Assembly (NCBI RefSeq): GCF_009931435.1 | Contig: NZ_CP043414.1 | Strand: one strand, 5' to 3' | Source: Escherichia coli | GTDB taxonomy: Bacteria > Pseudomonadota > Gammaproteobacteria > Enterobacterales > Enterobacteriaceae | Length of the DNA stretch: 64,000 bases | Position numbers and translations under genes: made by a program | Part shown: piece by piece, positions 1 to 64,000 of the stretch | How positions within the stretch are numbered: the stretch's first letter is position 1 | How the letters are laid out: each line of letters opens with the position of its first letter | The notes under the pieces: model-generated | The model's input: the letters and a program-made list of their open reading frames with translations, nothing else | Databases searched by the model: none | What the model was told of the DNA's origin: nothing

Positions 1-2887
1 CAGAAGGCTGTACCCACCAGTTCACCGGTAATTCACTCACACTGTGTTTTGCACTGTCACGCAGGGGGGCACGGGATGAGGTGCCTTCGCCAAAGGTCAT
101 ATCGTTGTGGCTGCCCAGACGGAAACCGGCACGCACATGTTGTGCACTGCCATGCCCGAACTTCACATAACCGGCGTTGTCCTTACCGTCATCCAGGGAA
201 AGTCCCTGCCAGGTATACTGCAGTTGTGGCTCCAGCATCAGGTTGTCAGTGATACTGAAGGGCAGACCGGTTTCCAGTGAGCCCAGCCAGCCCCAGCCCC
301 GGGCGCGGAAGTCGTTATTGTCCGATGACGCTTTCATGCTGTGGCGGGTTCCCTGTGCCACAATGTCAGCCCACAGGCCGGAGGACGTGTGTGTCAGATT
401 CAGGTATCCGCCCAGGCTGCCGGCATCATCCCGGACCGTGCCGGCACGGGAGCCGTCATCATCCTTAACATCAACGGAAGAATGGCCAGCAGCACCATAT
501 ACCCCCGCGGTCACAGACATACCGGCAACCTCTGTTCTCATCAGGTCACCCTCCAGACGGACGAATCCATAGCTGCCGCTGCTTTCCGGCGTGGCCCCAC
601 GGGCAATACCGCCATTGTTATCGTGACCGAGATGACCGCCCTGAATGCTGAGACGGACGCTGTTGTTTTCACCATTTACACCGGTCTGATGGCTGCGGGA
701 GCCTGCCACAATCCGGTCATAGTCCATTGCCTGTGTCAGCATGGAGGCATACAGGGGGACTTCTGCACGATAAGCATTTTCACTGCGCAGATACCAGCTC
801 TCACCACTGTCCCGGTTGAGGGAGTAGTTAAAGGCACCGGCCTGCAGCCTGTTCCCCTGGACAAAGGCCCCTTCCTCCGTGGTGGCACCGTTAATGGCTT
901 CCACCACCTGAATACCCTTACCGCTGGTCGCCAGCCCCGACGCACTGTTGCCGGCGTTCACCAGGTTCAGGATGGTTTTTCCGGTTGCCCTGCCGCCGTC
1001 AATGACCAGTCTGTCAGCATTGTTCTGTGCCATATCCGGGCGTACACGCAGGCTGATGGTGCCATTCTGTCCGTTCAGGTTTTTCACTTTCAGGGTTGCC
1101 GGTACGAACTTCCCTGTGCGGGTGGAGGTGAAATGAATCTGTCCGGCATGGCTGAGGTCATCCACCACCGACTGCACCGTGGCGTTATCGGGGATATTCC
1201 AGGTGGCACCGGAGGCGAGAGTGACATTCGTGGGGTCAATGGCACCGTTCAGCACAGTGCTGCCGGTCAGCTTCAGGGCTGTACCGCGCTGAGCAATGAC
1301 ATCCGTGGTGACGGTACTGTCGTTCAGCGTCAGCGTGCCTTCATTCAGGTTGACGGCTTTCTGGGTGAGTGTGGTGTTGCTGACAGTGAGTGTGCCACTT
1401 CCTGATTTTTCCACGCTGCCGTTACCGGTGAGAGAGCCTCCCTGCAGGAGTGCATCGCCTTCACGGATGGTCAGGGTATCGTTGTTCACCGTCTTCCCGG
1501 AAAGGGTAAGTATGGCGCCGTTATTCAGCGTGGTGGTGCCCGCCAGTGTGCCGCCCCTGGCGGTGAACAGTCCGCCATTTACCGTGGTATCCGTGGCCGT
1601 ATCACCGGCGTTCAGCGTGAATGAACTGCCTTTTTCCAGCATCAGGGCATCCGCCTGACCGCCTCCGATACTGAATGCCTTTCCGTCGCTCCGGGTACCA
1701 CTGACAGCGGCACCGGAATCGGCCAGCAGTACACCGCCATTTCCCATGGATACGGTGGTGGCGGTACCACCGTTGCGGACATCCAGCGTTCCGCCATCAT
1801 CCACGCGGGTATTAGTGGCTGTGTGTCCGGTCAGCACATCCAGGCGTCCGCCATTTTCCAGTACGACATTATCAGCTTTACCCTCCACAACCGAGAATGC
1901 TCCAAGGCGGTTTATGCCGGTAACGGTTGCAGCCGTACTGGTAACCAGTGCGCCGCCCTGCTTCAGGGTGACATTCGTGGCTGTACCACCGGCGTCCACC
2001 TGCAGTCTGCCCTTCTGATTAACGGTGGTATTCCCGGCCACACCCCCGTTTTTGACAATCTGCCAGCCGTCACTGTTCACAACAGTGTCAGACGCTGTAC
2101 CGCCGTTGTGCACATACTGGTATCCCCCATTCAGCGTGGTATCCAGTGCGTGACCATGTACAGTCTGGTCGCCGCCGGCATAAACCACAGTGGTATTTGC
2201 CGTTCCTTCAGTTCTCACAATCTGGCGACCGTTTTTATTGATGGTTGTGCGTACGGCATCCCCGCGAACAAACTGCCCGGTATCACCGTTTTCTGCATCC
2301 GGTCCCCCTTCCGCCCCGGTATTAACAACGGTATCCGTTGCCACTGTACCGGGCTTGACGACCTGCCAGCCCTTATCATTAATGACGGTTCCTGTGGCTA
2401 TCGCCCCCTCATGCATCCACTGTTCGCCACCATTCAGCGTGGTGTTCACTGCCCGTCCCTGAAGGCTCTGTCCGCCTCCGGCACTGATAACCGTGTCTGA
2501 GACACTTCCACCGGGGTTCACTCTCTGAAGACCACCACTGGTGACAGTCGTTTTGTTGGCTGTTCCGCCATCCTGTACCCATTGCCCGCCGGTATTGGCC
2601 TCGTTATCCGGCCCATACTCCAGCCCGGTACTGATGGTCATTCCGTTGGTCGTACCGAAGACAATCTGGTTGTCATGATTTTCCAGTGTTCCGCCGTTCA
2701 CGGTTTCACCTGCCTGTACAATACTGTCAGCAGCCAGGGCCGGGACTGACGTGACAGCAGCAAGAGACAGAGCAACCGCCACACCGGCGCCTTTTCCCCG
2801 TGAGCGGGCCAGTTCGGAGGCCACCACCAGGGTGCCCGTAATGTGATTCCATACCAGCCTGTAGCTGGTGTTCAGATGTCGTTTCAT
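1..2887 (-). CDS. flu: Antigen 43 (self-associating autotransporter adhesin), 3' end truncated by window edge (about 75 codons missing)
   Basis: Reverse complement from 2887 reads MKRHLNTSYRLVWNH... with long signal peptide and passenger repeats; reverse complement of window start reads ...RAPLRDSAKHSVSELPVNWWVQPS, matching the Ag43 translocator region; the long plus-strand ORFs here are antisense artefacts. Confidence 0.9.
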   Translation of the reverse strand, partial: MKRHLNTSYRLVWNHITGTLVVASELARSRGKGAGVAVALSLAAVTSVPALAADSIVQAGETVNGGTLENHDNQIVFGTTNGMTISTGLEYGPDNEANTGGQWVQDGGTANKTTVTSGGLQRVNPGGSVSDTVISAGGGQSLQGRAVNTTLNGGEQWMHEGAIATGTVINDKGWQVVKPGTVATDTVVNTGAEGGPDAENGDTGQFVRGDAVRTTINKNGRQIVRTEGTANTTVVYAGGDQTVHGHALDTTLNGGYQYVHNGGTASDTVVNSDGWQIVKNGGVAGNTTVNQKGRLQVDAGGTATNVTLKQGGALVTSTAATVTGINRLGAFSVVEGKADNVVLENGGRLDVLTGHTATNTRVDDGGTLDVRNGGTATTVSMGNGGVLLADSGAAVSGTRSDGKAFSIGGGQADALMLEKGSSFTLNAGDTATDTTVNGGLFTARGGTLAGTTTLNNGAILTLSGKTVNNDTLTIREGDALLQGGSLTGNGSVEKSGSGTLTVSNTTLTQKAVNLNEGTLTLNDSTVTTDVIAQRGTALKLTGSTVLNGAIDPTNVTLASGATWNIPDNATVQSVVDDLSHAGQIHFTSTRTGKFVPATLKVKNLNGQNGTISLRVRPDMAQNNADRLVIDGGRATGKTILNLVNAGNSASGLATSGKGIQVVEAINGATTEEGAFVQGNRLQAGAFNYSLNRDSGESWYLRSENAYRAEVPLYASMLTQAMDYDRIVAGSRSHQTGVNGENNSVRLSIQGGHLGHDNNGGIARGATPESSGSYGFVRLEGDLMRTEVAGMSVTAGVYGAAGHSSVDVKDDDGSRAGTVRDDAGSLGGYLNLTHTSSGLWADIVAQGTRHSMKASSDNNDFRARGWGWLGSLETGLPFSITDNLMLEPQLQYTWQGLSLDDGKDNAGYVKFGHGSAQHVRAGFRLGSHNDMTFGEGTSSRAPLRDSAKHSVSELPVNWWVQPS

Positions 2888-3059
2888 CAGCTTTTCCTTA
2901 GATTGAGGGTGAATAAAAAAGCCGGTACCCACAAACGTGGATACCGGCAGGTAAAGGGTTACAGTGCCGGAGGTCCGGCTGTGGGAGTTTCTGAATTGTG
3001 GTTCTGTTGTTCCCTGAATGTCTTTCTGTACGTATCTGTGCATGTTACTGACAAAGGTT

Positions 3060-3120
3060 ATTATTAGCTTATCGATCGATATAAACGATCGATAAAATAG
3101 ATATCGATCGTTTTATTCTA
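3060..3120 (-). promoter_or_regulatory. flu (agn43) phase-variation control region with three clustered GATC (Dam) sites
   Basis: GATC at 3074-3077, 3087-3090 and 3106-3109 within an AT-rich tract about 190-220 nt upstream of the flu start; matches the known Dam/OxyR switch architecture. Confidence 0.7.
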
Positions 3121-3214
3121 TTATTGAGCTATTGCACGGACAAGAGAGACAGTAACGAAAACAGTGCTTTTGTGAGCAGACTCAGAGTCAGGGAGGGCAT
3201 CAGTCACGACAGGT

Positions 3215-4087
3215 TCAGAAGAAAATCCAGTTCCATACCGCACGGGCAACAGAGACCACCGTGTCACGAACAGCGCGCAGGGCCGTACGGACAACAGAGG
3301 CAACACAGACGCTCTCCGCTGTGTCAAATATCCGGTCCACCGCACCGGTAAACTGTTCACGGGCCTGAGAGCGGACAGATTCCGTGCGCAGCTCGTCCTG
3401 CAGTCGGGTCATCAGGGGACTGGCGGCATGGTCGGGAAGCGCTGTCATGAGCGCACTGACCAGCGTATCCAGTTCCCAGCCGGTGCGGGCCGATACGGCC
3501 ACAACCGGATGTACGGGCCGGAACAGACGGAATACCGCCTCCGTTTTTTCGCGAATATTCTGTGCCTGTGCAGGAGAAGGCTGAATACCGGCCATATCCC
3601 ATTCATGGCAGGGCTCCGTTTTGTCGGCCTGCGTCACCACAAACAGTACCCGCTGATGTCCCCGGTGCAGGATGTGTCGCCAGAAATACTCATCCACAGA
3701 CAGGGCACGGTCATCGGCTTTAATCAGCCACAGTACCAGGTCAAGTTCAGGCAGAATGTCACGGTACAGGGCCTCATACTCTGCATCCCTGTCCCGGCTC
3801 TCGCCCACCCCGGGCAGGTCAGTGATAACCATGCTGTGACCGTGGCCACTCAGACGGAAGCGCCGTACTTCCCGGGTGCCGGCGTGAACATCACTGACCG
3901 GGGTGACCTCCCCCTGAAACAGTGCATTACAGAGTGAGGATTTACCGGCCCCGCTTTTACCCATAATGCCAATCACGGGTTCGTGACGGGTGAGTTTGCG
4001 CAGATGTTCCAGGATGTGACGGGAAAGCGAGTAAGGCAGGGAGGAGAGCGGTTTTTCAATTGCCTCAATGGCATCAGACGGATTCAT
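3215..4087 (-). CDS. yeeP: YeeP/YfjP-family prophage GTPase (50S ribosome-binding GTPase-like), apparently full length
   Basis: Translation from internal ATG at 4087 (MNPSDAIEAIEKPL...) with P-loop GIMGKSGAGKSS and DLPG motif; ORF-track start at 4126 is probably an N-terminal over-extension. Confidence 0.8.
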   Translation of the reverse strand: MNPSDAIEAIEKPLSSLPYSLSRHILEHLRKLTRHEPVIGIMGKSGAGKSSLCNALFQGEVTPVSDVHAGTREVRRFRLSGHGHSMVITDLPGVGESRDRDAEYEALYRDILPELDLVLWLIKADDRALSVDEYFWRHILHRGHQRVLFVVTQADKTEPCHEWDMAGIQPSPAQAQNIREKTEAVFRLFRPVHPVVAVSARTGWELDTLVSALMTALPDHAASPLMTRLQDELRTESVRSQAREQFTGAVDRIFDTAESVCVASVVRTALRAVRDTVVSVARAVWNWIFF

Positions 4088-5315
4088 ACATGTATTCCCG
4101 GTGAAAAAAGACAAAACCCCGCGCACCGGAAAGGTGGCGGGGGATTCACGGAGATAATATCTGTCTGAAATTGTTTTTAATCGATGGGATTGTTGCGTAT
4201 TAACATGAAGGAGATCAGGACTTATCCGTTACTGGGTGATCTCCTTCCATGAAAATACGCCGTTATTGTTAAACAGCAGGCTGATTTCTCCGTAAAGGGG
4301 AAAATATTTATCGGCTGCATGATTATCAGGTGTGTCTGTGTTTACTGCTGTGAGTATTTTTCAGTGTATTGTGGGGGAGATGTCAGTGGGAGATATTAAA
4401 TTTACATTTATAATTATCTTACTTCTTCTGTGTGTTTTTTATAAGAGTGCACACGTAATGATATCTGTTGATACCATGTGGTTAAGTGTTTCCCTTCCTG
4501 GTCATGCGTAATGATTAAATGCTTTTGTGACACCATTCTTCCGGTCTGAATATTTATCCCGTTCTTTTTTATTTGTGCAGTGATACTGTCGGAAGAGAAT
4601 TCAGTAATGTGAGGTGTCCTGGTCAGGATAATATCTGCTGAGATATTATTAGTTGAGTGTGTTTTTACTGAGCAAAAGCTGGCTTTTAATTCCTGTACTG
4701 AAACGCTGTTGCTCGTCCGGGGTTAACTGAAACTGGATGATGATGTAAAATGAAGGCTGTTTTTGTGTTTGTCGAAGAAGTGTTATTTTAATCCATTCTC
4801 ATCATTGGCTGGCGATTATACAGAAGTATTTGAAGAAAAAATGGTGCATTTTATCTGCGTCAGCAGGGAGGAAGTATTTTATTGATGTATCAGTATTAAA
4901 TGGTTTTTGTTATTTAGAAATATGTCATCCTGTCCATAGAATATTGTACTCAGCATTCAGTGCAGGAACTGTAGTCTTCTTTATTTTATTCTTCTTCAGG
5001 AGGGGGGATTCCTGAAGGCGTTATTCCCGGTGTTCTGTTTATGATTCATCCCGGCAGGAAACCGGTATCTGCAATACCCGGGATGATGCTTTTTGTTCGT
5101 ACGTGGTTGTGTAAAATTTGAATAGTGGATGTGCTCTGAAGGGAAGGAGGGGACACACAGATTCATTTTGTCTTTCTTCAGCAGCAAAACACACTGTGGT
5201 TATTATTTAACCATTAAATCAACAAAAATTTTTACCTCATATTGATTTGACTGCTATTTTTGCTATTAATAGCCAGAATTGCAGTACTTTTATATCTGTG
5301 TGTAGTGAGGTTACT

Positions 5316-6800
5316 ATGTCATTCGGTCAGCCTTGTGATGAGTTTCCCCTGAGTTCGCTGCCTCCACTCATTCGTGATGCCGTTATTGAAGCTCAGCAAA
5401 TTACGCAGGCTCCCCTTGGGCTTGTGGCAGCGTCTGCCCTGGGCGCTGTTTCACTTGTCTGCCAGAATCTGATTGATGTCTGCAGACTGAATACACTGCG
5501 GGGGCCGGTCTCTCTTTTTTTCCTGACGCTTGCCGAGTCCGGAGAACGAAAAATCGCAGTGGACAAATTATTAATGAAGCCCCTGTATCAGCAGGAGATG
5601 CAGTTATATTCCAGATACAAAAGTGAACTGGCTGTCTGGAAAAACAAGGAAGAGCTTTTAAAGGCTCAGAAAAAAGCATTGTTGTCAAAACTGAATAAAG
5701 AACTCCGCAAAGGAGCGGATGAGTCAGAAACCCTCAGACAACTGGAAGTACTTCAGAAAAACAGTGCGGAAGAACCTGTGAGGTATAAATTCATTTTTAA
5801 TGATGCCACGACTGCGGCAATTAAGAATCAGCTTTGTGGTAAATGGCGTTCAGTGGGTATTATGTCAGATGAAGCCGGTATTATATTTGATGGATATACC
5901 CTGTCTGAGTTGCCATTTATTAACAAAATGTGGGATGGCTCTGTATTGTCTGTGGACAGAAAGAATGAACCCGAACAGATGATTGAAAATGCCAGAATGA
6001 CGTTATCCCTCATGGTGCAACCCGGTCTTTTTGACCGATATATGGAGCGAAAAGGTTCTGTTGCCAGGGACAGTGGTTTTCTTGCCCGTTGTCTTATCAG
6101 TAAACCTGCAACCACGCAGGGGAAACGCTTTATTAACGGAGCTGTGATTCCGGGAGGATCATTAACGGCATTTCATGAACGATTAATGGAACTGGCCAGA
6201 GGCAGTATTGAAAAATCCAGTGAGGATGAACGGTATTGTCTGCATTTTTCGCCTGAAGCGCAAAAAATATTTATTGAGCACTATAATGTTCTGGAGCAGG
6301 ATTTATCTCCCTCCGGTCCGTTAAGTGCGTTTCGGGGACATGTTTCAAAAAAAACAGAAAACATTGCAAGAATTGCAGCGTTATTTCAGTATTTCAGCTA
6401 TGGTGAAGGGAAAATCTCTGCCGATATCATGACGTCTGCTGTCGTAATAAGTTCGTGGTACACAGATGAATATAAAAAATTATTTGCGTTACCTGATGAA
6501 TCTGAACTGCAGCAGAAGGACGCCGAGGAGCTGTTCGACTGGCTCATTGAGGAGTGCCGCGGAGAATGCCCACCCCGTGTCAGGAAAAATTATATTCTCC
6601 AGTGTGGCCCGGGTCGGTTCAGAAACAGGAAAAAACTGAACGCATTGCTGAACATTCTTGAATCTCAGTTCAGGCTTTCTGTCGTGCCGGAAGGAAAAAC
6701 CATGTATGTTCTGCTTCCCCAGATAGCCAGTTTAAAGTTGTCTGATGTCTCTGGTATTTTTACCTCGGGTTATCACTACAATAAGCTGAGAGCGAAGTAA
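5316..6800 (+). CDS. Large island protein, tentatively DUF3987 / YfjI-like (prophage replication-associated protein of unknown function)
   Basis: 494 aa from ATG 5316 preceded by GTGAGG Shine-Dalgarno; motifs recalled from the DUF3987 family (MSDEAG, GSVLSVDRK, LMVQPG, GFLARCL); no P-loop visible; family assignment from memory only. Confidence 0.55.
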   Translation: MSFGQPCDEFPLSSLPPLIRDAVIEAQQITQAPLGLVAASALGAVSLVCQNLIDVCRLNTLRGPVSLFFLTLAESGERKIAVDKLLMKPLYQQEMQLYSRYKSELAVWKNKEELLKAQKKALLSKLNKELRKGADESETLRQLEVLQKNSAEEPVRYKFIFNDATTAAIKNQLCGKWRSVGIMSDEAGIIFDGYTLSELPFINKMWDGSVLSVDRKNEPEQMIENARMTLSLMVQPGLFDRYMERKGSVARDSGFLARCLISKPATTQGKRFINGAVIPGGSLTAFHERLMELARGSIEKSSEDERYCLHFSPEAQKIFIEHYNVLEQDLSPSGPLSAFRGHVSKKTENIARIAALFQYFSYGEGKISADIMTSAVVISSWYTDEYKKLFALPDESELQQKDAEELFDWLIEECRGECPPRVRKNYILQCGPGRFRNRKKLNALLNILESQFRLSVVPEGKTMYVLLPQIASLKLSDVSGIFTSGYHYNKLRAK

Positions 6801-6859
6801 CCGGTGAGCAGTTTTTCTCCATTATGCTTCAGACTTAGATGATTGATTATTATGGGGAT

Positions 6860-6899
6860 TTCATCACCGATATTCAGATGTATGAATATCGGTGATGAA
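6860..6899. repeat. Perfect inverted repeat (17 bp arms, 6 nt loop) between convergent genes; possible bidirectional terminator or protein-binding palindrome
   Basis: ttcatcaccgatattca / gatgta / tgaatatcggtgatgaa read directly; no U-tract on either side. Confidence 0.5.
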
Positions 6900-7121
6900 C
6901 TAAAGCTCAGGAGTTGCGTGGTGGTGATGAATCAACAGGCATATAACTGATACCCGCCGGTCAGAAGTTCCAGCCTGCGACTTTCCTGTCTGCGTGCCCG
7001 CAGTCCGGCGTTCAGGTGCAGCGTGTGACAGAACGCACGGAGAGCGAAACGGCAGGCAGACAGGCTGTTCAGTCAGCCCTGGCACCCTGCCCGGATACCA
7101 GCTTCCCTGAAACAACTGGCA

Positions 7122-7730
7122 TCAGGTGCGCTTATCGTCAACCGTTGTGCGGTATGCCAGGAGCACGTACTGATCCATCAGATCCGTCAGTGCTGCGCTC
7201 TGCTTCTGACGGTTGATGATCCATTCCTCCAGCTCTTTTTCTGATTTCCGTTTCAGATTCTCCGTCCAGTCGTCAAGGCAGTTTCCGGTCATTAAATCAA
7301 GCCAGCAAAGCCAGACCAGTTTGAGGCGCAACTCCGTGCCACCAAACTGACGGAAGAGGCTGATCAGTTTATTTGCCAGCGAACGCTGCCTCAGACGTTC
7401 ACATTCAGACAGGAGAATGCCTTCCAGCATCGGATGATGAACCAGCAGATGTTCACTGGTGCATAAATTCACTATCAGATCATCATCCAGGGGCGGCGTG
7501 GTCCGTTTGTCCGGACCATAAATCAGCCGGTGCAGACTCTGGGGTACGATGGCAATCTCCGGTTTTTCACCATTGAATGACACCCACCCGGGCGTCAGAT
7601 TATGGAAGTAGTAGATATTCGGATGACACACGCCCCAGGATACGGCGTGCCGGGTGAAGCCGGTCAGCCATTTCTGGTAGCTTTCGTGGAGCAGCTCGTA
7701 ACGGGTCTGATACTGTGGTTTCATTTTCAT
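7122..7730 (-). CDS. Hypothetical protein (202 aa) downstream of alpA on the same strand
   Basis: ORF 7122..7871; internal ATG at 7730 (MKMKPQYQ...) has a GAGGAA Shine-Dalgarno 6 nt upstream; no family recognised. Confidence 0.5.
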   Translation of the reverse strand: MKMKPQYQTRYELLHESYQKWLTGFTRHAVSWGVCHPNIYYFHNLTPGWVSFNGEKPEIAIVPQSLHRLIYGPDKRTTPPLDDDLIVNLCTSEHLLVHHPMLEGILLSECERLRQRSLANKLISLFRQFGGTELRLKLVWLCWLDLMTGNCLDDWTENLKRKSEKELEEWIINRQKQSAALTDLMDQYVLLAYRTTVDDKRT

Positions 7731-7810
7731 ATTCCTCACGGGAGATAACAGGCAGCAGAACGCCGCCGGCAGGCCGGAGACTGCGTCTGCTGCAGATGAA
7801 CGGTTAAGAA

Positions 7811-8017
7811 TTACGGACGGGACTGTGCAATACGCGCCTGCAGCCAGGCTTCCACTTCGCTTTTCAGCCATCGGGAGCTGCGGCCCATTTTGATGGGCGC
7901 AGGAAAGTCACCATCCTTGATGAGTTTGTAAAACCACTTATCGGTCAGGCCGGTCAGTTGAGTGATAAATGCCATGTCGACCATCTGGTCATCCATCAGT
8001 GAAACTGGGGTGATCAT
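7811..8017 (-). CDS. alpA: AlpA-family prophage transcriptional regulator (MerR-like HTH)
   Basis: MITPVSLMDDQMVDMAFITQLTGLTDKWFYKLIKDG...RWLKSEVEAWL pattern typical of the AlpA family; ATG 8017 preceded by GAGGAA. Confidence 0.75.
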   Translation of the reverse strand: MITPVSLMDDQMVDMAFITQLTGLTDKWFYKLIKDGDFPAPIKMGRSSRWLKSEVEAWLQARIAQSRP

Positions 8018-8563
8018 GAGAATGTTCCTCCGGATGTTGTTAAACCAGCCGGTGTGGTCATGAAAACAACGCACCACCTTCACCGGCATAACAACCGGGG
8101 AGAAACGTAAAAAATAATCGGGAATGTGACCGCCAGGAGATAAACGGGGAGGTTACGGTGGCTGAGCCGTACCGGTATGCCGGGTGGTTGTTACGAAACG
8201 ATGCTTCCGCACGCGCGCGCGATAAAGAAGGGATGATTTTCGTGAGGAAGAGGGGAAAACTGGCGTTCTGATAATTGCAGAGTTATTTACGGGGCGGTTA
8301 CGATGGGGCAGACCGTGTCCGGTGGGCAGGCGACAGGTATCACCGATGGGATAAGACTGTCTGATTGGTATTATAAATATATAAGAGAGATCAAACACAT
8401 GAGATCAAATACATGAGTTCATATATGTGAAATAAACACGGTGAGTGTGATCAGTGGGCATGATGAGAACGCAGTAGCAACAGACTGCGCTATCCCTGAT
8501 AGCTGGCGTATAACCTGCGTATATAAAACGTACCAGCAACGCACGTGAACAGAGTGCATTAAG

Positions 8564-8579
8564 CATCCGTCGTTGACAC
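8564..8579. repeat. 16 nt identical to the IS100 right terminal repeat (catccgtcgttgacac); solo IS21-family end remnant
   Basis: Exact match to 25513-25528 plus flanking c of the IS100 copy in this window. Confidence 0.5.
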
Positions 8580-9329
8580 CGACCTGGTGAGTGACAGTCT
8601 GAGAGACCGGTTAAGTGGTGGTACGGGAGTAATGAGTTTGGGGTGGGTACCAGAATGCCAGTCTGGCGGTATGCTGACAGTATCACGTTAATTGCAGCAT
8701 AAAGTGATGAGAGGCTAATGGAAGTTAAAACCAGAGCAGTTCCGTCGTTGTTCATCCCGGGAGACGCTGGAAAAAGTGATTTCCCACACGCGTTATAAGC
8801 TTACTCCAGCGGAGATGGAAGCCTTCAACTCTGCGGTCGATCACCGACTGGCAGAACTGACAATGAACAAGCTTTACGATCGTGTTCCCGCTTCAGTCTG
8901 GAAATATGTCATCTGAGCGTTCGGTAATCACAACTGCATCGCGCCAGGTGTTATCCGCTTTGTGATTCTTATTGGCTCTTCTCAGGTTATTAAAAGCTGA
9001 ATATGTTCCTGTTGTCGGGAACCAGGATAATACCGGGAGCGTTAAGCGGTATAGCGACAACAAAGAATTCGAAATCAAAAGGGAATGGTGCCGGAGGCGT
9101 GGGCGGTAATAGGCTGATTTTCAGGTATTACCGGCTTACAACGTGTGGTTGATATTGAGGGGCTGTGAGTTTCGCGTATTTGTCAGAAACCCAGATGAGT
9201 TTTCCTGTATGGGACGAAATAAGGCAGCGGCAATACCTGGAAAATTTAATATGGTATGAAGGAGAACCTGTCGGTTACGCTTAATATACACGGTACACTG
9301 TCAGCTCAGGGGATACATGAACCGTTATC

Positions 9330-9539
9330 TCACCAGCTACACAGTATACACACACTGACGCTGACAGTAGTCAGCAGGACCACAATAATCAGCGCCAGCA
9401 GTATGGTAACGATACGGTCTGTATTCCGGTAGTAGCCGAAGGGGTCGACAGAACCACAATACGGGCAACACACTGTATTATTAGTAATCGCGTTTCCACA
9501 GTCCCTGCACTTCTTTTGCGTATCACCATAACTCCCTCC
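9330..9539 (-). pseudogene. Small zinc-ribbon plus transmembrane-helix protein, apparently frameshifted
   Basis: ATG at 9529 with strong GAGGAGGGAG Shine-Dalgarno opens a 46-codon frame; the -1 frame encodes CRDCGNAITNNTVCCPYCGS followed by a hydrophobic helix (IVTILLALIIVVLLTTVSVSV) but lacks a start codon. Confidence 0.4.
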
Positions 9540-9727
9540 TCACAGCCTTACCCGTAACCGGTTTTTTACATTAAAAAACAACGCTGAAAATTCAACCGTC
9601 AGTCCGGAGACGACCGTTCGGGTTATCACAGAGTGCCTGAGACAGTGTCCTGCCGGAGGTCACTTCAGGGACTCTGCGCATTTTTTACGACGTGGCTATT
9701 CCGTATGAACCATACGGAGATTTAACC

Positions 9728-10297
9728 ATGACCTACAAATACAACCCCTTCTGGCAGCAACGTATTCGTGAGACGGTGCGGCACGCACTGAATGTTCATC
9801 CCCGCCTGACGGCATTGCGGGTTGACCTGCGTCTCCCGGATGTACCGGCAGCAACGGACGCAGCTGTGATATCCCGCTTCATCAATGCCCTGAAAGCCCG
9901 AATCGACGCTTACCAGAAACGTAAGCATCGGGAAGGTAAACGCGTGCATCCCACCACCCTGCATTACGTCTGGGCCCGGGAGTTTGGGGAGTTCAAAGGT
10001 AAAAAACACTATCACCTGATGCTGCTGGTCAACCGGGATACCTGGTGTCGTGCCGGTGATTACCGCGCTCCGGAGTCTCTGGCCGGGATGATTAAACAGG
10101 CGTGGTGCAGTGCCCTGGGAGTGGATGTCGGGTGCCATGCCACGCTGGTGCATTTTCCGGCCTGGCCGGCGGTGTGGCTGGCGCGTAATGATGACACCGG
10201 CTTTCAGCAGGTGCTGGAACGTGCTAACTATCTGGCGAAGGAGCATACCAAAGCTCACTGCACCGGTGAGCGCAACTTTGGCTGCAGTCGTGGCTGA
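9728..10297 (+). CDS. HUH-type rolling-circle Rep-like protein (YagK/YfjJ / inovirus gp2-like family)
   Basis: HUH motif KKHYHLML and YxxK motif (NYLAKE) near the C-terminus; ATG 9728 with GGAG Shine-Dalgarno embedded in an 8 bp palindrome (9700-9718). Confidence 0.65.
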   Translation: MTYKYNPFWQQRIRETVRHALNVHPRLTALRVDLRLPDVPAATDAAVISRFINALKARIDAYQKRKHREGKRVHPTTLHYVWAREFGEFKGKKHYHLMLLVNRDTWCRAGDYRAPESLAGMIKQAWCSALGVDVGCHATLVHFPAWPAVWLARNDDTGFQQVLERANYLAKEHTKAHCTGERNFGCSRG

Positions 10298-10462
10298 GCC
10301 AGACAGACGAGTTATCTGACTTCAGTGTGATGACGTGTTCACGGCCACCACACTGATTTTCCCTTATGAGACTGAACTGAAACCGCCATTCACACCTGAC
10401 CACGCTGCCCGTACCGGGACGGCTGTTGCCTGCGTGTCGTCTGACGGTAAGGAACATATACT

Positions 10463-10855
10463 ATGTACGCAAAATCCTTTCTCGCTCTTGATGGCAACGG
10501 ACGTCTGACGGGCGCCCGTACAGCACAGGCCGCACCTTATGCTCACTACACCTGCCACTTGTGTGGCAGTGCACTCAGATACCATCCGCAATACGACACT
10601 GAACTTCCCTGGTTTGAACACACTGACGACAGGCTGACAGAGCACGGTCAACAGTGCCCTTATGTCAGGCCGGAGCGCAGAGAAATACAGTTGATTAAAC
10701 GTCTGCAGCAATTCGTACCGGATGCCTTACCCGTGGTGCGTAAAGCCAGCTGGCACTGCAGACAATGTCACCACGATTATTATGGGGAGCGGTACTGCAC
10801 ACACTGCCAGACCGGAGGTTTCAGTCTTCCCCGGACAGCTCAGCAACTGTCTTGA
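10463..10855 (+). CDS. Uncharacterised zinc-ribbon protein (paralog 1), CxxC pairs and PWFEH motif
   Basis: 130 aa; CHLC ... PWFEH ... CRQC-x10-CTHC; AAGGAA Shine-Dalgarno upstream; paralogous to 12019..12423. Confidence 0.6.
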   Translation: MYAKSFLALDGNGRLTGARTAQAAPYAHYTCHLCGSALRYHPQYDTELPWFEHTDDRLTEHGQQCPYVRPERREIQLIKRLQQFVPDALPVVRKASWHCRQCHHDYYGERYCTHCQTGGFSLPRTAQQLS

Positions 10856-10864
10856 ACGTAAAAA

Positions 10865-11833
<969 letters not shown>

Positions 11834-12005
11834 GATTACCCATCCTTGCAAATGCGTTATGGCGTACTGACAACTGTTCGGGTTTCAGATGAGTGGCTCA
11901 GTGTATGCGCCATTCGCTGAGCTACGGGCTATGAACCCCTTGAGGGATCGGGCTGCATACACCTTGCCAAATCTAATCACAGTTATTTTAACCAATTGTC
12001 AAGAT
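11834..12005 (-). ncRNA. Candidate IS110-family bridge-RNA region (structured 5' non-coding arm); hypothesis only
   Basis: 8 bp stem (11901-11908 with 11955-11962) enclosing a smaller hairpin; TTGACA hexamer on the minus strand at 12002..11997; analogy to IS621-type elements. Confidence 0.25.
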
Positions 12006-12018
12006 ACAAGGAGGAGAT

Positions 12019-12423
12019 ATGCGAATTCTGAACTGCTATATGGCGAATGACAGCAAAGGCCATTTTGTTACGGCGAAAGAAGCCGCGAAGAACAACCGAC
12101 AGGACGTTTTGTGCTGTGTGTCCTGTGGTTGTCCGTTAACACTTAAGCGGGGCAATGACGGACAACCGCCGTGGTTTGAACATGACCAGATGACTGTTGC
12201 TGCGAAAATCCTGCTGCGATGCACCTGGCTTGACCCGGCAGAGAAAGAGGCCCGTCGTTTGCATCTGCAGGGCATGACGGTTCCGGATTATACGGTGAAG
12301 GTGAGAAAGTGGTTTTGTGTGATGTGTGACGAAGATTATGAGGGGGAAAAGTGCTGCCCGCGTTGTGGTACCGGGGTATACAGCAGGGATAGGGGGGCTG
12401 CAGGAGGGCAACTGGAAGGATAG
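12019..12423 (+). CDS. Uncharacterised zinc-ribbon protein (paralog 2)
   Basis: 134 aa; CCVSCGC ... PPWFEH ... CVMC-x9-CCPRC; strong AGGAGGA Shine-Dalgarno; same architecture as 10463..10855. Confidence 0.6.
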   Translation: MRILNCYMANDSKGHFVTAKEAAKNNRQDVLCCVSCGCPLTLKRGNDGQPPWFEHDQMTVAAKILLRCTWLDPAEKEARRLHLQGMTVPDYTVKVRKWFCVMCDEDYEGEKCCPRCGTGVYSRDRGAAGGQLEG

Positions 12424-12617
12424 GAACTGAGCGGTTCAGTCGCGGAAATCAGTTGCAGAGCTGTAATGATATCTCCGGGAGTGCTGCGTTGGTAGGGGCA
12501 TCCCGGGATAGAGAAATTTTAGCACTTTGCCCTGAATGATTGTAGACGTCCCGAGTACTCGTACCGGCCTGAGTTATTACAGTTAGATATTCGCTTTTTC
12601 TCCCGCATACTTCACAG

Positions 12618-12639
12618 CTGTCAACGACGGATGAAAAGT
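12618..12639. repeat. 22 nt identical to the IS100 right terminal repeat (tgtcaacgacggatgaaaagtg), opposite orientation to the 8564 copy
   Basis: Exact match to the reverse complement of 25507-25528; the following sequence is not IS100 interior. Confidence 0.55.
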
Positions 12640-12713
12640 GGTTCTTCCGCAACTTGGGTGGAAGAAAATGGATGAAACTTTCTGGTGAACAAAGATCTAA
12701 GCTGATTTAAGTT

Positions 12714-13375
12714 ATGGGCAACGCAATGCACTCTCTTAAGACACTTTTAAAGTTACCTTGCGGATGGCGATGCAGTCGACAAATTATTAGCTCTGACGGT
12801 ATAACCCTCCATCTCCACGGAAAACGCAAAACAGCACAATGTCCTGAATGCTTTAAGCGTAGCGACTCTGTTCATAGTTGTCGTCGGCGCCGGATACAGC
12901 ATCTACCCTGCTCAGGGCAGACGCTATGGCTTGTATTTTCCGTCCGCCACTGGTACTGCCGTAACCCGGCTTGTTCACGTAAAATTTTTGCCGAGTCGCT
13001 TGCTCCCTTCGCCAGTTCACACCAGCAGTCTTCACAGGCGTTACAAAATTAACAACGTCAACTGGGATTAATAGCTGGAGGTGAGGCTGGAAAACGGGCT
13101 GCAACGGCAGCGGGTCTCCGTTGCAGTGCTGATACTCTTCTTCGCAGGCTTATCAATACCCCGGAGACGAAACAGTCAGGCGCGCCTCATGTCGGTATTG
13201 ATGAGTGGGCGTGGCATTGGGGCCACCGTTACGGTACGTTAATATTCAATCTTGATACTCACCGCCCCCTGGTCCTGCTTCCCGGCCGTGATCAGCGTAC
13301 GCTGGCGACCTGGTTCAGAAAAGGTCCGGAAATACAGGTTGTATCGCGTGATCGCAGTGGAGTCTATGCGACAGC
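12714..13375 (+). pseudogene. ISL3-family transposase remnant (zf-ISL3 N-terminus, frameshifted, 3' end cut by IS600)
   Basis: N-terminal CPEC...HLPCSGQ...RHWYCRNPACSRKIFAESL pattern; downstream frames encode GIDEWAWHWGHRYGTLIFNL and VSRDRSGVYATAE in shifted frames. Confidence 0.6.
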
Positions 13376-13648
13376 TGAGGTAGCCTGAGTTTAACGGACA
13401 CTCCTTCCTGAAATAGAATGGCATCAGAAGGAGCTAATAATGAGCAGAAAAACCCAACGTTACTCTAAAGAGTTCAAAGCCGAAGCTGTCAGAACGGTTC
13501 TTGAAAATCAACTTTCGATCAGTGAAGGCGCTTCCCGATTATCTCTTCCTGAAGGCACTTTAGGACAATGGGTTACCGCCGCCAGAAAAGGGCTCGGTAC
13601 TCCTGGTTCCCGCACGGTGGCTGAACTGGAATCTGAAATTCTGCAACT
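13376..13648 (+). mobile_element. IS600 5' fragment (left inverted repeat plus first about 69 codons of orfA), truncated by IS30
   Basis: Starts TGAGGTAGCCTGAGTTTAACGG...; orfA MSRKTQRYSKEFKAEAVRTVLENQLSISEGASRL... breaks at the IS30 end. Confidence 0.8.
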
Positions 13649-14869
13649 TGTAGATTCAATCTGTCAATGCAACACCCCTTTCAATTATCTCTTTCGGTGT
13701 TTTGAACTTCAGTGTCTTTCTCGGTCTGTTGTTTAGCTGAGCAGCAACCAGATCTAGTTCATGTTGAGTATATTGGGCAAGACATGTCTTTTTAGGAAAG
13801 TACTGCCGAATTAGCCCATTTGTGTTCTCATTTGTTCCCCGCTGCCAAGGACTCTGAGGATCGCAGAAGTAAACTTTAACGCCGGTGCTGACAGTAAATT
13901 CTAGATGTCTGGCCAGTTCCATTCCTCTGTCCCATGTCAGTGATTTTCTGAGTTCTGACGGTAAACTCAGGAATTTGTCGGTAAGAGCCTGATTTACTGA
14001 GACAGAATCTTTGCCCCTGAGTCTGAGGATGATCGTATAACGTGATTTTCGGTCTACAAGTGTGGCTATATGAGAGTTTTTTGTACCTGAGACTAAATCG
14101 CCCTCCCAATGCCCCAGAGAGCGTCTGTTATCGATATTTCGGGAACGTTCGTGAATTGGTGTTCCGTTCACTATGTTAATCGTACCTCTTTCGCCTTTGC
14201 GGGTATGACGCCTGCCATGGCGAAGGCTATGCGACCGTCGCAGATGCTGTATATTCAGGTGGTGTAGCGCTTCACGGCTACGAAAGTACAGCGTTTTATA
14301 AATTGTCTCAGGTGATATTCGCAGCGTTTTTTGACGTGGTTTTGTTCGCCTTAACCATCCTGATATTTGCTCTGGAGACCATTTCATCTCCAGCTTTTCC
14401 AGAACAAGCTTTCGCAATGGCAAATTTTGATCCAGTAAGCACGGTTTTGGCCTTTTCGCCATTCTGTTGGCTCGGTTATTAGCATCAACAGCTTTGTAAT
14501 AGCGTCTGCCCCGATTACGCTGAACTTCACGTGAGATCGTCGAAGGACTGCGATTCAGCGCAGTAGCTATCGCACGAATGCTCATTTTGGCTGACAAACC
14601 AGCTCGTATCTCCTCGCGCTCAGACAGTGTCAGGTGAGCTACAGCCCGCTTACGCTCATGGGGTTTTATGCCGCCAGTATCCCTTAACATAGTGAAGATC
14701 GTTCCGGGTTTTGAACCCAGGATATTCGCTATTTCACTGAAGCCTGTTCCGTTCTTCCATAGTTCAAAAACAGAGGCTTTTTCCTCTGCTGTAAATGTTC
14801 GTCTCATTCAAAAAACCTCCGCAACCCCATGTTTTCACATAACTGTTGCGTTGACCAATTGAATCTACA
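13649..14869 (-). mobile_element. IS30, complete (1221 bp) with terminal inverted repeats
   Basis: Ends tgtagattcaatctgtcaatgcaaca (13649-) and ctgttgcgttgaccaattgaatctaca (-14869); length equals canonical IS30. Confidence 0.9.
13656..14807 (-). CDS. insI: IS30 transposase (383 aa)
   Basis: MRRTFTAEEKASVFELWKNGTGFSEIANILGSKPGTIFTML... recalled IS30 transposase. Confidence 0.9.
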   Translation of the reverse strand: MRRTFTAEEKASVFELWKNGTGFSEIANILGSKPGTIFTMLRDTGGIKPHERKRAVAHLTLSEREEIRAGLSAKMSIRAIATALNRSPSTISREVQRNRGRRYYKAVDANNRANRMAKRPKPCLLDQNLPLRKLVLEKLEMKWSPEQISGWLRRTKPRQKTLRISPETIYKTLYFRSREALHHLNIQHLRRSHSLRHGRRHTRKGERGTINIVNGTPIHERSRNIDNRRSLGHWEGDLVSGTKNSHIATLVDRKSRYTIILRLRGKDSVSVNQALTDKFLSLPSELRKSLTWDRGMELARHLEFTVSTGVKVYFCDPQSPWQRGTNENTNGLIRQYFPKKTCLAQYTQHELDLVAAQLNNRPRKTLKFKTPKEIIERGVALTD

Positions 14870-15183
14870 GCGGCTTTTTTTAATATGTCCCGTTCGTCGG
14901 TAACCCGTTTCAGCTCTTTCTGGAGACGGCGGATCTCGGCCGGAGCATCTGACTGTTCTTTATTAGTGGAAGAATCCGGACCGTACTTCTTTATCCAGGC
15001 ATAAAGGCTGTGGGTGGTGATATCGAGACGTGTTGCAACGCTGGCAACAGAATAACCGCGATCAACAACCTGTTTGACTGCTTCAGTTTTAAACTCTTCG
15101 GGATAACGCTTACCGCTCATGGGCACTTCTCTTTAAGCCATCTTAAATGACTCTGAGGTGTCTGTTAAACCCGTGGCGATTCA
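14870..15183 (-). mobile_element. IS3-family element 5' fragment (terminal repeat plus orfA N-terminal 85 codons), truncated by IS30; specific IS not assigned
   Basis: orfA MSGKRYPEEFKTEAVKQVVDRGYSVASVATRL...ERDILKKAA ends at the IS30 junction; terminus (reverse complement) tgaatcgccacggg resembles IS3-group ends. Confidence 0.7.
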
Positions 15184-16172
15184 GTACAAAACACAACAAT
15201 AGCTTCATGATATATAAATACGTGATGACGAGTGGTACTCCGCATGGTTATTTAACTTCTCAGCACCACTAATGATCCTGAGCAACTTCGTATTTGGGCC
15301 ATTGCCATGGAGTAGAAAGCTGTGTCTGAGAATGCAGAATTTGAGAAAAGAATTAGCTTTCTTGGAGAGCTTCTGAAAATGGCACGCTAACAACGTTTTG
15401 TTAAAAAATGTGAATCACTTGCCGGGGCTGCATTTTCTATTCGAGGAGAATGTTGACGTAGATATTACAGAAATCTCAGCGCATCAGGATAAACTGCTAC
15501 CTTAGGTCAACCACCAAAAGAAAATACAATACGTCCAGTTTGTATGCCTTTAATAACACATCTTCTAAATGTTGAAGAATTATCCCGCCTGCTGAAGAAC
15601 GTTGCTCTGAGTGTGATAAACCTTTTTATTCTTGATGATGTCAGCGAGAAGATGGAATATATCCCCGACTGGGTCGTGGTTACCCGGTTAAACATCTGGT
15701 GGCGCTAATAAATCTGGCAGGTCACATTCTGTTGAATGCTGTGACAGTGCCTTACCGAGAGAGCGAAATTGTGGTGTTCTAGTGCATAGTCGCCACCATT
15801 CCGGATAATTCTATTGCGTTGTTTTACAAGTTCTTTTACAGCGCAGATCTGTCGCTGACGTTGAATCAATAGCCTGGATTTCAGAACACAATGCCTGTTT
15901 GCTGGTTGGTCCGGCAGTAGCATTAATTCATTATCTGAATGAAATGTGTCAATCCACAGAAACCGCTGTCAATGACGCATTTTGTCGGACGTTAACACGA
16001 GAAAGTTTGGCTATTCCGTAATGCCATCTTATTTCGTAATGGATTGAGAATGCTGGATTTTTAATTATATTACGCGCAGTATTAATCGCGTAAATGTTTT
16101 GCGGTCAGCAACGGTGGGGGATCCATTGTTCTGTTCAATGAATACCATCATACATTTGAATCAGGAGTCGGT

Positions 16173-16718
16173 ATGATGATTTTGGTGACGGGGGGCGCAC
16201 GGAGCGGGAAGAGTCGCCACGCAGAGGTGCTTATTGGGGACTCTTCACAGGTTCTGTATATCGCTACCTCGCAAATCCTTGATGATGAGATGGCTGCACG
16301 GATAGAACATCATCGGCAAGGCCGCCCGGAGCACTGGCGCACAGTGGAGCGCTGGCAACATCTTGATGAATTAATTCATGCAGACATTAACCCGAATGAG
16401 GTTGTGTTGCTGGAATGCGTTACCACAATGGTGACTAATCTGTTGTTTGATTATGGCGGCGATAAAGACCCTGATGAATGGGATTATCAGGCGATGGAAC
16501 AGGCGATTAATGCTGAGATTCAGTCGTTGATTGCTGCCTGCCAACGTTGCCCCGCAAAGGTTGTATTAGTGACTAACGAAGTGGGAATGGGGATTGTGCC
16601 GGAGAGTCGTCTGGCACGACATTTTCGTGATATTGCCGGGCGGGTAAATCAGCAGTTGGCCGCTGCGGCAAATGAAGTATGGCTGGTGGTTTCTGGTATT
16701 GGAGTAAAAATCAAATGA
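16173..16718 (+). CDS. cobU: Adenosylcobinamide kinase / adenosylcobinamide-phosphate guanylyltransferase
   Basis: 181 aa, [18 protein letters not shown]... P-loop. Confidence 0.95.
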
Positions 16719-17458
16719 GTAAATTATTTTGGGCGATGCTCTCATTTATTACGCGTCTGCCTGTACCGCGTCGCTGGTCCCAGGGACTGGATTTCGAGCA
16801 TTATTCTCGCGGTATTATTACTTTTCCTTTGATTGGATTATTGCTTGGCGCGATTAGCGGGCTGGTCTTCATGGTGCTGCAGGCATGGTGTGGCGCACCA
16901 CTGGCGGCACTGTTTAGCGTACTTGTGCTGGTGCTGATGACCGGGGGATTCCATCTGGACGGCCTCGCTGATACCTGTGATGGCGTATTTTCTGCACGTA
17001 GCCGCGATCGCATGTTGGAAATCATGCGTGATAGCCGTTTAGGCACCCACGGCGGTCTGGCATTGATTTTTGTGGTACTGGCAAAGATTCTGGTGTTAAG
17101 CGAGTTGGCTCTGCGTGGCGAATCGATCCTTGCATCGCTGGCGGCAGCATGTGCGGTCAGCCGCGGGACTGCCGCATTATTGATGTATCGTCATCGTTAT
17201 GCGCGGGAAGAAGGGCTTGGCAATGTGTTCATTGGCAAAATTGATGGGCGACAAACCTGCGTCACACTCGGCTTAGCCGCTATTTTTGCTGCCGTATTAT
17301 TGCCGGGTATGCATGGTGTGGCTGCTATGGTGGTGACGATGGTGGCGATTTTCATCCTCGGTCAGCTTCTCAAACGTACGCTGGGCGGGCAAACGGGCGA
17401 TACGCTGGGAGCAGCCATAGAGCTTGGTGAACTGGTCTTCCTGCTGGCACTGCTATAA
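16715..17458 (+). CDS. cobS: Cobalamin (5'-phosphate) synthase
   Basis: 247 aa from [18 protein letters not shown]..., ATGA overlap with cobU stop. Confidence 0.95.
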
Positions 17459-17469
17459 AGAGACGTGAC

Positions 17470-18549
17470 ATGCAAATACTTGCCGATTTACTGAATACGA
17501 TCCCAGCCATCGATTCTGCCGCTATGTCGCGTGCACAACGGCATATTGACGGGTTACTCAAACCTGTTGGTAGCCTGGGAAAGCTGGAGGCGCTTGCCAT
17601 ACAACTGGCAGGAATGCCGGGGTTGAATGGCATACCGCATGTGGGCAAAAAAGCGGTACTGGTTATGTGTGCCGATCACGGCGTCTGGGAGGAAGGGGTC
17701 GCTATTTCTCCAAAAGAAGTGACAGCCATACAGGCTGAAAATATGACCCGTGGAACAACCGGCGTGTGTGTGCTGGCAGAACAAGCGGGCGCTAACGTCC
17801 ACGTAATTGATGTTGGTATTGATACTGCTGAGCCTATCCCCGGGCTTATCAACATGCGTGTCGCACGAGGTAGCGGCAATATTGCTTCAGCTCCGGCAAT
17901 GAGTCGCCGTCAGGCTGAAAAGTTGCTTTTGGACGTCATATGTTATACGCAGGAGCTGGCAAAAAACGGTGTCACGCTGTTTGGTGTAGGTGAACTGGGG
18001 ATGGCAAACACGACACCGGCAGCAGCAATAGTCAGCACAATCACTGGCCGGGATCCTGAAGAAGTGGTTGGGATTGGCGCAAACCTGCCGACAGATAAAC
18101 TGGCTAATAAAATTGATGTTGTGCGTCGGGCGATTACGTTGAATCAACCAAATCCTCAGGATGGTATTGATGTCCTGGCAAAAGTGGGTGGATTTGATTT
18201 GGTCGGAATAGCTGGAGTGATGTTAGGTGCTGCTTCCTGCGGTTTACCCGTGTTGCTGGATGGATTTCTTTCTTATGCTGCTGCGCTCGCAGCCTGCCAG
18301 ATGTCTCCTGCAATCAAACCGTATCTCATTCCTTCTCACTTGTCGGCAGAAAAAGGCGCGCGTATAGCGCTCTCGCATTTGGGGCTGGAGCCTTATCTCA
18401 ATATGGATATGCGTTTAGGTGAGGGGAGTGGTGCAGCTCTGGCGATGCCCATCATCGAAGCTGCTTGTGCGATATACAACAACATGGGCGAACTTGCTGC
18501 CAGTAATATTGTTCTACCGGGGAATACGACTTCTGATTTGAACTGCTAA
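17470..18549 (+). CDS. cobT: Nicotinate-nucleotide--dimethylbenzimidazole phosphoribosyltransferase
   Basis: 359 aa. Confidence 0.95.
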
Positions 18550-18613
18550 AAACGAAAAGTCTGATAAAAGCTATACTTATCGGATAGTATTCGCGACTTA
18601 GGAAAGGGACATG

Positions 18614-19546
18614 ATGCGTCGTGTAAATATTCTTTGCTCATTTGCTCTGCTTTTTGCCAGCCAAAATAGCCTGGCGGTAACTTATCCATTACCTCCAGAG
18701 GGTAGCCGTTTAGTGGGGCAGTCGCTTACTGTAACTGTTCCTGATCACAATACTCAGCCGCTGGAGACTTTTGCCGCACAATACGGGCAAGGGTTAAGTA
18801 ATATGCTGGAAGCGAATCCGGGCGCTGATGTTTTTTTGCCGAAGCCTGGCTCACAACTCACCATTCCGCAGCAACTGATTTTGCCCGCCACTGTTCGTAA
18901 AGGGATTGTGGTTAACGTCGCTGAAATGCGTCTTTATTACTATCCGCCAGACAGTAACACAGTGGAAGTCTTTCCTATTGGTATCGGCCAGGCTGGGCGA
19001 GAAACCCCGCGTAACTGGGTGACTACCGTTGAACGTAAACAAGAAGCACCAACCTGGACGCCAACGCCGAACACCCGGCGCGAATATGCGAAACGAGGGG
19101 AGAGTTTGCCCGCATTTGTTCCTGCGGGGCCCGATAACCCCATGGGGCTGTACGCGATTTATATTGGCAGGTTGTATGCCATCCACGGTACCAATGCCAA
19201 TTTTGGTATTGGGCTCCGGGTAAGTCAGGGCTGTATTCGTCTGCGCAATGACGATATCAAATATCTGTTTGATAATGTTCCTGTAGGCACTCGTGTACAA
19301 ATTATTGATCAGCCAGTGAAATACACAACGGAACCGGATGGTTCAAAGTGGCTGGAAGTTCATGAGCCGCTGTCGCGCAATCGTGCAGAATATGAGTCTG
19401 ACCGAAAAGTGCCATTGCCGGTAACCCCATCTTTGCGGGCGTTTATCAACGGGCAAGAAGTTGATGTAAATCGCGCAAATGCTGCGTTGCAACGTCGATC
19501 GGGAATGCCTGTGCAAATTAGTTCTGGTTCAAGACAGATGTTTTAA
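18614..19546 (+). CDS. ldtA: L,D-transpeptidase LdtA (ErfK)
   Basis: [16 protein letters not shown]... signal peptide, YkuD domain with SQGCIRL active-site motif. Confidence 0.9.
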
Positions 19547-19569
19547 GAGCGTTGGTAATTAGAAAGTAA

Positions 19570-19598
19570 AAAGCCTGCTCGAAAGCAGGCTTTTTTTG
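19570..19598 (+). terminator. Rho-independent terminator after ldtA
   Basis: gcctgct-cgaaa-agcaggc hairpin followed by T7 run. Confidence 0.8.
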
Positions 19599-19602
19599 AA
19601 TT

Positions 19603-19678
19603 TGGCTCCTCTGACTGGACTCGAACCAGTGACATACGGATTAACAGTCCGCCGTTCTACCGACTGAACTACAGAGGA
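19603..19678 (-). tRNA. asnV: tRNA-Asn (GUU)
   Basis: Exact 76 nt tRNA-Asn sequence, reverse complement. Confidence 0.95.
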
Positions 19679-20004
19679 ATCGTGTGAACGGGGCGCATAT
19701 TAATGGCAGTGCATGGTGATGTCAAAGGGTGAAATGTATTTTTTTGTTTGTTTGCTGCCAATTTCAACAAAGTGGTGAGCTTTCAATCTTATTGTGTAAT
19801 GAACCATCGTGGTGCATACCCTCCTTTTATAGGGCAGGTGAATGCGACTGCTGATAAAAAGGGCCAATGACGAATCTATCATAATCTTTTATTTGACAGT
19901 TGGTTAGCTTGCGCATCAACGCCAAAATAGAACTGGCAAGCATCTTGCTTTCTGGTTGTAAGTAATGGCGGCACTTGGGCCGATTCTTAAAAACCGGAGG
20001 CAAC

Positions 20005-20922
20005 ATGAACTTCAGACGCCTGAAATACTTCGTAAAAATTGTAGATATTGGTAGCCTGACCCAGGCTGCTGAAGTATTGCATATCGCACAACCAGCGCTC
20101 AGCCAGCAGGTTGCCACACTGGAAGGTGAGTTAAATCAACAGCTTTTGATTCGCACAAAACGGGGCGTTACGCCAACAGACGCCGGAAAAATTCTCTATA
20201 CCCATGCACGGGCCATTTTACGTCAGTGTGAGCAGGCCCAACTGGCGGTGCATAACGTTGGTCAGTCATTATCGGGGCAAGTCTCGATTGGCTTTGCGCC
20301 AGGAACCGCTGCGTCATCCATCACCATGCCCTTATTACAGGCGGTTCGCGCTGAATTCCCGGAGGTCGTTATCTATCTTCATGAAAATAGTGGTGCAGTG
20401 CTTAACGAAAAACTGATAAATCACCAACTCGATATGGCGGTGATTTATGAGCATTCCCCTGTGGCTGGTGTATCCAGTCAGGCTTTACTGAAAGAAGATC
20501 TTTTCCTGGTAGGGACTCAAGATTGTCCGGGGCAAAGCGTTGATGTTAATGCTATTGCACAAATGAACCTCTTTCTTCCCAGTGATTACAGTGCTGTTAG
20601 ACTTCGTGTTGATGAGGCTTTTTCCCTACGGCGACTCACGGCAAAAGTCATTGGTGAAATTGAGTCAATTGCCACGCTTACCGCAGCGATTGCCAGCGGC
20701 ATGGGCGTTGCAGTATTACCCGAATCGGCCGCGCGTTCGTTATGTGGCGCAGTAAACGGGTGGATGTCACGCATTACCACACCTTCCATGAGTCTCTCTT
20801 TGTCATTAAATTTACCCGCCAGAGCGAACTTATCACCACAGGCACAGGCAGTGAAAGAGTTGTTAATGTCAGTGATGAGTTCTCCAGTGATGGAAAAAAG
20901 GCAGTGGCAATTGGTGAGCTAA
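20005..20922 (+). CDS. nac: Nitrogen assimilation control protein Nac (LysR family)
   Basis: 305 aa from MNFRRLKYFVKIVDIGSLTQAAE... Confidence 0.95.
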   Translation: MNFRRLKYFVKIVDIGSLTQAAEVLHIAQPALSQQVATLEGELNQQLLIRTKRGVTPTDAGKILYTHARAILRQCEQAQLAVHNVGQSLSGQVSIGFAPGTAASSITMPLLQAVRAEFPEVVIYLHENSGAVLNEKLINHQLDMAVIYEHSPVAGVSSQALLKEDLFLVGTQDCPGQSVDVNAIAQMNLFLPSDYSAVRLRVDEAFSLRRLTAKVIGEIESIATLTAAIASGMGVAVLPESAARSLCGAVNGWMSRITTPSMSLSLSLNLPARANLSPQAQAVKELLMSVMSSPVMEKRQWQLVS

Positions 20923-21023
20923 GCGTTATATCGGGATGGAATAAGATGCGGGTTTTTATTATTTGTTATGCCGGGCATTAGACTTTAACAATGACGGAAA
21001 ATCTGAACTGCCCGGAGTTTACC

Positions 21024-21974
21024 GTGAATTTCCAACAACTAAAGATAATCCGCGAGGCTGCACGTCAGGATTACAACCTGACAGAGGTTGCGAATATGCT
21101 TTTTACCTCACAGTCCGGCGTCAGCCGTCATATTCGGGAACTGGAGGATGAACTTGGCATCGAAATATTTGTTCGACGAGGTAAGCGACTGCTGGGCATG
21201 ACTGAACCGGGCAAAGCATTACTGGTCATTGCAGAACGTATTCTGAATGAAGCCAGTAATGTTCGTCGGCTTGCAGACCTGTTTACCAACGATACGTCTG
21301 GCGTTCTCACTATTGCAACAACGCATACTCAGGCACGTTATAGCTTGCCTGAGGTCATTAAAGCTTTTCGCGAACTTTTCCCGGAGGTTCGGCTGGAGCT
21401 AATCCAGGGTACGCCACAGGAAATTGCGACGTTGTTGCAAAATGGCGAAGCTGATATTGGTATCGCCAGCGAGCGTTTGAGTAATGACCCGCAGCTCGTC
21501 GCCTTCCCGTGGTTTCGTTGGCACCATAGTTTGCTTGTTCCACTCGATCATCCCTTGACGCAAATTACACCGTTGACGCTGGAATCAATAGCGAAGTGGC
21601 CGTTAATCACTTACCGACAGGGGATTACGGGGCGCTCACGTATTGATGACGCATTTGCCCGCAAAGGTTTGCCGGCAGATATTGTATTAAGTGCACAGGA
21701 TTCTGATGTCATTAAAACCTATGTTGCTCTTGGGCTTGGGATCGGATTAGTTGCCGAACAATCCAGCGGTGCACAAGAGGAAGAGAATTTAATCCGCCTG
21801 GATACGCGGCATCTTTTCGATGCTAATACTGTCTGGTTGGGACTGAAGCGAGGACAACTTCAGCGTAACTATGTCTGGCGCTTTCTGGAACTTTGTAATG
21901 CAGGACTGTCAGTTGAGGATATCAAGCGCCAGGTGATGGAAAACAGTGAAGAGGAAATTGATTATCAGATATAG
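21024..21974 (+). CDS. cbl: LysR-family regulator Cbl (cys regulon); GTG start inferred from homolog length (alternative ATG at 20991)
   Basis: VNFQQLKIIREAARQDYNLTEVANMLFTSQSGVSRHIRELE... Confidence 0.9.
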   Translation: MNFQQLKIIREAARQDYNLTEVANMLFTSQSGVSRHIRELEDELGIEIFVRRGKRLLGMTEPGKALLVIAERILNEASNVRRLADLFTNDTSGVLTIATTHTQARYSLPEVIKAFRELFPEVRLELIQGTPQEIATLLQNGEADIGIASERLSNDPQLVAFPWFRWHHSLLVPLDHPLTQITPLTLESIAKWPLITYRQGITGRSRIDDAFARKGLPADIVLSAQDSDVIKTYVALGLGIGLVAEQSSGAQEEENLIRLDTRHLFDANTVWLGLKRGQLQRNYVWRFLELCNAGLSVEDIKRQVMENSEEEIDYQI

Positions 21975-21975
21975 C

Positions 21976-22004
21976 AAAAAGCCCGCTATAAAAGCGGGCT
22001 TTTC
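21976..22004 (+). terminator. Rho-independent terminator after cbl
   Basis: gcccgc-tataaaa-gcgggc hairpin then TTTT. Confidence 0.7.
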
Positions 22005-22011
22005 AGAAATT

Positions 22012-22087
22012 TGGCTCCTCTGACTGGACTCGAACCAGTGACATACGGATTAACAGTCCGCCGTTCTACCGACTGAACTACAGAGGA
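22012..22087 (-). tRNA. asnU: tRNA-Asn (GUU)
   Basis: Exact tRNA-Asn sequence, reverse complement. Confidence 0.95.
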
Positions 22088-22247
22088 ATCGCTGTTGAGG
22101 CACATCTTAACGGCGAAAAATCTTTTGTCAAACCCGATTTTTAAATTCCCCAACTGTTTGCCGTTTCTATCAACAGTTTGTTGCATTTGCAGACAATTTG
22201 TTGGCGAAAATCTTTGCAGCTTTGCTGATTCTCCCTCATTATTTGAA

Positions 22248-22876
22248 ATGTGGTTTCACTTTCTGCAATTAAGGTCGGCTTTGAATATCTCCTCTGCTTT
22301 ACGTCAGGTTGTTCACGGCACTCGCTGGCACGCTAAACGCAAGAGCTACAAAGTGTTGTTCTGGCGCGAGATAACCCCGCTTGCTGTTCCTATCTTCATG
22401 GAGAATACCTGTGTCCTGTTGATGGGGGTTCTGAGCACTTTTCTGGTCAGCTGGCTGGGAAAAGATGCGATGGCCGGCGTGGGATTGGCGGACAGCTTCA
22501 ATATGGTCATTATGGCTTTTTTTGCTGCTATCGATCTTGGTACTACTGTCGTTGTGGCATTTAGTCTCGGTAAGCGGGATCGACGACGAGCGAGGGTGGC
22601 GACGCGGCAGTCATTGGTGATCATGACGTTGTTTGCCGTACTGTTGGCAACGCTTATTCATCATTTTGGCGAGCAAATTATTGATTTCGTCGCGGGTGAT
22701 GCCACGACAGAAGTTAAAGCACTGGCGTTGACTTATCTGGAGCTGACGGTACTCAGTTATCCAGCAGCTGCCATCACTCTAATTGGTAGCGGGGCACTTC
22801 GTGGTGCAGGGAATACGAAAATACCGCTACTGATTAACGGTAGCCTGAATATTCTTAATATTATTATTAGCGGCAT
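22248..22876 (+). pseudogene. yeeO: yeeO (MATE-family efflux transporter) 5' fragment, interrupted by IS1
   Basis: MWFHFLQLRSALNISSAL... through ...LNILNIIISG, then the reading frame runs into the IS1 terminus. Confidence 0.85.
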
Positions 22877-23313
22877 GGTAATGACTCCAACTTACTGATA
22901 GTGTTTTATGTTCAGATAATGCCCGATGACTTTGTCATGCAGCTCCACCGATTTTGAGAACGACAGTAACTTCCGTCCCAGCCTTGCCAGATGTTGTCTC
23001 AGATTCAGATTATGTCGCTCAATGCGCTGAGTGTAACGCTTGCTGATAACGTGCAGCTTTCCCTTCAGGCGTGATTCATACAGCGGCCAGCCATCCGTCA
23101 TCCATACCACGACCTCAAAGGCCGACAGCAGGCTCAGAAGACGCTCCAGTGTGGCCAGAGTGCGTTCACCGAAAACGTGCGCCACAACTGTCCTCCGTAT
23201 CCTGTCATACGCGTAAAACAGCCAGCGCTGACGTGATTTAGCACCGACGTAGCCCCACTGTTCGTCCATTTCAGCGCAGACAATCACATCACTGCCCGGT
23301 TGTATGCGCGAGG

Positions 23314-25576
<2,263 letters not shown>

Positions 25577-25603
25577 CTAAATCAGTAAGTTGGCAGCATT
25601 ACC

Positions 25604-26471
25604 TAGCGGCATATTGATTTACGGCCTTTTCTCCTGGCCGGGACTGGGATTTGTCGGGGCTGGGTTGGGTTTAACCATTTCTCGTTATATTGGCGCAGTT
25701 GCAATTTTGTGGGTGCTGGCGATTGGTTTTAATCCTGCGCTAAGGATTTCGTTAAAGAGCTATTTTAAACCGCTGAATTTTAGCATTATCTGGGAAGTCA
25801 TGGGGATTGGTATTCCAGCGAGTGTCGAATCAGTGTTATTTACCAGTGGTCGGTTATTAACCCAAATGTTCGTTGCCGGGATGGGGACCAGTGTTATTGC
25901 CGGAAATTTTATCGCGTTTTCAATTGCGGCTCTTATCAACTTACCCGGAAGTGCGCTCGGCTCTGCTTCTACGATCATTACAGGCCGAAGGTTGGGGGTA
26001 GGGCAGATAGCGCAAGCAGAGATTCAGTTGCGGCATGTGTTCTGGCTGTCCACTCTTGGATTAACGGCCATCGCCTGGCTAACGGCTCCCTTTGCCGGGC
26101 TTATGGCATCGTTTTACACCCAGGATCCACAGGTTAAACATGTCGTTGTGATTCTGATTTGGCTAAATGCTTTATTTATGCCTATTTGGTCCGCCTCATG
26201 GGTGCTACCCGCTGGATTTAAAGGTGCTCGTGATGCCCGTTACGCCATGTGGGTTTCGATGTTGAGCATGTGGGGTTGTCGGGTTGTAGTCGGTTATGTG
26301 CTGGGAATCATGCTTGGCTGGGGTGTGGTTGGTGTCTGGATGGGAATGTTTGCCGACTGGGCTGTGCGGGCCGTGCTGTTTTACTGGCGAATGGTTACTG
26401 GACGTTGGCTATGGAAATACCCTCGACCCGAGCCGCAAAAGTGTGAAAAAAAGCCAGTTGTGTCGGAATAA
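25604..26471 (+). pseudogene. yeeO: yeeO 3' fragment (continues in frame after the IS1 duplication)
   Basis: SGILIYGLFSWPGLGFVGAGL... to stop at 26471. Confidence 0.85.
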
Positions 26472-26524
26472 ACGACAAAATGCAGATTATTTCAGCAAAC
26501 GATTTCAAATTTAAAAAACAGGCT

Positions 26525-26553
26525 TTGACATTGTGGGTGGGCATCGCTAATAT
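26525..26553 (+). promoter_or_regulatory. Probable sigma70 promoter of asnW
   Basis: TTGACA (26525-26530), 17 nt spacer, TAATAT (26548-26553), GC-rich discriminator, about 19 nt before the mature tRNA 5' end. Confidence 0.6.
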
Positions 26554-26571
26554 TCGCCTCGTTCTCACGAT

Positions 26572-26647
26572 TCCTCTGTAGTTCAGTCGGTAGAACGGCG
26601 GACTGTTAATCCGTATGTCACTGGTTCGAGTCCAGTCAGAGGAGCCA
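26572..26647 (+). tRNA. asnW: tRNA-Asn (GUU)
   Basis: Exact tRNA-Asn sequence. Confidence 0.95.
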
Positions 26648-27099
26648 AATTTTAGTTTTGAGACATCTCTATGAGTCTCAAAACAGTTAAAAAATAAAAA
26701 TTATTTTTACCCGGTTACCTTGTAAAAAAGTGACCGGGTTTTTTGATTTCTGTGTTTCGTGCGCTTAATCGAGTCTCACGCTTCAGTGAGCAAGTTGCCC
26801 CCCAACAGACATCACGATTCGCAAGGTCAAAAACTCTGTTCCATGAAGTACCGTACAAAGATAAAGAGAAAAATGCCTTATGCGGGATGTCGCTATCGCG
26901 TCTTTATCGGGAAACTATGCGTTATTGCCACTTTGCCTTCTGTAATCAGAAAAAGAAGAACTGGAATTTTAATAAATATTATTTCTCTGGGGACGGGGAT
27001 TTTTTATAATCAATATGACGAGTTGAACATTATATTTTTTATAAGGGTTATATGAGATTAAAGAAATCTGCCGTAAAGACAGATTTCTTTAAAATATAA

Positions 27100-27816
27100 T
27101 TAGAGATTTGCGACGTTATGATAAACTTTTTGTACATCGTCGTCATCTTCAAGGGCATCAACAAGCCCTTCAAAGATTTCTAAATCTTCTGGGGAAAGCT
27201 CAACTTCAGATTGAGCAATCATTTCTAATTCTGTTGTTGAGAACTCAGTGATTCCAGCTGCTTTTAGAGCCGCGATTCCTTTATGAAGGTCAGTAGGTTC
27301 GGTATAAATAACAATGTTACCTTCTTCTTCAGTCACATCACGAACATCAACTTCAGCTTCAAGTAAAATTTCAAAAATATGGTCAGGGTCTGATCCTTTA
27401 AATACAATCACACCCGTATTGTCAAACATATAGCTGACAGAACCTGCCGCTCCGATATTGCCGCCTTTTTTATTGAAAATTGTGCGAACGTTAGCAATCG
27501 TACGGTTAACATTTGAAGTCAATGTCTCGGCGATAATCATTGAGCCATTAGGACCAAAGCCTTCATAACGTCCCTGCACGAACGTTTCATCTCCGCCGCC
27601 TTTGGCTTTATCAATTGCTTTATCAATAACGTGCTTTGGAACTTGTGCCTGCTTTGCACGTTCAATAACGAATTTTAAAGATGTGTTTAATTCTGGATCG
27701 GGTTCACCTTGTTTAGCAGCAGCATAGATTTCTACACCGAATTTTGCATAAATTTTAGACGTTGCACCGTCTTTAGCCGTTTTTTTAGCAACAATATTGG
27801 CCCATTTACGTCCCAC
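27100..27816 (-). CDS. yeeN: YebC/PmpR-family transcriptional regulator
   Basis: 238 aa, [27 protein letters not shown]... Confidence 0.9.
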
Positions 27817-28158
27817 TGGAATGATCTCCTCGAAAATTTATTTACATTACTGGTAAATCGTTAACATGTGTTAATTCGGCATATTATATCATAACAGGAA
27901 AAATCTCGTCTATTAGGAATAAAAATATTCTAAAGCCATAATCTTATATTTAATTTTATAAAAACTTATATTGTTGGCGGGATTTTTTATAATTGTGTTT
28001 TGAAAGCATACTTGCTTTTAATATGTGGAAATCATTAAGACGATAATAAAACACGTATCCGCCCAAGGAAGCAAACAGCCCACGATTATTGCAGGCTATT
28101 TGCCAGGTCTCTTACTTACTCCTTCACATCTATTTCTGATAAGAAGGTTCAGAACTTA

Positions 28159-29613
28159 TTATCGGAACGGCGGCTCATTAAAGGTTCGTAATTTACGCGA
28201 ATGCAGTCGGTCGCCTTCTGCGCGCAGCAAATCGATCGCCCGAATGCCAATTTGCAGATGTTCGGAAATAGCGCCTTCATAAAAACGGTTAGCCTGGCCG
28301 GGAAGTTTAATCTCGCCATGCAACGGTTTATCTGAAACACACAGTAGTGTCCCGTATGGCACGCGGAAACGATATCCTTGCGCGGCAATGGTTGCACTTT
28401 CCATATCAATTGCTACGGCCCGGCTTAAGTTAAAACGAAGTGCAGAAGCTGAGTAACGTAATTCCCAGTTCCTGTCATCTGTGGTTACCACAGTACCAGT
28501 ACGTAGCCGCTGTTTGACTTCCTCACCGGGCCTGCCGCTCACCAGCTTGGTGGCGTCATAAAGCGCACGTTGCACTTCAGCAATGCTCGGAATAGGAATA
28601 TCGGGCGGCAGAACCGCATCAAGAACGTGGTCATCGCGTAAATAAGCGTGTGCAAGTACATAATCGCCAATGGCCTGACTTTCACGTAATCCGCCACAGT
28701 GACCAATCATCAACCAGACATCCGGGCGTAGCACTGCCAGATGATCGCAGATGGTTTTAGCATTTGACGGTCCCACGCCAATATTCACCAGAGTAATACC
28801 CTGACCATTGGCGGTAATTAAATGCCATGCTGGCATCTGATGTTTTTTCCATGCAAGGTCGGAAATGGCTTCTTCTGGCGCTTCGGTTTCGGCGGTGATC
28901 CAGTTCCCGCCAGCACAAGAAAGGGCAATGTAGGGACTATCAGGATCGAGGATCTGGCTGCATCCCCAACGAACGAATTCATCCACATAACGTGTGTAGT
29001 TGGTAAACAAGACGAACGGCTGAAAATGTTCAACTGGCGTACCGGTATAATGGCGCAACCGCGCGAGGGAAAAATCGACGCGGCGCGCATCAAAATGCGA
29101 TAGCGGGGAGAATTCAGTTGGATGATAAATGCCGTCTGCAGTTTCATCGCCAATTTGCGCCAGTTCTGTTGTCGGGAAGTAGCGAGTTAACCCAGCGCTC
29201 ATTGAGCGATCAAGTGTCAATTCAGAGCCATCGATGACATAAGGATAGGGGATTTCATGCTGCGAGGGTTGCACCGAGATATGCGCACCATAATCCTGAT
29301 ACAGCAACGTAAGTTGTTCATTGAGATACGAACGAAAGAGAGTAGGGCGAGTAATCGTGGTGGTGTAGCTGCCTGCGTGAGTAAAACGACCAAATGCGCG
29401 CGTTTTGGGGGGATTGGTTGTGCTACCGTCCCAGGTTACGGTCAGTGATGGATAGACAAAAAGACCTTGTTTGCGGGCGTTTTCATCAGGTAATTCGCCA
29501 CTTGTAATATAGTTGCCAATGGCGTTGCGTAATGCGACTACAGATTGCTCATACAGCGCGTCGAGTTTATCCAGTGCCTGAGCTGGGGTCAGACCGGAGC
29601 CCTTATTATTCAT
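28159..29613 (-). CDS. amn: AMP nucleosidase
   Basis: 484 aa from MNNKGSGLTPAQALDKLDALYEQ...; ORF-track start at 29769 is an upstream over-extension. Confidence 0.9.
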   Translation of the reverse strand: MNNKGSGLTPAQALDKLDALYEQSVVALRNAIGNYITSGELPDENARKQGLFVYPSLTVTWDGSTTNPPKTRAFGRFTHAGSYTTTITRPTLFRSYLNEQLTLLYQDYGAHISVQPSQHEIPYPYVIDGSELTLDRSMSAGLTRYFPTTELAQIGDETADGIYHPTEFSPLSHFDARRVDFSLARLRHYTGTPVEHFQPFVLFTNYTRYVDEFVRWGCSQILDPDSPYIALSCAGGNWITAETEAPEEAISDLAWKKHQMPAWHLITANGQGITLVNIGVGPSNAKTICDHLAVLRPDVWLMIGHCGGLRESQAIGDYVLAHAYLRDDHVLDAVLPPDIPIPSIAEVQRALYDATKLVSGRPGEEVKQRLRTGTVVTTDDRNWELRYSASALRFNLSRAVAIDMESATIAAQGYRFRVPYGTLLCVSDKPLHGEIKLPGQANRFYEGAISEHLQIGIRAIDLLRAEGDRLHSRKLRTFNEPPFR

Positions 29614-29714
29614 GTGTGTCTCCTGTTCCATACAATTACCGCACATCCGATAGTATGTCACAGGAATGTGAAACAAAAGTGTAAGGCGAAGATCGGATGA
29701 TCTTCGCCAGGCTA

Positions 29715-31031
29715 TCAAGCGCGGTGATTGTCTTTCATCAACAAAGCGGTCATTGCGGAAATCAGACATCCAGCCAGCAAATAAATGGCGACGCTATGCC
29801 AGTTCCCGGCAAAGTAAGTGATGAGCGCAGCGGCAATAAAAGGTGTAAATCCACCGCCAACCACACTGGCGACCTGATAACCGACTCCAGCACCACTATA
29901 GCGATAACTGGCACCAAACATTTCGGTAAACATCGGTTGTTGCACACACACCACCATGTCATGCGCAATGTTTGCCAGCATTATGGAGAAGAAAACTATC
30001 CAGAAAATAGATTGTGCTTCAAGCGCCATAAAGAAAGGAAATGCGCTCAACGTTCCGATTAACGCACCTGTGATATAAACCCTGCGGCGACCAAAACGAT
30101 CGGCAAGCCAGGCAAAACAGGGAATTGTCAGGCAGCTTAATCCACCTACCAGCAAACCAATATTGAGGAAAAGTTCGCGCGGTAACCCCATATTCTGGGT
30201 TGAATAATTAAGTGCAAAGGCAGTAACGATGTACATCGTCAGCAATTCGCACAGTCGTAGCGCAATAATCTTCAGGAAAGCACCGGGATGTCGTAACAGC
30301 GCTTCGATAACCGGGATGCGTTTTTTCGCGGCAGCTTGATAATGTTGCTGTTGTTCAAATTCCGCGGACTCCTCCATGCCATTGCGCACCCACAATGCTC
30401 CCAGTACCAGTACGATGCTAAACAGGAAAGGAATGCGCCAGCCCCAGCTTAAAAACTGTTCGTCAGTCGTCATCATACTGATCAATGAAACCAGTCCGGT
30501 TGAAAGCAGTAAACCTACACCGTAGCCAACTTGTACACCGCTACTGTAAAAGGCTTTTTTATTTTTCGGTGCACTTTCAACGGAAAGCAACGCCGCGCCT
30601 CCCCATTCGCCGCCGACGGCAAATCCCTGAATGGCACGCAGTGTCACCAGCAAAATAGGTGCCCACCACCCAATGGTCGAGAATGAAGGAAGAATACCAA
30701 TCAAGGCTGTCGCGATGCCCATCATCCAGACGGTCAGCATTAACATGCGCTTACGTCCCAGTCGGTCGCCAAAGTGACCGAAAATGACACCGCCGAGCGG
30801 ACGGAAAAGAAATCCGACGCCAAAGGTAGCAAATGCGGCGAGCGTTCCCATCGCCGGGCTTACTTGCGGGAAAAACTCGCGATTAAACACCAGTGCGGCG
30901 GTGATGCCATAGAGTAAAAAATCATACCAGTCGACGACGGCACCAGCGAAGCTGCCTAACGCAGCTCGTCGGGCGCGACTTAACGAAAGCGTCCCTTCAT
31001 CGGGACGAGTGGAGATGAGCGTGGAGTCCAT
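29715..31031 (-). CDS. shiA: Shikimate transporter (MFS)
   Basis: 438 aa, MDSTLISTRPDEGTLSLSRARRAALGSFAG... Confidence 0.9.
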   Translation of the reverse strand: MDSTLISTRPDEGTLSLSRARRAALGSFAGAVVDWYDFLLYGITAALVFNREFFPQVSPAMGTLAAFATFGVGFLFRPLGGVIFGHFGDRLGRKRMLMLTVWMMGIATALIGILPSFSTIGWWAPILLVTLRAIQGFAVGGEWGGAALLSVESAPKNKKAFYSSGVQVGYGVGLLLSTGLVSLISMMTTDEQFLSWGWRIPFLFSIVLVLGALWVRNGMEESAEFEQQQHYQAAAKKRIPVIEALLRHPGAFLKIIALRLCELLTMYIVTAFALNYSTQNMGLPRELFLNIGLLVGGLSCLTIPCFAWLADRFGRRRVYITGALIGTLSAFPFFMALEAQSIFWIVFFSIMLANIAHDMVVCVQQPMFTEMFGASYRYSGAGVGYQVASVVGGGFTPFIAAALITYFAGNWHSVAIYLLAGCLISAMTALLMKDNHRA

Positions 31032-31345
31032 AATGATCCTGTTTGTACTGTCTTTTTATAATTAGTATGGAAAAGGTAACTCACATTGCCGTCGATCTAT
31101 AAACGAACCTTATGAGACTACCTCGACAGAGCGCATCTGCAAATGATTTTATGGCTGATTAGCGGCAACATGAAAAATTCGATGGAAGATGAAAGCGCAG
31201 GAGTTGCTGGTGTTGTTTAAGGATTAAGCAGAGGACCCACAGGTTAGAGATATGAAACATAAAAGTCCGCATATGCACAAAATGGCACCCTGATGAGTCT
31301 GATAGACTGCATTGCATTATAACCAGTAGGGAGGCGAGGTTAGGT

Positions 31346-32398
31346 ATGTTTTTAGCATCATTGTTGAGACGTATTGCATTTAGTTACTACGATTATAAAG
31401 CTTATAATTTCAATATTGAAAAAACAGACTTTGTTGTCATCCATATTCCCGATCAGATTGGCGATGCTATGGCCATCTTTCCTGTTATTCGGGCGCTTGA
31501 ATTGCATAAAATTAAGCATCTATTAATTGTTACGTCGACAATTAATTTAGAAGTCTTTAATGTGCTCAAACTTGAACAGACTAAATTAACATTAGTCACA
31601 ATGACTATGCAGGATCACGCAACATTAAAAGAAATAAAAGATTTAGCGAAGAACATAACACAGCAATACGGTACGCCGGATCTTTGTATAGAGGCGATGC
31701 GTAAAAAGAACCTGAAAACGATGTTATTTATCAGTCAGTTGAAAGCAAAAACGAATTTTCAGGTTGTTGGTTTAACCATGAAGTGCTATTCCCCTGTGTG
31801 TAAGAACGCGTCCCGGATGGATCAGAATCTCCGGGCTCCCGTACCCATGACATGGGCATTTATGATTCGTGAGGCGGGTTTTCCAGCAGTCAGGCCAATA
31901 TATGAATTGCCACTAAGTGAGGATGTACTCGATGAGGTGCGCGAGGAAATGCGATCGTTAGGATCTTACATTGCGCTTAATTTAGAAGGTAGCTCGCAGG
32001 AACGTACATTTTCACTATCGATTGCAGAAAATCTAATAGCAAAAATTCAAAGTGAAACAGATATACCAATAGTGATCGCTCATGGACCAAAAGGGGAAGA
32101 TAAAGCCAGGGTATTAGTGGATTGTTATAATAATGTCTACCGTTTATCCTTATCACCCTCGATTAAACGTTCAGCAGCAATCATAAAAGATGCTTATATC
32201 GCAATAACTCATGACACTTCAATATTACATATGGCAAGTGCCTATAATACCCCCGTTGTTGCAATTTATGCTGATTACAAAACGCGATGGCCCGCAATGG
32301 CCGATGTTTCGGAGTCAGTCGTCGTTGGGCAAAAAATTGACAATATAAGTCTGGATGAATTCGCAAAGGCATTAAAAAGTGTTTTGGCGAGAATATGA
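31346..32398 (+). CDS. yeeL: Glycosyltransferase family 9 (heptosyltransferase-like) protein, intact 350 aa ORF
   Basis: Position between shiA and yeeJ; GT9-like C-terminal region (ITHDTSILHMASAYNTPVVAIY). Confidence 0.7.
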   Translation: MFLASLLRRIAFSYYDYKAYNFNIEKTDFVVIHIPDQIGDAMAIFPVIRALELHKIKHLLIVTSTINLEVFNVLKLEQTKLTLVTMTMQDHATLKEIKDLAKNITQQYGTPDLCIEAMRKKNLKTMLFISQLKAKTNFQVVGLTMKCYSPVCKNASRMDQNLRAPVPMTWAFMIREAGFPAVRPIYELPLSEDVLDEVREEMRSLGSYIALNLEGSSQERTFSLSIAENLIAKIQSETDIPIVIAHGPKGEDKARVLVDCYNNVYRLSLSPSIKRSAAIIKDAYIAITHDTSILHMASAYNTPVVAIYADYKTRWPAMADVSESVVVGQKIDNISLDEFAKALKSVLARI

Positions 32399-32659
32399 GA
32401 CAGTACTTATGCATAGTAATGCCGATCTGTTATGAACGGTGGTGTCATCAATACTCTGAGGCTGGTCAATCATCACAGAAAACCAGCCTTTAGATCAAAG
32501 CAGTACTCACCGAAAATGATCATAGTCACATCGAACGCGATTCTGGCGGTGCCGCATTTTTATTTATTCATTTTCTGTGAGAGAAGGGCTAGTTCTGTAG
32601 AGGGAATGTAAAAAAGAGTGCCCCGAATGGAACACTCTTTAAGAAATTATAACGGAAAA

Positions 32660-39736
<7,077 letters not shown>

Positions 39737-40048
39737 GCTTACCTTCCCTGAACGAGCTAACATAAATGCGCCCTTTCTAGCACAGCGAAAAAATGTAAAT
39801 ACTGATAGCAATATGATTGAAAATTAATAACTTTTCGTTAGGCAGTTTTGGGTGTGAGTTGCAAGAGGGGAGACTACTGAATAACTCAAGTTTTATAATC
39901 GAGGGGAAAATGGTGATGGCGTTCATAGCAAAACGCCCTCAACCATAAAGGTCGAGGGCGCTTAAGATGTTAAAAACCCGCTATCCGTTAAAAAACAATG
40001 TTCAACTAAGGTCAGTGACATTGCGCTAAAAAGCGAATTTTTAGAATT

Positions 40049-40124
40049 TGGCTCCTCTGACTGGACTCGAACCAGTGACATACGGATTAACAGTCCGCCG
40101 TTCTACCGACTGAACTACAGAGGA
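40049..40124 (-). tRNA. asnT: tRNA-Asn (GUU)
   Basis: Exact tRNA-Asn sequence, reverse complement. Confidence 0.95.
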
Positions 40125-40224
40125 ATCGTGTGAACGGGGCGCATATTACTTAGCGGTACCTTGTCTGTCAACACTAAATTTCATAAGTCATTTCAATTGG
40201 TTAATTAATCTGCAAAGTTGTTAA

Positions 40225-41022
40225 TTAATGAACATTCGTCGCCGAAAACGAGTCTGTATCATTAGCGTGATGCAGTCTCTGCAAAGGATCTTGTTGATAA
40301 AATTGGCAGAAACGTTGCCACAATGAAGGGAAACGAGGAGCAAAAAGTTCTGGGGCGCTAAAGAAATATTCAGAAAGTACGGCAAAACATTCAGCAGGAT
40401 CGCTGGCTGCATAAGCATCAATGCTCGCCGCATTCTCGCCAACCAATTCGATTTCTTCCTGAATGTTGTTCATTGCAGCATGAAGATCGTGTTCCCAGCC
40501 AGCAACCTCACGCAACGGAATAAAGGGAACTCCGCTGGCGCGATCGCCGTTACGGGTGTCCAGCTTATGAGCGACTTCATGAATAATCAGGTTAAAACCA
40601 GAAGCATCAAAAGAATCTTGTATATCCAACCAGTTCAAAACGATAGGCCCTTGCTGCCAGCTCTGACCTGACTGAACAATACGTTGGTTATGCACCAGAC
40701 CGATATCGTCTTCCCATTCATCATCGACCACAAATGGCGCAGGATAAATTAAGACTTCATGAAAACCATCCAGCCATTCCAGTCCTAACTCCAGAACGGG
40801 TAGGCAAAATAGAAGTGCTATCCGGCAGCTTCTTAATGAATCCAGTTCAAAGCCCTGTAAAGGAACAAGCCGCTTTTGCTGTAAAAAACGTTCGGCAAGA
40901 GTGACTAATTTGCTTTGTTCCTGTTCCGTCAGACACGTTAAAAGGGGGATCGATAGTGCTTCCTGCCAGGGAAGGGCAGTTTGATGTGCTGATTCTTGTA
41001 CTTTCCAGGGCCACTTAATCAT
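40225..41022 (-). CDS. mtfA: Mlc titration factor A (DgsA anti-repressor)
   Basis: 265 aa from [20 protein letters not shown]...; HEVAH zinc-peptidase motif. Confidence 0.9.
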
Positions 41023-41115
41023 CGTTTTGCTCGCAAACTCGTCACTTGAACAAAATTGCACGGACAGGGACTGTTAAAATGCCAAATTTCCTGGCATCAT
41101 GGCAACCATCTGAAC

Positions 41116-41205
41116 GGAGAGATGCCGGAGCGGCTGAACGGACCGGTCTCGAAAACCGGAGTAGGGGCAACTCTACCGGGGGTTCAAATCCCCCTCTCTC
41201 CGCCA
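41116..41205 (+). tRNA. serU: tRNA-Ser (CGA)
   Basis: 90 nt ggagagatgccggagcggctgaacggaccggtctcgaaaaccgg...cgcca with long variable arm. Confidence 0.9.
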
Positions 41206-41774
41206 CTTTATCAATGACTTATCTCCCGACTTCCCGCCTTGCTTTTCCTAAACAGAACAATCGTAGAATATTCTTGAAGGGTTAGATCGTCACTGTTTTC
41301 TGTTCGATACTGTGACATTCAGCACTTGATTCGCTATGGATCTGACAGGAAGCTTTCGAGCGAAAATGTGCAGTTATTCAGTCGTTTTCTTATCGCTCAC
41401 CATTATTCTTTTAGACATTCATCCTATGAAACTGCCGCAAAGTTGGTGGTGGGAACTGAAGTTGCGTAGAGAAGGGTTCAATAATTGAGTCAAAAAAGGA
41501 ACGCGGCCGTCAGATTAAAGCCGCGGGACAAAGTCCATAATTTCCAAGAGTTGTTGAATTTCCCAGCTTTTTTGAAAGCCTTTGTATCATACTAACAAGT
41601 AAAAAAGGTTTAAATACCAAAATTAACCTGTATTTTTGATAAGTCTTACCATTGTACGATTTACACAGTTTCTGCTCCTCCTTGTTGATAGTGGAAAGGG
41701 TGCATTGTGCACTTGCGTAAACATTTATGACGCGTTGATGTCCATGGTTCACATTTCCTTGTCAGGGGATCGAC

Positions 41775-42305
41775 TTATTTGCGGCGAGGCATCATTCGTA
41801 ACAGAGTATTATCTTTCTGAATGTAGTGATGAAAGAGTGCTGCGCCAGCGTGAGCTGCGATTAAAAAGTAACCTATATTTGCCCAGGTTTCGTGAATATT
41901 TTTTATCAGTGCTTTAATTTCGCTGTTTGGGGTAACAAAGGGAGACACATTGAAACCAAGGAAACTCCACGATTTTCCACTGTAAGCCATCAAAGCAATC
42001 CCCAGCAGAGGAAGTGCAAGGAAGGTTATATAAAGCATGATGTGCATTAGCGAAGCCGCTTTCATTTGCCAGGCAGGTGGCGGTGGCACAATAGAAGGAT
42101 CACTATAACGGTGTTTTATAATCAGGCGTGAAAACATTAACACCCAAACGAATATACCCGCATTGTAATGTGTTTCTCGCATCAGCAGATAAGTACTACT
42201 ACCTTTAGGAAACCAGCCACGGAGTTCCATCGCGGCATAGGTTATTGCAACGAAAAGCAGCGTTATCCAATGTAAATAAATTTGAGTTTTTGAGAATCGG
42301 TTCAT
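41775..42305 (-). CDS. yodB: Cytochrome b561 homolog
   Basis: 176 aa from MNRFSKTQIYLHWITLLFVA... Confidence 0.85.
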   Translation of the reverse strand: MNRFSKTQIYLHWITLLFVAITYAAMELRGWFPKGSSTYLLMRETHYNAGIFVWVLMFSRLIIKHRYSDPSIVPPPPAWQMKAASLMHIMLYITFLALPLLGIALMAYSGKSWSFLGFNVSPFVTPNSEIKALIKNIHETWANIGYFLIAAHAGAALFHHYIQKDNTLLRMMPRRK

Positions 42306-42647
42306 TTTTGTAGCTCCTGTAATTTTTACAGTCAAGCTATCCCACGAACCTTAAAAATTCCTTATACAGATGTGGTTTTAAGAATTTGTTATTTAAAAAA
42401 TTGATAGTGCACATTGTAACCAGCCAATATAAGCAATGGCGTGAGCACAGGTATCTTTCTCTGTTGGCCGTATTGTGTATGGAATCCGTTATTGGTTAAC
42501 TCAATGCGGGTTAGCTTATTAATATACAGACACGTCATAGTGATGAGCGTGTCTGTAGCTAGCTTGCGTTCAGTGGCGTTTGTGGATGGACCAGTGGCAG
42601 TTATGATGACTTACTAAAGCGGCATCGAGGCGTTATCATGAGAATAC

Positions 42648-43298
42648 TCAATGAGACATCATTTCCTCGACCACTTCTTCGCTACTCAACTGATATGGAT
42701 AATACGTTGGCCAGTTTTCCATTTCATTTAATAAAGATTGCTGTGAATCATTACCCATAAAAATGTGAAAATGAGATGATTTTCGTGGTGCAATTATATG
42801 ATCGCTAAATTGTATATATTTAGGGGCTTTGCTTTCAGGATCTTTACATTCGAATAAGTAACGAACGCCTTTCTTGCCTGATTTATAGGTGAGTATTTTG
42901 TATCCATCGTAATCATATTTACAGGATGTTGTTTCATTATTTCTATGGAATTCAACAATGCCGTCCTCAATGCCAATCATCTCGATATCTGTTGCATAAC
43001 CTTTGTGATAATAATCTTTAATTTCAGCAAATGTTTTAGTTTTATCTGCATCCGCTTTCTTCTGAAAGACGGGGTCAAGTTTGCCACTTTGCAGTAAAGG
43101 ATAAACGGATTGCCAGACTCCATCCCAGTCACTGAGCGTTCGGTTTTGTACATTGGCATCATCAAAAACACCATTAGCAGCTTTTTGTTCGACCTCTGTT
43201 AAGGGTTTGCCGTGTGAGTGATGACCATGCGAAAAGGCAGGAGCGCTAACAATAAAGACACCTAAAGCAACAGCCAGTTTGTGAAGACGAATCGCCAA
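42648..43298 (-). CDS. zinT: Zinc/cadmium-binding periplasmic protein ZinT (YodA); TTG start inferred
   Basis: His-rich HGHHSHG after signal peptide; GGAGG Shine-Dalgarno before TTG. Confidence 0.85.
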
Positions 43299-43487
43299 AA
43301 CAGTTTCCTCCAGAGTCATTGTATATGATGTGTAATGTTATATTGTAACATATGGCAAAATGCAACAACTCTTAGGAGATGAGAGCATAGTTTTCTCAGG
43401 TGTACTTATCTATCTTATTGAAATAAAATGAATTATATTGATAATTTGAGGTTGATGACAAACGAAACATAATCTGATGTGATCTGC

Positions 43488-43522
43488 GTAGGCCGGATAG
43501 GGCGCTCGCGCCGCATCCGGCA
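43488..43522. repeat. REP (repetitive extragenic palindrome) unit
   Basis: gtaggccggatagggcgctcgcgccgcatccggca. Confidence 0.7.
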
Positions 43523-43554
43523 GGGATAACGCGTACTTTGTCGGCAATATGAAG

Positions 43555-44190
43555 TTATACAGATAATTTGTTGTGAACCTGCTTGCGTAACCGGTTAAAA
43601 AGGGAACGCAACTTCTTATACCGTAAGGCTAAAAGCAGTACAGCCAGCCCAGCGTAGATGAGCGGCTGCGGTGAAATAATCTTCACTGACCACAGATAAT
43701 GTATTGGGGCCAGGATCGCGACAAGATAGACGAAATTATGCAACTGTTGCCAGTGCTTGCCGAGTTTTCGCTGCATCGCCTGGGTTGAAGTAAACGCTAA
43801 AGCAAGCAAAATAACCCAGCTGATAATTCCTAACGTTAAATAAGGCCGGGTAATTAACTCCTTGCCTAATAACGCCAGATTATTCACGCCCAGCTCCAGC
43901 AATGCGTAACTGGTTAAATGCAGTGTCGCCCAGGCAAAGCACCATAAGCCTAACAGGCGGCGAGTGCGTATCAATAACGGCTGTTTTGCGTAGCGTGCCA
44001 GAGGTGTGATTAACAAGGTCGCCAGCAAAAATTTCAGTGCAGTGCGACCGGTAAAATGCTGAATATCTTTCACCGGATCGGCACCCAGTCCACCGTGATT
44101 GATCGCCCAGACCAGCCAGAGAAACGGCAACAATCCGGCAAGATGCAGGCTAACTTTCAGCCATGTCACCTGTTTTGCTGTCAGACGCAT
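43555..44190 (-). CDS. msrQ: Methionine sulfoxide reductase heme-binding subunit
   Basis: 211 aa membrane protein, [21 protein letters not shown]... Confidence 0.9.
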
Positions 44191-45201
<1,011 letters not shown>

Positions 45202-45303
45202 TCACACTTTTTTGTCGTTAGCCAGCAAGAGCCGTTTACTGTTAATCTGTCAGGGAGTGTCCTCCCTAACAGTAGCAGAGATCTGCTTTTACATATTTAT
45301 GCA

Positions 45304-45717
45304 TTAACTGCCACGATAGGTTGAATACCCATATTGGCTAAGTAATAAAGGCACATGATAATGCTCGTTCACTTTATTAATATGAAATTCAACGGGGATC
45401 TCAGGGAAGAAACTTTCAAGATTTTGTTTCTTGAAATAGTCCCCGGTTTTAAATACGACACGGTAATCGCCCGTAGTTGCAGTTTGCTCGGGCCACAGTG
45501 CCTTAATTCGTCCATCCTTATCTGTTTTGGCGGTATTAAGTTGTAACCAGCCGTTATCCGCCTTCTTTTCAAGAGTGACTGTCACGTCAGCAGCGGGTTT
45601 TCCGGTTTGCTGGTTCAAAATGTGCACGCTAAGAATGTTTTGTTGTGCGGCATAAACCAAAGAAGGTAATGAAAATGCTGCCGTTGCTACCGAGAGTACT
45701 AAATAACGCTTTAACAT
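45304..45717 (-). CDS. hiuH: 5-hydroxyisourate hydrolase (transthyretin-like)
   Basis: 137 aa ending YRGS. Confidence 0.9.
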
Positions 45718-45849
45718 GTTTATATCCTTGTCATGTGAATGAGTTTTGAGGATAGCGAAAAAGCTGCCAGGGTAACCTTACAGCAGCATTACAATTTTGT
45801 AATGAACCAGGCTGTTTCTATAACATATGATTTATGGCATATTATTTTC

Positions 45850-46521
45850 ATGAAGATTTTACTTATTGAAGATAATCAAAGGACCCAGGAGTGGGTAACG
45901 CAGGGGCTTTCCGAAGCGGGTTATGTCATTGATGCCGTTTCTGATGGCAGAGATGGGCTTTATCTTGCGCTGAAGGATGATTATGCATTGATAATTCTGG
46001 ATATTATGCTTCCGGGTATGGATGGCTGGCAGATCTTACAAACGTTAAGAACAGCAAAGCAAACCCCTGTTATTTGCCTTACTGCAAGGGATTCTGTCGA
46101 TGACAGAGTCAGAGGGCTGGACAGTGGAGCAAATGATTATCTGGTAAAACCTTTTTCATTTTCTGAGTTGCTGGCAAGGGTTCGGGCACAATTAAGGCAA
46201 CATCACGCTTTGAATTCAACATTAGAAATCAGTGGCTTAAGAATGGACTCTGTAAGTCAAAGTGTGAGCAGGGACAATATCAGTATTACACTGACGCGCA
46301 AGGAGTTTCAGTTACTTTGGCTACTGGCCTCCAGAGCTGGCGAAATTATACCCAGAACGGTTATTGCGAGTGAAATTTGGGGAATCAACTTTGATAGTGA
46401 TACCAATACGGTGGATGTCGCCATTCGCAGGCTCCGCGCAAAAGTTGATGATCCTTTTCCTGAAAAGCTAATCGCCACAATCCGGGGGATGGGCTATTCA
46501 TTCGTAGCGGTAAAAAAATAA
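45850..46521 (+). CDS. hprR: Response regulator HprR (YedW), OmpR family
   Basis: 223 aa from MKILLIEDNQRTQEWVTQGL... Confidence 0.9.
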   Translation: MKILLIEDNQRTQEWVTQGLSEAGYVIDAVSDGRDGLYLALKDDYALIILDIMLPGMDGWQILQTLRTAKQTPVICLTARDSVDDRVRGLDSGANDYLVKPFSFSELLARVRAQLRQHHALNSTLEISGLRMDSVSQSVSRDNISITLTRKEFQLLWLLASRAGEIIPRTVIASEIWGINFDSDTNTVDVAIRRLRAKVDDPFPEKLIATIRGMGYSFVAVKK

Positions 46522-47879
46522 TGAAAAGATTGTCTATAACCGTCCGTTTAACCTTGCTTTTTATATTGCTGCTGTCTGTTGCTGGCGCTGGAATTGTCTG
46601 GACTCTCTATAATGGCCTGGCAAGTGAGTTGAAATGGCGCGATGATACAACACTCATTAACCGGACAGCACAGATCAAGCAGTTGTTAATTGATGGGGTA
46701 AATCCAGATACGTTACCTGTATACTTTAACCGGATGATGGATGTTAGTCAGGATATCTTGATCATTCATGGTGATGGCATCAATAAAATTGTTAACCGGA
46801 CAAATGTCAGTGATGACATGTTAAATAACATACCTGCTAGTGAGACAATCAGCGCAGCTGGCATTTACAGAAGCATTATTAATGATACTGAGATTGATGC
46901 TTTACGAATTAATATTGATGAAGTTTCGCCATCATTAACGGTTACTGTGGCTAAATTGGCTTCAGCCAGACATAACATGCTTGAACAGTATAAAATTAAT
47001 AGCATTATAATTTGCATTGTCGCCATTGTACTTTGCTCAGTATTAAGTCCGCTGTTAATCAGAACGGGATTACGAGAGATCAAAAAGTTGAGTGGTGTAA
47101 CGGAAGCGCTGAATTATAACTATAGCCGAGAGCCTGTTGAGGTTAGCGCATTACCGAGAGAACTAAAACCTCTTGGGCAGGCGTTGAATAAAATGCATCA
47201 AGCCTTAGTCAAAGATTTTGAACGCCTAAGTCAATTTGCTGACGATCTCGCTCATGAACTTAGAACGCCCATTAATGCATTACTGGGTCAGAATCAGGTT
47301 ACGCTCAGTCAAACCAGAAGTATCGCTGAATATCAAAAAACAATTGCCGGTAACATTGAAGAGTTGGAAAATATTTCGCGGTTAACAGAGAACATACTGT
47401 TTCTTGCCCGGGCAGATAAAAACAATGTTTTGGTGAAACTGGACTCGCTTTCTCTCAATAAGGAAGTCGAAAATTTGTTGGATTATCTTGAATATCTTTC
47501 AGACGAGAAAGAGATTTGCTTTAAGGTCGAGTGCAATCAGCAAATCTTTGCGGATAAAATTTTACTGCAACGAATGTTATCGAATCTTATTGTTAATGCC
47601 ATTAGATATTCACCAGAAAAATCGCGTATTCATATAACCAGTTTTCTTGATACCAACGGCTATCTTAATATTGATATCGCCAGTCCTGGAACGAAAATAC
47701 ATGAGCCTGAAAAACTCTTCCGTAGATTTTGGCGGGGAGATAATTCGCGTCATTCCGTAGGTCAGGGACTTGGTCTTTCTTTAGTCAAAGCGATTGCCGA
47801 ATTGCATGGGGGAAGTGCTTCATATCACTATCTCAATAAGCATAATGTGTTCCGAATTACGTTACCGCAAAGAAATTAA
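46521..47879 (+). CDS. hprS: Sensor histidine kinase HprS (YedV)
   Basis: 452 aa, two TM helices, H-box LAHELRTP, HATPase region. Confidence 0.9.
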   Translation: MKRLSITVRLTLLFILLLSVAGAGIVWTLYNGLASELKWRDDTTLINRTAQIKQLLIDGVNPDTLPVYFNRMMDVSQDILIIHGDGINKIVNRTNVSDDMLNNIPASETISAAGIYRSIINDTEIDALRINIDEVSPSLTVTVAKLASARHNMLEQYKINSIIICIVAIVLCSVLSPLLIRTGLREIKKLSGVTEALNYNYSREPVEVSALPRELKPLGQALNKMHQALVKDFERLSQFADDLAHELRTPINALLGQNQVTLSQTRSIAEYQKTIAGNIEELENISRLTENILFLARADKNNVLVKLDSLSLNKEVENLLDYLEYLSDEKEICFKVECNQQIFADKILLQRMLSNLIVNAIRYSPEKSRIHITSFLDTNGYLNIDIASPGTKIHEPEKLFRRFWRGDNSRHSVGQGLGLSLVKAIAELHGGSASYHYLNKHNVFRITLPQRN

Positions 47880-47986
47880 CATAGGGCTTCAGTACGCCAT
47901 AAATTAACCGTGAAAAAACGCAGCCACGTCGTGAGTACTAACGCGGCTGCGATTAATTATGCGCTTACATTCAAACGTAACAGGGA

Positions 47987-48838
47987 TTAACCCGCGTAAG
48001 CTGCCAGCATTTCCTGCGCCGCCAGTTTACCCAACGCATTCGCTGCGAAAGGACTGTCGCCGGTGAGAAGTTTACGGTCCTTATGTACTCGCCCGGTGAT
48101 GTCGTCATTAATGATGTTCATGCCCATTTGCTTCAGCTCTTCGCCGAAGTACCAGGTGAGATGACCTGGCATATAGCCAATATCTGGCGTTTGTTTGTCT
48201 GCGGCGTCTGGGAATGCGCAAATGGAATAACCATTCAGTGGGTTATCGCCGTGGCGAAGCGCCAGAAAAGCCGCCGGGCCGTGGCAAAGGGAGATAACAA
48301 AACGGTCATTTTTGATTGCCCACTGTAAAGCGGCAGCTACGTCCTGGCTTTCAGGTAAACCAATAAGTGCGCCATGACCACCAGGAACAAAGATTGCTGC
48401 ATATTCGCTATCAGCGTTGAGGCTGGCGACAACATCCGCGAGTTTCTTCGGATTGCGGAACAACGATTTATGCTGCTCAAAGAATGGCATTACTTTTTCA
48501 TCTTTGTGCGGCATAGCCCAGTATTCAAACTTGGTCATCAGACCGGAAATGGTCGCCACTTCGAATTCGAAACCTGCAGCATGGAGATGATACAACGGCA
48601 GCAACGTTTCAATCGGATGGTTACCGGTCGAGAACAGTTTTCCGTTATCGGTTGGCAAATAACGTTCGTCCGCGGCGATCACCAGAATTTTATGCTTACC
48701 GCGATACGGTTTTGGATAGTCCACGCCATCAAGATCAGAGACGGGACTGGTATATTGGCTAAGCGAATATTCTGAAGGGAAGAACGCATTATCTTCAGCA
48801 ATATCGACCTGCGGATTTTTACTTGTTTGAACAGTCAT
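47987..48838 (-). CDS. hchA: Hsp31 glyoxalase / protein deglycase
   Basis: 283 aa DJ-1/PfpI family. Confidence 0.9.
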   Translation of the reverse strand: MTVQTSKNPQVDIAEDNAFFPSEYSLSQYTSPVSDLDGVDYPKPYRGKHKILVIAADERYLPTDNGKLFSTGNHPIETLLPLYHLHAAGFEFEVATISGLMTKFEYWAMPHKDEKVMPFFEQHKSLFRNPKKLADVVASLNADSEYAAIFVPGGHGALIGLPESQDVAAALQWAIKNDRFVISLCHGPAAFLALRHGDNPLNGYSICAFPDAADKQTPDIGYMPGHLTWYFGEELKQMGMNIINDDITGRVHKDRKLLTGDSPFAANALGKLAAQEMLAAYAG

Positions 48839-49349
48839 AGTGTATTCCTTATTGTTGCTTAGTTAGGGTAGTCACTATATTTGCGACTGAGCTGGTCGCT
48901 ATTTTTAACCAGGCTGGAAAATTGAGTCAATATATCGAAAGCGGTAGTCGGCGGGTGTAAGTATGTAATGATGATGCTGCACTGGTGTTGAATATTATTC
49001 ACGCCAAATTTTCCTTATTGAGCAACGTCGTCGCAAGTGGCCTCAATGATTTTAGACCATTATCAGAGATGCGGGGCGGTGGGGAGAGATTTAGTGATGT
49101 GGAATATTGTGGTGCTGATGAATATTTATATCGCGGATTGGTAGAGAAAAAGCTTATTTCATGCACTATTTTTGCAAAGATTTCTATTTGGGAAGCGTGT
49201 TTGTTACGGGGTAATTCATCAGAATGTGCATTTGGGGTGTTGGCTGGAAGAGTCGCTGGTAGATGTTATTGTGGCAGGAGGGGCAGGGTAAGGTGCTGTA
49301 TCGATATGCTTTGGCAATTGCGTGTGCCGCAGATGGAGATGAAATGCCA

Positions 49350-49387
49350 ATAAAAAAGCCTGAGTTCGATGAGGGACGAACTCAGGC
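49350..49387 (-). terminator. Rho-independent terminator downstream of yedS
   Basis: 12 bp stem agcctgagttcg / cgaactcaggct followed by a U-run on the minus strand. Confidence 0.7.
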
Positions 49388-49430
49388 TAGTGTTATGTTT
49401 TACAGTAACACGCCGCGGCGCGTTGGCTGA

Positions 49431-50504
49431 TTAGAACTGGTAGACGATACCAACTGCAAACTGGTCATCAGTTGCGGCATCGGTAATCGCTGCATCGTCT
49501 TTATCCAGCAGGTTAAATTTGTATGCTGTGTAGACGTTCATGTTCTTATTGAAGTAGTACCAGGTACCAACTTCGATATAATTTACGCGGTCAGCATCAA
49601 CACCTTTATGTCCATCACGAGCATAAAGATCTTTGCCTTTGGAATATACGTAGCCTAAAGACGGACGTAAACCGAAGTCGAACTGATACTGTACAACAGC
49701 TTCAAAGTTTTGGGTTTTATTTGCAAAATGATCATTAGCCAAAACGGTCATGTTGCGGGTTTCACCGTACATCATTGCTGCATAGATATTATTTGCATCA
49801 TACTTGGCTGCTAATGACCACACTTCAGCGTTATCACCGTAGCCGTCACCAGCTTGTTCATTAGTACGATCAGATTTGCTATATGCACCTACAAAACCAA
49901 AACCTTCGATGTTGTAGTCTACAGACAACGCATAGCCATCACCGTTTTGTTTAGTAACGCCACGATTGCTGTTCTTACCTTGATATTGCACAGCAAAATT
50001 CAGACCATCAACCAGACCAAAGAAATCAGAGTTACGGTAGGTTGCAACACCGTTGGTACGACCGTTCATGAAGTTGTCAGCGGAAGCCCAGGAATCACCA
50101 CCCCATTCAACTAACATATCGGTATAAGCTGCGGCATCATAAGCAACACCGTAGTTACGACCATAGTCGAAAGATCCTAACTCGTTATATTTCAAACCTG
50201 CGAAGGTTAAACGGGTTTTTTCCTGATTAGAGCCTTCGGGCTTGCTGGCGTCGAGGTTGTATTCAAACTGACCAAAACCAGTCAGTTCGCTGGTGATTTG
50301 GGTTTCACCTTTAACACCGAAACGAGCATAGGAGGTATCTTCGTTTTCGCTGTTATTATCATCAGTATTTGACCAGATGCGTTCGCCAACCATCTTGCCG
50401 TAGAAATCAACTTTATTGCCATCTTTATTGTAAATTTCAGCCGCATTTGCTGCGCCAGCAACTAATAACGCCGGGACCAGCATTGCCAGAACTTTTCTTT
50501 TCAT
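49431..50504 (-). CDS. yedS: OmpC/OmpF-family general porin, intact
   Basis: 357 aa from [21 protein letters not shown]; C-terminal ...VGIVYQF beta-barrel terminus. Confidence 0.8.
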
Positions 50505-51131
50505 TATGTATTCCCTTGTGATTATAATCTTCATGAATATATCAATAAGTGCCGTTATCCAAAAAAAAGCACATTTGGATACTATTCTATGAAGTTCATT
50601 TTATTTTAAGGATTACATGTAACAAATGTATTTAAAAGATTTCAAAATGTTTCTAATCTATTTAATATAATTCAGAATTATGAATTCTAAATATAAATAT
50701 TCATGAAATTATAAATGTATATCAATATGTTATGAGTTGAGCGGAAACATAGGGGGTATCAATGATTGTTGCGCCAAACGGCTGGTGTGATCAGGCGCAC
50801 ATTAATGAAGGCATAAAAAAAGCCGGCATCATGCCGGCCCAAAAAATATAAACAAGACGATAAAAGGCTAATAACGGAAGCATCATGACACAGAATAATA
50901 AAAAGGTATAATTGTAATCAGTGCTAATATATTGATTAAATGAATTAATAAAGCCGATATCAAAGATAAATAAAATCGCTCAAAACGATTTTTCCTGTAT
51001 TCACTGCCGTTGCGCAAAATTTATCTATTTGTTCAAAAAATGATTGAGTCTTGACTGGCTCATCCAATGTGGAAAAATGTGACTTTTATCACATAATAGT
51101 ACTAAGTCTGAATTTTCCGGGTTATCTCAAA

Positions 51132-51434
51132 ATGGAATACGGTTCGACAAAGATGGAAGAGAGACTCTCTCGCAGCCCTGGCGGCAAACCGGCTTTGTGG
51201 GCTTTCTATACATGGTGTGGCTATTTCGTCTGGGCAATGGCGCGTTACATCTGGGTGATGAGCCGGATCCCCGATGCCCCCGTGTCGGGATTTGAAAGCG
51301 ATTTAGGCTCTACCGCGGGAAAGTGGTTAGGGGCACTGGTCGGATTTTTATTTATGGCTCTGGTCGGGGCATTGTTAGGCAGCATTGCCTGGTACACCCG
51401 ACCTCGTCCCGCACGTAGCAGACGCTATGAATAA
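51132..51434 (+). CDS. yedR: Small inner-membrane protein YedR (start uncertain; alternative GTG at 51069)
   Basis: MEYGSTKMEERLSRSPGGKPALWAFYTWCGYFVW... Confidence 0.7.
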   Translation: MEYGSTKMEERLSRSPGGKPALWAFYTWCGYFVWAMARYIWVMSRIPDAPVSGFESDLGSTAGKWLGALVGFLFMALVGALLGSIAWYTRPRPARSRRYE

Positions 51435-51473
51435 AAACTGCTAAGGTGGCGACTCTTTGGCAACGGAGCGCGT

Positions 51474-52169
51474 ATGGACTTACAACACTGGCAGGCACAG
51501 TTCGAAAACTGGTTGAAAAACCATCATCAGCACCAGGACGCGGCCCATGACGTGTGTCATTTTCGCCGCGTCTGGGCTACGGCACAGAAGCTGGCGGCAG
51601 ATGACGATGTCGATATGCTGGTGATTTTAACCGCATGTTATTTTCACGATATCGTGAGCCTGGCGAAAAATCATCCGCAACGGCAGCGTTCTTCAATACT
51701 GGCAGCAGAAGAGACGCGTCGCCTGCTGCGTGAAGAATTCGCGCAATTTCCGGCGGAAAAAATCGAGGCTGTTTGCCATGCCATTGCCGCACACAGTTTT
51801 AGCGCGCAAATCGCCCCTTTAACGGCGGAAGCTAAAATCGTTCAGGATGCGGATCGGCTGGAAGCTCTGGGGGCGATTGGCCTGGCGCGTGTGTTTGCCG
51901 TTTCGGGGGCGTTGGGCGTGGCATTGTTTGATGGCGAAGATCCGTTCGCGCAGCATCGCCCACTTGATGATAAACGTTACGCGCTGGATCATTTTCAGAC
52001 TAAGTTGCTGAAGCTACCGCACACCATGCAAACCACAAAAGGCAAACAACTGGCGCAGTACAACGCGCAATTTTTAGTCGAGTTTATGGCGAAGCTCAGT
52101 GCTGAGCTGGCGGGGGAGAATGAAGGTATCGATCACAAGGTGATTGATACGTTTTCACCGGTTGGCTGA
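51474..52169 (+). CDS. yedJ: HD-domain phosphohydrolase
   Basis: 231 aa with HD motif (CYFHDIV). Confidence 0.85.
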
Positions 52170-52235
52170 GCTCGTGGCCCTAAATGATGGTAATTATGTT
52201 AACCTGTCGGCCATCTCAGATGGCCGGTTAAATCT

Positions 52236-53654
52236 ATGCAGGAAAATATATCAGTAACCGATTCATACAGCACCGGGAATGCCGCACAGGCAATGGTGGA
52301 GCAACTGCTGCAAATTTATGATGTCAAAACGCTGGTGGCGCATCTTAATGGTGTGGGTGAGAATCACTGGAGCGCGGCAATTTTAAAACGTGCGCTGGCG
52401 AATGACTCAGCATGGCACCGTTTAAGTGAGAAAGAGTTCGCACATCTGCAAACGTTGTTACCCATTCCACCGGCACATCATCCGCATTATGCGTTTCGCT
52501 TTATCGATCTATTTGCCGGGATTGGTGGTATTCGTCGCGGTTTTGAATCGATTGGTGGGCAGTGCGTGTTTACCAGCGAATGGAACAAACATGCTGTACG
52601 CACTTATAAAGCCAACTATTATTGCGACCCGGCGGTGCATCACTTTAATGAAGATATTCGCGACATCACTCTCAGCCACAAAGAGGGTATAGGTGATGAC
52701 GCGGCGGCGGAACATATCCGTCAACATATTCCTGAGCACGATGTTTTACTGGCCGGTTTTCCTTGTCAGCCGTTTTCTCTGGCTGGCGTATCGAAAAAGA
52801 ACTCACTCGGACGAGCGCACGGTTTTGCCTGTGATACCCAGGGCACGCTGTTCTTCGATGTGGTGCGTATTATCGACGCGCGTCGCCCGGCGATTTTTGT
52901 GCTCGAAAACGTCAAAAACCTGAAAAGCCACGACCAGGGGAAAACGTTCCGTATCATCATGCAGACGTTGGATGAACTGGGCTATGACGTGGCAGATGCA
53001 GAAGATAATGGCCCGGACGATCCGAAAATCATTGACGGTAAACATTTCCTTCCGCAGCACCGTGAACGCATCGTGCTGGTGGGTTTTCGTCGCGACCTGA
53101 ATCTGAAAGCCGATTTTACCCTGCGTGAGATCAGCGAATGTTTCCCTTCACAGCGAGTGACACTGGCGCAGTTACTGGACCCGATGGTTGAGGCGAAATA
53201 TATCCTGACGCCGGTGCTGTGGAAGTACCTCTATCGTTATGCGAAAAAACATCAGGCGCGCGGTAACGGCTTCGGTTATGGAATGGTTTATCCGAACAAT
53301 CCGCAAAGCGTCACGCGTACGCTTTCTGCTCGTTATTACAAAGATGGCGCGGAAATTTTAATTGATCGCGGCTGGGATATAGCCACGGGTGAGAAAGACT
53401 TTGACGATCCGCAGAACCAGCAACACCGCCCACGTCGGTTAACGCCTCGTGAATGTGCGCGCTTAATGGGCTTTGAAGCACCAGGAGAAGCGAAATTTCG
53501 CATTCCGGTTTCGGACACTCAGGCCTATCGCCAGTTCGGTAACTCGGTGGTCGTGCCGGTCTTTGCCGCGGTGGCAAAACTGCTTGAACCAAAAATCAAA
53601 CAGGCAGTGGCGTTGCGTCAGCAAGAAGCAAAACATGGCCGACGTTCACGATAA
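52236..53654 (+). CDS. dcm: DNA-cytosine (C5) methyltransferase Dcm
   Basis: 472 aa; FAGIGG, PCQPFS and ENV motifs. Confidence 0.95.
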
Positions 53655-54105
53655 GGCTACACGCAGCAAAAATATGCGCGCAATTGCCACGCGCGATACG
53701 GCGATTGAGAAGCGCCTCGCCAGTTTGTTAACCGGGCAGGGACTGGCGTTTCGCGTTCAGGACGCCAGTTTGCCCGGACGCCCGGATTTTGTTCTTGATG
53801 AATATCGCTGCGTGATATTTACCCACGGCTGCTTCTGGCACCATCATCACTGCTATCTGTTTAAAGTGCCCGCGACTCGAACCGAGTTCTGGCTGGAGAA
53901 GATAGGTAAAAATGTTGAGCGCGATCGCCGCGATATCAGTCGCTTGCAGGAGCTTGGCTGGCGCGTACTGATTGTCTGGGAGTGTGCGTTACGCGGGCGC
54001 GAAAAATTGACGGATGCGGCACTTACCGAGCGTCTGGAAGAGTGGATCTGCGGCGAAGGTGCCAGCGCGCAGATCGACACGCAGGGGATTCATTTACTCG
54101 CTTGA
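53635..54105 (+). CDS. vsr: Very-short-patch repair endonuclease
   Basis: 156 aa from [17 protein letters not shown]..., overlaps dcm 3' end by 20 nt. Confidence 0.9.
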
Positions 54106-55014
54106 TGCGTCCTGAATAACTGGCGCAATAACGGGTTTTGCCGGGAAAAGATATTTTCCTAACGTGACTAGTACCACCGCGAAGACAATCACGCCGAGCG
54201 CCAGCCATTCAATCTTAGACAGCGTCTCTCCGCCCACTCCCGTACCCAGCAAGACCGCGACCACCGGGTTAACGTAGGCGTAGCTGGTGGCGAGAGCCGG
54301 ACTGACGTTGCGGATTAAATACATATAAGCGTTAATGGCGATAATCGAACCAAACAGCGCCAGATAGCCGACCGCAAGGAAGCCTGAAAGGGAAGGGATC
54401 GCCGTCAGTTTTTCACCCGCAATCATCGACGCAATCATTAACACCACGCCTGCCGCCAGCATCTCAATCGCACCCGCCATCATTCCTACTGGCAAGGTAA
54501 TGCGCGAACCGTAAACCGAGCCAAACGCCCAGCTAATCGAGCCGATTAAAATCAGAATCGCGCCCCACGGATTGCCGCTTAAATTACCCCCGCTATTGAG
54601 CATGATGATTCCGGCAAGCCCAATGGCGATACCCATCCATTCCAGTTTGCGCGTTTTAATGCCAAACAGGCGGCTGAAGCACAGGGTAAAGAGGGGCACG
54701 GTTGCAACCACTACGGCGGCGATGCCGGATGGAACATTTTGATGTTCGGCAACTGTCACCATGCCATTACCGACAGCCAGCAATAACAGGCCAATCAGCG
54801 CGGCATTGATCAGCGGACGTAGCGGGGGGAGTTTGTGTCCGCGCAGTAGCAAAAATGCCATCAATAAAATACCGGCTGCCAGGAATCGAACGCCCGCCAT
54901 CATTAACGGAGGCCAGCTTTCCACGCCAATCCGAATGACAAAATAGGTTGAGCCCCAAATGATATACAACGCAAACAGCGCGCCAAAAAGCGGTAACAAC
55001 TGGCGAAAACGCAT
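54094..55014 (-). CDS. yedA: EamA/DMT-family transporter
   Basis: 306 aa polytopic membrane protein. Confidence 0.85.
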   Translation of the reverse strand: MRFRQLLPLFGALFALYIIWGSTYFVIRIGVESWPPLMMAGVRFLAAGILLMAFLLLRGHKLPPLRPLINAALIGLLLLAVGNGMVTVAEHQNVPSGIAAVVVATVPLFTLCFSRLFGIKTRKLEWMGIAIGLAGIIMLNSGGNLSGNPWGAILILIGSISWAFGSVYGSRITLPVGMMAGAIEMLAAGVVLMIASMIAGEKLTAIPSLSGFLAVGYLALFGSIIAINAYMYLIRNVSPALATSYAYVNPVVAVLLGTGVGGETLSKIEWLALGVIVFAVVLVTLGKYLFPAKPVIAPVIQDASSE

Positions 55015-55186
55015 AATCCCACACGGTGAAAATAAAAAGGTGGTTCATAGTAAACGTGAAAATCATTCTGCTGGCGAGAGATATAATTGCACTTGATTGT
55101 TAAAAAAATGTTGACCTATGAAGCAAGTATCAGAGCTGCCGTTTTTGCTTCATACTTACTCCCTTCAACAATAAAAATGAGAGGGA

Positions 55187-56104
55187 ATGCTTTTGGCCGG
55201 GAGTAGTTTACTGACGTTGCTCGATGATATCGCCACACTGCTGGACGATATCTCCGTGATGGGCAAACTGGCGGCGAAGAAAACCGCCGGTGTACTAGGG
55301 GATGATTTATCACTCAATGCACAACAAGTTTCAGGTGTGCGTGCCAACCGGGAACTTCCCGTGGTCTGGGGAGTGGCGAAAGGATCGCTGATCAATAAAG
55401 TGATTCTGGTGCCGCTGGCGCTGATCATCAGTGCATTTATCCCGTGGGCGATTACGCCTTTGTTGATGATTGGCGGCGCGTTTCTCTGCTTTGAAGGGGT
55501 AGAGAAAGTGCTGCATATGCTGGAGGCGCGTAAACACAAAGAAGATCCGGCGCAGAGTCAGCAGCGTCTGGAGAAGCTGGCGGCGCAGGATCCGCTGAAG
55601 TTTGAAAAGGACAAAATAAAAGGGGCGATTCGTACTGATTTTATTTTGTCTGCGGAAATCGTCGCCATCACGCTGGGGATTGTGGCAGAAGCGCCGTTGC
55701 TTAATCAGGTGCTGGTGCTTTCAGGCATCGCACTGGTAGTGACCGTGGGCGTCTACGGGCTGGTAGGGGTTATTGTTAAGATTGATGACCTGGGGTATTG
55801 GCTGGCGGAAAAATCCAGCGCGCTGATGCAGGCATTGGGTAAAGGGTTATTGATTATCGCGCCCTGGCTGATGAAAGCGTTATCGATTGTCGGCACGTTG
55901 GCGATGTTCCTCGTCGGTGGCGGGATTGTGGTTCATGGTATTGCGCCGCTGCATCACGCCATTGAACATTTCGCCGGGCAGCAAAGTGCAGTGGTGGCGA
56001 TGATATTCCCGACTGTTTTAAATCTGATACTTGGTTTTATCATCGGCGGCATTGTGGTACTTGGAGTGAAAGCGGTAGCGAAAATGCGCGGTCAGGCACA
56101 TTAA
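55187..56104 (+). CDS. yedI: DUF808 inner-membrane protein
   Basis: 305 aa. Confidence 0.85.
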
Positions 56105-56182
56105 TACTCGCACTGGCTATTATGCAAAATTCGCCATCTTCAACTAAGGTGAACAAGTTTCACTCGAAAAAAGGAGGCGAGT

Positions 56183-56365
56183 ATGAGCTTTATGATTAGT
56201 GAGGAAGTAACGGTTAAAGAGGGCGGCCCGCGGATGATTGTCACCGGCTATTCCAGCGGTATGGTTGAGTGTCGTTGGTATGACGGTTATGGGGTCAAGC
56301 GGGAAGCTTTTCATGAAACCGAGCTTGTTCCGGGGGAGGGGAGTCGTCCTGCGGAAGAAGTTTGA
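56183..56365 (+). CDS. yodC: Small protein YodC
   Basis: 60 aa MSFMISEEVTVKEGGPRMIVTGYSSG... Confidence 0.8.
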   Translation: MSFMISEEVTVKEGGPRMIVTGYSSGMVECRWYDGYGVKREAFHETELVPGEGSRPAEEV

Positions 56366-56535
56366 AAGAGTATCATTAACATCAGGCCGGATCACATCCG
56401 GCCTGATGTGCTAATGCCTGCAATGAATGATAGTCGCGTCTTATCATGCCACCATTATAAAATTATCGCTGTTTTGCGGTACGCTATCGCCAGGTTATGC
56501 CAGAATCATAAAAAAGCAGGTTGGGAGTCGTCAGG

Positions 56536-59060
<2,525 letters not shown>

Positions 59061-59239
59061 TTACCAGGATGTTTCTCAAAACAGCACAAATAATCAAAGA
59101 TGATTTTTTCGGGAGCGATCCCGTTGACGTCAGAGCCACCAAGGGGTGACGCGCGTCACATTTCTATTCATAAGTAGCGTTAATCATTCATATCACGAAT
59201 ATTTTCTTGTCAGCGAAAAAAATTGCGGATAAGGTGATG

Positions 59240-59327
59240 AACACATCAGATTTCCTGGTGTAACGAATTTTTTAAGTGCTTCTTGCTTAAGCAAGTTTAA
59301 TCCCGACCCCCTCAGGGTCGGGATTTT
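59240..59327 (+). ncRNA. dsrA: DsrA small regulatory RNA
   Basis: aacacatcagatttcctggtgtaacgaattttttaagtgcttcttgcttaagcaagttt...cccgaccccctcagggtcgggattt matches DsrA including terminator hairpin. Confidence 0.9.
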
Positions 59328-59339
59328 TTTATTGTGCAT

Positions 59340-59567
59340 TCAACGATTCACTTCAGAGACGCTGAAGTCATGAATATCCAGTTCGAAGGCATCCGCCAAT
59401 TCACGCCATGTATGATATTCACGTCCATCGACACTAACGTGTTCAGGATCGTGCTGGCTGCGATGAACTTCGCTTTCGCTAATTTCATTGATCGCCGCCA
59501 GCAGGGCATCGACATCGACACTGACCTCACGTTTTGCGGTATCGCTGTACTCTTTTGCGGTTTTCAT
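59340..59567 (-). CDS. yodD: Stress-induced small protein YodD
   Basis: 75 aa from MKTAKEYSDTAKREVSVD... Confidence 0.8.
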   Translation of the reverse strand: MKTAKEYSDTAKREVSVDVDALLAAINEISESEVHRSQHDPEHVSVDGREYHTWRELADAFELDIHDFSVSEVNR

Positions 59568-59638
59568 CATCTTTCCTCGCAACCGTTACTCTGTTGTTGC
59601 CGCCAGTCGTTAAGTCCGCTGGCATCTCTTAAGTATAG

Positions 59639-59917
<279 letters not shown>

Positions 59918-59960
59918 TCTAATTCAGCCTGACTGGTGGGAAACCACCAGTCAGAATGTG

Positions 59961-60584
59961 TTAGCGCATGTTGACAAAAATACCATTAGTCACATTATCC
60001 GTCAGTCGGACGACATGGTAGATAACCTGTTTATTATGCGTTTTGATCTTACGTTTAATATTACCTTTATGCGATGAAACGGTCTTGGCTTTGATATTCA
60101 TTTGGTCGGAGATTTGAATGGTTCCCTGACCTGCCATCCACATTCGCAACATACTCGATTCGGTTCGGCTCAATGATAACGTCGGCATATTTAAAAACGA
60201 GGTTATCGTTGTCTCTTTTTTCAGAATATCGCCAAGGATATCGTCGAGAGATTCCGGTTTAATCGATTTAGAACTGATCAATAAATTTTTTCTGACCAAT
60301 AGATATTCATCAAAATGAACATTGGCAATTGCCATAAAAACGATAAATAACGTATTGGGATGTTGATTAATGATGAGCTTGATACGCTGACTGTTAGAAG
60401 CATCGTGGATGAAACAGTCCTCATTAATAAACACCACTGAAGGGCGCTGTGAATCACAAGCTATGGCAAGGTCATCAACGGTTTCAATGTCGTTGATTTC
60501 TCTTTTTTTAACCCCTCTGCTCAACAGATACCCGGTTAAACCTAGTCGGGTGTAACTACATAAATCCATAATAATCGTTGACAT
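59961..60584 (-). CDS. rcsA: Capsule synthesis regulator RcsA (LuxR-type)
   Basis: 207 aa [24 protein letters not shown]... Confidence 0.95.
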
Positions 60585-60873
60585 GGCATACCCTCACTCA
60601 ATGCGTAACGATAATTCCCCTTACCTGAATATTTCATCATGACTAAACGGAACAACATGGGTCACCTAATGCGCCACTCTCGCGATTTTTCAGGCGGACT
60701 TACTATCCCGTAAAGTGTTGTATAATTTGCCTGGAATTGTCTTAAAGTAAAGTAAATGTTGCGATATGTGAGTGAGGTTAAAACAAATATTTCGCCACAG
60801 GAGTATCCTGGAAGATGTTCGTGGGTATTATTTTTCAGATAATCCTTAGGATAACAAGATAAACATTAGGGAA

Positions 60874-61659
60874 TCATATTACAGGTAATTCGCTGATAAT
60901 ATCTGCCAGCAAATTAAAAATTTCACTGAATAAATGTTCGCAAAAAGGAGCAATTAACGGCATTAATGCCGCCATTAATGAGATACCGACAGTCAGAGTT
61001 AATGGAAATCCAATAACAAAAATGGATAATTGCGGGGCCATACGATTCAGTAAACCTAATGCCAGATTCAGTGTCAGCAGCAGAGTAATGAGCGGTAACG
61101 CCAGCATCAGTCCATTGAGGAAAATCAAACTCCCTGCTTTGGTGAGTGCCAGAAACGCATTGCTATTTAGCGGCTCGCCACCAATAGGCAGGGTGTGAAA
61201 GGTATCCACCAGCAGTGAAATCAGCCATAAATGACCGTTAAATGTCAGGAACAGCAGTAACGCCAGCATATCCATGATGCGCGCTAAAACGGGCATATTG
61301 AGATGGCTGCCCGGATCGACAAACGTCGCAAATGACAGTCCCATTTGCAGACCGATAATTTCGCCAGCGGTTCGCACAGCGGCAAAAGCAAACTGCATGG
61401 TAAAACCAAGCGCAATGCCGATCAGGATCTGCTGCACGGCCAGCCACAGAGCAAAGAACGAAAAAACAGGAACATCGTTGGCAGGTAAGGATGGGGCAAT
61501 GGCGAACGTGATCATCATTGCCAGACCCAGTTTGACCCGTTTCGGCACGCTACGTTCGCTCAGAATTGGCGCGGTAGAAATGAGCGCCAGCACGCGCAGT
61601 AACGGCCAGAAGTACAGGCTCAACCAAGAAAGCCATTGATCGCTTGTCACCTGCAACAT
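60874..61659 (-). CDS. fliR: Flagellar export apparatus protein FliR
   Basis: 261 aa. Confidence 0.95.
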
Positions 61660-61667
61660 TATACGGG

Positions 61668-61937
61668 CTACCCGATGATATACGGCAGGTTAGTGAACAA
61701 GGTACGGACGTAATCCAGCAACAGATTGAGCATCCACGGTCCGGCAATAATAATGGCGATAAATACGGCGATGATTTTCGGAATAAACGACAGCGTCATT
61801 TCATTAATCTGCGTGGCGGCCTGCAAAATACTGATGATAAGGCCCGTGACCAACGCCACCAGCAACAGCGGGGCAGCCAGCGCCAGCGCAACTTTCATCG
61901 CTTCAGTCCCCATCATCATGACCGATTCAGGTGTCAT
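61668..61937 (-). CDS. fliQ: Flagellar export apparatus protein FliQ
   Basis: 89 aa. Confidence 0.95.
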
Positions 61938-61946
61938 TTTGCCTCT

Positions 61947-62684
61947 CTAGCTGTAAAAGCTCTGCGCCAGCGAACCGACCAGCAATTGCCAGCCATCCAC
62001 CAGTACAAACAGCATCAGTTTAAAGGGCAGAGCAATGGTGGCCGGGGGCACCATCATCATCCCCAATGCCATCAGTACGCTGGCAATCACGAGGTCGATA
62101 ATCAAAAAAGGAATGAAAATCGTGAAGCCTATCTGAAATGCGGTTTTCAGCTCGCTGGTCACGTAGGCCGGGAGCAAAATGCGCATTGGGACGGCTTCAG
62201 GTCCCTGCAACGGGCCGGTATTCGCCAGTCTGGCAAACAACCCTAAATCTGCCTCGCGGGTCTGACGCAGCATAAACTCACGCAGCGGCTGCGCCCCTTT
62301 TTCCAGCGCCTCCTGCATTGAGATTTTCTCTTCGCTGAACGGCTGGTATGCATCGACATAAATTTTGTCGATCACCGGCGACATTATAAAAAAGGTCAAA
62401 AACAGTGCCAGCCCCAGCAATACCTGGTTCGGGGGGGCGGAGGGCGTGCCCAGCGCGTTTCGCAATAATCCAAAAACAATGATGATACGGGTGAAACTGG
62501 TCATCATCAGTAAAATCGCTGGAATAAACGTCAACGAGGTAATGAACACCAGCGTCTGCACCGGGAGGGACCAACTTTGTCCACCGCCAGGCAGCGGCTG
62601 GCTGGTGATACCCGGCAGTTGCGCGAAGGCGAGGGGCGTAACCAGCCAGAGAAGGACAGGTGCGACAGACAACAAACGACGCAT
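61947..62684 (-). CDS. fliP: Flagellar export apparatus protein FliP
   Basis: 245 aa. Confidence 0.95.
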
Positions 62685-63049
62685 CAGGATCTCCCGCTAC
62701 GCTTAAGCAAGTTTTTCATGACCGACTGAAAATCGGCCTGCGGTATCTCTTCCGTTGGCGCAGAAGGGGGAAGTTTATGCAGCAGATTGATTTGCCCTGC
62801 GGTAACGCCGAGCACCAACCGTGCATCTTCCACATCGACTACCACGACCCGTTCACGCGCGCCCAGCGAAGCACTGGCGCTAATTTTCAGACCGTTAACG
62901 CCAGTTCGTTTGGGGGCAAATCCCAGCCGTTTTACCAGCCAGGCAGCAGCGAGGATCAGGGCAATAATGGCGATCAGTGCGCCGCTCACCTGCAGCAGCG
63001 GCGCAGCAGAAACCGGCGCGGACGGTTGCACAGTAGCGTGGTTATTCAT
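62684..63049 (-). CDS. fliO: Flagellar protein FliO
   Basis: 121 aa. Confidence 0.9.
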
Positions 63050-63051
63050 CG

Positions 63052-63465
63052 CTAACGGCTCAGGCGGCGCATTCGCTCAGACGGAGTAATGATATCGGTG
63101 ATCCGCACGCCATATTTATCGGCAACGACCACCACTTCGCCCTGGGCGATTAAATAACCGTTGATCAGAATATCCAGCGGTTCGCCTGCCAGGCCGTCCA
63201 GCGCTACGACTGACCCTTGTGTCAGGCGCAACAGCTCTTTGATGGTCATCCGAGTGCGGCCCAGTTCGACGGTCAGCTTAACCGGAATATCCATAATCAG
63301 GTCGATATCCTGCAACGTTCCGCTGACATCACCGCCGCCAAATTGCTGGAATACCGCGTCTGCAGCGCTTTTACTGCTGGTTGATTTTTGTTCGCTCAAC
63401 GCTTCAGCCCACAGATCGTCCATTGCGCCGTTGTTATCATCGGCCGGATTATTCAAGTCACTCAT
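63052..63465 (-). CDS. fliN: Flagellar motor switch protein FliN
   Basis: 137 aa. Confidence 0.95.
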   Translation of the reverse strand: MSDLNNPADDNNGAMDDLWAEALSEQKSTSSKSAADAVFQQFGGGDVSGTLQDIDLIMDIPVKLTVELGRTRMTIKELLRLTQGSVVALDGLAGEPLDILINGYLIAQGEVVVVADKYGVRITDIITPSERMRRLSR

Positions 63466-64000
63466 TTGGGCTGTTCCTCGTTCAGAGAATTCAAAATCGG
63501 GTTAATCAAATGTTCAATCCGTAACGCATACTGGCCGTTGAGGGTGCCGTACTGGCTGGTCAGCACCGGAACGCCGTCAACATGGGCGATGATGCGATCG
63601 GGTTTTTCTATCGGCAGGACGTCGCCGGGTTTCAGTTTTAAAATCTGCGACAGACGCAGCGATATATCGGCAAAGTTAGCGACCAGCTCCAGCTGTGAGT
63701 GCTGCACCTGACGCACCAGGTTATCGCGCCAGTTCTGATCTTCATTTCGTGAGTTTTCCAGCGGCGGGTTAACCAACAATTCCCGTAGCGGCTCGATCAT
63801 GCTGAATGGCAGGCAGATATTAAATTCGCCGGTCAGGTTGCCAATCTCCACATGGAACGGTGTGTTAACCACGATGTCGTTCGGCGAGGTGGTGATATTG
63901 GTAAATTTCACCTGCATTTCCGAACGCACGTACTCGACATCCAGCGGATTAATTGCCTTCCAGGCGTCGCTATAGCCTTCCAGCGCCAGCTTCAACATAC
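63462..64000 (-). CDS. fliM: Flagellar motor switch protein FliM, C-terminal part (5' end beyond window)
   Basis: C-terminal 178 aa; ORF runs off the window end. Confidence 0.9.
   Translation of the reverse strand, partial: MLKLALEGYSDAWKAINPLDVEYVRSEMQVKFTNITTSPNDIVVNTPFHVEIGNLTGEFNICLPFSMIEPLRELLVNPPLENSRNEDQNWRDNLVRQVQHSQLELVANFADISLRLSQILKLKPGDVLPIEKPDRIIAHVDGVPVLTSQYGTLNGQYALRIEHLINPILNSLNEEQPK

Follow-up and report, generated by a model that had tools for sequence, protein, structure and literature searches.

The closest described relatives of the gene analysed here are yfjJ and yagK, two uncharacterised 'y-genes' of Escherichia coli K-12. Their products are K-12 members of the YagK/YfjJ family (Pfam PF11726, YagK_YfjJ_C), YagK being encoded in CP4-6 and YfjJ in CP4-57. 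The literature search brought up no functional, biochemical or genetic work on YagK/YfjJ; other modules are the subject of the PIME preprint and of the paper on ROD21/SEN1998. The gene order in CP4-57 is intA-yfjH-alpA-yfjI-yfjJ, and its P4-like backbone with alpA and yfjI is like that of the island described below. The protein studied here is 35% identical to YfjJ, and both have the HYH and YxxK motifs and a C-terminal RNFGCSRG tail. Nevertheless, the two genes are arranged differently. K-12 yfjJ sits after alpA and yfjI and has no leader hairpin, whereas the present gene heads its own transcription unit, is followed by zinc-ribbon genes and is preceded by a hairpin predicted to sequester its Shine-Dalgarno sequence.

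Other described systems resemble parts of this locus. The replication initiators of ssDNA phages (PF23343 and the microvirus VP4 type) have in common with our protein the order HUH then YxxK and a weak but consistent profile similarity. However, the viral proteins matched are mostly 250-530 aa long (a few have 177-190 aa), so that the present protein is shorter than most of them, and the genes of its family reside in integrative islands of dsDNA and on large plasmids. The Rep of SIRV1 (ORF119, PDB 2x3g) and the nuclease domains of parvovirus NS1 and AAV Rep share just 9-12% sequence identity with it; NS1/Rep are fused to an SF3 helicase, whereas the present protein would need a helicase in trans. 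As for expression, leader structures that sequester the ribosome-binding site control translation of the plasmid initiators RepA (IncFII) and RepZ (IncI/IncB). The present locus likewise combines an initiator-type gene with a Shine-Dalgarno sequence and start codon buried in a predicted leader stem-loop, but no antisense RNA, pseudoknot partner, consistent leader peptide or Rfam match was found for it. Finally, the Y1 transposases of IS200/IS605 and TnpA-REP are HUH enzymes that recognise a hairpin in DNA and cleave next to a TTAC-type motif. Unlike IS200/IS605, our gene is not multicopy but a fixed backbone gene of large islands, where each locus has a single copy of the hairpin and element ends are missing; a Y1 transposase was rejected on this single hairpin and on the lack of a Pfam Y1_Tnp match.

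The gene lies on a CP4-44-type island beside cobU, within a stretch of 64,000 nucleotides of the E. coli contig NZ_CP043414.1 that was analysed as a whole and is called the window hereafter (Table 1). PGAP calls the identical CDS in an identical E. coli record (WP_000221556.1), and the RefSeq 'inovirus Gp2 family protein' in this island beside cobU is 100% identical to the 189-aa product. Homologues occur in 3969 of 5426 complete E. coli genomes (~73%; median 2 copies), and the family comprises about 900 clusters at 50% identity, almost all of 190-240 aa. Gene and family are thus already catalogued and annotated, very common in E. coli islands, and not new. With dN/dS values of 0.14-0.39 against homologues, the gene is under purifying selection. 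A sequence-only reading of the locus had placed the gene at 9700-10297; the 189-aa ORF stands, but 9700 is the first base of the palindrome and the ORF begins at 9728. We also rejected an N-terminal extension from GTG 9692 (201 aa), whose frame is broken by a 5-nt indel in other E. coli copies.

Table 1. Coordinates of the features discussed, numbered from the first nucleotide of the window.
Feature	Position	Strand	Remarks
YfjI-family DUF3987 protein	5247..6800	+	PF13148 E = 5.4e-94; phrog_2373 ('DNA helicase') E = 2.4e-81
AlpA-family HTH gene	7811..8089 (PGAP start 8017)	-	PF05930 E = 1.8e-8
Terminator-like element: strong hairpin (9629-9676), then CGCA and TTTTTT	9629..9686	+	E. coli-specific
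TTTTTTAC motif, just 5' of the hairpin	9681..9688	+	conserved form (A)AGT(A)TTTTTTTAC in the leaders of 18 orthologues
Extended predicted RNA leader hairpin	9691..9730	+	-15.2 kcal/mol, z = -4.2
Exact palindrome TCCGTATG-AAC-CATACGGA, core of the leader hairpin	9700..9718	+	arms 9700-9707 and 9711-9718
Shine-Dalgarno GGAG, 8 nt before ATG	9716..9719	+	9716-9718 in 3' arm
CDS, 189 aa	9728..10297	+	ATG 9728-9730, stop TGA 10295-10297; PF11726 match
E85 codon, candidate third metal ligand	9980..9982	+	invariant in 129/129 representatives and 81/81 aligned members
HUH motif codons H94-Y95-H96 (CAC TAT CAC)	10007..10015	+	predicted beta-strand 92-102
Y168-L-A-K171 codons (YxxK, Rep motif III), putative catalytic Tyr	10229..10240	+	predicted helix 156-170
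DUF7828 + Zn_ribbon_11 protein, 130 aa	10463..10855	+	Pfam 4.4e-31 and 3.2e-9; first downstream module member
Paralogous second DUF7828 + Zn_ribbon_11 protein, 134 aa	12019..12423	+	Pfam 2.3e-30 and 8.1e-18

The protein matches PF11726 over the whole domain (residues 21-187, profile positions 1-170 of 170; E = 7.7e-48), with a score of 163.1 bits against a gathering cut-off of 25.8. The comparison with the YagK/YfjJ profile, proposed in the sequence-only reading, was therefore positive. Nothing besides PF11726 exceeded the cut-off in the Pfam search of the protein, which agrees with the claim that it carries no helicase or other domain, and AlpA was the sole match in NCBIfam and PADLOC searches of the protein and its neighbours. 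Conservation was assessed in 129 representatives with less than 50% mutual identity and in a second set of 81 aligned diverse members. H94 is present in all 129 representatives, H96 in 128, and Y168 and K171 in 127 each, position 95 being Y or F; together with E85, these four residues are invariant in the second set. E85, H94 and H96, as predicted metal ligands, and Y168-x-x-K171 would thus make up a complete and near-invariant catalytic set.

The predicted structure points in the same direction. In the AF2 model (pLDDT 78), the HUH motif sits on a strand and the Tyr on a helix, E85 is located in a predicted strand (79-89) hairpinned to the HUH strand, and the overall architecture is that of the Rep/HUH fold. 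The motif order, HUH (94-96) and then Tyr (168), is of the Rep type. The model resembles the Rep nuclease domains of SIRV1 ORF119, parvovirus NS1, AAV Rep, Helraiser and RepB; those top Foldseek matches in BFVD that bear a name are microvirus replication initiators, most being unnamed. Searches of PDB sequences with two family profiles returned chance matches only. The profile match, the near-invariant residues, the predicted fold and the Rep structural neighbours bear out the HUH and YxxK motifs first noticed in the bare sequence, and they support a candidate single-domain HUH endonuclease of the Rep class, belonging to the YagK/YfjJ family. In related islands there is a second paralogue, from which both the HUH and the Tyr have been lost.

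The relationship with viral initiators is real at the superfamily level, albeit distant. The REP_ORF2-G2P profile (PF23343) is matched at E <= 0.01 by 78 of the 81 diverse members (best 5.4e-10), and the 189-aa protein scores 26.4 bits, below the cut-off of 27.8; the suggested kinship with inovirus gp2 is thus retained as a superfamily link only. A tblastn search of 50,697 phage records gave one match, in an unverified 4.5-kb low-coverage contig, and IMG/VR (2.9 million contigs) contains two loci, both of the E. coli type. The family is virtually absent from phage records, and we rejected a phage origin of the gene on this ground and because the locus is a chromosomal island. Membership of the MOB relaxases was rejected as well, since the Tyr is C-terminal and not N-terminal to the HUH and no relaxase is found among the Pfam matches of the 81 members. 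A Rep-type enzyme acting as a relaxase would stay compatible with the missing MOB features. No MOB-type relaxase is annotated in the island stretches examined (the present island, L044, L045 and K-12 CP4-57).

The description of the gene as stand-alone holds for its domain content but not for its context, which is a conserved module with zinc-ribbon genes, alpA elsewhere and YfjI/DUF3987 nearby. A DUF7828 + Zn_ribbon_11 gene follows the Gp2 gene (and alpA where present) in E. coli and in other genera, and the order Gp2-alpA-zinc ribbon(s) recurs in many Enterobacterales. In other genera alpA is directly downstream of the Gp2 gene, whereas here it is on the opposite strand. An IS110-family insertion separates the two zinc-ribbon genes in the window; the same genes are adjacent in L044 and L045. 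The DUF3987 gene lies 2.9 kb upstream of the Gp2 gene, and its product is a possible helicase partner. A YfjI homologue is found within the fetched stretch of L015, L016, L020, L021 and L061 (adjacent in L021), and YfjI is not consistently linked to the Gp2 gene in other genera. In all loci examined, a gene-free gap of 0.5-2.2 kb precedes the Gp2 gene. In other genera, the Gp2-alpA-zinc ribbon module is bordered on both sides by defence cargo (AAA_15/OLD-TOPRIM with UvrD, restriction-modification, TIR, GmrSD). Here, IS elements lie between the module and cobU and the island copy seemingly has no integrase end; the island may therefore be immobile in this strain. A small Psychrobacter plasmid, which replicates with RepM, also carries a Gp2-type gene.

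The palindrome with 8-bp arms reported at 9700-9718 proved exact, and it overlaps the GGAG as claimed, with three of the four bases in its 3' arm; the fourth, G9719, wobble-pairs with U9699 in the fold. In the extended stem, the Shine-Dalgarno sequence and the start codon are paired with 9691-9707, and none of 200 shuffles folded as well. For the 58-nt leader stretch, the z-score is -2.85 here and -5.73 in L044, a copy from E. coli. The arms are the same in other E. coli copies, whose loop is 8 nt long (AACGAAAC); the window allele has a 3-nt loop and its TATG is buried in the stem. Perfect 8-bp arms with a loop of 3-8 nt occur 34 times in the window (about 20 distinct sites) against 6.6 +/- 3.0 in Markov simulations, and a single such palindrome is therefore unremarkable by itself. 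It is the conservation at the same place in homologues that lifts this one above chance.

No Rfam model matched at E <= 1 within 7800-12800, and in eight related loci, leader and long upstream gaps gave IS-associated RNAs alone at the gathering threshold. A promoter scan returned a sole sigma-70-like site, at 9361-9389, and none in the leader; this result, and a spacing of 14-15 nt between the TTAC and TATG motifs, led us to reject the idea that the two make up a sigma-70 promoter. We likewise rejected a leader peptide starting at the loop AUG, as the frames are 1-9 codons long, or run over the main start with 12-23 codons (L044, L061, L074), or are fused in frame; these mini-ORFs have no upstream Shine-Dalgarno sequence and are inconsistent between lineages.

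In the leaders of 18 orthologues, pairing in the outer helix amounts to 92%, and a single GC-to-AU double change and 7 G.U cells were counted there; when judged by shuffles (37/500 and 72/500), covariation among these close orthologues was not significant. A stem also occupies this place in more than 10 further lineages with a protein identity of 37-47%; its sequence is unrelated, and the Shine-Dalgarno sequence is again in the 3' arm. The latter holds for all hairpin-bearing homologues; 58-92% of the Shine-Dalgarno region is paired in them, and the start codon always adjoins the element. Among non-redundant leaders, 12 of 32 have z < -2. Presence of the hairpin is linked to the Gp2-alpA order (13/16 vs 1/12, Fisher p = 3e-4), and it is missing where the family gene does not come first in its operon, as with K-12 yfjJ. 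A covariance model built from other genera aligns the palindrome to the inner stem of those genera; the E. coli lineage has lost the original arm that bore the Shine-Dalgarno sequence, and the new one lies again within a stem. With a covariance model of the leader, 51 sources gave exactly one copy per locus, at the start codon, and no second site. Perfect palindromes of 8-11 bp are found in several lineages (the window, L018 and L022).

Sequence conservation between genera begins at the TTTTTTAC motif, for which a promoter or transcription-start region, a boundary between core and cargo, and a nick motif are all candidates. This octamer is locally enriched: 8107-10006 contains it 4 times and the whole window 11 times, vs 3.25 expected. 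A TTAC-like motif 5' of the stem is also present in distant lineages, and TATG occurs across lineages at the junction of 5' arm and loop, at a constant -27 to -30 from the start. The region 9620-9735 folds at -43.9 kcal/mol (z = -4.4), and the terminator-like hairpin within it is present in E. coli copies. By blastn, the E. coli upstream region has no nucleotide similarity to other genera. A search of 8090-9730 revealed no iterons or convincing direct repeats, and the other inverted repeats there are short and not conserved; like the sequence-only reading, this search and the single hairpin copy per locus yielded no cognate origin. A scan for TTAC, hairpin and TATG in hairpin-less loci was discarded as not robust, true positives being missed, and a scan match after K-12 yfjJ looks like an ordinary terminator.

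That the palindrome is a functionless chance feature is very improbable. Such short-loop palindromes are common in the window, and covariation is not significant among close orthologues; but in more than 10 lineages the position is kept while the sequence differs, presence of the hairpin goes with operon order, and the stem has been re-created around a new Shine-Dalgarno sequence after the E. coli deletion. A regulatory role at the ribosome-binding site, as envisaged from the start, is thus reasonable, and what has to be weighed is whether the element acts as RNA or as DNA. As DNA, it could be an operator for a dimeric regulator (the HUH protein, AlpA or a divergent repressor), or a recognition hairpin of the HUH enzyme that would be nicked either beside the stem (TTAC, on its 5' side) or at the loop (TATG), serving as island origin and autoregulatory site. 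In many replicons that encode a Rep, such as CRESS viruses and pMV158, the origin lies directly upstream of the nuclease gene, and Rep sites are often autoregulatory. The present element occupies that very position, behind a gene-free gap in all loci. Furthermore, the stems vary between lineages while TTAC/TTTTTTAC and TATG are fixed, the pattern expected of a nick motif with a co-evolving recognition hairpin, and both the perfect palindromes of the window, L018 and L022 and the local enrichment of TTTTTTAC speak for a DNA site as well. A pure origin, however, would need neither a Shine-Dalgarno sequence that is always in the 3' arm nor a start codon that always adjoins it. Most mismatches of the outer helix read as G.U on the sense strand (7 wobble cells vs 2 non-pairs outside one fixed column), and this speaks for pairing in the sense-strand RNA rather than for a symmetric duplex site. 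Members such as K-12 yfjJ, with intact catalytic residues but a later place in the operon, do without the hairpin, there is a single copy per locus, and the window allele buries TATG in the stem of a 3-nt loop. We consider a DNA site possible but doubtful, and translational occlusion the most likely mode of action. Of the two functions initially proposed, operator or occluding hairpin, the data lean to the hairpin.

A different question is whether the protein serves the mobility of the island at all. It could have been domesticated, as an HUH nuclease or a DNA-binding protein, for a cargo-type role such as interfering with incoming ssDNA phages or rolling-circle plasmids, or controlling island transcription. 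The defence cargo on both sides of the module in other genera would fit such a role, as would the purifying selection on a gene residing in immobile-looking E. coli islands. Second paralogues without HUH and Tyr suggest non-catalytic uses of the fold, and the Psychrobacter plasmid has RepM for replication in addition to its Gp2-type gene. Against this, no PADLOC defence model matched, the gene is located in the conserved backbone beside alpA and the integrase module rather than in variable cargo, and its catalytic residues are conserved as in bona fide Reps. A cargo role is accordingly improbable in our view.

The explanation we favour, and hold to be somewhat probable, is that of a HUH enzyme encoded on a CP4-44-type island by cobU, the palindrome being the core of a conserved leader stem-loop that sequesters the Shine-Dalgarno sequence and restrains translation. 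The mRNA hairpin would pair the Shine-Dalgarno sequence and the AUG with an upstream anti-Shine-Dalgarno arm, and translation of the nuclease would be kept low until the hairpin is opened. In other genera, the same restraint may extend to AlpA, the co-transcribed excision activator. The protein itself could nick ssDNA or hairpin DNA in a metal-dependent and site-specific manner, staying attached via Y168, and this nicking would help the excised island to replicate or to be mobilised by conjugation. The helicase domain of viral Reps may be replaced by a separate helicase, either YfjI/DUF3987 of the island or a host enzyme.

The discovery is modest, because the gene and its family are already catalogued and the proposed type of regulation is conventional. 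What is added here is that the family has kept what is predicted to be a complete HUH active site, that the gene is under purifying selection and that, in one large clade, it heads an alpA operon behind a conserved hairpin predicted to sequester the Shine-Dalgarno sequence. YfjJ and YagK are uncharacterised, and relatives of the present gene occur in about three quarters of complete E. coli genomes, on islands that carry Ag43 and toxin-antitoxin pairs and, in other genera, also defence hot spots. If its nick site were defined, a stand-alone HUH enzyme of 189 aa would also be of use as an orthogonal 'HUH-tag' that couples protein covalently to DNA. A bolder proposal, which we regard as rather unlikely, is that YagK/YfjJ is the missing DNA-processing enzyme (initiator or Rep-type relaxase) of the CP4-like islands of Enterobacterales, with TTAC-hairpin-TATG as both its nick and recognition site (ori/oriT) and an expression switch that includes the co-transcribed alpA in most genera. 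If this were true, most E. coli genomes would harbour, in these islands, mobilisable or replicative elements with a previously unrecognised HUH system. In any case, the vague label 'inovirus Gp2 family' can now be replaced by testable hypotheses on the replication and movement of these islands and on the silencing of their excision module.

The palindrome over the ribosome-binding site of the Gp2 gene (the YagK/YfjJ family gene named 'inovirus Gp2 family protein' by PGAP) appears, from comparison of homologous loci, to belong to a widespread leader element of conserved structure that is absent from Rfam. The overlap described in the sequence-only reading holds, with three of the four GGAG bases inside the 3′ arm, as the palindrome ends one base before that motif does (see table). 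The predicted RNA stem reaches 9691-9730, pairs the AUG as well and has a free energy of -15.2 kcal/mol (z = -4.2; 0/200 shuffles as good). A lone palindrome of such size is unsurprising, and the functional case rests on the homologue comparison; the window holds 34 similar palindromes (about 20 distinct sites) vs 6.6 +/- 3.0 expected from Markov simulations. E. coli copies elsewhere have the same arms and an 8-nt loop, and the window allele carries a 5-nt deletion in the loop, as does strain DC71.

Among orthologues at 60-69% identity, which come from 12 or more named genera, the sole conserved non-coding DNA is the last ~55 nt before the ATG, made up of (A)AGT(A)TTTTTTTAC and a two-tier stem-loop with ACCGGAG as outer 3′ arm. 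Pairing in the outer helix reaches 92% over 18 orthologue leaders, with seven G.U cells and one GC-to-AU double change (Rosenbergiella and Tatumella); these leaders are too similar to reach significance against shuffles (37/500 and 72/500). Stronger evidence comes from deeper lineages. At 37-47% protein identity (Photorhabdus, Alcaligenes, Enterobacter, Citrobacter, Budvicia, Lelliottia, Xenorhabdus, an IncI plasmid and two metagenomic contigs), stems of wholly different sequence, such as CATTACCTATG/CATAGGTAATG and GGCTCTCATG/CATGAGAGCC, occupy the equivalent position, and their 3′ arm again holds the Shine-Dalgarno. A z below -2 is seen for 12 of 32 non-redundant leaders, and the hairpin goes with the order Gp2 then alpA, the excision activator gene (13/16 vs 1/12; Fisher p = 3e-4, Mann-Whitney p = 1e-4, for lineages that are not fully independent). 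With a covariance model, each locus yields one copy, invariably at the start codon, and the stem of E. coli corresponds to the inner one of other genera, the original outer arm with its Shine-Dalgarno having been deleted; the new E. coli Shine-Dalgarno again lies within a stem. We see in these comparisons good support for a structure selected to hold the ribosome-binding site.

The hairpin also carries short reading frames. In the window, an AUG that sits in the loop of most lineages terminates the 5′ arm and opens a six-codon mini-ORF whose stop ends 2 nt short of the main AUG. Most lineages have (A/G)TG at -27 to -30, lacking its own Shine-Dalgarno, and the resulting frames span 1-9 codons, or 12-23 overlapping the main start (three lineages), or form an in-frame 10-codon extension.

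The sequence-only reading had offered an operator or an occluding hairpin. The conserved structure at the ribosome-binding site makes a regulatory role there reasonable, and we put RNA occlusion of the ribosome-binding site at slightly better than even. The Shine-Dalgarno lies in the stem and the element abuts the start codon every time, the sense strand tolerates G.U wobbles, and there is no hairpin where another gene precedes Gp2 in the operon. A repeat acting as DNA, either an operator or a Rep recognition hairpin with a nick site, strikes us as less likely, but several stems are perfect palindromes, and two short motifs stay fixed while the stems vary: TTAC 5′ of the stem, and TATG at the arm/loop junction, constant at -27 to -30. 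The octamer TTTTTTAC is moreover enriched locally (4 copies in 8107-10006; 11 in the window vs 3.25 expected). RNA and DNA roles are not mutually exclusive.

Several features surround the element. One copy of TTTTTTAC within the Gp2 gene encodes the conserved GKK before HYH. The minus-strand leader of the AlpA-like gene holds TTTTTTAC, a CCGG...TATG...CCGG segment and a CACCGG...CCGGAGG arrangement round its Shine-Dalgarno, and resembles the Gp2 leader of other genera; with covariance-model scores of just 8.0 and 7.5 bits the resemblance may be chance, or it could be the relic of an inverted Gp2-alpA operon. A single sigma-70-like site was found, and directly 5′ of the leader hairpin lies a strong stem-loop with a T-run that resembles an intrinsic terminator or an attenuator, shared by other E. 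coli copies and absent from other genera.

Like the sequence-only reading, we identified no origin near the Gp2 gene: there are no iterons, no second copy of the leader element by covariance model, no upstream DNA conserved between E. coli and other genera, and no Rfam match. A second short-loop palindrome lies ~150 nt upstream.

Features of the Gp2 locus and related loci (window coordinates unless a locus is named)
Feature	Position	Strand	Remarks
AlpA-like gene leader	8015-8122	-	resembles Gp2 leaders
Truncated Hha/YmoA-family ORF	8776-8916	+	46 aa
Sigma-70-like site	9361-9389		
Short-loop palindrome	9561-9579		GTTTTTTA-cat-TAAAAAAC
Terminator-like stem-loop and T-run	9629-9686	+	stem 9629-9676, then CGCA, TTTTTT
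Palindrome	9700-9718	+	TCCGTATG-AAC-CATACGGA, exact
Mini-ORF	9705-9725	+	MNHTEI
Shine-Dalgarno GGAG	9716-9719	+	8 nt 5′ of ATG
Gp2 CDS	9728-10297	+	189 aa; ATG 9728, TGA 10295-10297
H94-Y95-H96 codons (HUH)	10007-10015	+	read from sequence
Y168-L-A-K171 codons (YxxK)	10229-10240	+	read from sequence
Gp2-zinc-ribbon spacer	10298-10462		165 nt
Inverted repeat	10322-10356		11-nt arms, 91% complementary, then TTTTCCC
DUF7828/Zn_ribbon_11 genes	10463-10855, 12019-12423	+	paralogous
IS110-family element	10865-11851	-	RefSeq pseudogene, internal stop
Second YagK/YfjJ paralogues	L060:10151-10717, L045:16765-17331		
Gp2-type gene of pA46P3	L046:1768-2592		274 aa, HYH and YLAK intact

The view of the Gp2 protein as Rep-like, with HUH and YxxK motifs, was right in substance, in both observation and interpretation. 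Across 129 representatives the candidate active site is nearly invariant (E85 and H94 in 129, H96 in 128, Y168 and K171 in 127), and these five columns and W126 show no variation in an alignment of 81 members 34-48% identical to the window protein. An AlphaFold model (pLDDT 78, pTM 0.79) places E85 and the HUH motif on two strands of one beta-hairpin and Y168 on a helix. Its structural neighbours include Rep nuclease domains: SIRV1 ORF119 (8.3), Parvovirus NS1 (7.6, 7.2, 7.1), Helraiser (6.6), AAV5 Rep (6.4), RepB (5.8) and TnpA-REP (5.8). Microvirus replication initiators are the named ones among the top matches to viral models. As in Reps, the HUH precedes the Tyr, an order that is not that of MOB relaxases. 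Alignment and predicted fold explicitly support a putatively complete Rep-class HUH active site, and Gp2 is presumably catalytic.

In Pfam, PF11726 (YagK_YfjJ_C) matches residues 21-187 (7.7e-48), confirming the family. The inovirus comparison yielded a superfamily link, with PF23343 (REP_ORF2-G2P) matched by 78/81 diverse members at E <= 0.01, whereas Gp2 itself falls slightly below the cut-off (26.4 vs 27.8 bits); stray matches among the 81 were to Rep_1, RepSA and Helitron_like_N. NCBIfam and PADLOC gave no match for the protein, and its PHROGs match is a family without annotation.

The gene is an already catalogued and very common member of its family, hence of low novelty. The window is chromosomal E. 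coli DNA. Many E. coli strains share 9400-10900 at 100% identity, 3969/5426 complete E. coli genomes have a match (median 2 copies), and strain CFSAN061769 carries the same CDS as 'inovirus Gp2 family protein' (WP_000221556.1). A phage gene is ruled out by near-absence from phage collections: the sole tblastn match in 50,697 phage records is a 4.5-kb contig, unverified and chromosomal in type, and IMG/VR holds two loci with relatives. Relatives occur in 68 plasmid records, mostly large plasmids with pieces of the same island backbone; the Psychrobacter plasmid pA46P3 (4696 bp) has RepM as replication initiator plus a Gp2-type gene. The 'inovirus Gp2' name therefore denotes a distant superfamily link only. 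Typed as non-mobilisable, pA46P3 holds its Gp2-type gene in the slot where small plasmids usually have a mobilisation gene. A full-text literature search for YfjJ, YagK, PF11726 and 'inovirus Gp2 family' returned annotation mentions and no functional work, and none on the family was found under CP4-57, HUH, DUF3987, AlpA or relaxase; the PIME preprint (10.64898/2026.01.12.698999) and the ROD21 SEN1998 paper (PMC8844411) concern other modules.

The protein had been called stand-alone. This holds for its domain content, which is the family norm, as nearly all of the 901 clusters at 50% identity from an exhaustive profile search are 190-240 aa; it does not hold for the gene, which sits in a conserved module with zinc ribbons, YfjI and, elsewhere, alpA. 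This operon context is an addition of the present analysis. The CFSAN061769 copy is part of a CP4-44-type island, with Ag43/YeeP on one side and cobU on the other. The local order is YfjI/DUF3987 (+), a hypothetical gene (-), an AlpA-like HTH gene (-), a truncated Hha-like ORF (+), Gp2 (+), a DUF7828 zinc-ribbon gene (+), an IS110-family insertion, a second zinc-ribbon gene (+), IS debris and cobU. A homologous E. coli island (L044) has a full hha (70 aa) in place of the truncated ORF, and the two zinc-ribbon genes split by the IS110-family element abut or overlap each other in further E. coli islands. There is also a faint match of DUF7828 to the CoiA N-terminal domain, and the spacer before the first of these genes contains a terminator-like inverted repeat.

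In other Enterobacterales the recurrent order is Gp2, alpA and one or two DUF7828 zinc ribbons, behind which a second YagK/YfjJ paralogue, highly diverged, and DUF2913 are often found; E. coli has no alpA after Gp2. Two of the second paralogues have neither HUH nor Tyr-x-x-Lys, which suggests a non-catalytic partner or decoy. A gene-free gap of 0.5-2.2 kb lies 5′ of the module, and variable cargo, defence genes included, lies on its flanks. The leader marks the core/cargo boundary, as conservation begins exactly at its T-run. Flanking cargo in six loci (L003, L048, L050, L056, L058, L067) includes AAA_15/OLD-TOPRIM with UvrD (Gabija-like), a methyltransferase and ResIII pair, TIR, GmrSD and toxin-antitoxin pairs. 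K-12 CP4-57 differs in its order, intA-yfjH-alpA-yfjI-yfjJ, and its YfjJ shares 35% identity with the window protein.

With dN/dS of 0.14-0.39 against E. coli paralogues and other genera, the Gp2 gene is maintained. In the island stretches examined, no gene is annotated as a canonical relaxase. Given the composition of the module, the most economical reading is that Gp2 helps the excised island to replicate or be mobilised, for which a helicase would come in trans, from YfjI or the host.

Follow-up and report, generated by a model that had tools for sequence, protein, structure and literature searches.

How did a complete IS30 come to lie between fragments of two different IS3-family elements beside the cobU gene of Escherichia coli? 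In the window analysed here, a stretch of 64,000 nucleotides from an E. coli chromosome (assembly GCF_009931435.1, contig NZ_CP043414.1), cobU adjoins a pile of four nested or abutting insertion sequences with this IS30 in its middle. The pile occupies the cobU-proximal end of a CP4-44-type island, in which agn43 is followed by the genes for a GTPase, YfjI, Hha and a Gp2-family protein and by zinc-ribbon genes, and then by the IS pile, an IS4 remnant and cobUST. As such it is an ordinary IS scar: its elements are all familiar insertion sequences of E. coli, present at close to 100% identity, and RefSeq genomes already show the arrangement as annotated pseudogenes, with close parallels to be found in K-12. 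Mildly notable is the consistency with which IS30 targets the same orfA position across different IS3-family elements.

The pieces of the pile

Boundaries were drawn by aligning the window with BLAST to reference copies that came from other genomes, namely a complete 1264-bp IS600, IS30D of K-12 and an intact 1229-bp ISX, and the ISL3, IS3 and IS30 pieces were assigned to their families with NCBIfam profiles. The pile opens with the 5' remnant of an ISL3-family element on the plus strand (12619..13375; about 757 of some 1766 bp), which comprises a terminal repeat (12619-12660) and a transposase pseudogene that starts at 12714 and carries an in-frame stop at 13050-13052. The profile for ISL3-type transposases, NF033550, matches its N-terminal 112 aa (E 5.5e-19), scoring below the whole-protein cut-off because the window holds a fragment. 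The remnant is collinear with a 1.77-kb element in strain S1-CAM-01-C, bounded by 43-nt inverted repeats; this 43-nt terminal repeat accompanies the ISL3-family element at another locus too. Homology to the full S1-CAM-01-C element ends at 13375, where the left end of IS600 cuts the remnant (13375/13376). A preliminary description of the locus had already placed this end correctly, while the start it gave, 12714, is that of the start codon only, the terminal repeat beginning at about 12619.

The IS600 piece (13376..13648, plus strand) corresponds to nt 1-273 of the element, with 100% identity to the annotated 1264-bp copy, and consists of the left inverted repeat and orfA codons 1-69, orfA starting at 13440 and stopping after codon 69; a complete IS600, by comparison, has orfA, a programmed frameshift and orfB. 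The piece is followed by the complete, 1221-bp IS30 (13649..14869, minus strand; IRR at 13649, IRL at 14869), which aligns with IS30D of K-12 over 1221/1221 bp with 3 mismatches (99.75% identity). Its transposase ORF is intact (383 aa, 13656-14807, minus strand) and matches profile NF033563 with an E value of 3e-82 and 276 bits against a cut-off of 80. Beyond IS30, nt 314-1 of the 1229-bp IS3-family element ISX (14870..15183, minus strand) are 98.1% identical to nt 1-314 of the intact copy and comprise the left repeat and orfA codons 1-83, with the ATG at 15120. The element has TGAATCGCCACGG termini and, in the intact reference copy, a programmed frameshift. The same fragment is annotated in MG1655 as 'insertion sequence:ISX' with the pseudogene insX, and the identical OrfA bears the UniRef name 'ISEhe3 transposase A'; E. 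coli B is listed as carrying incomplete ISEhe3 copies (PMC7881107).

No significant similarity links IS600 and ISX at the nucleotide level, and the identity between their OrfA proteins is 37.5%, so the fragments flanking IS30 derive from two different elements. IS30 is flanked by CT on the left (13647-13648) and GC on the right (14870-14871), without a 2-bp target duplication; thus, the window copy, while still an IS30, is not a simple insertion. In all of this the preliminary description is borne out, down to the base for the boundaries of IS600, IS30 and the inverted IS3-family orfA piece. It had named two observations that would speak against its reading, identical 2-bp duplications at IS30 and flanking fragments belonging to one element; both were looked for and neither occurs. 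None of the four elements has another copy in the window, the sole other match being a 22-bp repeat in common with the IS100-like element. Nor is the structure an assembly artefact, since the exact joint between IS600 nt 273 and IS30 recurs in 34 complete genomes. Of the four elements, IS30 alone has survived intact and could still transpose; the pieces of IS600, ISX and ISL3 are dead.

Some further mobile elements of the window deserve mention in their own right. The outer 22-23 nt of the 43-nt terminal repeats of the ISL3-family element are IS100/IS21-type ends: TGTCAACGACGGATGAAAAGTG, from the repeat at 12619-12660, is 22/22 identical to the IS100-like right end at 25507-25528, and the other terminal arm resembles the IS100 left end. 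In the S1-CAM-01-C locus these repeats lie at 2387-2429 and 4110-4152, and the IS100-type outer bases accompany the ISL3 element elsewhere too (about 7007-7028 of the MS1718 locus). The IS100-like end belongs to a second nested IS pile (23575-25528), in which a 1954-bp IS21-family IS100-like element, encoding IstA (340 aa) and IstB (260 aa), sits in an IS1 that interrupts yeeO; this copy is missing in strain ZH48, which is otherwise nearly identical. An IS110-family element (10844-12008), labelled by PGAP as 'IS110 family RNA-guided transposase', lies between two zinc-ribbon genes as a pseudogene with an internal stop and is absent from strains STEC383 and S1-CAM-01-C.

The intact island and the missing segment

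A synthetic query, in which a complete ISX was joined to the window's right flank, was used to search for the intact site and recovered strains with a complete ISX at this very site. In S1-CAM-01-C, the zinc-ribbon genes are followed by a full-length ISL3 pseudogene, a ggt fragment, the genes for a phosphotriesterase-related protein, a DMT transporter, a glutamine amidotransferase and a PfkB kinase, an IS66 fragment, ISEc48, a lyase-family gene, an intact ISX on the minus strand, the IS4 remnant and cobU. STEC383 shows the same island with an IS30 within ISX; both strains thus retain the full island, with the complete ISL3 element, five cargo genes, the IS66 fragment, ISEc48 and the complete ISX. 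These islands show that the ancestral island resembled that of S1-CAM-01-C and that its ISL3 element was already a pseudogene. Being only about 97% identical to the window, the intact-island strains are to be regarded as cousins, not ancestors. In the lineage of the window, the ISL3 transposase gene is interrupted by IS600 at its nt 662.

Aligned with the S1-CAM-01-C locus, within which the full ISL3 element lies, window positions 12009-13375 correspond to 1781-3144 and 14870-20000 to 12916-18060. The intervening 9,771 bp (locus 3145-12915), which span from the ISL3/IS600 point to ISX nt 315, are absent from the window and have IS600 nt 1-273 and IS30 in their place. The loss of intervening cargo, suspected in the preliminary description, is thereby confirmed. 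That description had left the choice between a deletion and an inversion; both outer flanks of the window are collinear with the intact islands and ISX has the same orientation, so a deletion it is and an inversion is not needed.

A separate observation concerns the joint between the left end of ISX and the chromosome (15183/15184), where relatives hold extra DNA. The S1-CAM-01-C locus keeps 15 bp (13230-13244) and the STEC383 locus 653 bp (14453-15105) at the left end of ISX that are absent from the window, and this joint is therefore also a deletion end. The DNA at the other end of ISX differs as well between STEC383 and S1-CAM-01-C. The nested retention of 0, 15 and 653 bp, together with the differing other end, suggests that there have been ISX-anchored adjacent deletions too.

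A recurrent IS30 target and two forms of the left joint

Where in its host elements does IS30 insert? A copy was counted as a simple insertion if it had a 2-bp duplication and the rest of the host element on its other side. Such insertions are found in both orientations at nt 326-327 of IS600 (AC duplication; MS1718 and ETEC L3_E36) and at nt 313-314 of ISX (GC duplication; MB51 and STEC383), and once more in K-12 at nt 334-335 of IS911A (AC duplication). All of these sites (326-327 in IS600, 313-314 in ISX and about 335 in IS911) represent the same orfA position, at the codons I-L-K-K-A, ATATTAAAAAAAGCnnC, and the target in all three elements is the middle base of the codon that follows K-K-A. 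As both orientations occur in IS600 and in ISX, with IS911 in addition, there have been at least five independent IS30 hits. Three IS30 loci of K-12 lie at this position: IS30A in IS911A, IS30B beside ISX, and IS30D between IS911B and IS600. By visual comparison only, the hot spot and the LHS site of lambda have in common a run of A followed by a G/C core.

Repeated use, by which we define a hot spot, was found for the right joint of the window, between IS30-IRL and ISX nt 314 (14869/14870); the left joint, at IS600 nt 273, lies outside it. The left joint of other strains is placed differently. Strain 23CRST007 has, at this very locus, the exact architecture of the window except that its IS600 extends to nt 327, and the same 327 form, accompanied by an IS2, is present in TUM18780 and ST167-like strains; the 54 bp absent from the window at 13648/13649 are thus IS600 nt 274-327. 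Strict junction searches (E 1e-15) found the joint between IS600 nt 273 and IS30 in 34 genomes, always chromosomal and in one place each, and that between IS600 nt 327 and IS30-IRR in 851 genomes, including O104:H4 and O157:H7 strains (in O157:H7 at 98.3% identity). The counts are taken from these strict searches; 60- and 120-bp junction queries at E 1e-5 were confounded, 30-bp half matches being merged into one place. On these numbers, 34 against 851 genomes, the junction of the window is read as the later one: the 273 joint is probably a 54-bp trim of the 327 form, and the break at nt 273 is thus probably not the original joint. The ancestral left joint, at IS600 nt 327, was also at the hot spot. 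The lost segment reaches exactly up to the outermost base of an IS30 that is itself intact, and inspection of the window sequence revealed no microhomology at the 273 joint, which is the look expected of an adjacent deletion made by the transposase. Less in keeping with a second IS30 event, the site at nt 273 resembles the core of the hot spot only loosely (GCAACTGCGTA compared to GCAACAGCGTA, the joint being displaced by 1 nt).

Slippage between two GCAAC repeats of IS600 was considered as a cause of the 54-bp loss and rejected, as it predicts GCAACTGTAG where the window reads GCAACTTGTAG. The history of the locus, which roughly 194 genomes carry, has not followed a simple tree: all four combinations of the 273 or 327 joint with IS2 present or absent exist, and two SNPs within IS30 (13824 and 13887) assort independently of both markers, so that recombination, gene conversion or recurrence must have played a part. 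The IS2 of some relatives, 1331 bp with a 5-bp duplication, lies at a position equivalent to about 15224.

Two candidates for earlier stages were also set aside. In strain 11899A, IS600 nt 576-959 follow IS30, as would be seen in a pre-deletion intermediate, but the two are separated by 17 bp of ISX (nt 314-298); the arrangement is a derivative of the 327 form by further rearrangement. The IS30 of this strain (within locus 8204-9554) has an internal tandem overlap, with nt 890-1020 present twice. Matches that suggested ISL3 beside a complete IS600 proved to be pieces that are not collinear (MS1718) and have a different junction. On plasmid pMRE162 (locus 2361-2499), an ISX copy with an internal deletion carries just 139 bp of the IRR end of IS30 at nt 313. 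The pMRE162 and 11899A arrangements are further decay products of hot-spot joints.

How far the recurrence may be generalized is a matter for caution. A somewhat doubtful extension, which we offer tentatively, is that IS30 systematically homes to a short sequence conserved in orfA of several unrelated IS3-family elements, the I-L-K-K-A codons of IS600, ISX/ISEhe3 and IS911. Copies of IS3-family elements would then be landing sites for IS30, which would inactivate them and start deletions from one such copy to the next, and in the 54-bp step the IS30 end might have moved, repeatably and over a short distance, to a weaker version of the core. The occurrence of IS30 at the same orfA position explains why IS30 is so often found inside piles of IS3-family fragments.

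Origin of the deletion and its known counterparts

Which route led from the intact island to the present pile? The passages of PMC9333248 that deal with the matter describe a reactive IR-IR junction by which IS30 brings about deletions, inversions and fusions, a preference of the element for nearly palindromic hot spots, and the intramolecular targeting of such hot spots. Along these lines, IS30 would first have occupied one of the two hot spots, in IS600 or in ISX, and its reactive end would then have attacked the other within that molecule. About 11 kb would have been lost in this step, made up of what remained of IS600 and of ISL3, the cargo, and ISX nt 315-1229. The product would be IS600(1-327)-IS30-ISX(314-1), the form of 23CRST007 and the ST167-like strains. 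In the sub-lineage of the window, a second deletion anchored at the IS30 end may then have removed IS600 nt 274-327, yielding the 273 joint. The order of events given here is a reconstruction, as none of the genomes in the collection retains the state just before the deletion, with a complete IS600 in ISL3 and the cargo present. The account as a whole, an intramolecular hot-spot deletion by IS30 of about 11 kb followed by a 54-bp trim at the IS30 end, has in our judgement an even chance of being correct.

The preliminary description rightly saw the rearrangement as centred on IS30. Its term 'IS30-mediated', however, is an interpretation, as the action of the IS30 transposase and homologous recombination between two IS30 copies give an identical product. 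Two copies in the same orientation, at nt 326-327 of IS600 and nt 313-314 of ISX, could have recombined in a RecA-dependent manner, deleting the DNA between them and leaving one IS30 with hybrid flanks. The parental types for such an exchange do exist, with target duplications and in the required orientations (IS600::IS30 in ETEC L3_E36, ISX::IS30 in MB51), an ISX::IS30 is present at the cobU locus itself in STEC383, in the opposite orientation, and the independence of the IS30 SNPs from the flanking markers suggests exchange among IS30 copies. We nonetheless consider this route, the main rival, less likely: it takes three events where the preferred account takes two, none of the genomes in the collection searched has both IS30 copies flanking the cargo at this place, and the later loss of 54 bp, ending exactly at the tip of IS30, is left unexplained.

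An improbable alternative makes the 273 joint a primary event, in which IS30 inserted independently at a CT target (nt 272-273) and produced its own deletion to ISX nt 314. This would agree with the exactness of the joint at the IS30 end, with the partial repetition of the hot-spot core near nt 273, and with the four combinations of the 273/327 and IS2 markers. It would however require the same IS30 orientation and the same ISX endpoint to have arisen twice at one locus, while apart from the 54 bp the window differs from the 327-form strains by only a few SNPs over the locus as compared, and the 273 joint occurs nowhere else, being confined to one place in each of its 34 genomes. Finally, an IS30-mediated inversion, in which the orientation of ISX would result from a flipped intervening segment, can draw on the two IS3-family fragments facing each other and on the ability of IS30 to invert DNA, as described in the relevant part of PMC9333248, but it is exceedingly improbable, as ISX is already on the minus strand in the intact islands of STEC383 and S1-CAM-01-C with collinear outer flanks, and the window contains neither a second IS30 nor a reciprocal joint, ZH48 likewise having a single place that matches a 3.5-kb query.

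In a modest way, the locus adds a well-documented natural case to the record: IS30 occupies one and the same orfA position in three IS3-family elements, and between two of these it marks a deletion. For the lineages that carry this island, ST167-like NDM strains among them, clean structural markers are available in the two left joints (273 and 327), the insertion of IS2 and the loss of 9.8 kb.

The closest known systems are one set of experiments and two loci of K-12. The IS30 pathways, as far as they are set out in the pertinent sections of PMC9333248, include a documented route by which one IS30 produces a deletion at a preferred target, with the element intact and without a duplication; that work is experimental, performed with plasmids and K-12 chromosomal insertions, and the IS3-family orfA site is not discussed in those sections. 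At the CP4-6 locus of K-12, the IS30B remnant and ISX (insI2/insX; NC_000913.3 279931-280425) present the same 5' fragment of ISX, cut at the same nucleotide and abutting an IS30 end, which however is the IRR end instead of the IRL end seen in the window, and the IS30 is truncated by IS1B. Closer in overall structure is the IS911B-IS30D-IS600 array of KpLE2 (insO/insI3/insM; NC_000913.3 4507125-4509801). It differs in its chromosomal site, in having IS911 and not ISX as the partner, in the orientation of IS30 relative to IS600, and in the length of the IS600 fragment, which is 327 bp compared to the 273 bp of the window. Like the window, though, it lacks a matching 2-bp duplication; about 120 bp of IS911 are missing, and here too a complete IS30 lies between the facing 5' fragments of two IS3-family elements, which extend to nt 327 of IS600 and nt 334 of IS911 and thus to the same orfA hot spot.

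Follow-up and report, generated by a model that had tools for sequence, protein, structure and literature searches.

Putative relics of two insertion sequences and of two cobalamin biosynthesis genes upstream of cobU in Escherichia coli

Introduction

What occupies the roughly 1 kb of DNA in front of the vitamin-B12 salvage gene cobU in Escherichia coli, and does any of it serve cobU? We addressed this question in a stretch of 64,000 nucleotides from contig NZ_CP043414.1 (hereafter the window; positions are counted from its first letter), in which 15184-16170 separates a fragment of an IS3-family element from cobU. The initial annotation left this interval unassigned and offered two readings of it, decayed genes (possibly IS or island remnants) or the native upstream region of cobU. 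Lawrence and Roth (1995/1996) are said to have proposed that cbi genes were lost in the E. coli lineage and that cobUST was kept. On the evidence of sequence comparison, the interval appears to be a plus-strand mosaic of four relics (15184-16176), from left to right an IS66-family, an IS4-family, a cbiG and a cbiP piece. It would consist of two dead gene fragments derived from insertion sequences and two derived from the B12-synthesis operon.

Results

Reading frames in the interval are at chance level

The longest ORF listed for 15184-16170 encodes 72 aa (15705..15923, minus strand) and the longest on the plus strand encode 54-62 aa, in agreement with the earlier statement that no ORF exceeds about 70 codons; these are chance-level lengths. 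The maximum stop-free run in any frame was 87 codons, compared with 81 +/- 18 in 1000 composition shuffles, 32% of which reached 87. Since the longest stop-free run matches the shuffles, the scarcity of ORFs is what would be expected by chance for non-coding DNA. Two peptide fragments quoted in the initial annotation are both present in frame 1: SENAEFEKRISFLGELLKMAR at 15325-15387 (previously placed at about 15319-15388) and LSVINLFILDDVSEKMEYIPDWVVVTRLNIWWR at 15607-15705 (previously at about 15580-15708). The remark that such frames are without start codons stood only in part, as it fails for the second peptide, which lies inside a 54-aa ORF with an ATG (15544..15708); this ATG is not the ancestral gene start. 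An Rfam search of 14800-16500 gave no match to any RNA family at E up to 1, including the cobalamin riboswitch (RF00174) upstream of cobU, and no terminator-like sites were found in the interval.

An IS66-family relic is cut by an IS3-family end

The left boundary at 15184, as initially placed, is sharp. Direct reading of the sequence places the IS3-family fragment's outer terminal repeat at 15150..15183 (minus strand, TGAATCGCCACGGG...), with 15183 as its last base. The junction at 15183/15184 reads ...CGATTCA/GTACAAAAC, and homology to K-12 starts exactly at 15184. Immediately to the right, 15184..15243 (plus strand) represents the extreme 3' end of tnpB and the tnpB-tnpC spacer of an IS66-family element, colinear with two intact copies (L002 and L003), and is followed at 15244..15687 (plus strand) by codons 1-151 of the 511 codons of tnpC, which encode the N-terminal region with leucine zipper and zinc finger. 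By blastn, 15207-15686 is 72-73% identical at the DNA level to plasmid genes annotated as IS66 family transposase; in L002 the match begins just past the tnpB stop, 36 nt before the tnpC start. Residues 1-151 of the TnpC protein of this copy (511 aa) matched 15244-15687 in tblastn with E 4e-26. Both peptides mentioned above belong to this relic, the first to its leucine-zipper part and the second to its zinc finger (RCSECD...DVSEKMEYIP). The Pfam model zf-IS66 matched the frame-repaired peptide at E 0.0046 and 17.8 bits, under its cut-off of 27.3, and Pfam searches of the raw fragments found nothing except a weak zf-IS66 signal.

In IS66 elements (the pESBL3171-IncF copy, the S. diarizonae plasmid copy and ISEc8) the N-terminal region of tnpC and the tnpB-tnpC spacer are colinear with the relic. 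Compared with an intact IS66 element (tnpA-tnpB-tnpC), the relic keeps 151 of 511 codons and carries eight disabling lesions: four in-frame stops (codons 4, 24, 49 and 88, relative to the intact gene) and four frameshifting deletions (2, 1, 1 and 5 bp). Its homology is cut at 15184 and ends at codon 151 (~15687), and the site is without tnpA, tnpB, catalytic domain or ends; it is a relic, not an element. Because DNA identity is only about 72-73%, the relic is not a copy of the nearest intact IS66 found. RefSeq PGAP records leave it unannotated.

In K-12, the alignment with IS66 does not stop at the equivalent of 15184 but runs on leftward into the 3' end of tnpB. The IS66 relic was therefore truncated by the IS3-family end in the present strain, and K-12 shows the state without this truncation. 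The DNA to the left, at 12714-15183 of the window, is a dense pile of insertion-sequence remains, comprising an ISL3 pseudogene, an IS600-like orfA fragment (plus strand), an intact IS30 (minus strand) and another IS3-family orfA fragment (minus strand); the two IS3-family pieces that flank IS30 are mutually unrelated and point in opposite directions.

An internal IS4-family fragment follows

At 15681..15872 (plus strand), tblastn revealed an internal fragment of an IS4-family transposase gene of 64 codons (codons 166-228 of 445) with one in-frame stop. Frame 3 is 70% identical in amino acid sequence to annotated IS4 family transposases on plasmids (E 2e-21) and 71% identical to residues 166-228 of the protein encoded at L006 (E 9e-25), a 445-aa IS4-family transposase of the WP_001368890.1 type that occurs on E. 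coli virulence plasmids. Compared with this protein, the fragment has neither ends nor a complete catalytic domain and contains a stop codon. RefSeq annotates an 'IS4 family transposase' pseudogene here. The junctions with the IS66 relic (at about 15680) and with cbiG (at about 15873-15876) both lie inside the transposase gene, and the fragment has neither an intact ORF nor IS ends. Because neither junction is an IS end, both would have arisen from deletion rather than transposition. By blastn and tblastn, 15184-15872 carries homology to IS66 and IS4 transposases.

A cbiG relic is recognised through an ORF of pdu-positive Escherichia

To the right of the IS4 fragment, RefSeq records a pseudo-CDS 'cobalamin biosynthesis protein, missing N-terminus' (15878-16021). 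Here the window aligns with a 145-aa ORF found in pdu-positive E. coli, at 73% identity for amino acids (E 3e-27) and about 92% for DNA. Of this ORF it keeps residues about 90-139 with a 3-codon deletion; a stop stands at Gln140 of the ORF. In turn, the ORF aligns with positions 1-125 of NCBIfam NF004463, the model for CbiG (E 1.6e-19, 70 bits; cut-off 546), and it is 43% identical to residues 1-119 of Salmonella CbiG (E 2e-22). Compared directly with the window by tblastn, CbiG gave E 7.3, which is not significant, and the link to cbiG exists only via the 145-aa ORF as intermediate. Of all 17 Salmonella Cbi proteins compared by tblastn with the regions upstream of cobU in E. coli, CbiG alone gave a significant match. 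Pfam had no match to the 145-aa ORF, while protein database searches returned only Escherichia and Shigella matches for this ORF and only E. coli copies of itself for the 51-aa fragment.

The cbiG relic, defined via the 145-aa ORF, covers 15877..15937 (plus strand; about 20 codons, CbiG residues about 93-119), its 5' part being cut at the IS4 junction. It appears to be a gene fragment and not a member protein. The RefSeq pseudo-CDS corresponds to the cbiG relic plus the start of the cbiP relic described below. Reading this 'cobalamin biosynthesis protein' fragment as the 3' end of cbiP only was ruled out, as the parent ORF starts as CbiG (NCBIfam, tblastn); the cbiP-derived part was found further right than first assumed. 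The labels assigned automatically, 'IS4 family transposase' and 'cobalamin biosynthesis protein', are right but incomplete, the latter denoting a cbiG-cbiP fusion relic.

The two pdu-positive E. coli records examined (pocR-to-cobU at L005 4342-5305 and L013 1842-2805) display the order pduF, pocR, riboswitch, ORF, cobU, and in these two records the cobalamin riboswitch between pocR and the ORF is annotated by RefSeq, an annotation seen only in pdu-positive strains. E. marmotae (L011 5520-6568) and E. albertii (L009 5525-6435) have the same layout behind pocR, with an ORF of 144 aa. The ORF is open in the three species, with dN/dS of 0.32-0.40 compared with 0.02-0.11 in neighbouring genes. Constraint on it is relaxed, not absent, and a role as a leader ORF is conceivable in pdu-positive lineages; the idea is inapplicable to the present window, where the ORF is decapitated. 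Elsewhere in these loci, pduC of the E. marmotae genome is called as two ORFs of 212 and 329 aa and is probably broken there (L011 315-1968). In the E. albertii genome (L009 6436-7877) cobU and cobT are uncalled, the cobU start is CTG and not ATG, and the promoter-like region described below is shorter by 6 bp; decay of the salvage operon seems to be under way in that genome, with cobS and the cbiG' ORF remaining.

The sequence adjoining cobU is colinear with the 3' end of cbiP

Homology to cbiG stops at ~15937 (via L005) and protein-level similarity to cbiP starts at 15971, which leaves 15938..15970 (plus strand) as the zone of the cbiG/cbiP deletion junction. We conclude from these alignments that an ancestral deletion probably joined cbiG, at codon about 120, to cbiP, at codon about 440, with the junction within 15938-15970. 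The tail of the 145-aa ORF, like the DNA between it and cobU, would accordingly stem from cbiP. DNA alignment with Salmonella cbiP identified ~15971..16176 (plus strand) as a relic of the last about 60-65 codons of this gene, which encodes cobyric acid synthase. The relic has stops and frame changes, and its terminal TGA (16174-16176) overlaps the cobU ATG; this ATGA stop-start overlap is common to the relic and Salmonella.

When the 215 nt upstream of cobU were aligned globally with the last 200 nt of Salmonella cbiP, z was 6.8-7.9 for three Escherichia sequences. None of 1000 shuffles reached the score, and a reversed control remained at random level. The same alignment was weaker with Klebsiella cbiP (z about 3). 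The 31-nt block immediately before the cobU ATG is colinear with and nearly identical to Salmonella. Further colinear pieces are apparent in translation, namely NDAFCRTL (Salmonella: SDAFTRAV), NAILFRNGLRMLDF*LYYAQY*SRK (Salmonella: NGLRQSKGLAPLDSALEYARYKTRQ) and a C-terminal peptide corresponding to Salmonella TIMQQHQEPV*, the first two lying in other frames than the last. A frameshift-tolerant protein-DNA alignment of the CbiP tail gave z about 1 for Salmonella (not significant) and 3.6 for Klebsiella (moderate), and neither Pfam nor NCBIfam profiles matched the frame-repaired peptides of the tail. Because family profiles miss the tail, the assignment to cbiP rests on the comparison with close relatives.

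The cob operons of Salmonella and Klebsiella used here were taken from chromosome pieces mislabelled in a plasmid collection. Their gene order, pduF-pocR-[riboswitch]-cbi...-cobUST-ldtA, matches the Escherichia locus in order and position, and the cbiP stop overlaps the cobU start in these operons as it does in the Escherichia relic. Compared with them, Escherichia retains only cbiG codons 1-119 and about 65 cbiP codons, and the window is additionally without the riboswitch, pocR and the 5' two-thirds of the cbiG-cbiP relic. A literature search found no paper describing this cbiG/cbiP relic.

The cobU leader carries a candidate promoter

The cobU ORF (16173..16718) encodes a protein whose N-terminus is 90% identical in amino acid sequence to Salmonella CobU. 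By sequence reading, its ATG (16173-16175) is preceded by a Shine-Dalgarno sequence AGGAG at 16163-16167 (16163..16175 together, plus strand). About 100 nt upstream of the ATG, at 16044..16071 (plus strand), lies a sigma-70 promoter-like site, TTGAGA-16 nt-TATATT, with 10/12 consensus matches. In a consensus scan this was the sole promoter-like site on the plus strand, with none to the left of 16044; overall, two promoter-like sites were found in the region compared with 2.4 expected from shuffles, which is no excess. Four E. coli backgrounds have the site without any change, and its -35 hexamer is conserved in E. marmotae. More generally, 15985-16172 hardly varies among four very different E. 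coli backgrounds, and in comparisons between Escherichia species its conservation exceeds that of the cbiG part. All sampled insertion and deletion variants keep the promoter-like site, the shortest stretch shared by them starting at 16033.

We infer a promoter role for this site: the promoter, 5' UTR and ribosome binding site that would drive cobUST without a riboswitch most likely come from the former cbiP sequence near cobU. In the majority of E. coli, the functional control region of cobUST is probably confined to the final 140 bp or so, which is former cbiP coding sequence. No function is expected for 15184-15970. Two symmetrical elements were also seen in the leader, a perfect 7-bp inverted repeat (TTACGCG/CGCGTAA, 16070-16093) that overlaps the end of the promoter-like -10 hexamer, and an imperfect hairpin of 13 nt (16141-16183) in which the Shine-Dalgarno sequence is enclosed and the cobU start codon is paired. 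The predicted folding energy of the leader and of the cobU-start hairpin was no better than that of shuffles (z about 0).

The debris is widespread and has a counterpart in K-12

K-12 contains the same debris, annotated there as pseudogenes. Window positions 15184-15782 are 99.5% identical to K-12 MG1655 2067952-2067354 and share the same lesions, and identity is 98.2% from 15779 onward. K-12 yoeG (b4640) corresponds to 15244-15776, that is, to the tnpC relic and the left part of the IS4 fragment, and yeeH (b4639) corresponds to 15783-15869, the right part of the IS4 fragment. Between the two K-12 carries IS5H with a 4-bp duplication at 15779-15782, which is absent from the window. K-12 keeps more of the IS66 relic leftward, while the present strain is cut at 15184 by the IS3-family end. 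The edge of the cryptic prophage CP4-44 on the cobU-proximal side is drawn in the K-12 annotation at about 15917. A 2024 paper names the K-12 IS5 site 'cobU/yoeG' (PMC11677980).

Among complete E. coli genomes, many are 100% identical to the window over 15150-16172. Coverage of 80% or more of 15150-16172 was seen in at least 3163 of 5426 complete genomes, and the same coverage of 15700-16172 in 3710; genomes split by insertions, such as K-12, are left out of both counts. A further state, with similarity to the window from 15877 onward only, accounts for about 16% of records (843, in the 90-95% identity band). Several variants are interrupted or shortened. O157 strain 644-PT8 has an intact ISEc8 at the window equivalent of 15904 (L014 96-2408), and EC29 has an IS1 at the equivalent of 16033 (L015 1748-2445). 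In strain 38, which has no island and no IS debris, a tmaR-pduV' segment is fused at about 15985 (L004 7831-8188), the order being tmaR, a C-terminal pduV fragment on the opposite strand, and cobU. An independent deletion, with loss of pdu, pocR and most of the cbi relic, seems to be the cause. At least 140 bp upstream of cobU survive in each of K-12 (IS5), O157 (ISEc8), EC29 (IS1) and strain 38.

Intact copies of ISEc8, IS1 and IS5 (in K-12: L008 4160-5354) sit at different points within a few hundred bases upstream of cobU, none of them to the right of the equivalent of 16033. The zone upstream of cobU accumulates insertions. A copy of the IS66/IS4/cbi relic at 99% identity, followed by cobU, was also seen on NZ_CP126949.1 (L016 6001-7502), a 145-kb conjugative IncFIB plasmid of APEC O78:H4. 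A chromosomal chunk of the cobU locus has moved onto this plasmid.

Discussion

Each of the two readings offered by the initial annotation proved apt for one part of the interval. Decayed genes, in the form of IS remnants, account for 15184-15872, which holds the IS66-family tnpC relic and the IS4-family fragment. The native upstream region of cobU was a correct description of 15877-16172, ancestral DNA common to debris-free Escherichia, and this native part is itself decayed cbiG and cbiP sequence. We consider it highly probable that the interval is non-functional debris stacked before a short functional cobU leader and that it records a stepwise history.

Could the whole 1 kb instead be a native regulatory region, kept for control of the cobUST operon? 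It does lie directly upstream of cobU and is nearly unchanged in at least 3163 of 5426 genomes, but 15184-15872 shows homology to transposases from two IS families and is missing from E. marmotae, E. albertii and pdu-positive E. coli, where cbiG', pocR and the riboswitch are found. Relatives without the debris share only 15877 onward, which means that the region as a whole is not conserved non-coding DNA in IS-free relatives. Moreover, IS5, ISEc8 and IS1 insertions as well as deletions are tolerated anywhere left of 16033, and we give this explanation next to no credence. It is very unlikely, too, that the debris encodes a small RNA or a small protein, for example from the 54-aa ORF 15544..15708 or the 40-aa ORF 15899..16021. 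Short ORFs with start codons exist, and the related 145-aa ORF is open in three pdu-positive species with dN/dS of 0.32-0.40. However, the lengths of the ORFs are at chance, the ORFs are pieces of transposase or cbi frames out of context, and no plus-strand promoter-like site lies upstream of them; the Rfam search was without a match at E up to 1, and the K-12 annotation consists here of pseudogenes only.

The native part might alternatively be a distinct small gene, CbiG-N-like, that has always adjoined cobU, the likeness between the cobU leader and cbiP being coincidental. An ORF of 144-145 aa under some constraint in three species would fit such a gene, as would the failure of profile searches to find cbiP in the tail and the weak similarity to Klebsiella. 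Colinearity with the 3' end of Salmonella cbiP (z about 7, 0/1000 shuffles, the same ATGA overlap) nevertheless speaks against coincidence. The ORF also stands behind pocR exactly where Salmonella and Klebsiella have cbiA-cbiP, it is preceded by a RefSeq-annotated riboswitch in two E. coli records, and it aligns to CbiG from residue 1. We regard a distinct gene of this kind as very improbable, and favour the interpretation of a fused cbiG-cbiP relic.

From the identity, boundaries, lesions and distribution of the four relics we infer the following order of events. In an ancestor of the genus Escherichia, reduction of the operon for de novo cobalamin synthesis would have left about 120 codons from the start of cbiG fused to about 65 from the end of cbiP, immediately before cobUST. 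Mobile DNA may then have replaced the pdu-pocR-riboswitch side of the locus on the branch to most E. coli; the replacing DNA would have been the edge of a CP4-44-type island that included IS4-family and IS66-family elements. Later deletions, at junctions that are not IS ends, would have left IS4-family codons 166-228 and IS66-family tnpC codons 1-151, after which stops and frameshifts presumably built up in both transposase remnants. In the present strain, the IS66 relic would have been cut at 15184 by an IS3-family element, into which IS30 later inserted.

A bolder proposal, which we put forward as speculative and on balance doubtful, is that most E. coli, once IS and island debris had displaced the riboswitch, pocR and the 5' part of the cbiG'-'cbiP relic, came to express cobUST from a promoter generated by AT drift inside dead cbiP (16044-16071), and that in pdu-positive Escherichia the 145-aa ORF, open in three species with dN/dS about 0.35, is no plain pseudogene but a weakly constrained, riboswitch-controlled leader coupling B12 sensing to the translation of cobUST.

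The region as such is already known, through the K-12 pseudogenes yoeG and yeeH and the automatically annotated 'cobalamin biosynthesis protein' pseudogene. The reading of the latter as a cbiG'-'cbiP fusion and the recognition of the IS66 relic are refinements, not discoveries, and their importance beyond tidy annotation is little. The cbiG/cbiP relic fits the view attributed to Lawrence and Roth of cbi loss with cobUST kept. The interval would preserve well two successive losses in E. coli, first that of de novo B12 synthesis and then that of the riboswitch and pocR side of the locus, which gave way to mobile DNA.

Follow-up and report, generated by a model that had tools for sequence, protein, structure and literature searches.

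An intact yeeL gene of Escherichia coli encodes a putative, strongly diverged family 9 glycosyltransferase that is probably not coupled to the adhesin gene yeeJ

Results and discussion

We analysed the yeeL gene in a stretch of 64,000 nt of Escherichia coli DNA (assembly GCF_009931435.1, contig NZ_CP043414.1; hereafter the window) and found that it is very probably an ordinary, intact gene of glycosyltransferase family 9 (GT9) that is not coupled to the neighbouring adhesin gene yeeJ. The fuller explanation that we favour, in which this uncoupled GT9 protein acts on an acceptor of the lipopolysaccharide (LPS) type, blends a well-supported part with a more tentative one, and as a whole we consider it fairly likely.

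Genomic context and reading frame of yeeL

The yeeL frame is open from an ATG start to a TGA stop at 32396-32398 on the plus strand (Table 1), as described in an earlier sequence-only reading of this DNA, which had reported an uninterrupted ORF of 350 aa. The start codon matches the starts of orthologs from other genera in the alignment. The GC content of the gene was 38.8%, against ~50% for its neighbours. Genes in the window follow the order amn (-), shiA (-), yeeL (+) and yeeJ (-), which is the K-12 order on the opposite strand. yeeL had been read as divergent from yeeJ; the two genes are actually convergent, the arrangement also given for yeeJ/yeeL_1 in a published table (PMC4390576), and the divergent partner of yeeL is shiA. 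The 3' ends of yeeL and yeeJ are 261 bp apart and a terminator-like hairpin lies in the spacer, so the two genes cannot be co-transcribed. The likely start of yeeJ is Met26 of the listed ORF (window position 39736), which gives a protein of 2358 aa, as in WP_010723107.1. A sigma-70 consensus scan of the plus strand of the shiA/yeeL intergenic region returned zero promoter-like matches upstream of yeeL and was uninformative, while an Rfam scan of positions 26000-42000 returned tRNAs only.

Table 1. Features of the yeeL locus, with positions counted from the first nucleotide of the window.
Feature	Position	Strand	Description
shiA (shikimate transporter)	29715..31031	-	Divergent neighbour of yeeL, context only; from the ORF list and the annotation of orthologous loci
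Intergenic region shiA/yeeL	31032..31345	.	Divergent, 314 bp; presumed site of the yeeL promoter
Shine-Dalgarno-like GAGG	31336..31339	+	6 nt 5' of the yeeL ATG; read from the sequence
yeeL CDS	31346..32398	+	350 aa, uninterrupted; predicted family-9 (GT-B) glycosyltransferase
Codon of D40	31463..31465	+	Candidate catalytic base in the invariant HIPDQIGD motif; paired with WaaC D13 by hhalign
Codon 235	32048..32050	+	CAA (Gln) in the window, TAA (stop) in K-12
Codon 289	32210..32212	+	CAT (His) in the window, CCT (Pro) in other alleles; rare private change beside the putative active-site Asp D290
D290-T291-S-I-L-H295	32213..32230	+	Putative GT9 C-terminal donor-binding signature; aligned to WaaC D261-T262...H266
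Terminator-like hairpin	32613..32640	-	12-bp stem followed by a T-run, just past the yeeJ stop; consensus scan, presumed terminator
yeeJ (inverse autotransporter adhesin)	32660..39811	-	Convergent neighbour, context only; longest ORF, K-12 annotation

yeeL in K-12 and in other E. coli genomes

The window gene belongs to the yeeL ortholog group, with the same locus, a collinear full-length alignment and the gene order amn-shiA-yeeL-yeeJ. The orthologous position of K-12 MG1655 holds yeeL (b4497), which carries a pseudogene annotation, and the DH1 copy is flagged 'internal stop' in RefSeq. The K-12 and window genes are both 1053 bp long and differ by 32 nt, with no indels and no frameshift (97% nucleotide identity); this alignment, which the sequence-only reading had proposed as a check on itself, revealed neither an internal stop nor a frameshift in the window copy. 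At the protein level, the comparison with MG1655 and DH1 gave one nonsense codon (Q235*) and 14 substitutions. Besides Q235*, which is the sole disabling lesion of the gene, K-12 has the private changes A117G, Y148F, R157S and S270P. Calling the K-12 gene a split pseudogene was thus right about its status and about its old naming, since a former annotation split it into yeeL_1 and yeeL_2 (PMC4390576), but the cause is this single stop and no frameshift is involved.

We found the yeeL locus in 5284 of the 5426 complete E. coli genomes. To count alleles we used 55-mers centred on the variable base (position 28), since any 28-nt megablast seed must then cover it. The sense CAA allele of codon 235 was present in 4148 of the 5426 genomes and the K-12 TAA allele in 771, many of them K-12 derivatives. 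The window yeeL is the common allele in the ancestral state, and E. coli normally carries the gene intact. The suggestion that this strain keeps a functional glycosyltransferase holds for the intact GT9 frame, whose activity is putative, but not for any special retention of the gene.

Among 15 annotated genomes that we inspected, 11 had an intact yeeL (350-aa CDS), and the other 4 were each broken in a different way, by the K-12 stop, a frameshift (CFSAN061771) or IS-associated truncations (E2855 and TUM12355, two genomes that we chose on purpose among the lowest-ranked hits). An IS1 insertion was also found in yeeL of one ST131 genome. Inactivation of yeeL has occurred repeatedly in E. coli; besides the K-12 stop and a frameshift, the lesions include IS1, IS1203 and IS-associated truncations.

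The protein cluster of 350 aa named "glycosyltransferase family 9 protein [Escherichia coli]" has 10,923 member sequences, and the window YeeL is identical to WP_001532986.1 (strain 88COLEC). RefSeq clusters under the name 'glycosyltransferase family 9 protein' (e.g. WP_001532986.1, WP_000480517.1) are known yeeL products. Public annotation already records the gene, assigns it to GT9 and marks it as a pseudogene in K-12, and the window copy carries little weight as a discovery, being a known, widespread gene in its usual state.

Assignment of YeeL to glycosyltransferase family 9

An HMM search matched the PF01075 (Glyco_transf_9) domain to residues 234-321 of YeeL with 28.5 bits, above the gathering cut-off of 22, which bears out the heptosyltransferase-like C-terminal region noted earlier. 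A profile search against PDB sequences gave only a marginal match to WaaC (E = 0.07), and a comparison of folds was therefore needed. The AlphaFold2 model of YeeL, built with 24 homologs, had a mean pLDDT of 85 and a pTM of 0.83, and only residues 142-162 were poorly defined. According to this model, YeeL would adopt the GT-B fold of two Rossmann-like lobes seen in the nearest solved GT9 structures, and Foldseek agreed. The solved structures of known function that are nearest to the model are LPS heptosyltransferases, and hhalign of YeeL against WaaC/WaaF/WaaU gave a probability of 95.7%.

Both GT9 motifs were recognised in YeeL. In the N-terminal half, G39-D40 is invariant in both family alignments and aligns with WaaC G12-D13, where D13 is the catalytic base; in the autotransporter heptosyltransferase TibC, the catalytic base is D110 of the N-terminal G-D motif (PMC4358343). 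In the C-terminal D-(T/S)-x-x-x-H motif, D290 and H295 stayed invariant even when WaaC and WaaF were added to the alignment.

The identity of YeeL to WaaC (HepI, PDB 2h1h) and WaaF (HepII, PDB 1psw) was only 12-14%, and 14-15% to a GT9 protein of Veillonella parvula (PDB 3tov) whose entry title carries no function. Unlike WaaC and WaaF, YeeL has an N-terminal extension of ~27 residues (helix) with an invariant D16-Y17, which occurs only in the YeeL family, and a family-specific insert, the poorly modelled residues 142-162. It is also encoded outside the waa (rfa) core cluster, as an orphan between shiA and yeeJ, whereas the K-12 waa cluster is located elsewhere. YeeL scored far under the cut-offs of the NCBIfam equivalogs for the LPS heptosyltransferases HepI/HepII/HepIII (TIGR02193, 38.7 vs 185.3; TIGR02195, 20.4 vs 134.6; TIGR02201, 17.6 vs 170.2), so neither the donor nor the acceptor can be read from homology. 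YeeL is thus a true, enzyme-like member of GT9, although a strongly diverged one, and the ortholog of no characterised heptosyltransferase.

Selection on yeeL and the allele of the window

Seven intact yeeL alleles had 43 synonymous and 35 nonsynonymous segregating sites, where 78% nonsynonymous sites are expected under neutrality (p = 1.7e-10). The mean dN/dS among E. coli alleles was 0.20 for yeeL and 0.047 for shiA. The gene is constrained, as the nonsynonymous deficit indicates, but only weakly, with a dN/dS four times as high as in shiA.

The window allele has four private nonsynonymous changes (A73V, M174I, V245A and P289H) and no private synonymous change; if dN/dS equals the gene-wide 0.2, four out of four has p ~0.03 by our own arithmetic, which is suggestive only. 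Three of these changes, M174I, V245A and P289H, strike positions that are invariant in 21 out of 21 non-E. coli orthologs, and Pro also occupies position 289 in each of the 17 other YeeL-like sequences, which reach down to 24% identity. Because P289H, M174I and V245A alter residues that are otherwise invariant, the activity of the window allele is uncertain, and an open frame does not establish function for the yeeL of this strain.

These changes, one of which lies beside D290, would fit a gene that is intact in frame yet effectively non-functional or decaying in the window lineage, a pseudogene-in-waiting, and so would the repeated loss of yeeL in E. coli, its low GC content and the lack of a promoter match. 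We consider such decay unlikely, however. Four changes do not suffice for a firm test and are also compatible with chance or adaptation, and the residue before D-T varies across GT9 as a whole (WaaC has V, WaaF has N). Moreover, the H289 allele was found in 56 of the 5426 genomes, the identical protein persists in at least 56 genomes from varied hosts, and the frame is still open with the remaining catalytic motifs untouched.

Distant relatives and the putative acceptor of YeeL

With one genome taken per species, the YeeL family outside E. coli was found only in Escherichia spp., Hafnia paralvei, Pseudocitrobacter, Erwinia, Pantoea coffeiphila and Rosenbergiella; it is conserved at 52-73% identity with ~95 invariant columns across six genera. 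At the loci examined, the yeeL genes of Enterobacterales are orphans without LPS genes or informative neighbours. A conserved-neighbour search over 12 representative loci recovered only a local synteny in Erwiniaceae (a LysR regulator and an aldo-keto reductase) and nothing related to glycans or adhesins. In E. coli, Erwinia and Rosenbergiella, yeeL has an MFS transporter gene as a neighbour (shiA in E. coli), and we considered a conserved GT9-MFS pair; the candidate was discarded, as the Erwinia transporter has no significant similarity to the other two.

An exhaustive profile search recovered full-length relatives of YeeL at 24-34% identity (131-289 bits), which score 28-52 bits against PF01075 and share with YeeL the N-terminal D-Y, the IGD and the (S/T)-P-D-T motifs. 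In contrast to the orphan genes of Enterobacterales, these distant relatives are located in glycan/LPS clusters or form part of a ligase fusion. In particular, P0107 (Carnimonas bestiolae, WP_435631030.1) and the metagenomic P0109 and P0256 are in clusters that also contain transferases of the GT1, GT2 or WecG type, Wzy_C genes of the O-antigen-ligase family and an initiating phosphoglycosyl transferase (Bac_transf), and P0114 is paired with a GT8 that resembles an LPS alpha-galactosyltransferase. In P0135/P0265 a Wzy_C domain is fused to the YeeL-like GT9 domain, at a locus that also encodes an LpxL-like acyltransferase and two proteins that score above their NCBIfam cut-offs, HldE and ADP-glyceromanno-heptose 6-epimerase. 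A further relative, P0257, is an orphan.

By analogy with the clusters and the ligase fusion of these relatives, and with WaaC and WaaF as structural neighbours, the acceptor of YeeL may be lipid-linked and of the LPS type, to which we give slightly less than an even chance; as the enterobacterial genes have no LPS neighbours, the argument draws on relatives of only 24-34% identity. YeeL could instead be an active GT9 enzyme that acts on something other than the LPS core or YeeJ, for example a small molecule, a lipid carrier-linked intermediate or a different envelope glycan. The orphan state of the gene, with no conserved partner genes in Enterobacterales, is consistent with this, as are the family-specific N-terminal extension with D16-Y17, the 142-162 insert and the very low scores against the LPS heptosyltransferase equivalogs. 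We nevertheless regard it as decidedly unlikely, because the distant relatives recur in LPS-type clusters and in the ligase fusion, and because the nearest structures of known function are LPS heptosyltransferases.

With an LPS-type acceptor, YeeL would be a cytoplasmic GT-B enzyme made from a single-gene, AT-rich orphan locus. It would take a nucleotide-activated sugar, most likely ADP-heptose as in WaaC and WaaF, and transfer it with inversion to a lipid-linked acceptor of the LPS-core type at the cytoplasmic face of the inner membrane. The outcome would be a dispensable, strain-variable modification of the envelope that could not be expressed in K-12, and YeeL would not be a dedicated YeeJ-modifying enzyme. 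It is possible, although somewhat doubtful, that YeeL adds a strain-variable substituent to the LPS core that work based on K-12 has overlooked; this is still likelier than protein glycosylation. In the papers retrieved we found no biochemical or genetic data on YeeL; they use the K-12 gene solely as a neutral site for integration, as a deletion or to mark a position. YeeL has residual value as a small uncharacterised GT9 clade and, given that its distant relatives are in LPS clusters, is an inexpensive candidate for an envelope modification of wild E. coli that has gone unrecognised.

Relation of YeeL to YeeJ and to autotransporter heptosyltransferases

The sequence-only reading had proposed that YeeL could modify YeeJ or another surface target, in analogy to the autotransporter heptosyltransferases, and neither the role in modifying YeeJ nor the analogy was sustained. 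Enzymes of the BAHT type (TibC, Aah) carry a beta-barrel at the N-terminus (residues 1-97), a thumb formed by a beta-hairpin, and an iron finger (Cys339/342/358/370), and they assemble into a dodecamer; they recognise the beta-helix of classical autotransporters, and heptose stereoselectivity is set by Pro-300 of TibC (PMC4358343). YeeL P289 may be a counterpart of this proline. In the YeeL model the N-terminus is predicted to form a helix (residues 2-13) followed by the first Rossmann strand (beta-1, 29-33), and not a beta-barrel. The only Cys residues of YeeL are at positions 114, 147, 152 and 260, and C260, the sole one in the C-lobe, is not conserved, which leaves the protein without a four-Cys iron finger. 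We also considered a metal site like the TibC iron finger made from C114, C147 and C152, which are invariant in close orthologs, and rejected it, as all three are outside the C-lobe and the wider family has lost C152 and, in part, C147. The YeeL family profile gave no sequence match to the TibC chains (PDB 4rap) at E <= 1, and in the structure comparison the YeeL model appeared closer to the LPS GT9 enzymes than to TibC.

Genetic coupling to a cognate autotransporter was not observed for yeeL, and the presence and integrity of yeeL are independent of yeeJ. We searched full-length YeeJ by tblastn against 26 yeeL loci with as much as 10 kb of sequence to either side, and no YeeJ-like gene was found in the 25 loci that are not of the E. 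coli type; the lone match was in L021, an E. coli-type contig. The orthologs without a yeeJ close by come from other Escherichia species, Hafnia, Pseudocitrobacter, Erwinia, Pantoea and Rosenbergiella. Within E. coli, 7 of the 11 sampled genomes with an intact yeeL had a frameshifted or remnant yeeJ, and the truncated-match pattern of remnant-yeeJ loci appeared in 17 out of 40 evenly spaced rows of the E. coli locus search. The reverse case, an intact yeeJ with a dead yeeL, was found in K-12 and CFSAN061771. An intact yeeJ is reported in only 35-40% of complete genomes (PMC6714894; PMC5595812), in comparison with ~97% for the yeeL locus in our search. YeeJ is located at the surface and promotes biofilm in MG1655 (PMC5595812), a strain with the yeeL stop, and its passenger consists of Ig-like repeats (PMC6714894). 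The literature on YeeJ contained no mention of glycosylation.

That YeeL would act in the cytoplasm, ahead of export, to O-glycosylate YeeJ or some other surface protein, in the way that Aah modifies AIDA-I and TibC modifies TibA, finds encouragement in the GT9 family, which is the CAZy family of TibC and Aah, and in the adhesin gene that adjoins yeeL in E. coli, but it is very improbable in view of the convergent genes with a hairpin between them, the loci without a YeeJ-like gene, the 7 genomes with yeeL intact and yeeJ dead and the 2 with the opposite state, a YeeJ that functions in MG1655 without YeeL, the lack of the barrel, thumb and iron finger and of a TibC match, and a passenger of Ig-like repeats where TibC-type enzymes target a beta-helix (PMC4358343; PMC6714894). 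We find it equally hard to credit that YeeL is a cytoplasmic protein glycosyltransferase of a non-BAHT kind that decorates YeeJ or another envelope protein and is hidden in K-12 by Q235*. If YeeL did decorate YeeJ, this would be the first glycosylated inverse autotransporter. The value of the present comparison is corrective: it sets right the orientation of yeeL and yeeJ, and it leaves the account of a glycosyltransferase beside its adhesin unsupported by comparative genomics and by the published work on K-12 YeeJ.

Gene order outside the window is in line with an ordinary yeeL that is uncoupled from yeeJ. In E. albertii, yeeL is located between tonB and yciA. The order in Pseudocitrobacter is amn-shiA-yeeL-mtfA, and in Escherichia sp. 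MOD1-EC7003 mtfA lies ~600 bp past yeeL; as yeeL abuts mtfA in both, yeeJ looks like a later insertion at asnT, beside a yeeL that was already there.

Alleles of yeeL and its neighbours in E. coli and Shigella

The closest match to the window was the corresponding locus of strain 88COLEC (L002), which encodes an identical YeeL protein. The neighbours of the gene differed between the two: shiA and yeeJ are both intact in the window, whereas both are broken in 88COLEC, where IS1A interrupts shiA and yeeJ is frameshifted. We also found E. coli YeeL variants of 346 aa (database proteins P0012–P0032) that carry an in-frame deletion of four codons and keep the reading frame. The deletion lies in the 'SEDVLDEV' segment, around residues 199–202 of the window protein, in a surface helix between the two lobes of YeeL. 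In the Shigella sonnei clusters (P0041, P0046 and P0089), thousands of YeeL entries were labelled 'partial' (200–297 aa), which suggests that in this lineage yeeL is either disrupted by IS elements or falls at contig breaks.

Location of yeeL homologs in other Escherichia

The E. albertii homolog (66% identity; L008, 9001–10059) was located between tonB and yciA, away from the shiA locus, and therefore the YeeL family has moved or was independently acquired within Escherichia. Homologs with 71–72% identity were found in four further loci from Escherichia sp. and E. coli E69-type (L009, L024, L035 and L041), all with the gene order hchA-GT9-mtfA(-)-shiA-amn and with yeeJ absent from the locus. 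This arrangement fits an inverted mtfA-yeeL segment as compared with K-12.

Contig L021 (JARKOR010000252.1), which bears the label of a 'Candidatus Nanosynbacter' MAG, contains amn-shiA-yeeL-yeeJ, with proteins 97–99% identical to those of E. coli; contamination during binning almost certainly explains its presence in this MAG. The nr entry P0076, 'glutathione transporter [Rattus norvegicus]', showed 75% identity to YeeL across 88% of its length; bacterial contamination or incorrect annotation is the likely cause.

Fusion of YeeL-like GT9 and Wzy_C domains

In P0265 and P0135 (777–780 aa; L047, 8001–10343), a Wzy_C domain of the O-antigen-ligase family was fused to a YeeL-like GT9 domain. In L047 the fusion forms part of an LPS-core locus that also contains HldE, ADP-heptose 6-epimerase and an LpxL-like gene. 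Such a fusion is a 'Rosetta-stone' link between the ligase and GT9.

Split MatE-family gene and tRNA genes in the window

At the yeeO position (window 22095–26471), the MatE-family gene consists of two separated halves, with an IS21-family element between them. One of the four tRNA-Asn(GTT) genes, asnT (window 40049–40124), reported as a hotspot of DNA insertion (PMC5595812), sits immediately past the yeeJ start.

Coordinates of the split MatE-family gene, the IS21-family element and the tRNA genes in the window
Feature	Position	Domain
MatE-family gene, N-terminal half	22095–22898	
IstA-like protein of IS21-family element	23661–24683	rve integrase core
IstB protein of IS21-family element	24680–25462	
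MatE-family gene, C-terminal half	25590–26471	
tRNA-Asn(GTT) (four) and tRNA-Ser(CGA) (one)	19603–19678, 22012–22087, 26572–26647, 40049–40124, 41116–41205

Follow-up and report, generated by a model that had tools for sequence, protein, structure and literature searches.

A complete OmpK35-like porin at the yedS position of Escherichia coli

The porin gene and its product

The DNA analysed here, referred to as the window, is a stretch of 64,000 nucleotides from an Escherichia coli genome. It carries hprS, hchA, a porin gene, rseX, drpB, yedJ and dcm in the gene order of the K-12 yedS locus, in inverted orientation. The genes of the locus and the features of the porin gene are as follows.

46521-47879, plus strand: hprS
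47987-48838, minus strand: hchA
49350..49388, minus strand: intrinsic terminator, a stem-loop (49388..49357) followed by a T-run, from the terminator scan
49431..50504, minus strand: porin coding sequence, 357 aa plus stop, from the ORF listing; a short OmpK35-like cassette at the yedS locus
49431..50420, minus strand: mature-protein coding region, the cassette that diverges from K-12, from the sliding identity to K-12
50442..50504, minus strand: signal-peptide codons 1-21, with predicted cleavage before AEIYNK, from the alignment to OmpC and OmpF
50511..50517, minus strand: Shine-Dalgarno-like AAGGGAA, 6 nt 5' of the ATG at 50504, read directly from the sequence
50815..50904, minus strand: gene for the Hfq-binding small RNA RseX, a full-length match to Rfam RF01401 (97.7 bits against a gathering threshold of 50, E 1.4e-13)
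51051-51434, plus strand: drpB/yedR ORF, only part of which is covered by the annotated drpB
51474-52169, plus strand: yedJ
52236-53654, plus strand: dcm

The ORF listing of the window gives a single minus-strand ORF that extends from its first ATG over 49431..50534 (367 aa). We rejected this in-frame ATG at 50534 as the porin start, because it lacks a Shine-Dalgarno sequence, all orthologues start with MKRKVLA and the RefSeq protein has 357 aa. The start of the 357-aa form is also the one in the RefSeq annotation of four other genomes. This protein begins MKRKVLAML and ends VGIVYQF. The preliminary description had asked whether alignment would reveal frameshifts; end-to-end alignment found none in the window porin, and there are no internal stops, with 100% coverage against full-length orthologues. 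The signal peptide is nearly identical to those of OmpC and OmpF and has the same cleavage context. The terminator, about 43 nt past the stop, has a 12-bp stem with 7 G-C pairs, an 8-nt loop and a TTTTTTAT tail. Thus the elements first described from the letters, a 357-aa ORF with a signal peptide, a C-terminal beta-barrel signature (YQF) and its own terminator, are all present, on the minus strand. RseX has the same orientation as the porin gene and lies 310 nt 5' of its start, as in K-12, with a terminator at 50840..50820.

The intergenic region between hchA and the porin gene (48839-49356) has a strong GC skew of 0.3-0.5 and differs from K-12 somewhat more than the flanks around it do, with 51-55 of 60 positions identical in places. 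Small hypothetical ORFs are annotated there in some RefSeq genomes, and the region gave no Rfam match. Farther away, a 2383-aa ORF occupies 32660-39811 on the minus strand, and the inverse autotransporter adhesin YeeJ is annotated in matching genomes within the 24 kb searched (window 38000-62000).

The match to the porin family anticipated in the preliminary description is present over the full length of the domain: Pfam Porin_1 (PF00267) scores 407.7 bits against a cut-off of 23.7 (E 6e-122) and is matched at model positions 1-337 of 337. Scores for the NCBIfam models of OmpF (NF007446, 449 against a cut-off of 583), OmpC (NF007841, 432 against 484) and PhoE (NF007544, 424 against 599) all stay below their cut-offs. 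The protein is therefore a general porin that is none of these three, its pore selectivity cannot be taken from any named orthologue, and PGAP names it only 'porin' because the cut-offs for named porins are not reached. By sequence, the nearest solved structure is OmpK35 (506 bits), followed by the 5o78 chain, E. coli OmpF (400 bits) and OmpC (∼337 bits). The 5o78 chain is labelled PhoE in the sequence search and E. aerogenes Omp35 in Foldseek.

An AlphaFold2 model built on an alignment of 27 sequences contains 16 long strands (pLDDT 79.4, pTM 0.77) and, with low pLDDT, a helix at N-terminal residues 2-16. All top Foldseek matches of the model are OmpF, OmpC or OmpK35/36; the comparison with OmpK35 (5o77) gives TM scores of 0.85/0.90 and an rmsd of 3.3 Å at 66% identity. 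In OmpF numbering, the basic ladder K16, R42, R82 and R132 and the acidic L3 residues D113 and E117 are conserved in the alignment, as are the terminal Phe and, in loop L2, the latch residues E71 and R100. The L3 motif is VEWGG, not PEFGG. We considered VEWGG as a clade-specific L3 signature and rejected it: OmpK35 and related OmpF-type porins have VEWGG too, so it is no new signature.

The closest solved structures, OmpK35 of K. pneumoniae (5o77, 9hn1) and Omp35 of E. aerogenes (5o78), share VEWGG, the basic ladder and the acidic L3 with the window porin, which differs from them in a very short L6 and in its L4-L8 loops. OmpK35 we take to be the ompF orthologue, at another chromosomal locus. 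The fold, cleavage context, constriction residues and C-terminal Phe are likewise common to the window porin and E. coli OmpF, OmpC and PhoE, whereas identity to these is only 59-62% and L3 carries P116V and F118W. By analogy with the family, the precursor would be exported by Sec and lose its 21-residue signal peptide, and the C-terminal YQF would serve as the family's terminal-Phe signature for outer-membrane assembly into a trimer of 16-stranded beta-barrels. L3 would fold into the barrel and place D113 and E117 opposite the basic ladder K16, R42, R82 and R132, a constriction predicted to let small hydrophilic solutes, including beta-lactams, pass by diffusion.

Relation to K-12 yedS and descent of the mature domain

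In K-12, yedS is a 1193-bp pseudogene, b4496 (older fragments b1964-b1966; called 'ompS1' in some papers). That it is broken there, as stated in the preliminary description, agrees with its annotation and with its translation, which contains one in-frame stop, at a position that is Gln in intact alleles, and one frameshift. In an alignment of the two loci, the stretch that runs from drpB over RseX and the whole upstream region to the 5'UTR and signal peptide is 99-100% identical, and the 130 nt from −100 to +30 of the porin start are identical. Identity per 60 alignment columns falls from 56-60 to 15-48, with many gaps, between ∼50420 and ∼49431 and returns to 58-59 after the stop. Across the mature region it is ∼60-70% at the nucleotide level and ∼60% at the amino acid level. 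Since 39% of barrel-strand positions differ between the window porin and K-12 YedS, the divergence goes beyond the loops.

Amino acid identity to the conceptual K-12 YedS (60-61%) is in the range of that to OmpF (61-62%), OmpC (59%), PhoE (59%) and OmpN (60-61%). The alignment to K-12 yedS and to OmpC and OmpN that had been proposed as a check thus yields a full-length porin at ∼60% to each, and the earlier name, an intact yedS, holds in part. It is right for the position and for the upstream DNA, 5'UTR and signal peptide (99-100%); it does not extend to the mature protein, which at ∼60% is no closer to YedS than to OmpF, OmpC, PhoE or OmpN. The same distances bear on the idea that the window gene is the undamaged ancestral form of K-12 yedS, lacking only the stop and the frameshift. 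Although the shared chromosomal position and the identity of 100 nt upstream and of the first 30 nt of coding sequence would fit that idea, we give it almost no credence, because the mature protein is as far from K-12 YedS as the four paralogous porins are and because intact proteins of the K-12 type exist and are a different protein, of 395-404 aa and 86% identical to K-12.

This long class differs from the window porin in its length, in much longer L4-L7 loops and in a PEFGG L3. The two have the family and the locus (hchA to rseX/drpB) in common, and the long class is 71-72% identical to OmpN. Its 395-aa variants are found individually on up to at least 1000 contigs, under names that vary among 'porin OmpC', 'outer membrane protein N', 'outer membrane protein S1' and 'yedS'. 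On these alignments, 'yedS' is the name of a position and not of one protein, and the K-12 class is a long OmpN/'OmpS1'-like cassette behind the same promoter, 5'UTR and signal peptide.

PGAP assigns the name 'ompC / porin OmpC' to long-class porins at the yedS locus, for example at 4001-5203 of the E. albertii locus L028 and also in L010, L011 and L012. These porins are only ∼66% identical to K-12 OmpC, and the name could confuse automated calls of porin loss.

Beyond E. coli, a porin of the window type adjoins yedJ and dcm in E. fergusonii, Enterobacter, Citrobacter and K. oxytoca; drpB is called between yedJ and the porin gene in E. fergusonii and K. oxytoca. Amino acid identities of these syntenic porins to the window porin are as follows.

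E. fergusonii: 86%
Enterobacter hormaechei: 80%
Citrobacter: 80%
Klebsiella oxytoca: 75%

This gradient is in step with the relatedness of the genera, which argues for vertical descent of the window type at the yedS locus. E. albertii has the long class at the same locus. Since E. fergusonii has the short one, both classes occur across Escherichia species.

A recent horizontal transfer could also have placed the cassette here, as an OmpK35/OmpF-type gene acquired from a different enterobacterial genus. In both structure and sequence the cassette matches Klebsiella OmpK35 best, and not E. coli OmpF; identity breaks off sharply at either end of the mature region, a sign of recombination; and the GC content of the porin gene (∼43%) is below that of neighbouring genes. 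We nevertheless consider such an import improbable. The closest relatives outside E. coli lie at the same syntenic locus, their order of identity (E. fergusonii above Citrobacter and Enterobacter, Klebsiella last) fits vertical descent, and the homologue search found no protein from outside Escherichia more than 81% identical. The replacement could as well have been the K-12/OmpN-like class, which E. albertii carries.

In the E. fergusonii locus L020 (6663-9688), a second porin (369 aa) and a TrkH-family gene lie between the yedS-type porin and hchA. We rejected this second porin, a tandem paralogue, as the origin of the K-12 class, given its identity of only 63% and its NmpC-like signal peptide.

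Regulation of the locus

Two further features occupy the interval between RseX and the porin gene.

50505..50783, minus strand: AT-rich 5' regulatory region and 5'UTR, from the composition profile and the K-12 alignment
50784..50804, strand not given: CRP-type palindrome GGTGTGATCAGGCGCACATTA, an exact 21-mer match with 0 expected by chance

The 280 nt 5' of the porin start have a GC content of 21-28% and match K-12 at 99-100% of positions. In K-12, loss of hns, alone or together with stpA, relieves the repression of RseX 'and surrounding areas' (PMC8313858), and by analogy with the identical K-12 DNA the upstream region of the window porin is probably silenced by H-NS. Like other quiescent porins, the window porin would probably be expressed at a low level in laboratory culture, since K-12 has the same AT-rich upstream DNA, silenced there by H-NS/StpA. 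The porin would then matter for permeability mainly upon de-repression of the locus or loss of both OmpF and OmpC. The candidate CRP site is near-consensus and lies between the RseX terminator and the porin upstream region; a 2026 preprint (PMC12871828) lists this very 21-mer among CRP footprints obtained in vitro and assigns it to K-12 yedS. The K-12 yedS mRNA is listed, under the name 'ompS1', as 2.5-fold repressed in the sigma-E regulon table of a microarray study (PMC2731931).

Searches for other control elements gave results at the level of chance. A scan for sigma-70 hexamers upstream of the porin gene returned 7 sites against 7.0 expected, so no promoter can be assigned. An OmpR box was rejected: the 11-mer ACATTTTGAAA (50640-50650, minus strand, 146 nt 5' of the start) equals the ompC C1 core, and since 118 of 1000 shuffles share an 11-mer with the ompC upstream region it is a lead only and not evidence. 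Warner and colleagues (2013) reportedly described MicF control of YedS. Here, pairing of the MicF 5' seed with the yedS translation start reached −7.7 kcal/mol, a value attained by 384 of 500 shuffles, and this candidate was dropped; the ompF control gave a seed duplex of −27.1 kcal/mol (0/500 shuffles). Pairing of RseX with the porin leader, likewise rejected, was no better than in shuffles (z ∼0).

The quiescent porins OmpN and NmpC of E. coli and OmpS1 and OmpS2 of Salmonella are, like the window porin, extra general porins beside the major ones. The window porin shares with them an AT-rich upstream region at a locus silenced by H-NS/StpA, the silencing here being probable by analogy. OmpS1-type porins are controlled by LeuO and OmpR.

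Spread, loss and variation in E. coli

The exact window protein occurs on at least 1000 public contigs, under the name 'MULTISPECIES: porin [Enterobacteriaceae]'. Its mature-domain DNA is at least 99% identical in 706 of 5426 complete E. coli genomes and alignable over at least 80% of its length in 1528 of them (roughly 28%; the short class); the additional alignable genomes, where sampled, carry an 88%-identical, 371-aa type as in H10407. Many strains, isolated from water, pigs, poultry and humans, match the 24 kb around the porin gene at 100% identity, L3Cip3 and CP66-6 among them. To gauge integrity, we took 19 genomes at even steps down the ranked list of genome matches and found an intact porin at the yedS locus in 14 and a broken one in 5.

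ABWA45: IS1 insertion, with the cassette at 100% identity
30EVA2: nonsense codon, S45*
Z217-4, an O157:H7 strain and CDC#03-98: frameshifts

Intactness is thus usual, K-12 is the exception and loss recurs. The inactivation of the window cassette in close relatives (ABWA45, 30EVA2) means that it is dispensable in at least some lineages. The suggestion in the preliminary description that the porin is strain-specific fails on these counts of contigs, complete genomes and intact alleles; the porin is already known, is common in E. coli and is present in RefSeq and UniRef.

The literature contains related observations. According to the accounts available in PMC4048246 and PMC11267920, a functional, translated YedS in carbapenem-resistant clinical E. 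coli affects carbapenem susceptibility (Warner et al. 2013, Antimicrob Agents Chemother 57:1935). It is, like the window porin, an intact porin of the yedS locus, whichever cassette it carries. A porin described as '50% homologous to K-12 YedS', which may be of either cassette class, was detected in the surface proteome of O26:H11 (PMC9731836). Because of its polymorphism, the yedS-yedR intergenic region has served as a marker of host source (PMC11267920).

The recurrent loss raises the alternative that the window gene is intact only by chance of timing, at a permanently silent and dispensable locus that drifts to a pseudogene, as in K-12 and O157, and is useless to the cell. Breakage that is independent and repeated (IS1, a nonsense codon and several frameshifts in 5/19, plus K-12), H-NS silencing of the region in K-12 and a promoter signal no higher than chance would all agree with such drift. 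It is still rather unlikely in our judgement. Values of dN/dS for the window gene are 0.06-0.18 against orthologues and 0.12 against the H10407 allele, the latter at an unsaturated dS of 0.49, and indicate long-term purifying selection and a gene maintained as protein. Synteny is kept across at least four genera and most sampled genomes (14/19) are intact. The functional YedS as cited in PMC4048246 and the proteome detection in O26:H11 also speak against drift. The reading that we prefer, and hold with good confidence, is that the window ORF is a complete OmpF/OmpC/PhoE-type porin at the yedS position, with a mature domain that is a distinct short cassette and with expression that is probably low. 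The porin is probably functional, and it may bear on permeability or phage receptor variation as the preliminary description proposed.

Besides the 357-aa and 371-aa forms, the yedS locus carries a 352-aa type (UPEC 536, Nissle-like; 69% amino acid identity), a 387-aa type and the K-12 class of 395-404 aa. The sampled cassettes (357, 371, 352 and 387-404 aa) are 59-90% identical in pairwise comparison, and the distance between the most divergent pairs is as large as that among OmpF, OmpC, PhoE and OmpN; the signal peptide is identical across all sampled E. coli alleles of the locus. Mosaic alleles are also found. The window porin and the H10407 allele (432-1547 of its locus, L008) differ at 2 of the first 166 residues, and after residue 166 at ∼33 positions, together with a 14-residue L6 insertion in H10407. 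One E. coli protein (P0021) is a mosaic of an H10407-type N-terminal half and a 536-type C-terminal half.

We found no description of yedS cassette classes in the searchable literature. One tentative explanation, possible though not one that we favour, is that the yedS locus is a site of porin cassette exchange, in which a single conserved, H-NS-silenced promoter, 5'UTR and signal peptide are combined with at least four deeply divergent mature cassettes, a pattern that would reflect long-term balancing or diversifying selection. The cassette polymorphism is the sole aspect that might merit a dedicated population-genetic study.

K-12-based reasoning on sequence, antibodies and permeability does not carry over to genomes with the short class (roughly 28% of the complete ones), and in resistance genomics the PGAP label 'OmpC' on the long class can mislead calls of porin loss. 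In clinical strains deficient in ompF and ompC, an additional intact OmpK35-like pore may, by analogy, constitute a latent entry route for beta-lactams. Were cassette exchange to be true, phages, colicins or antibodies could be the agents of selection, and a porin assumed to be silent would have to be expressed and exposed in natural habitats. If the polymorphism does stem from selection, the ecological role of 'quiescent' porins becomes testable.
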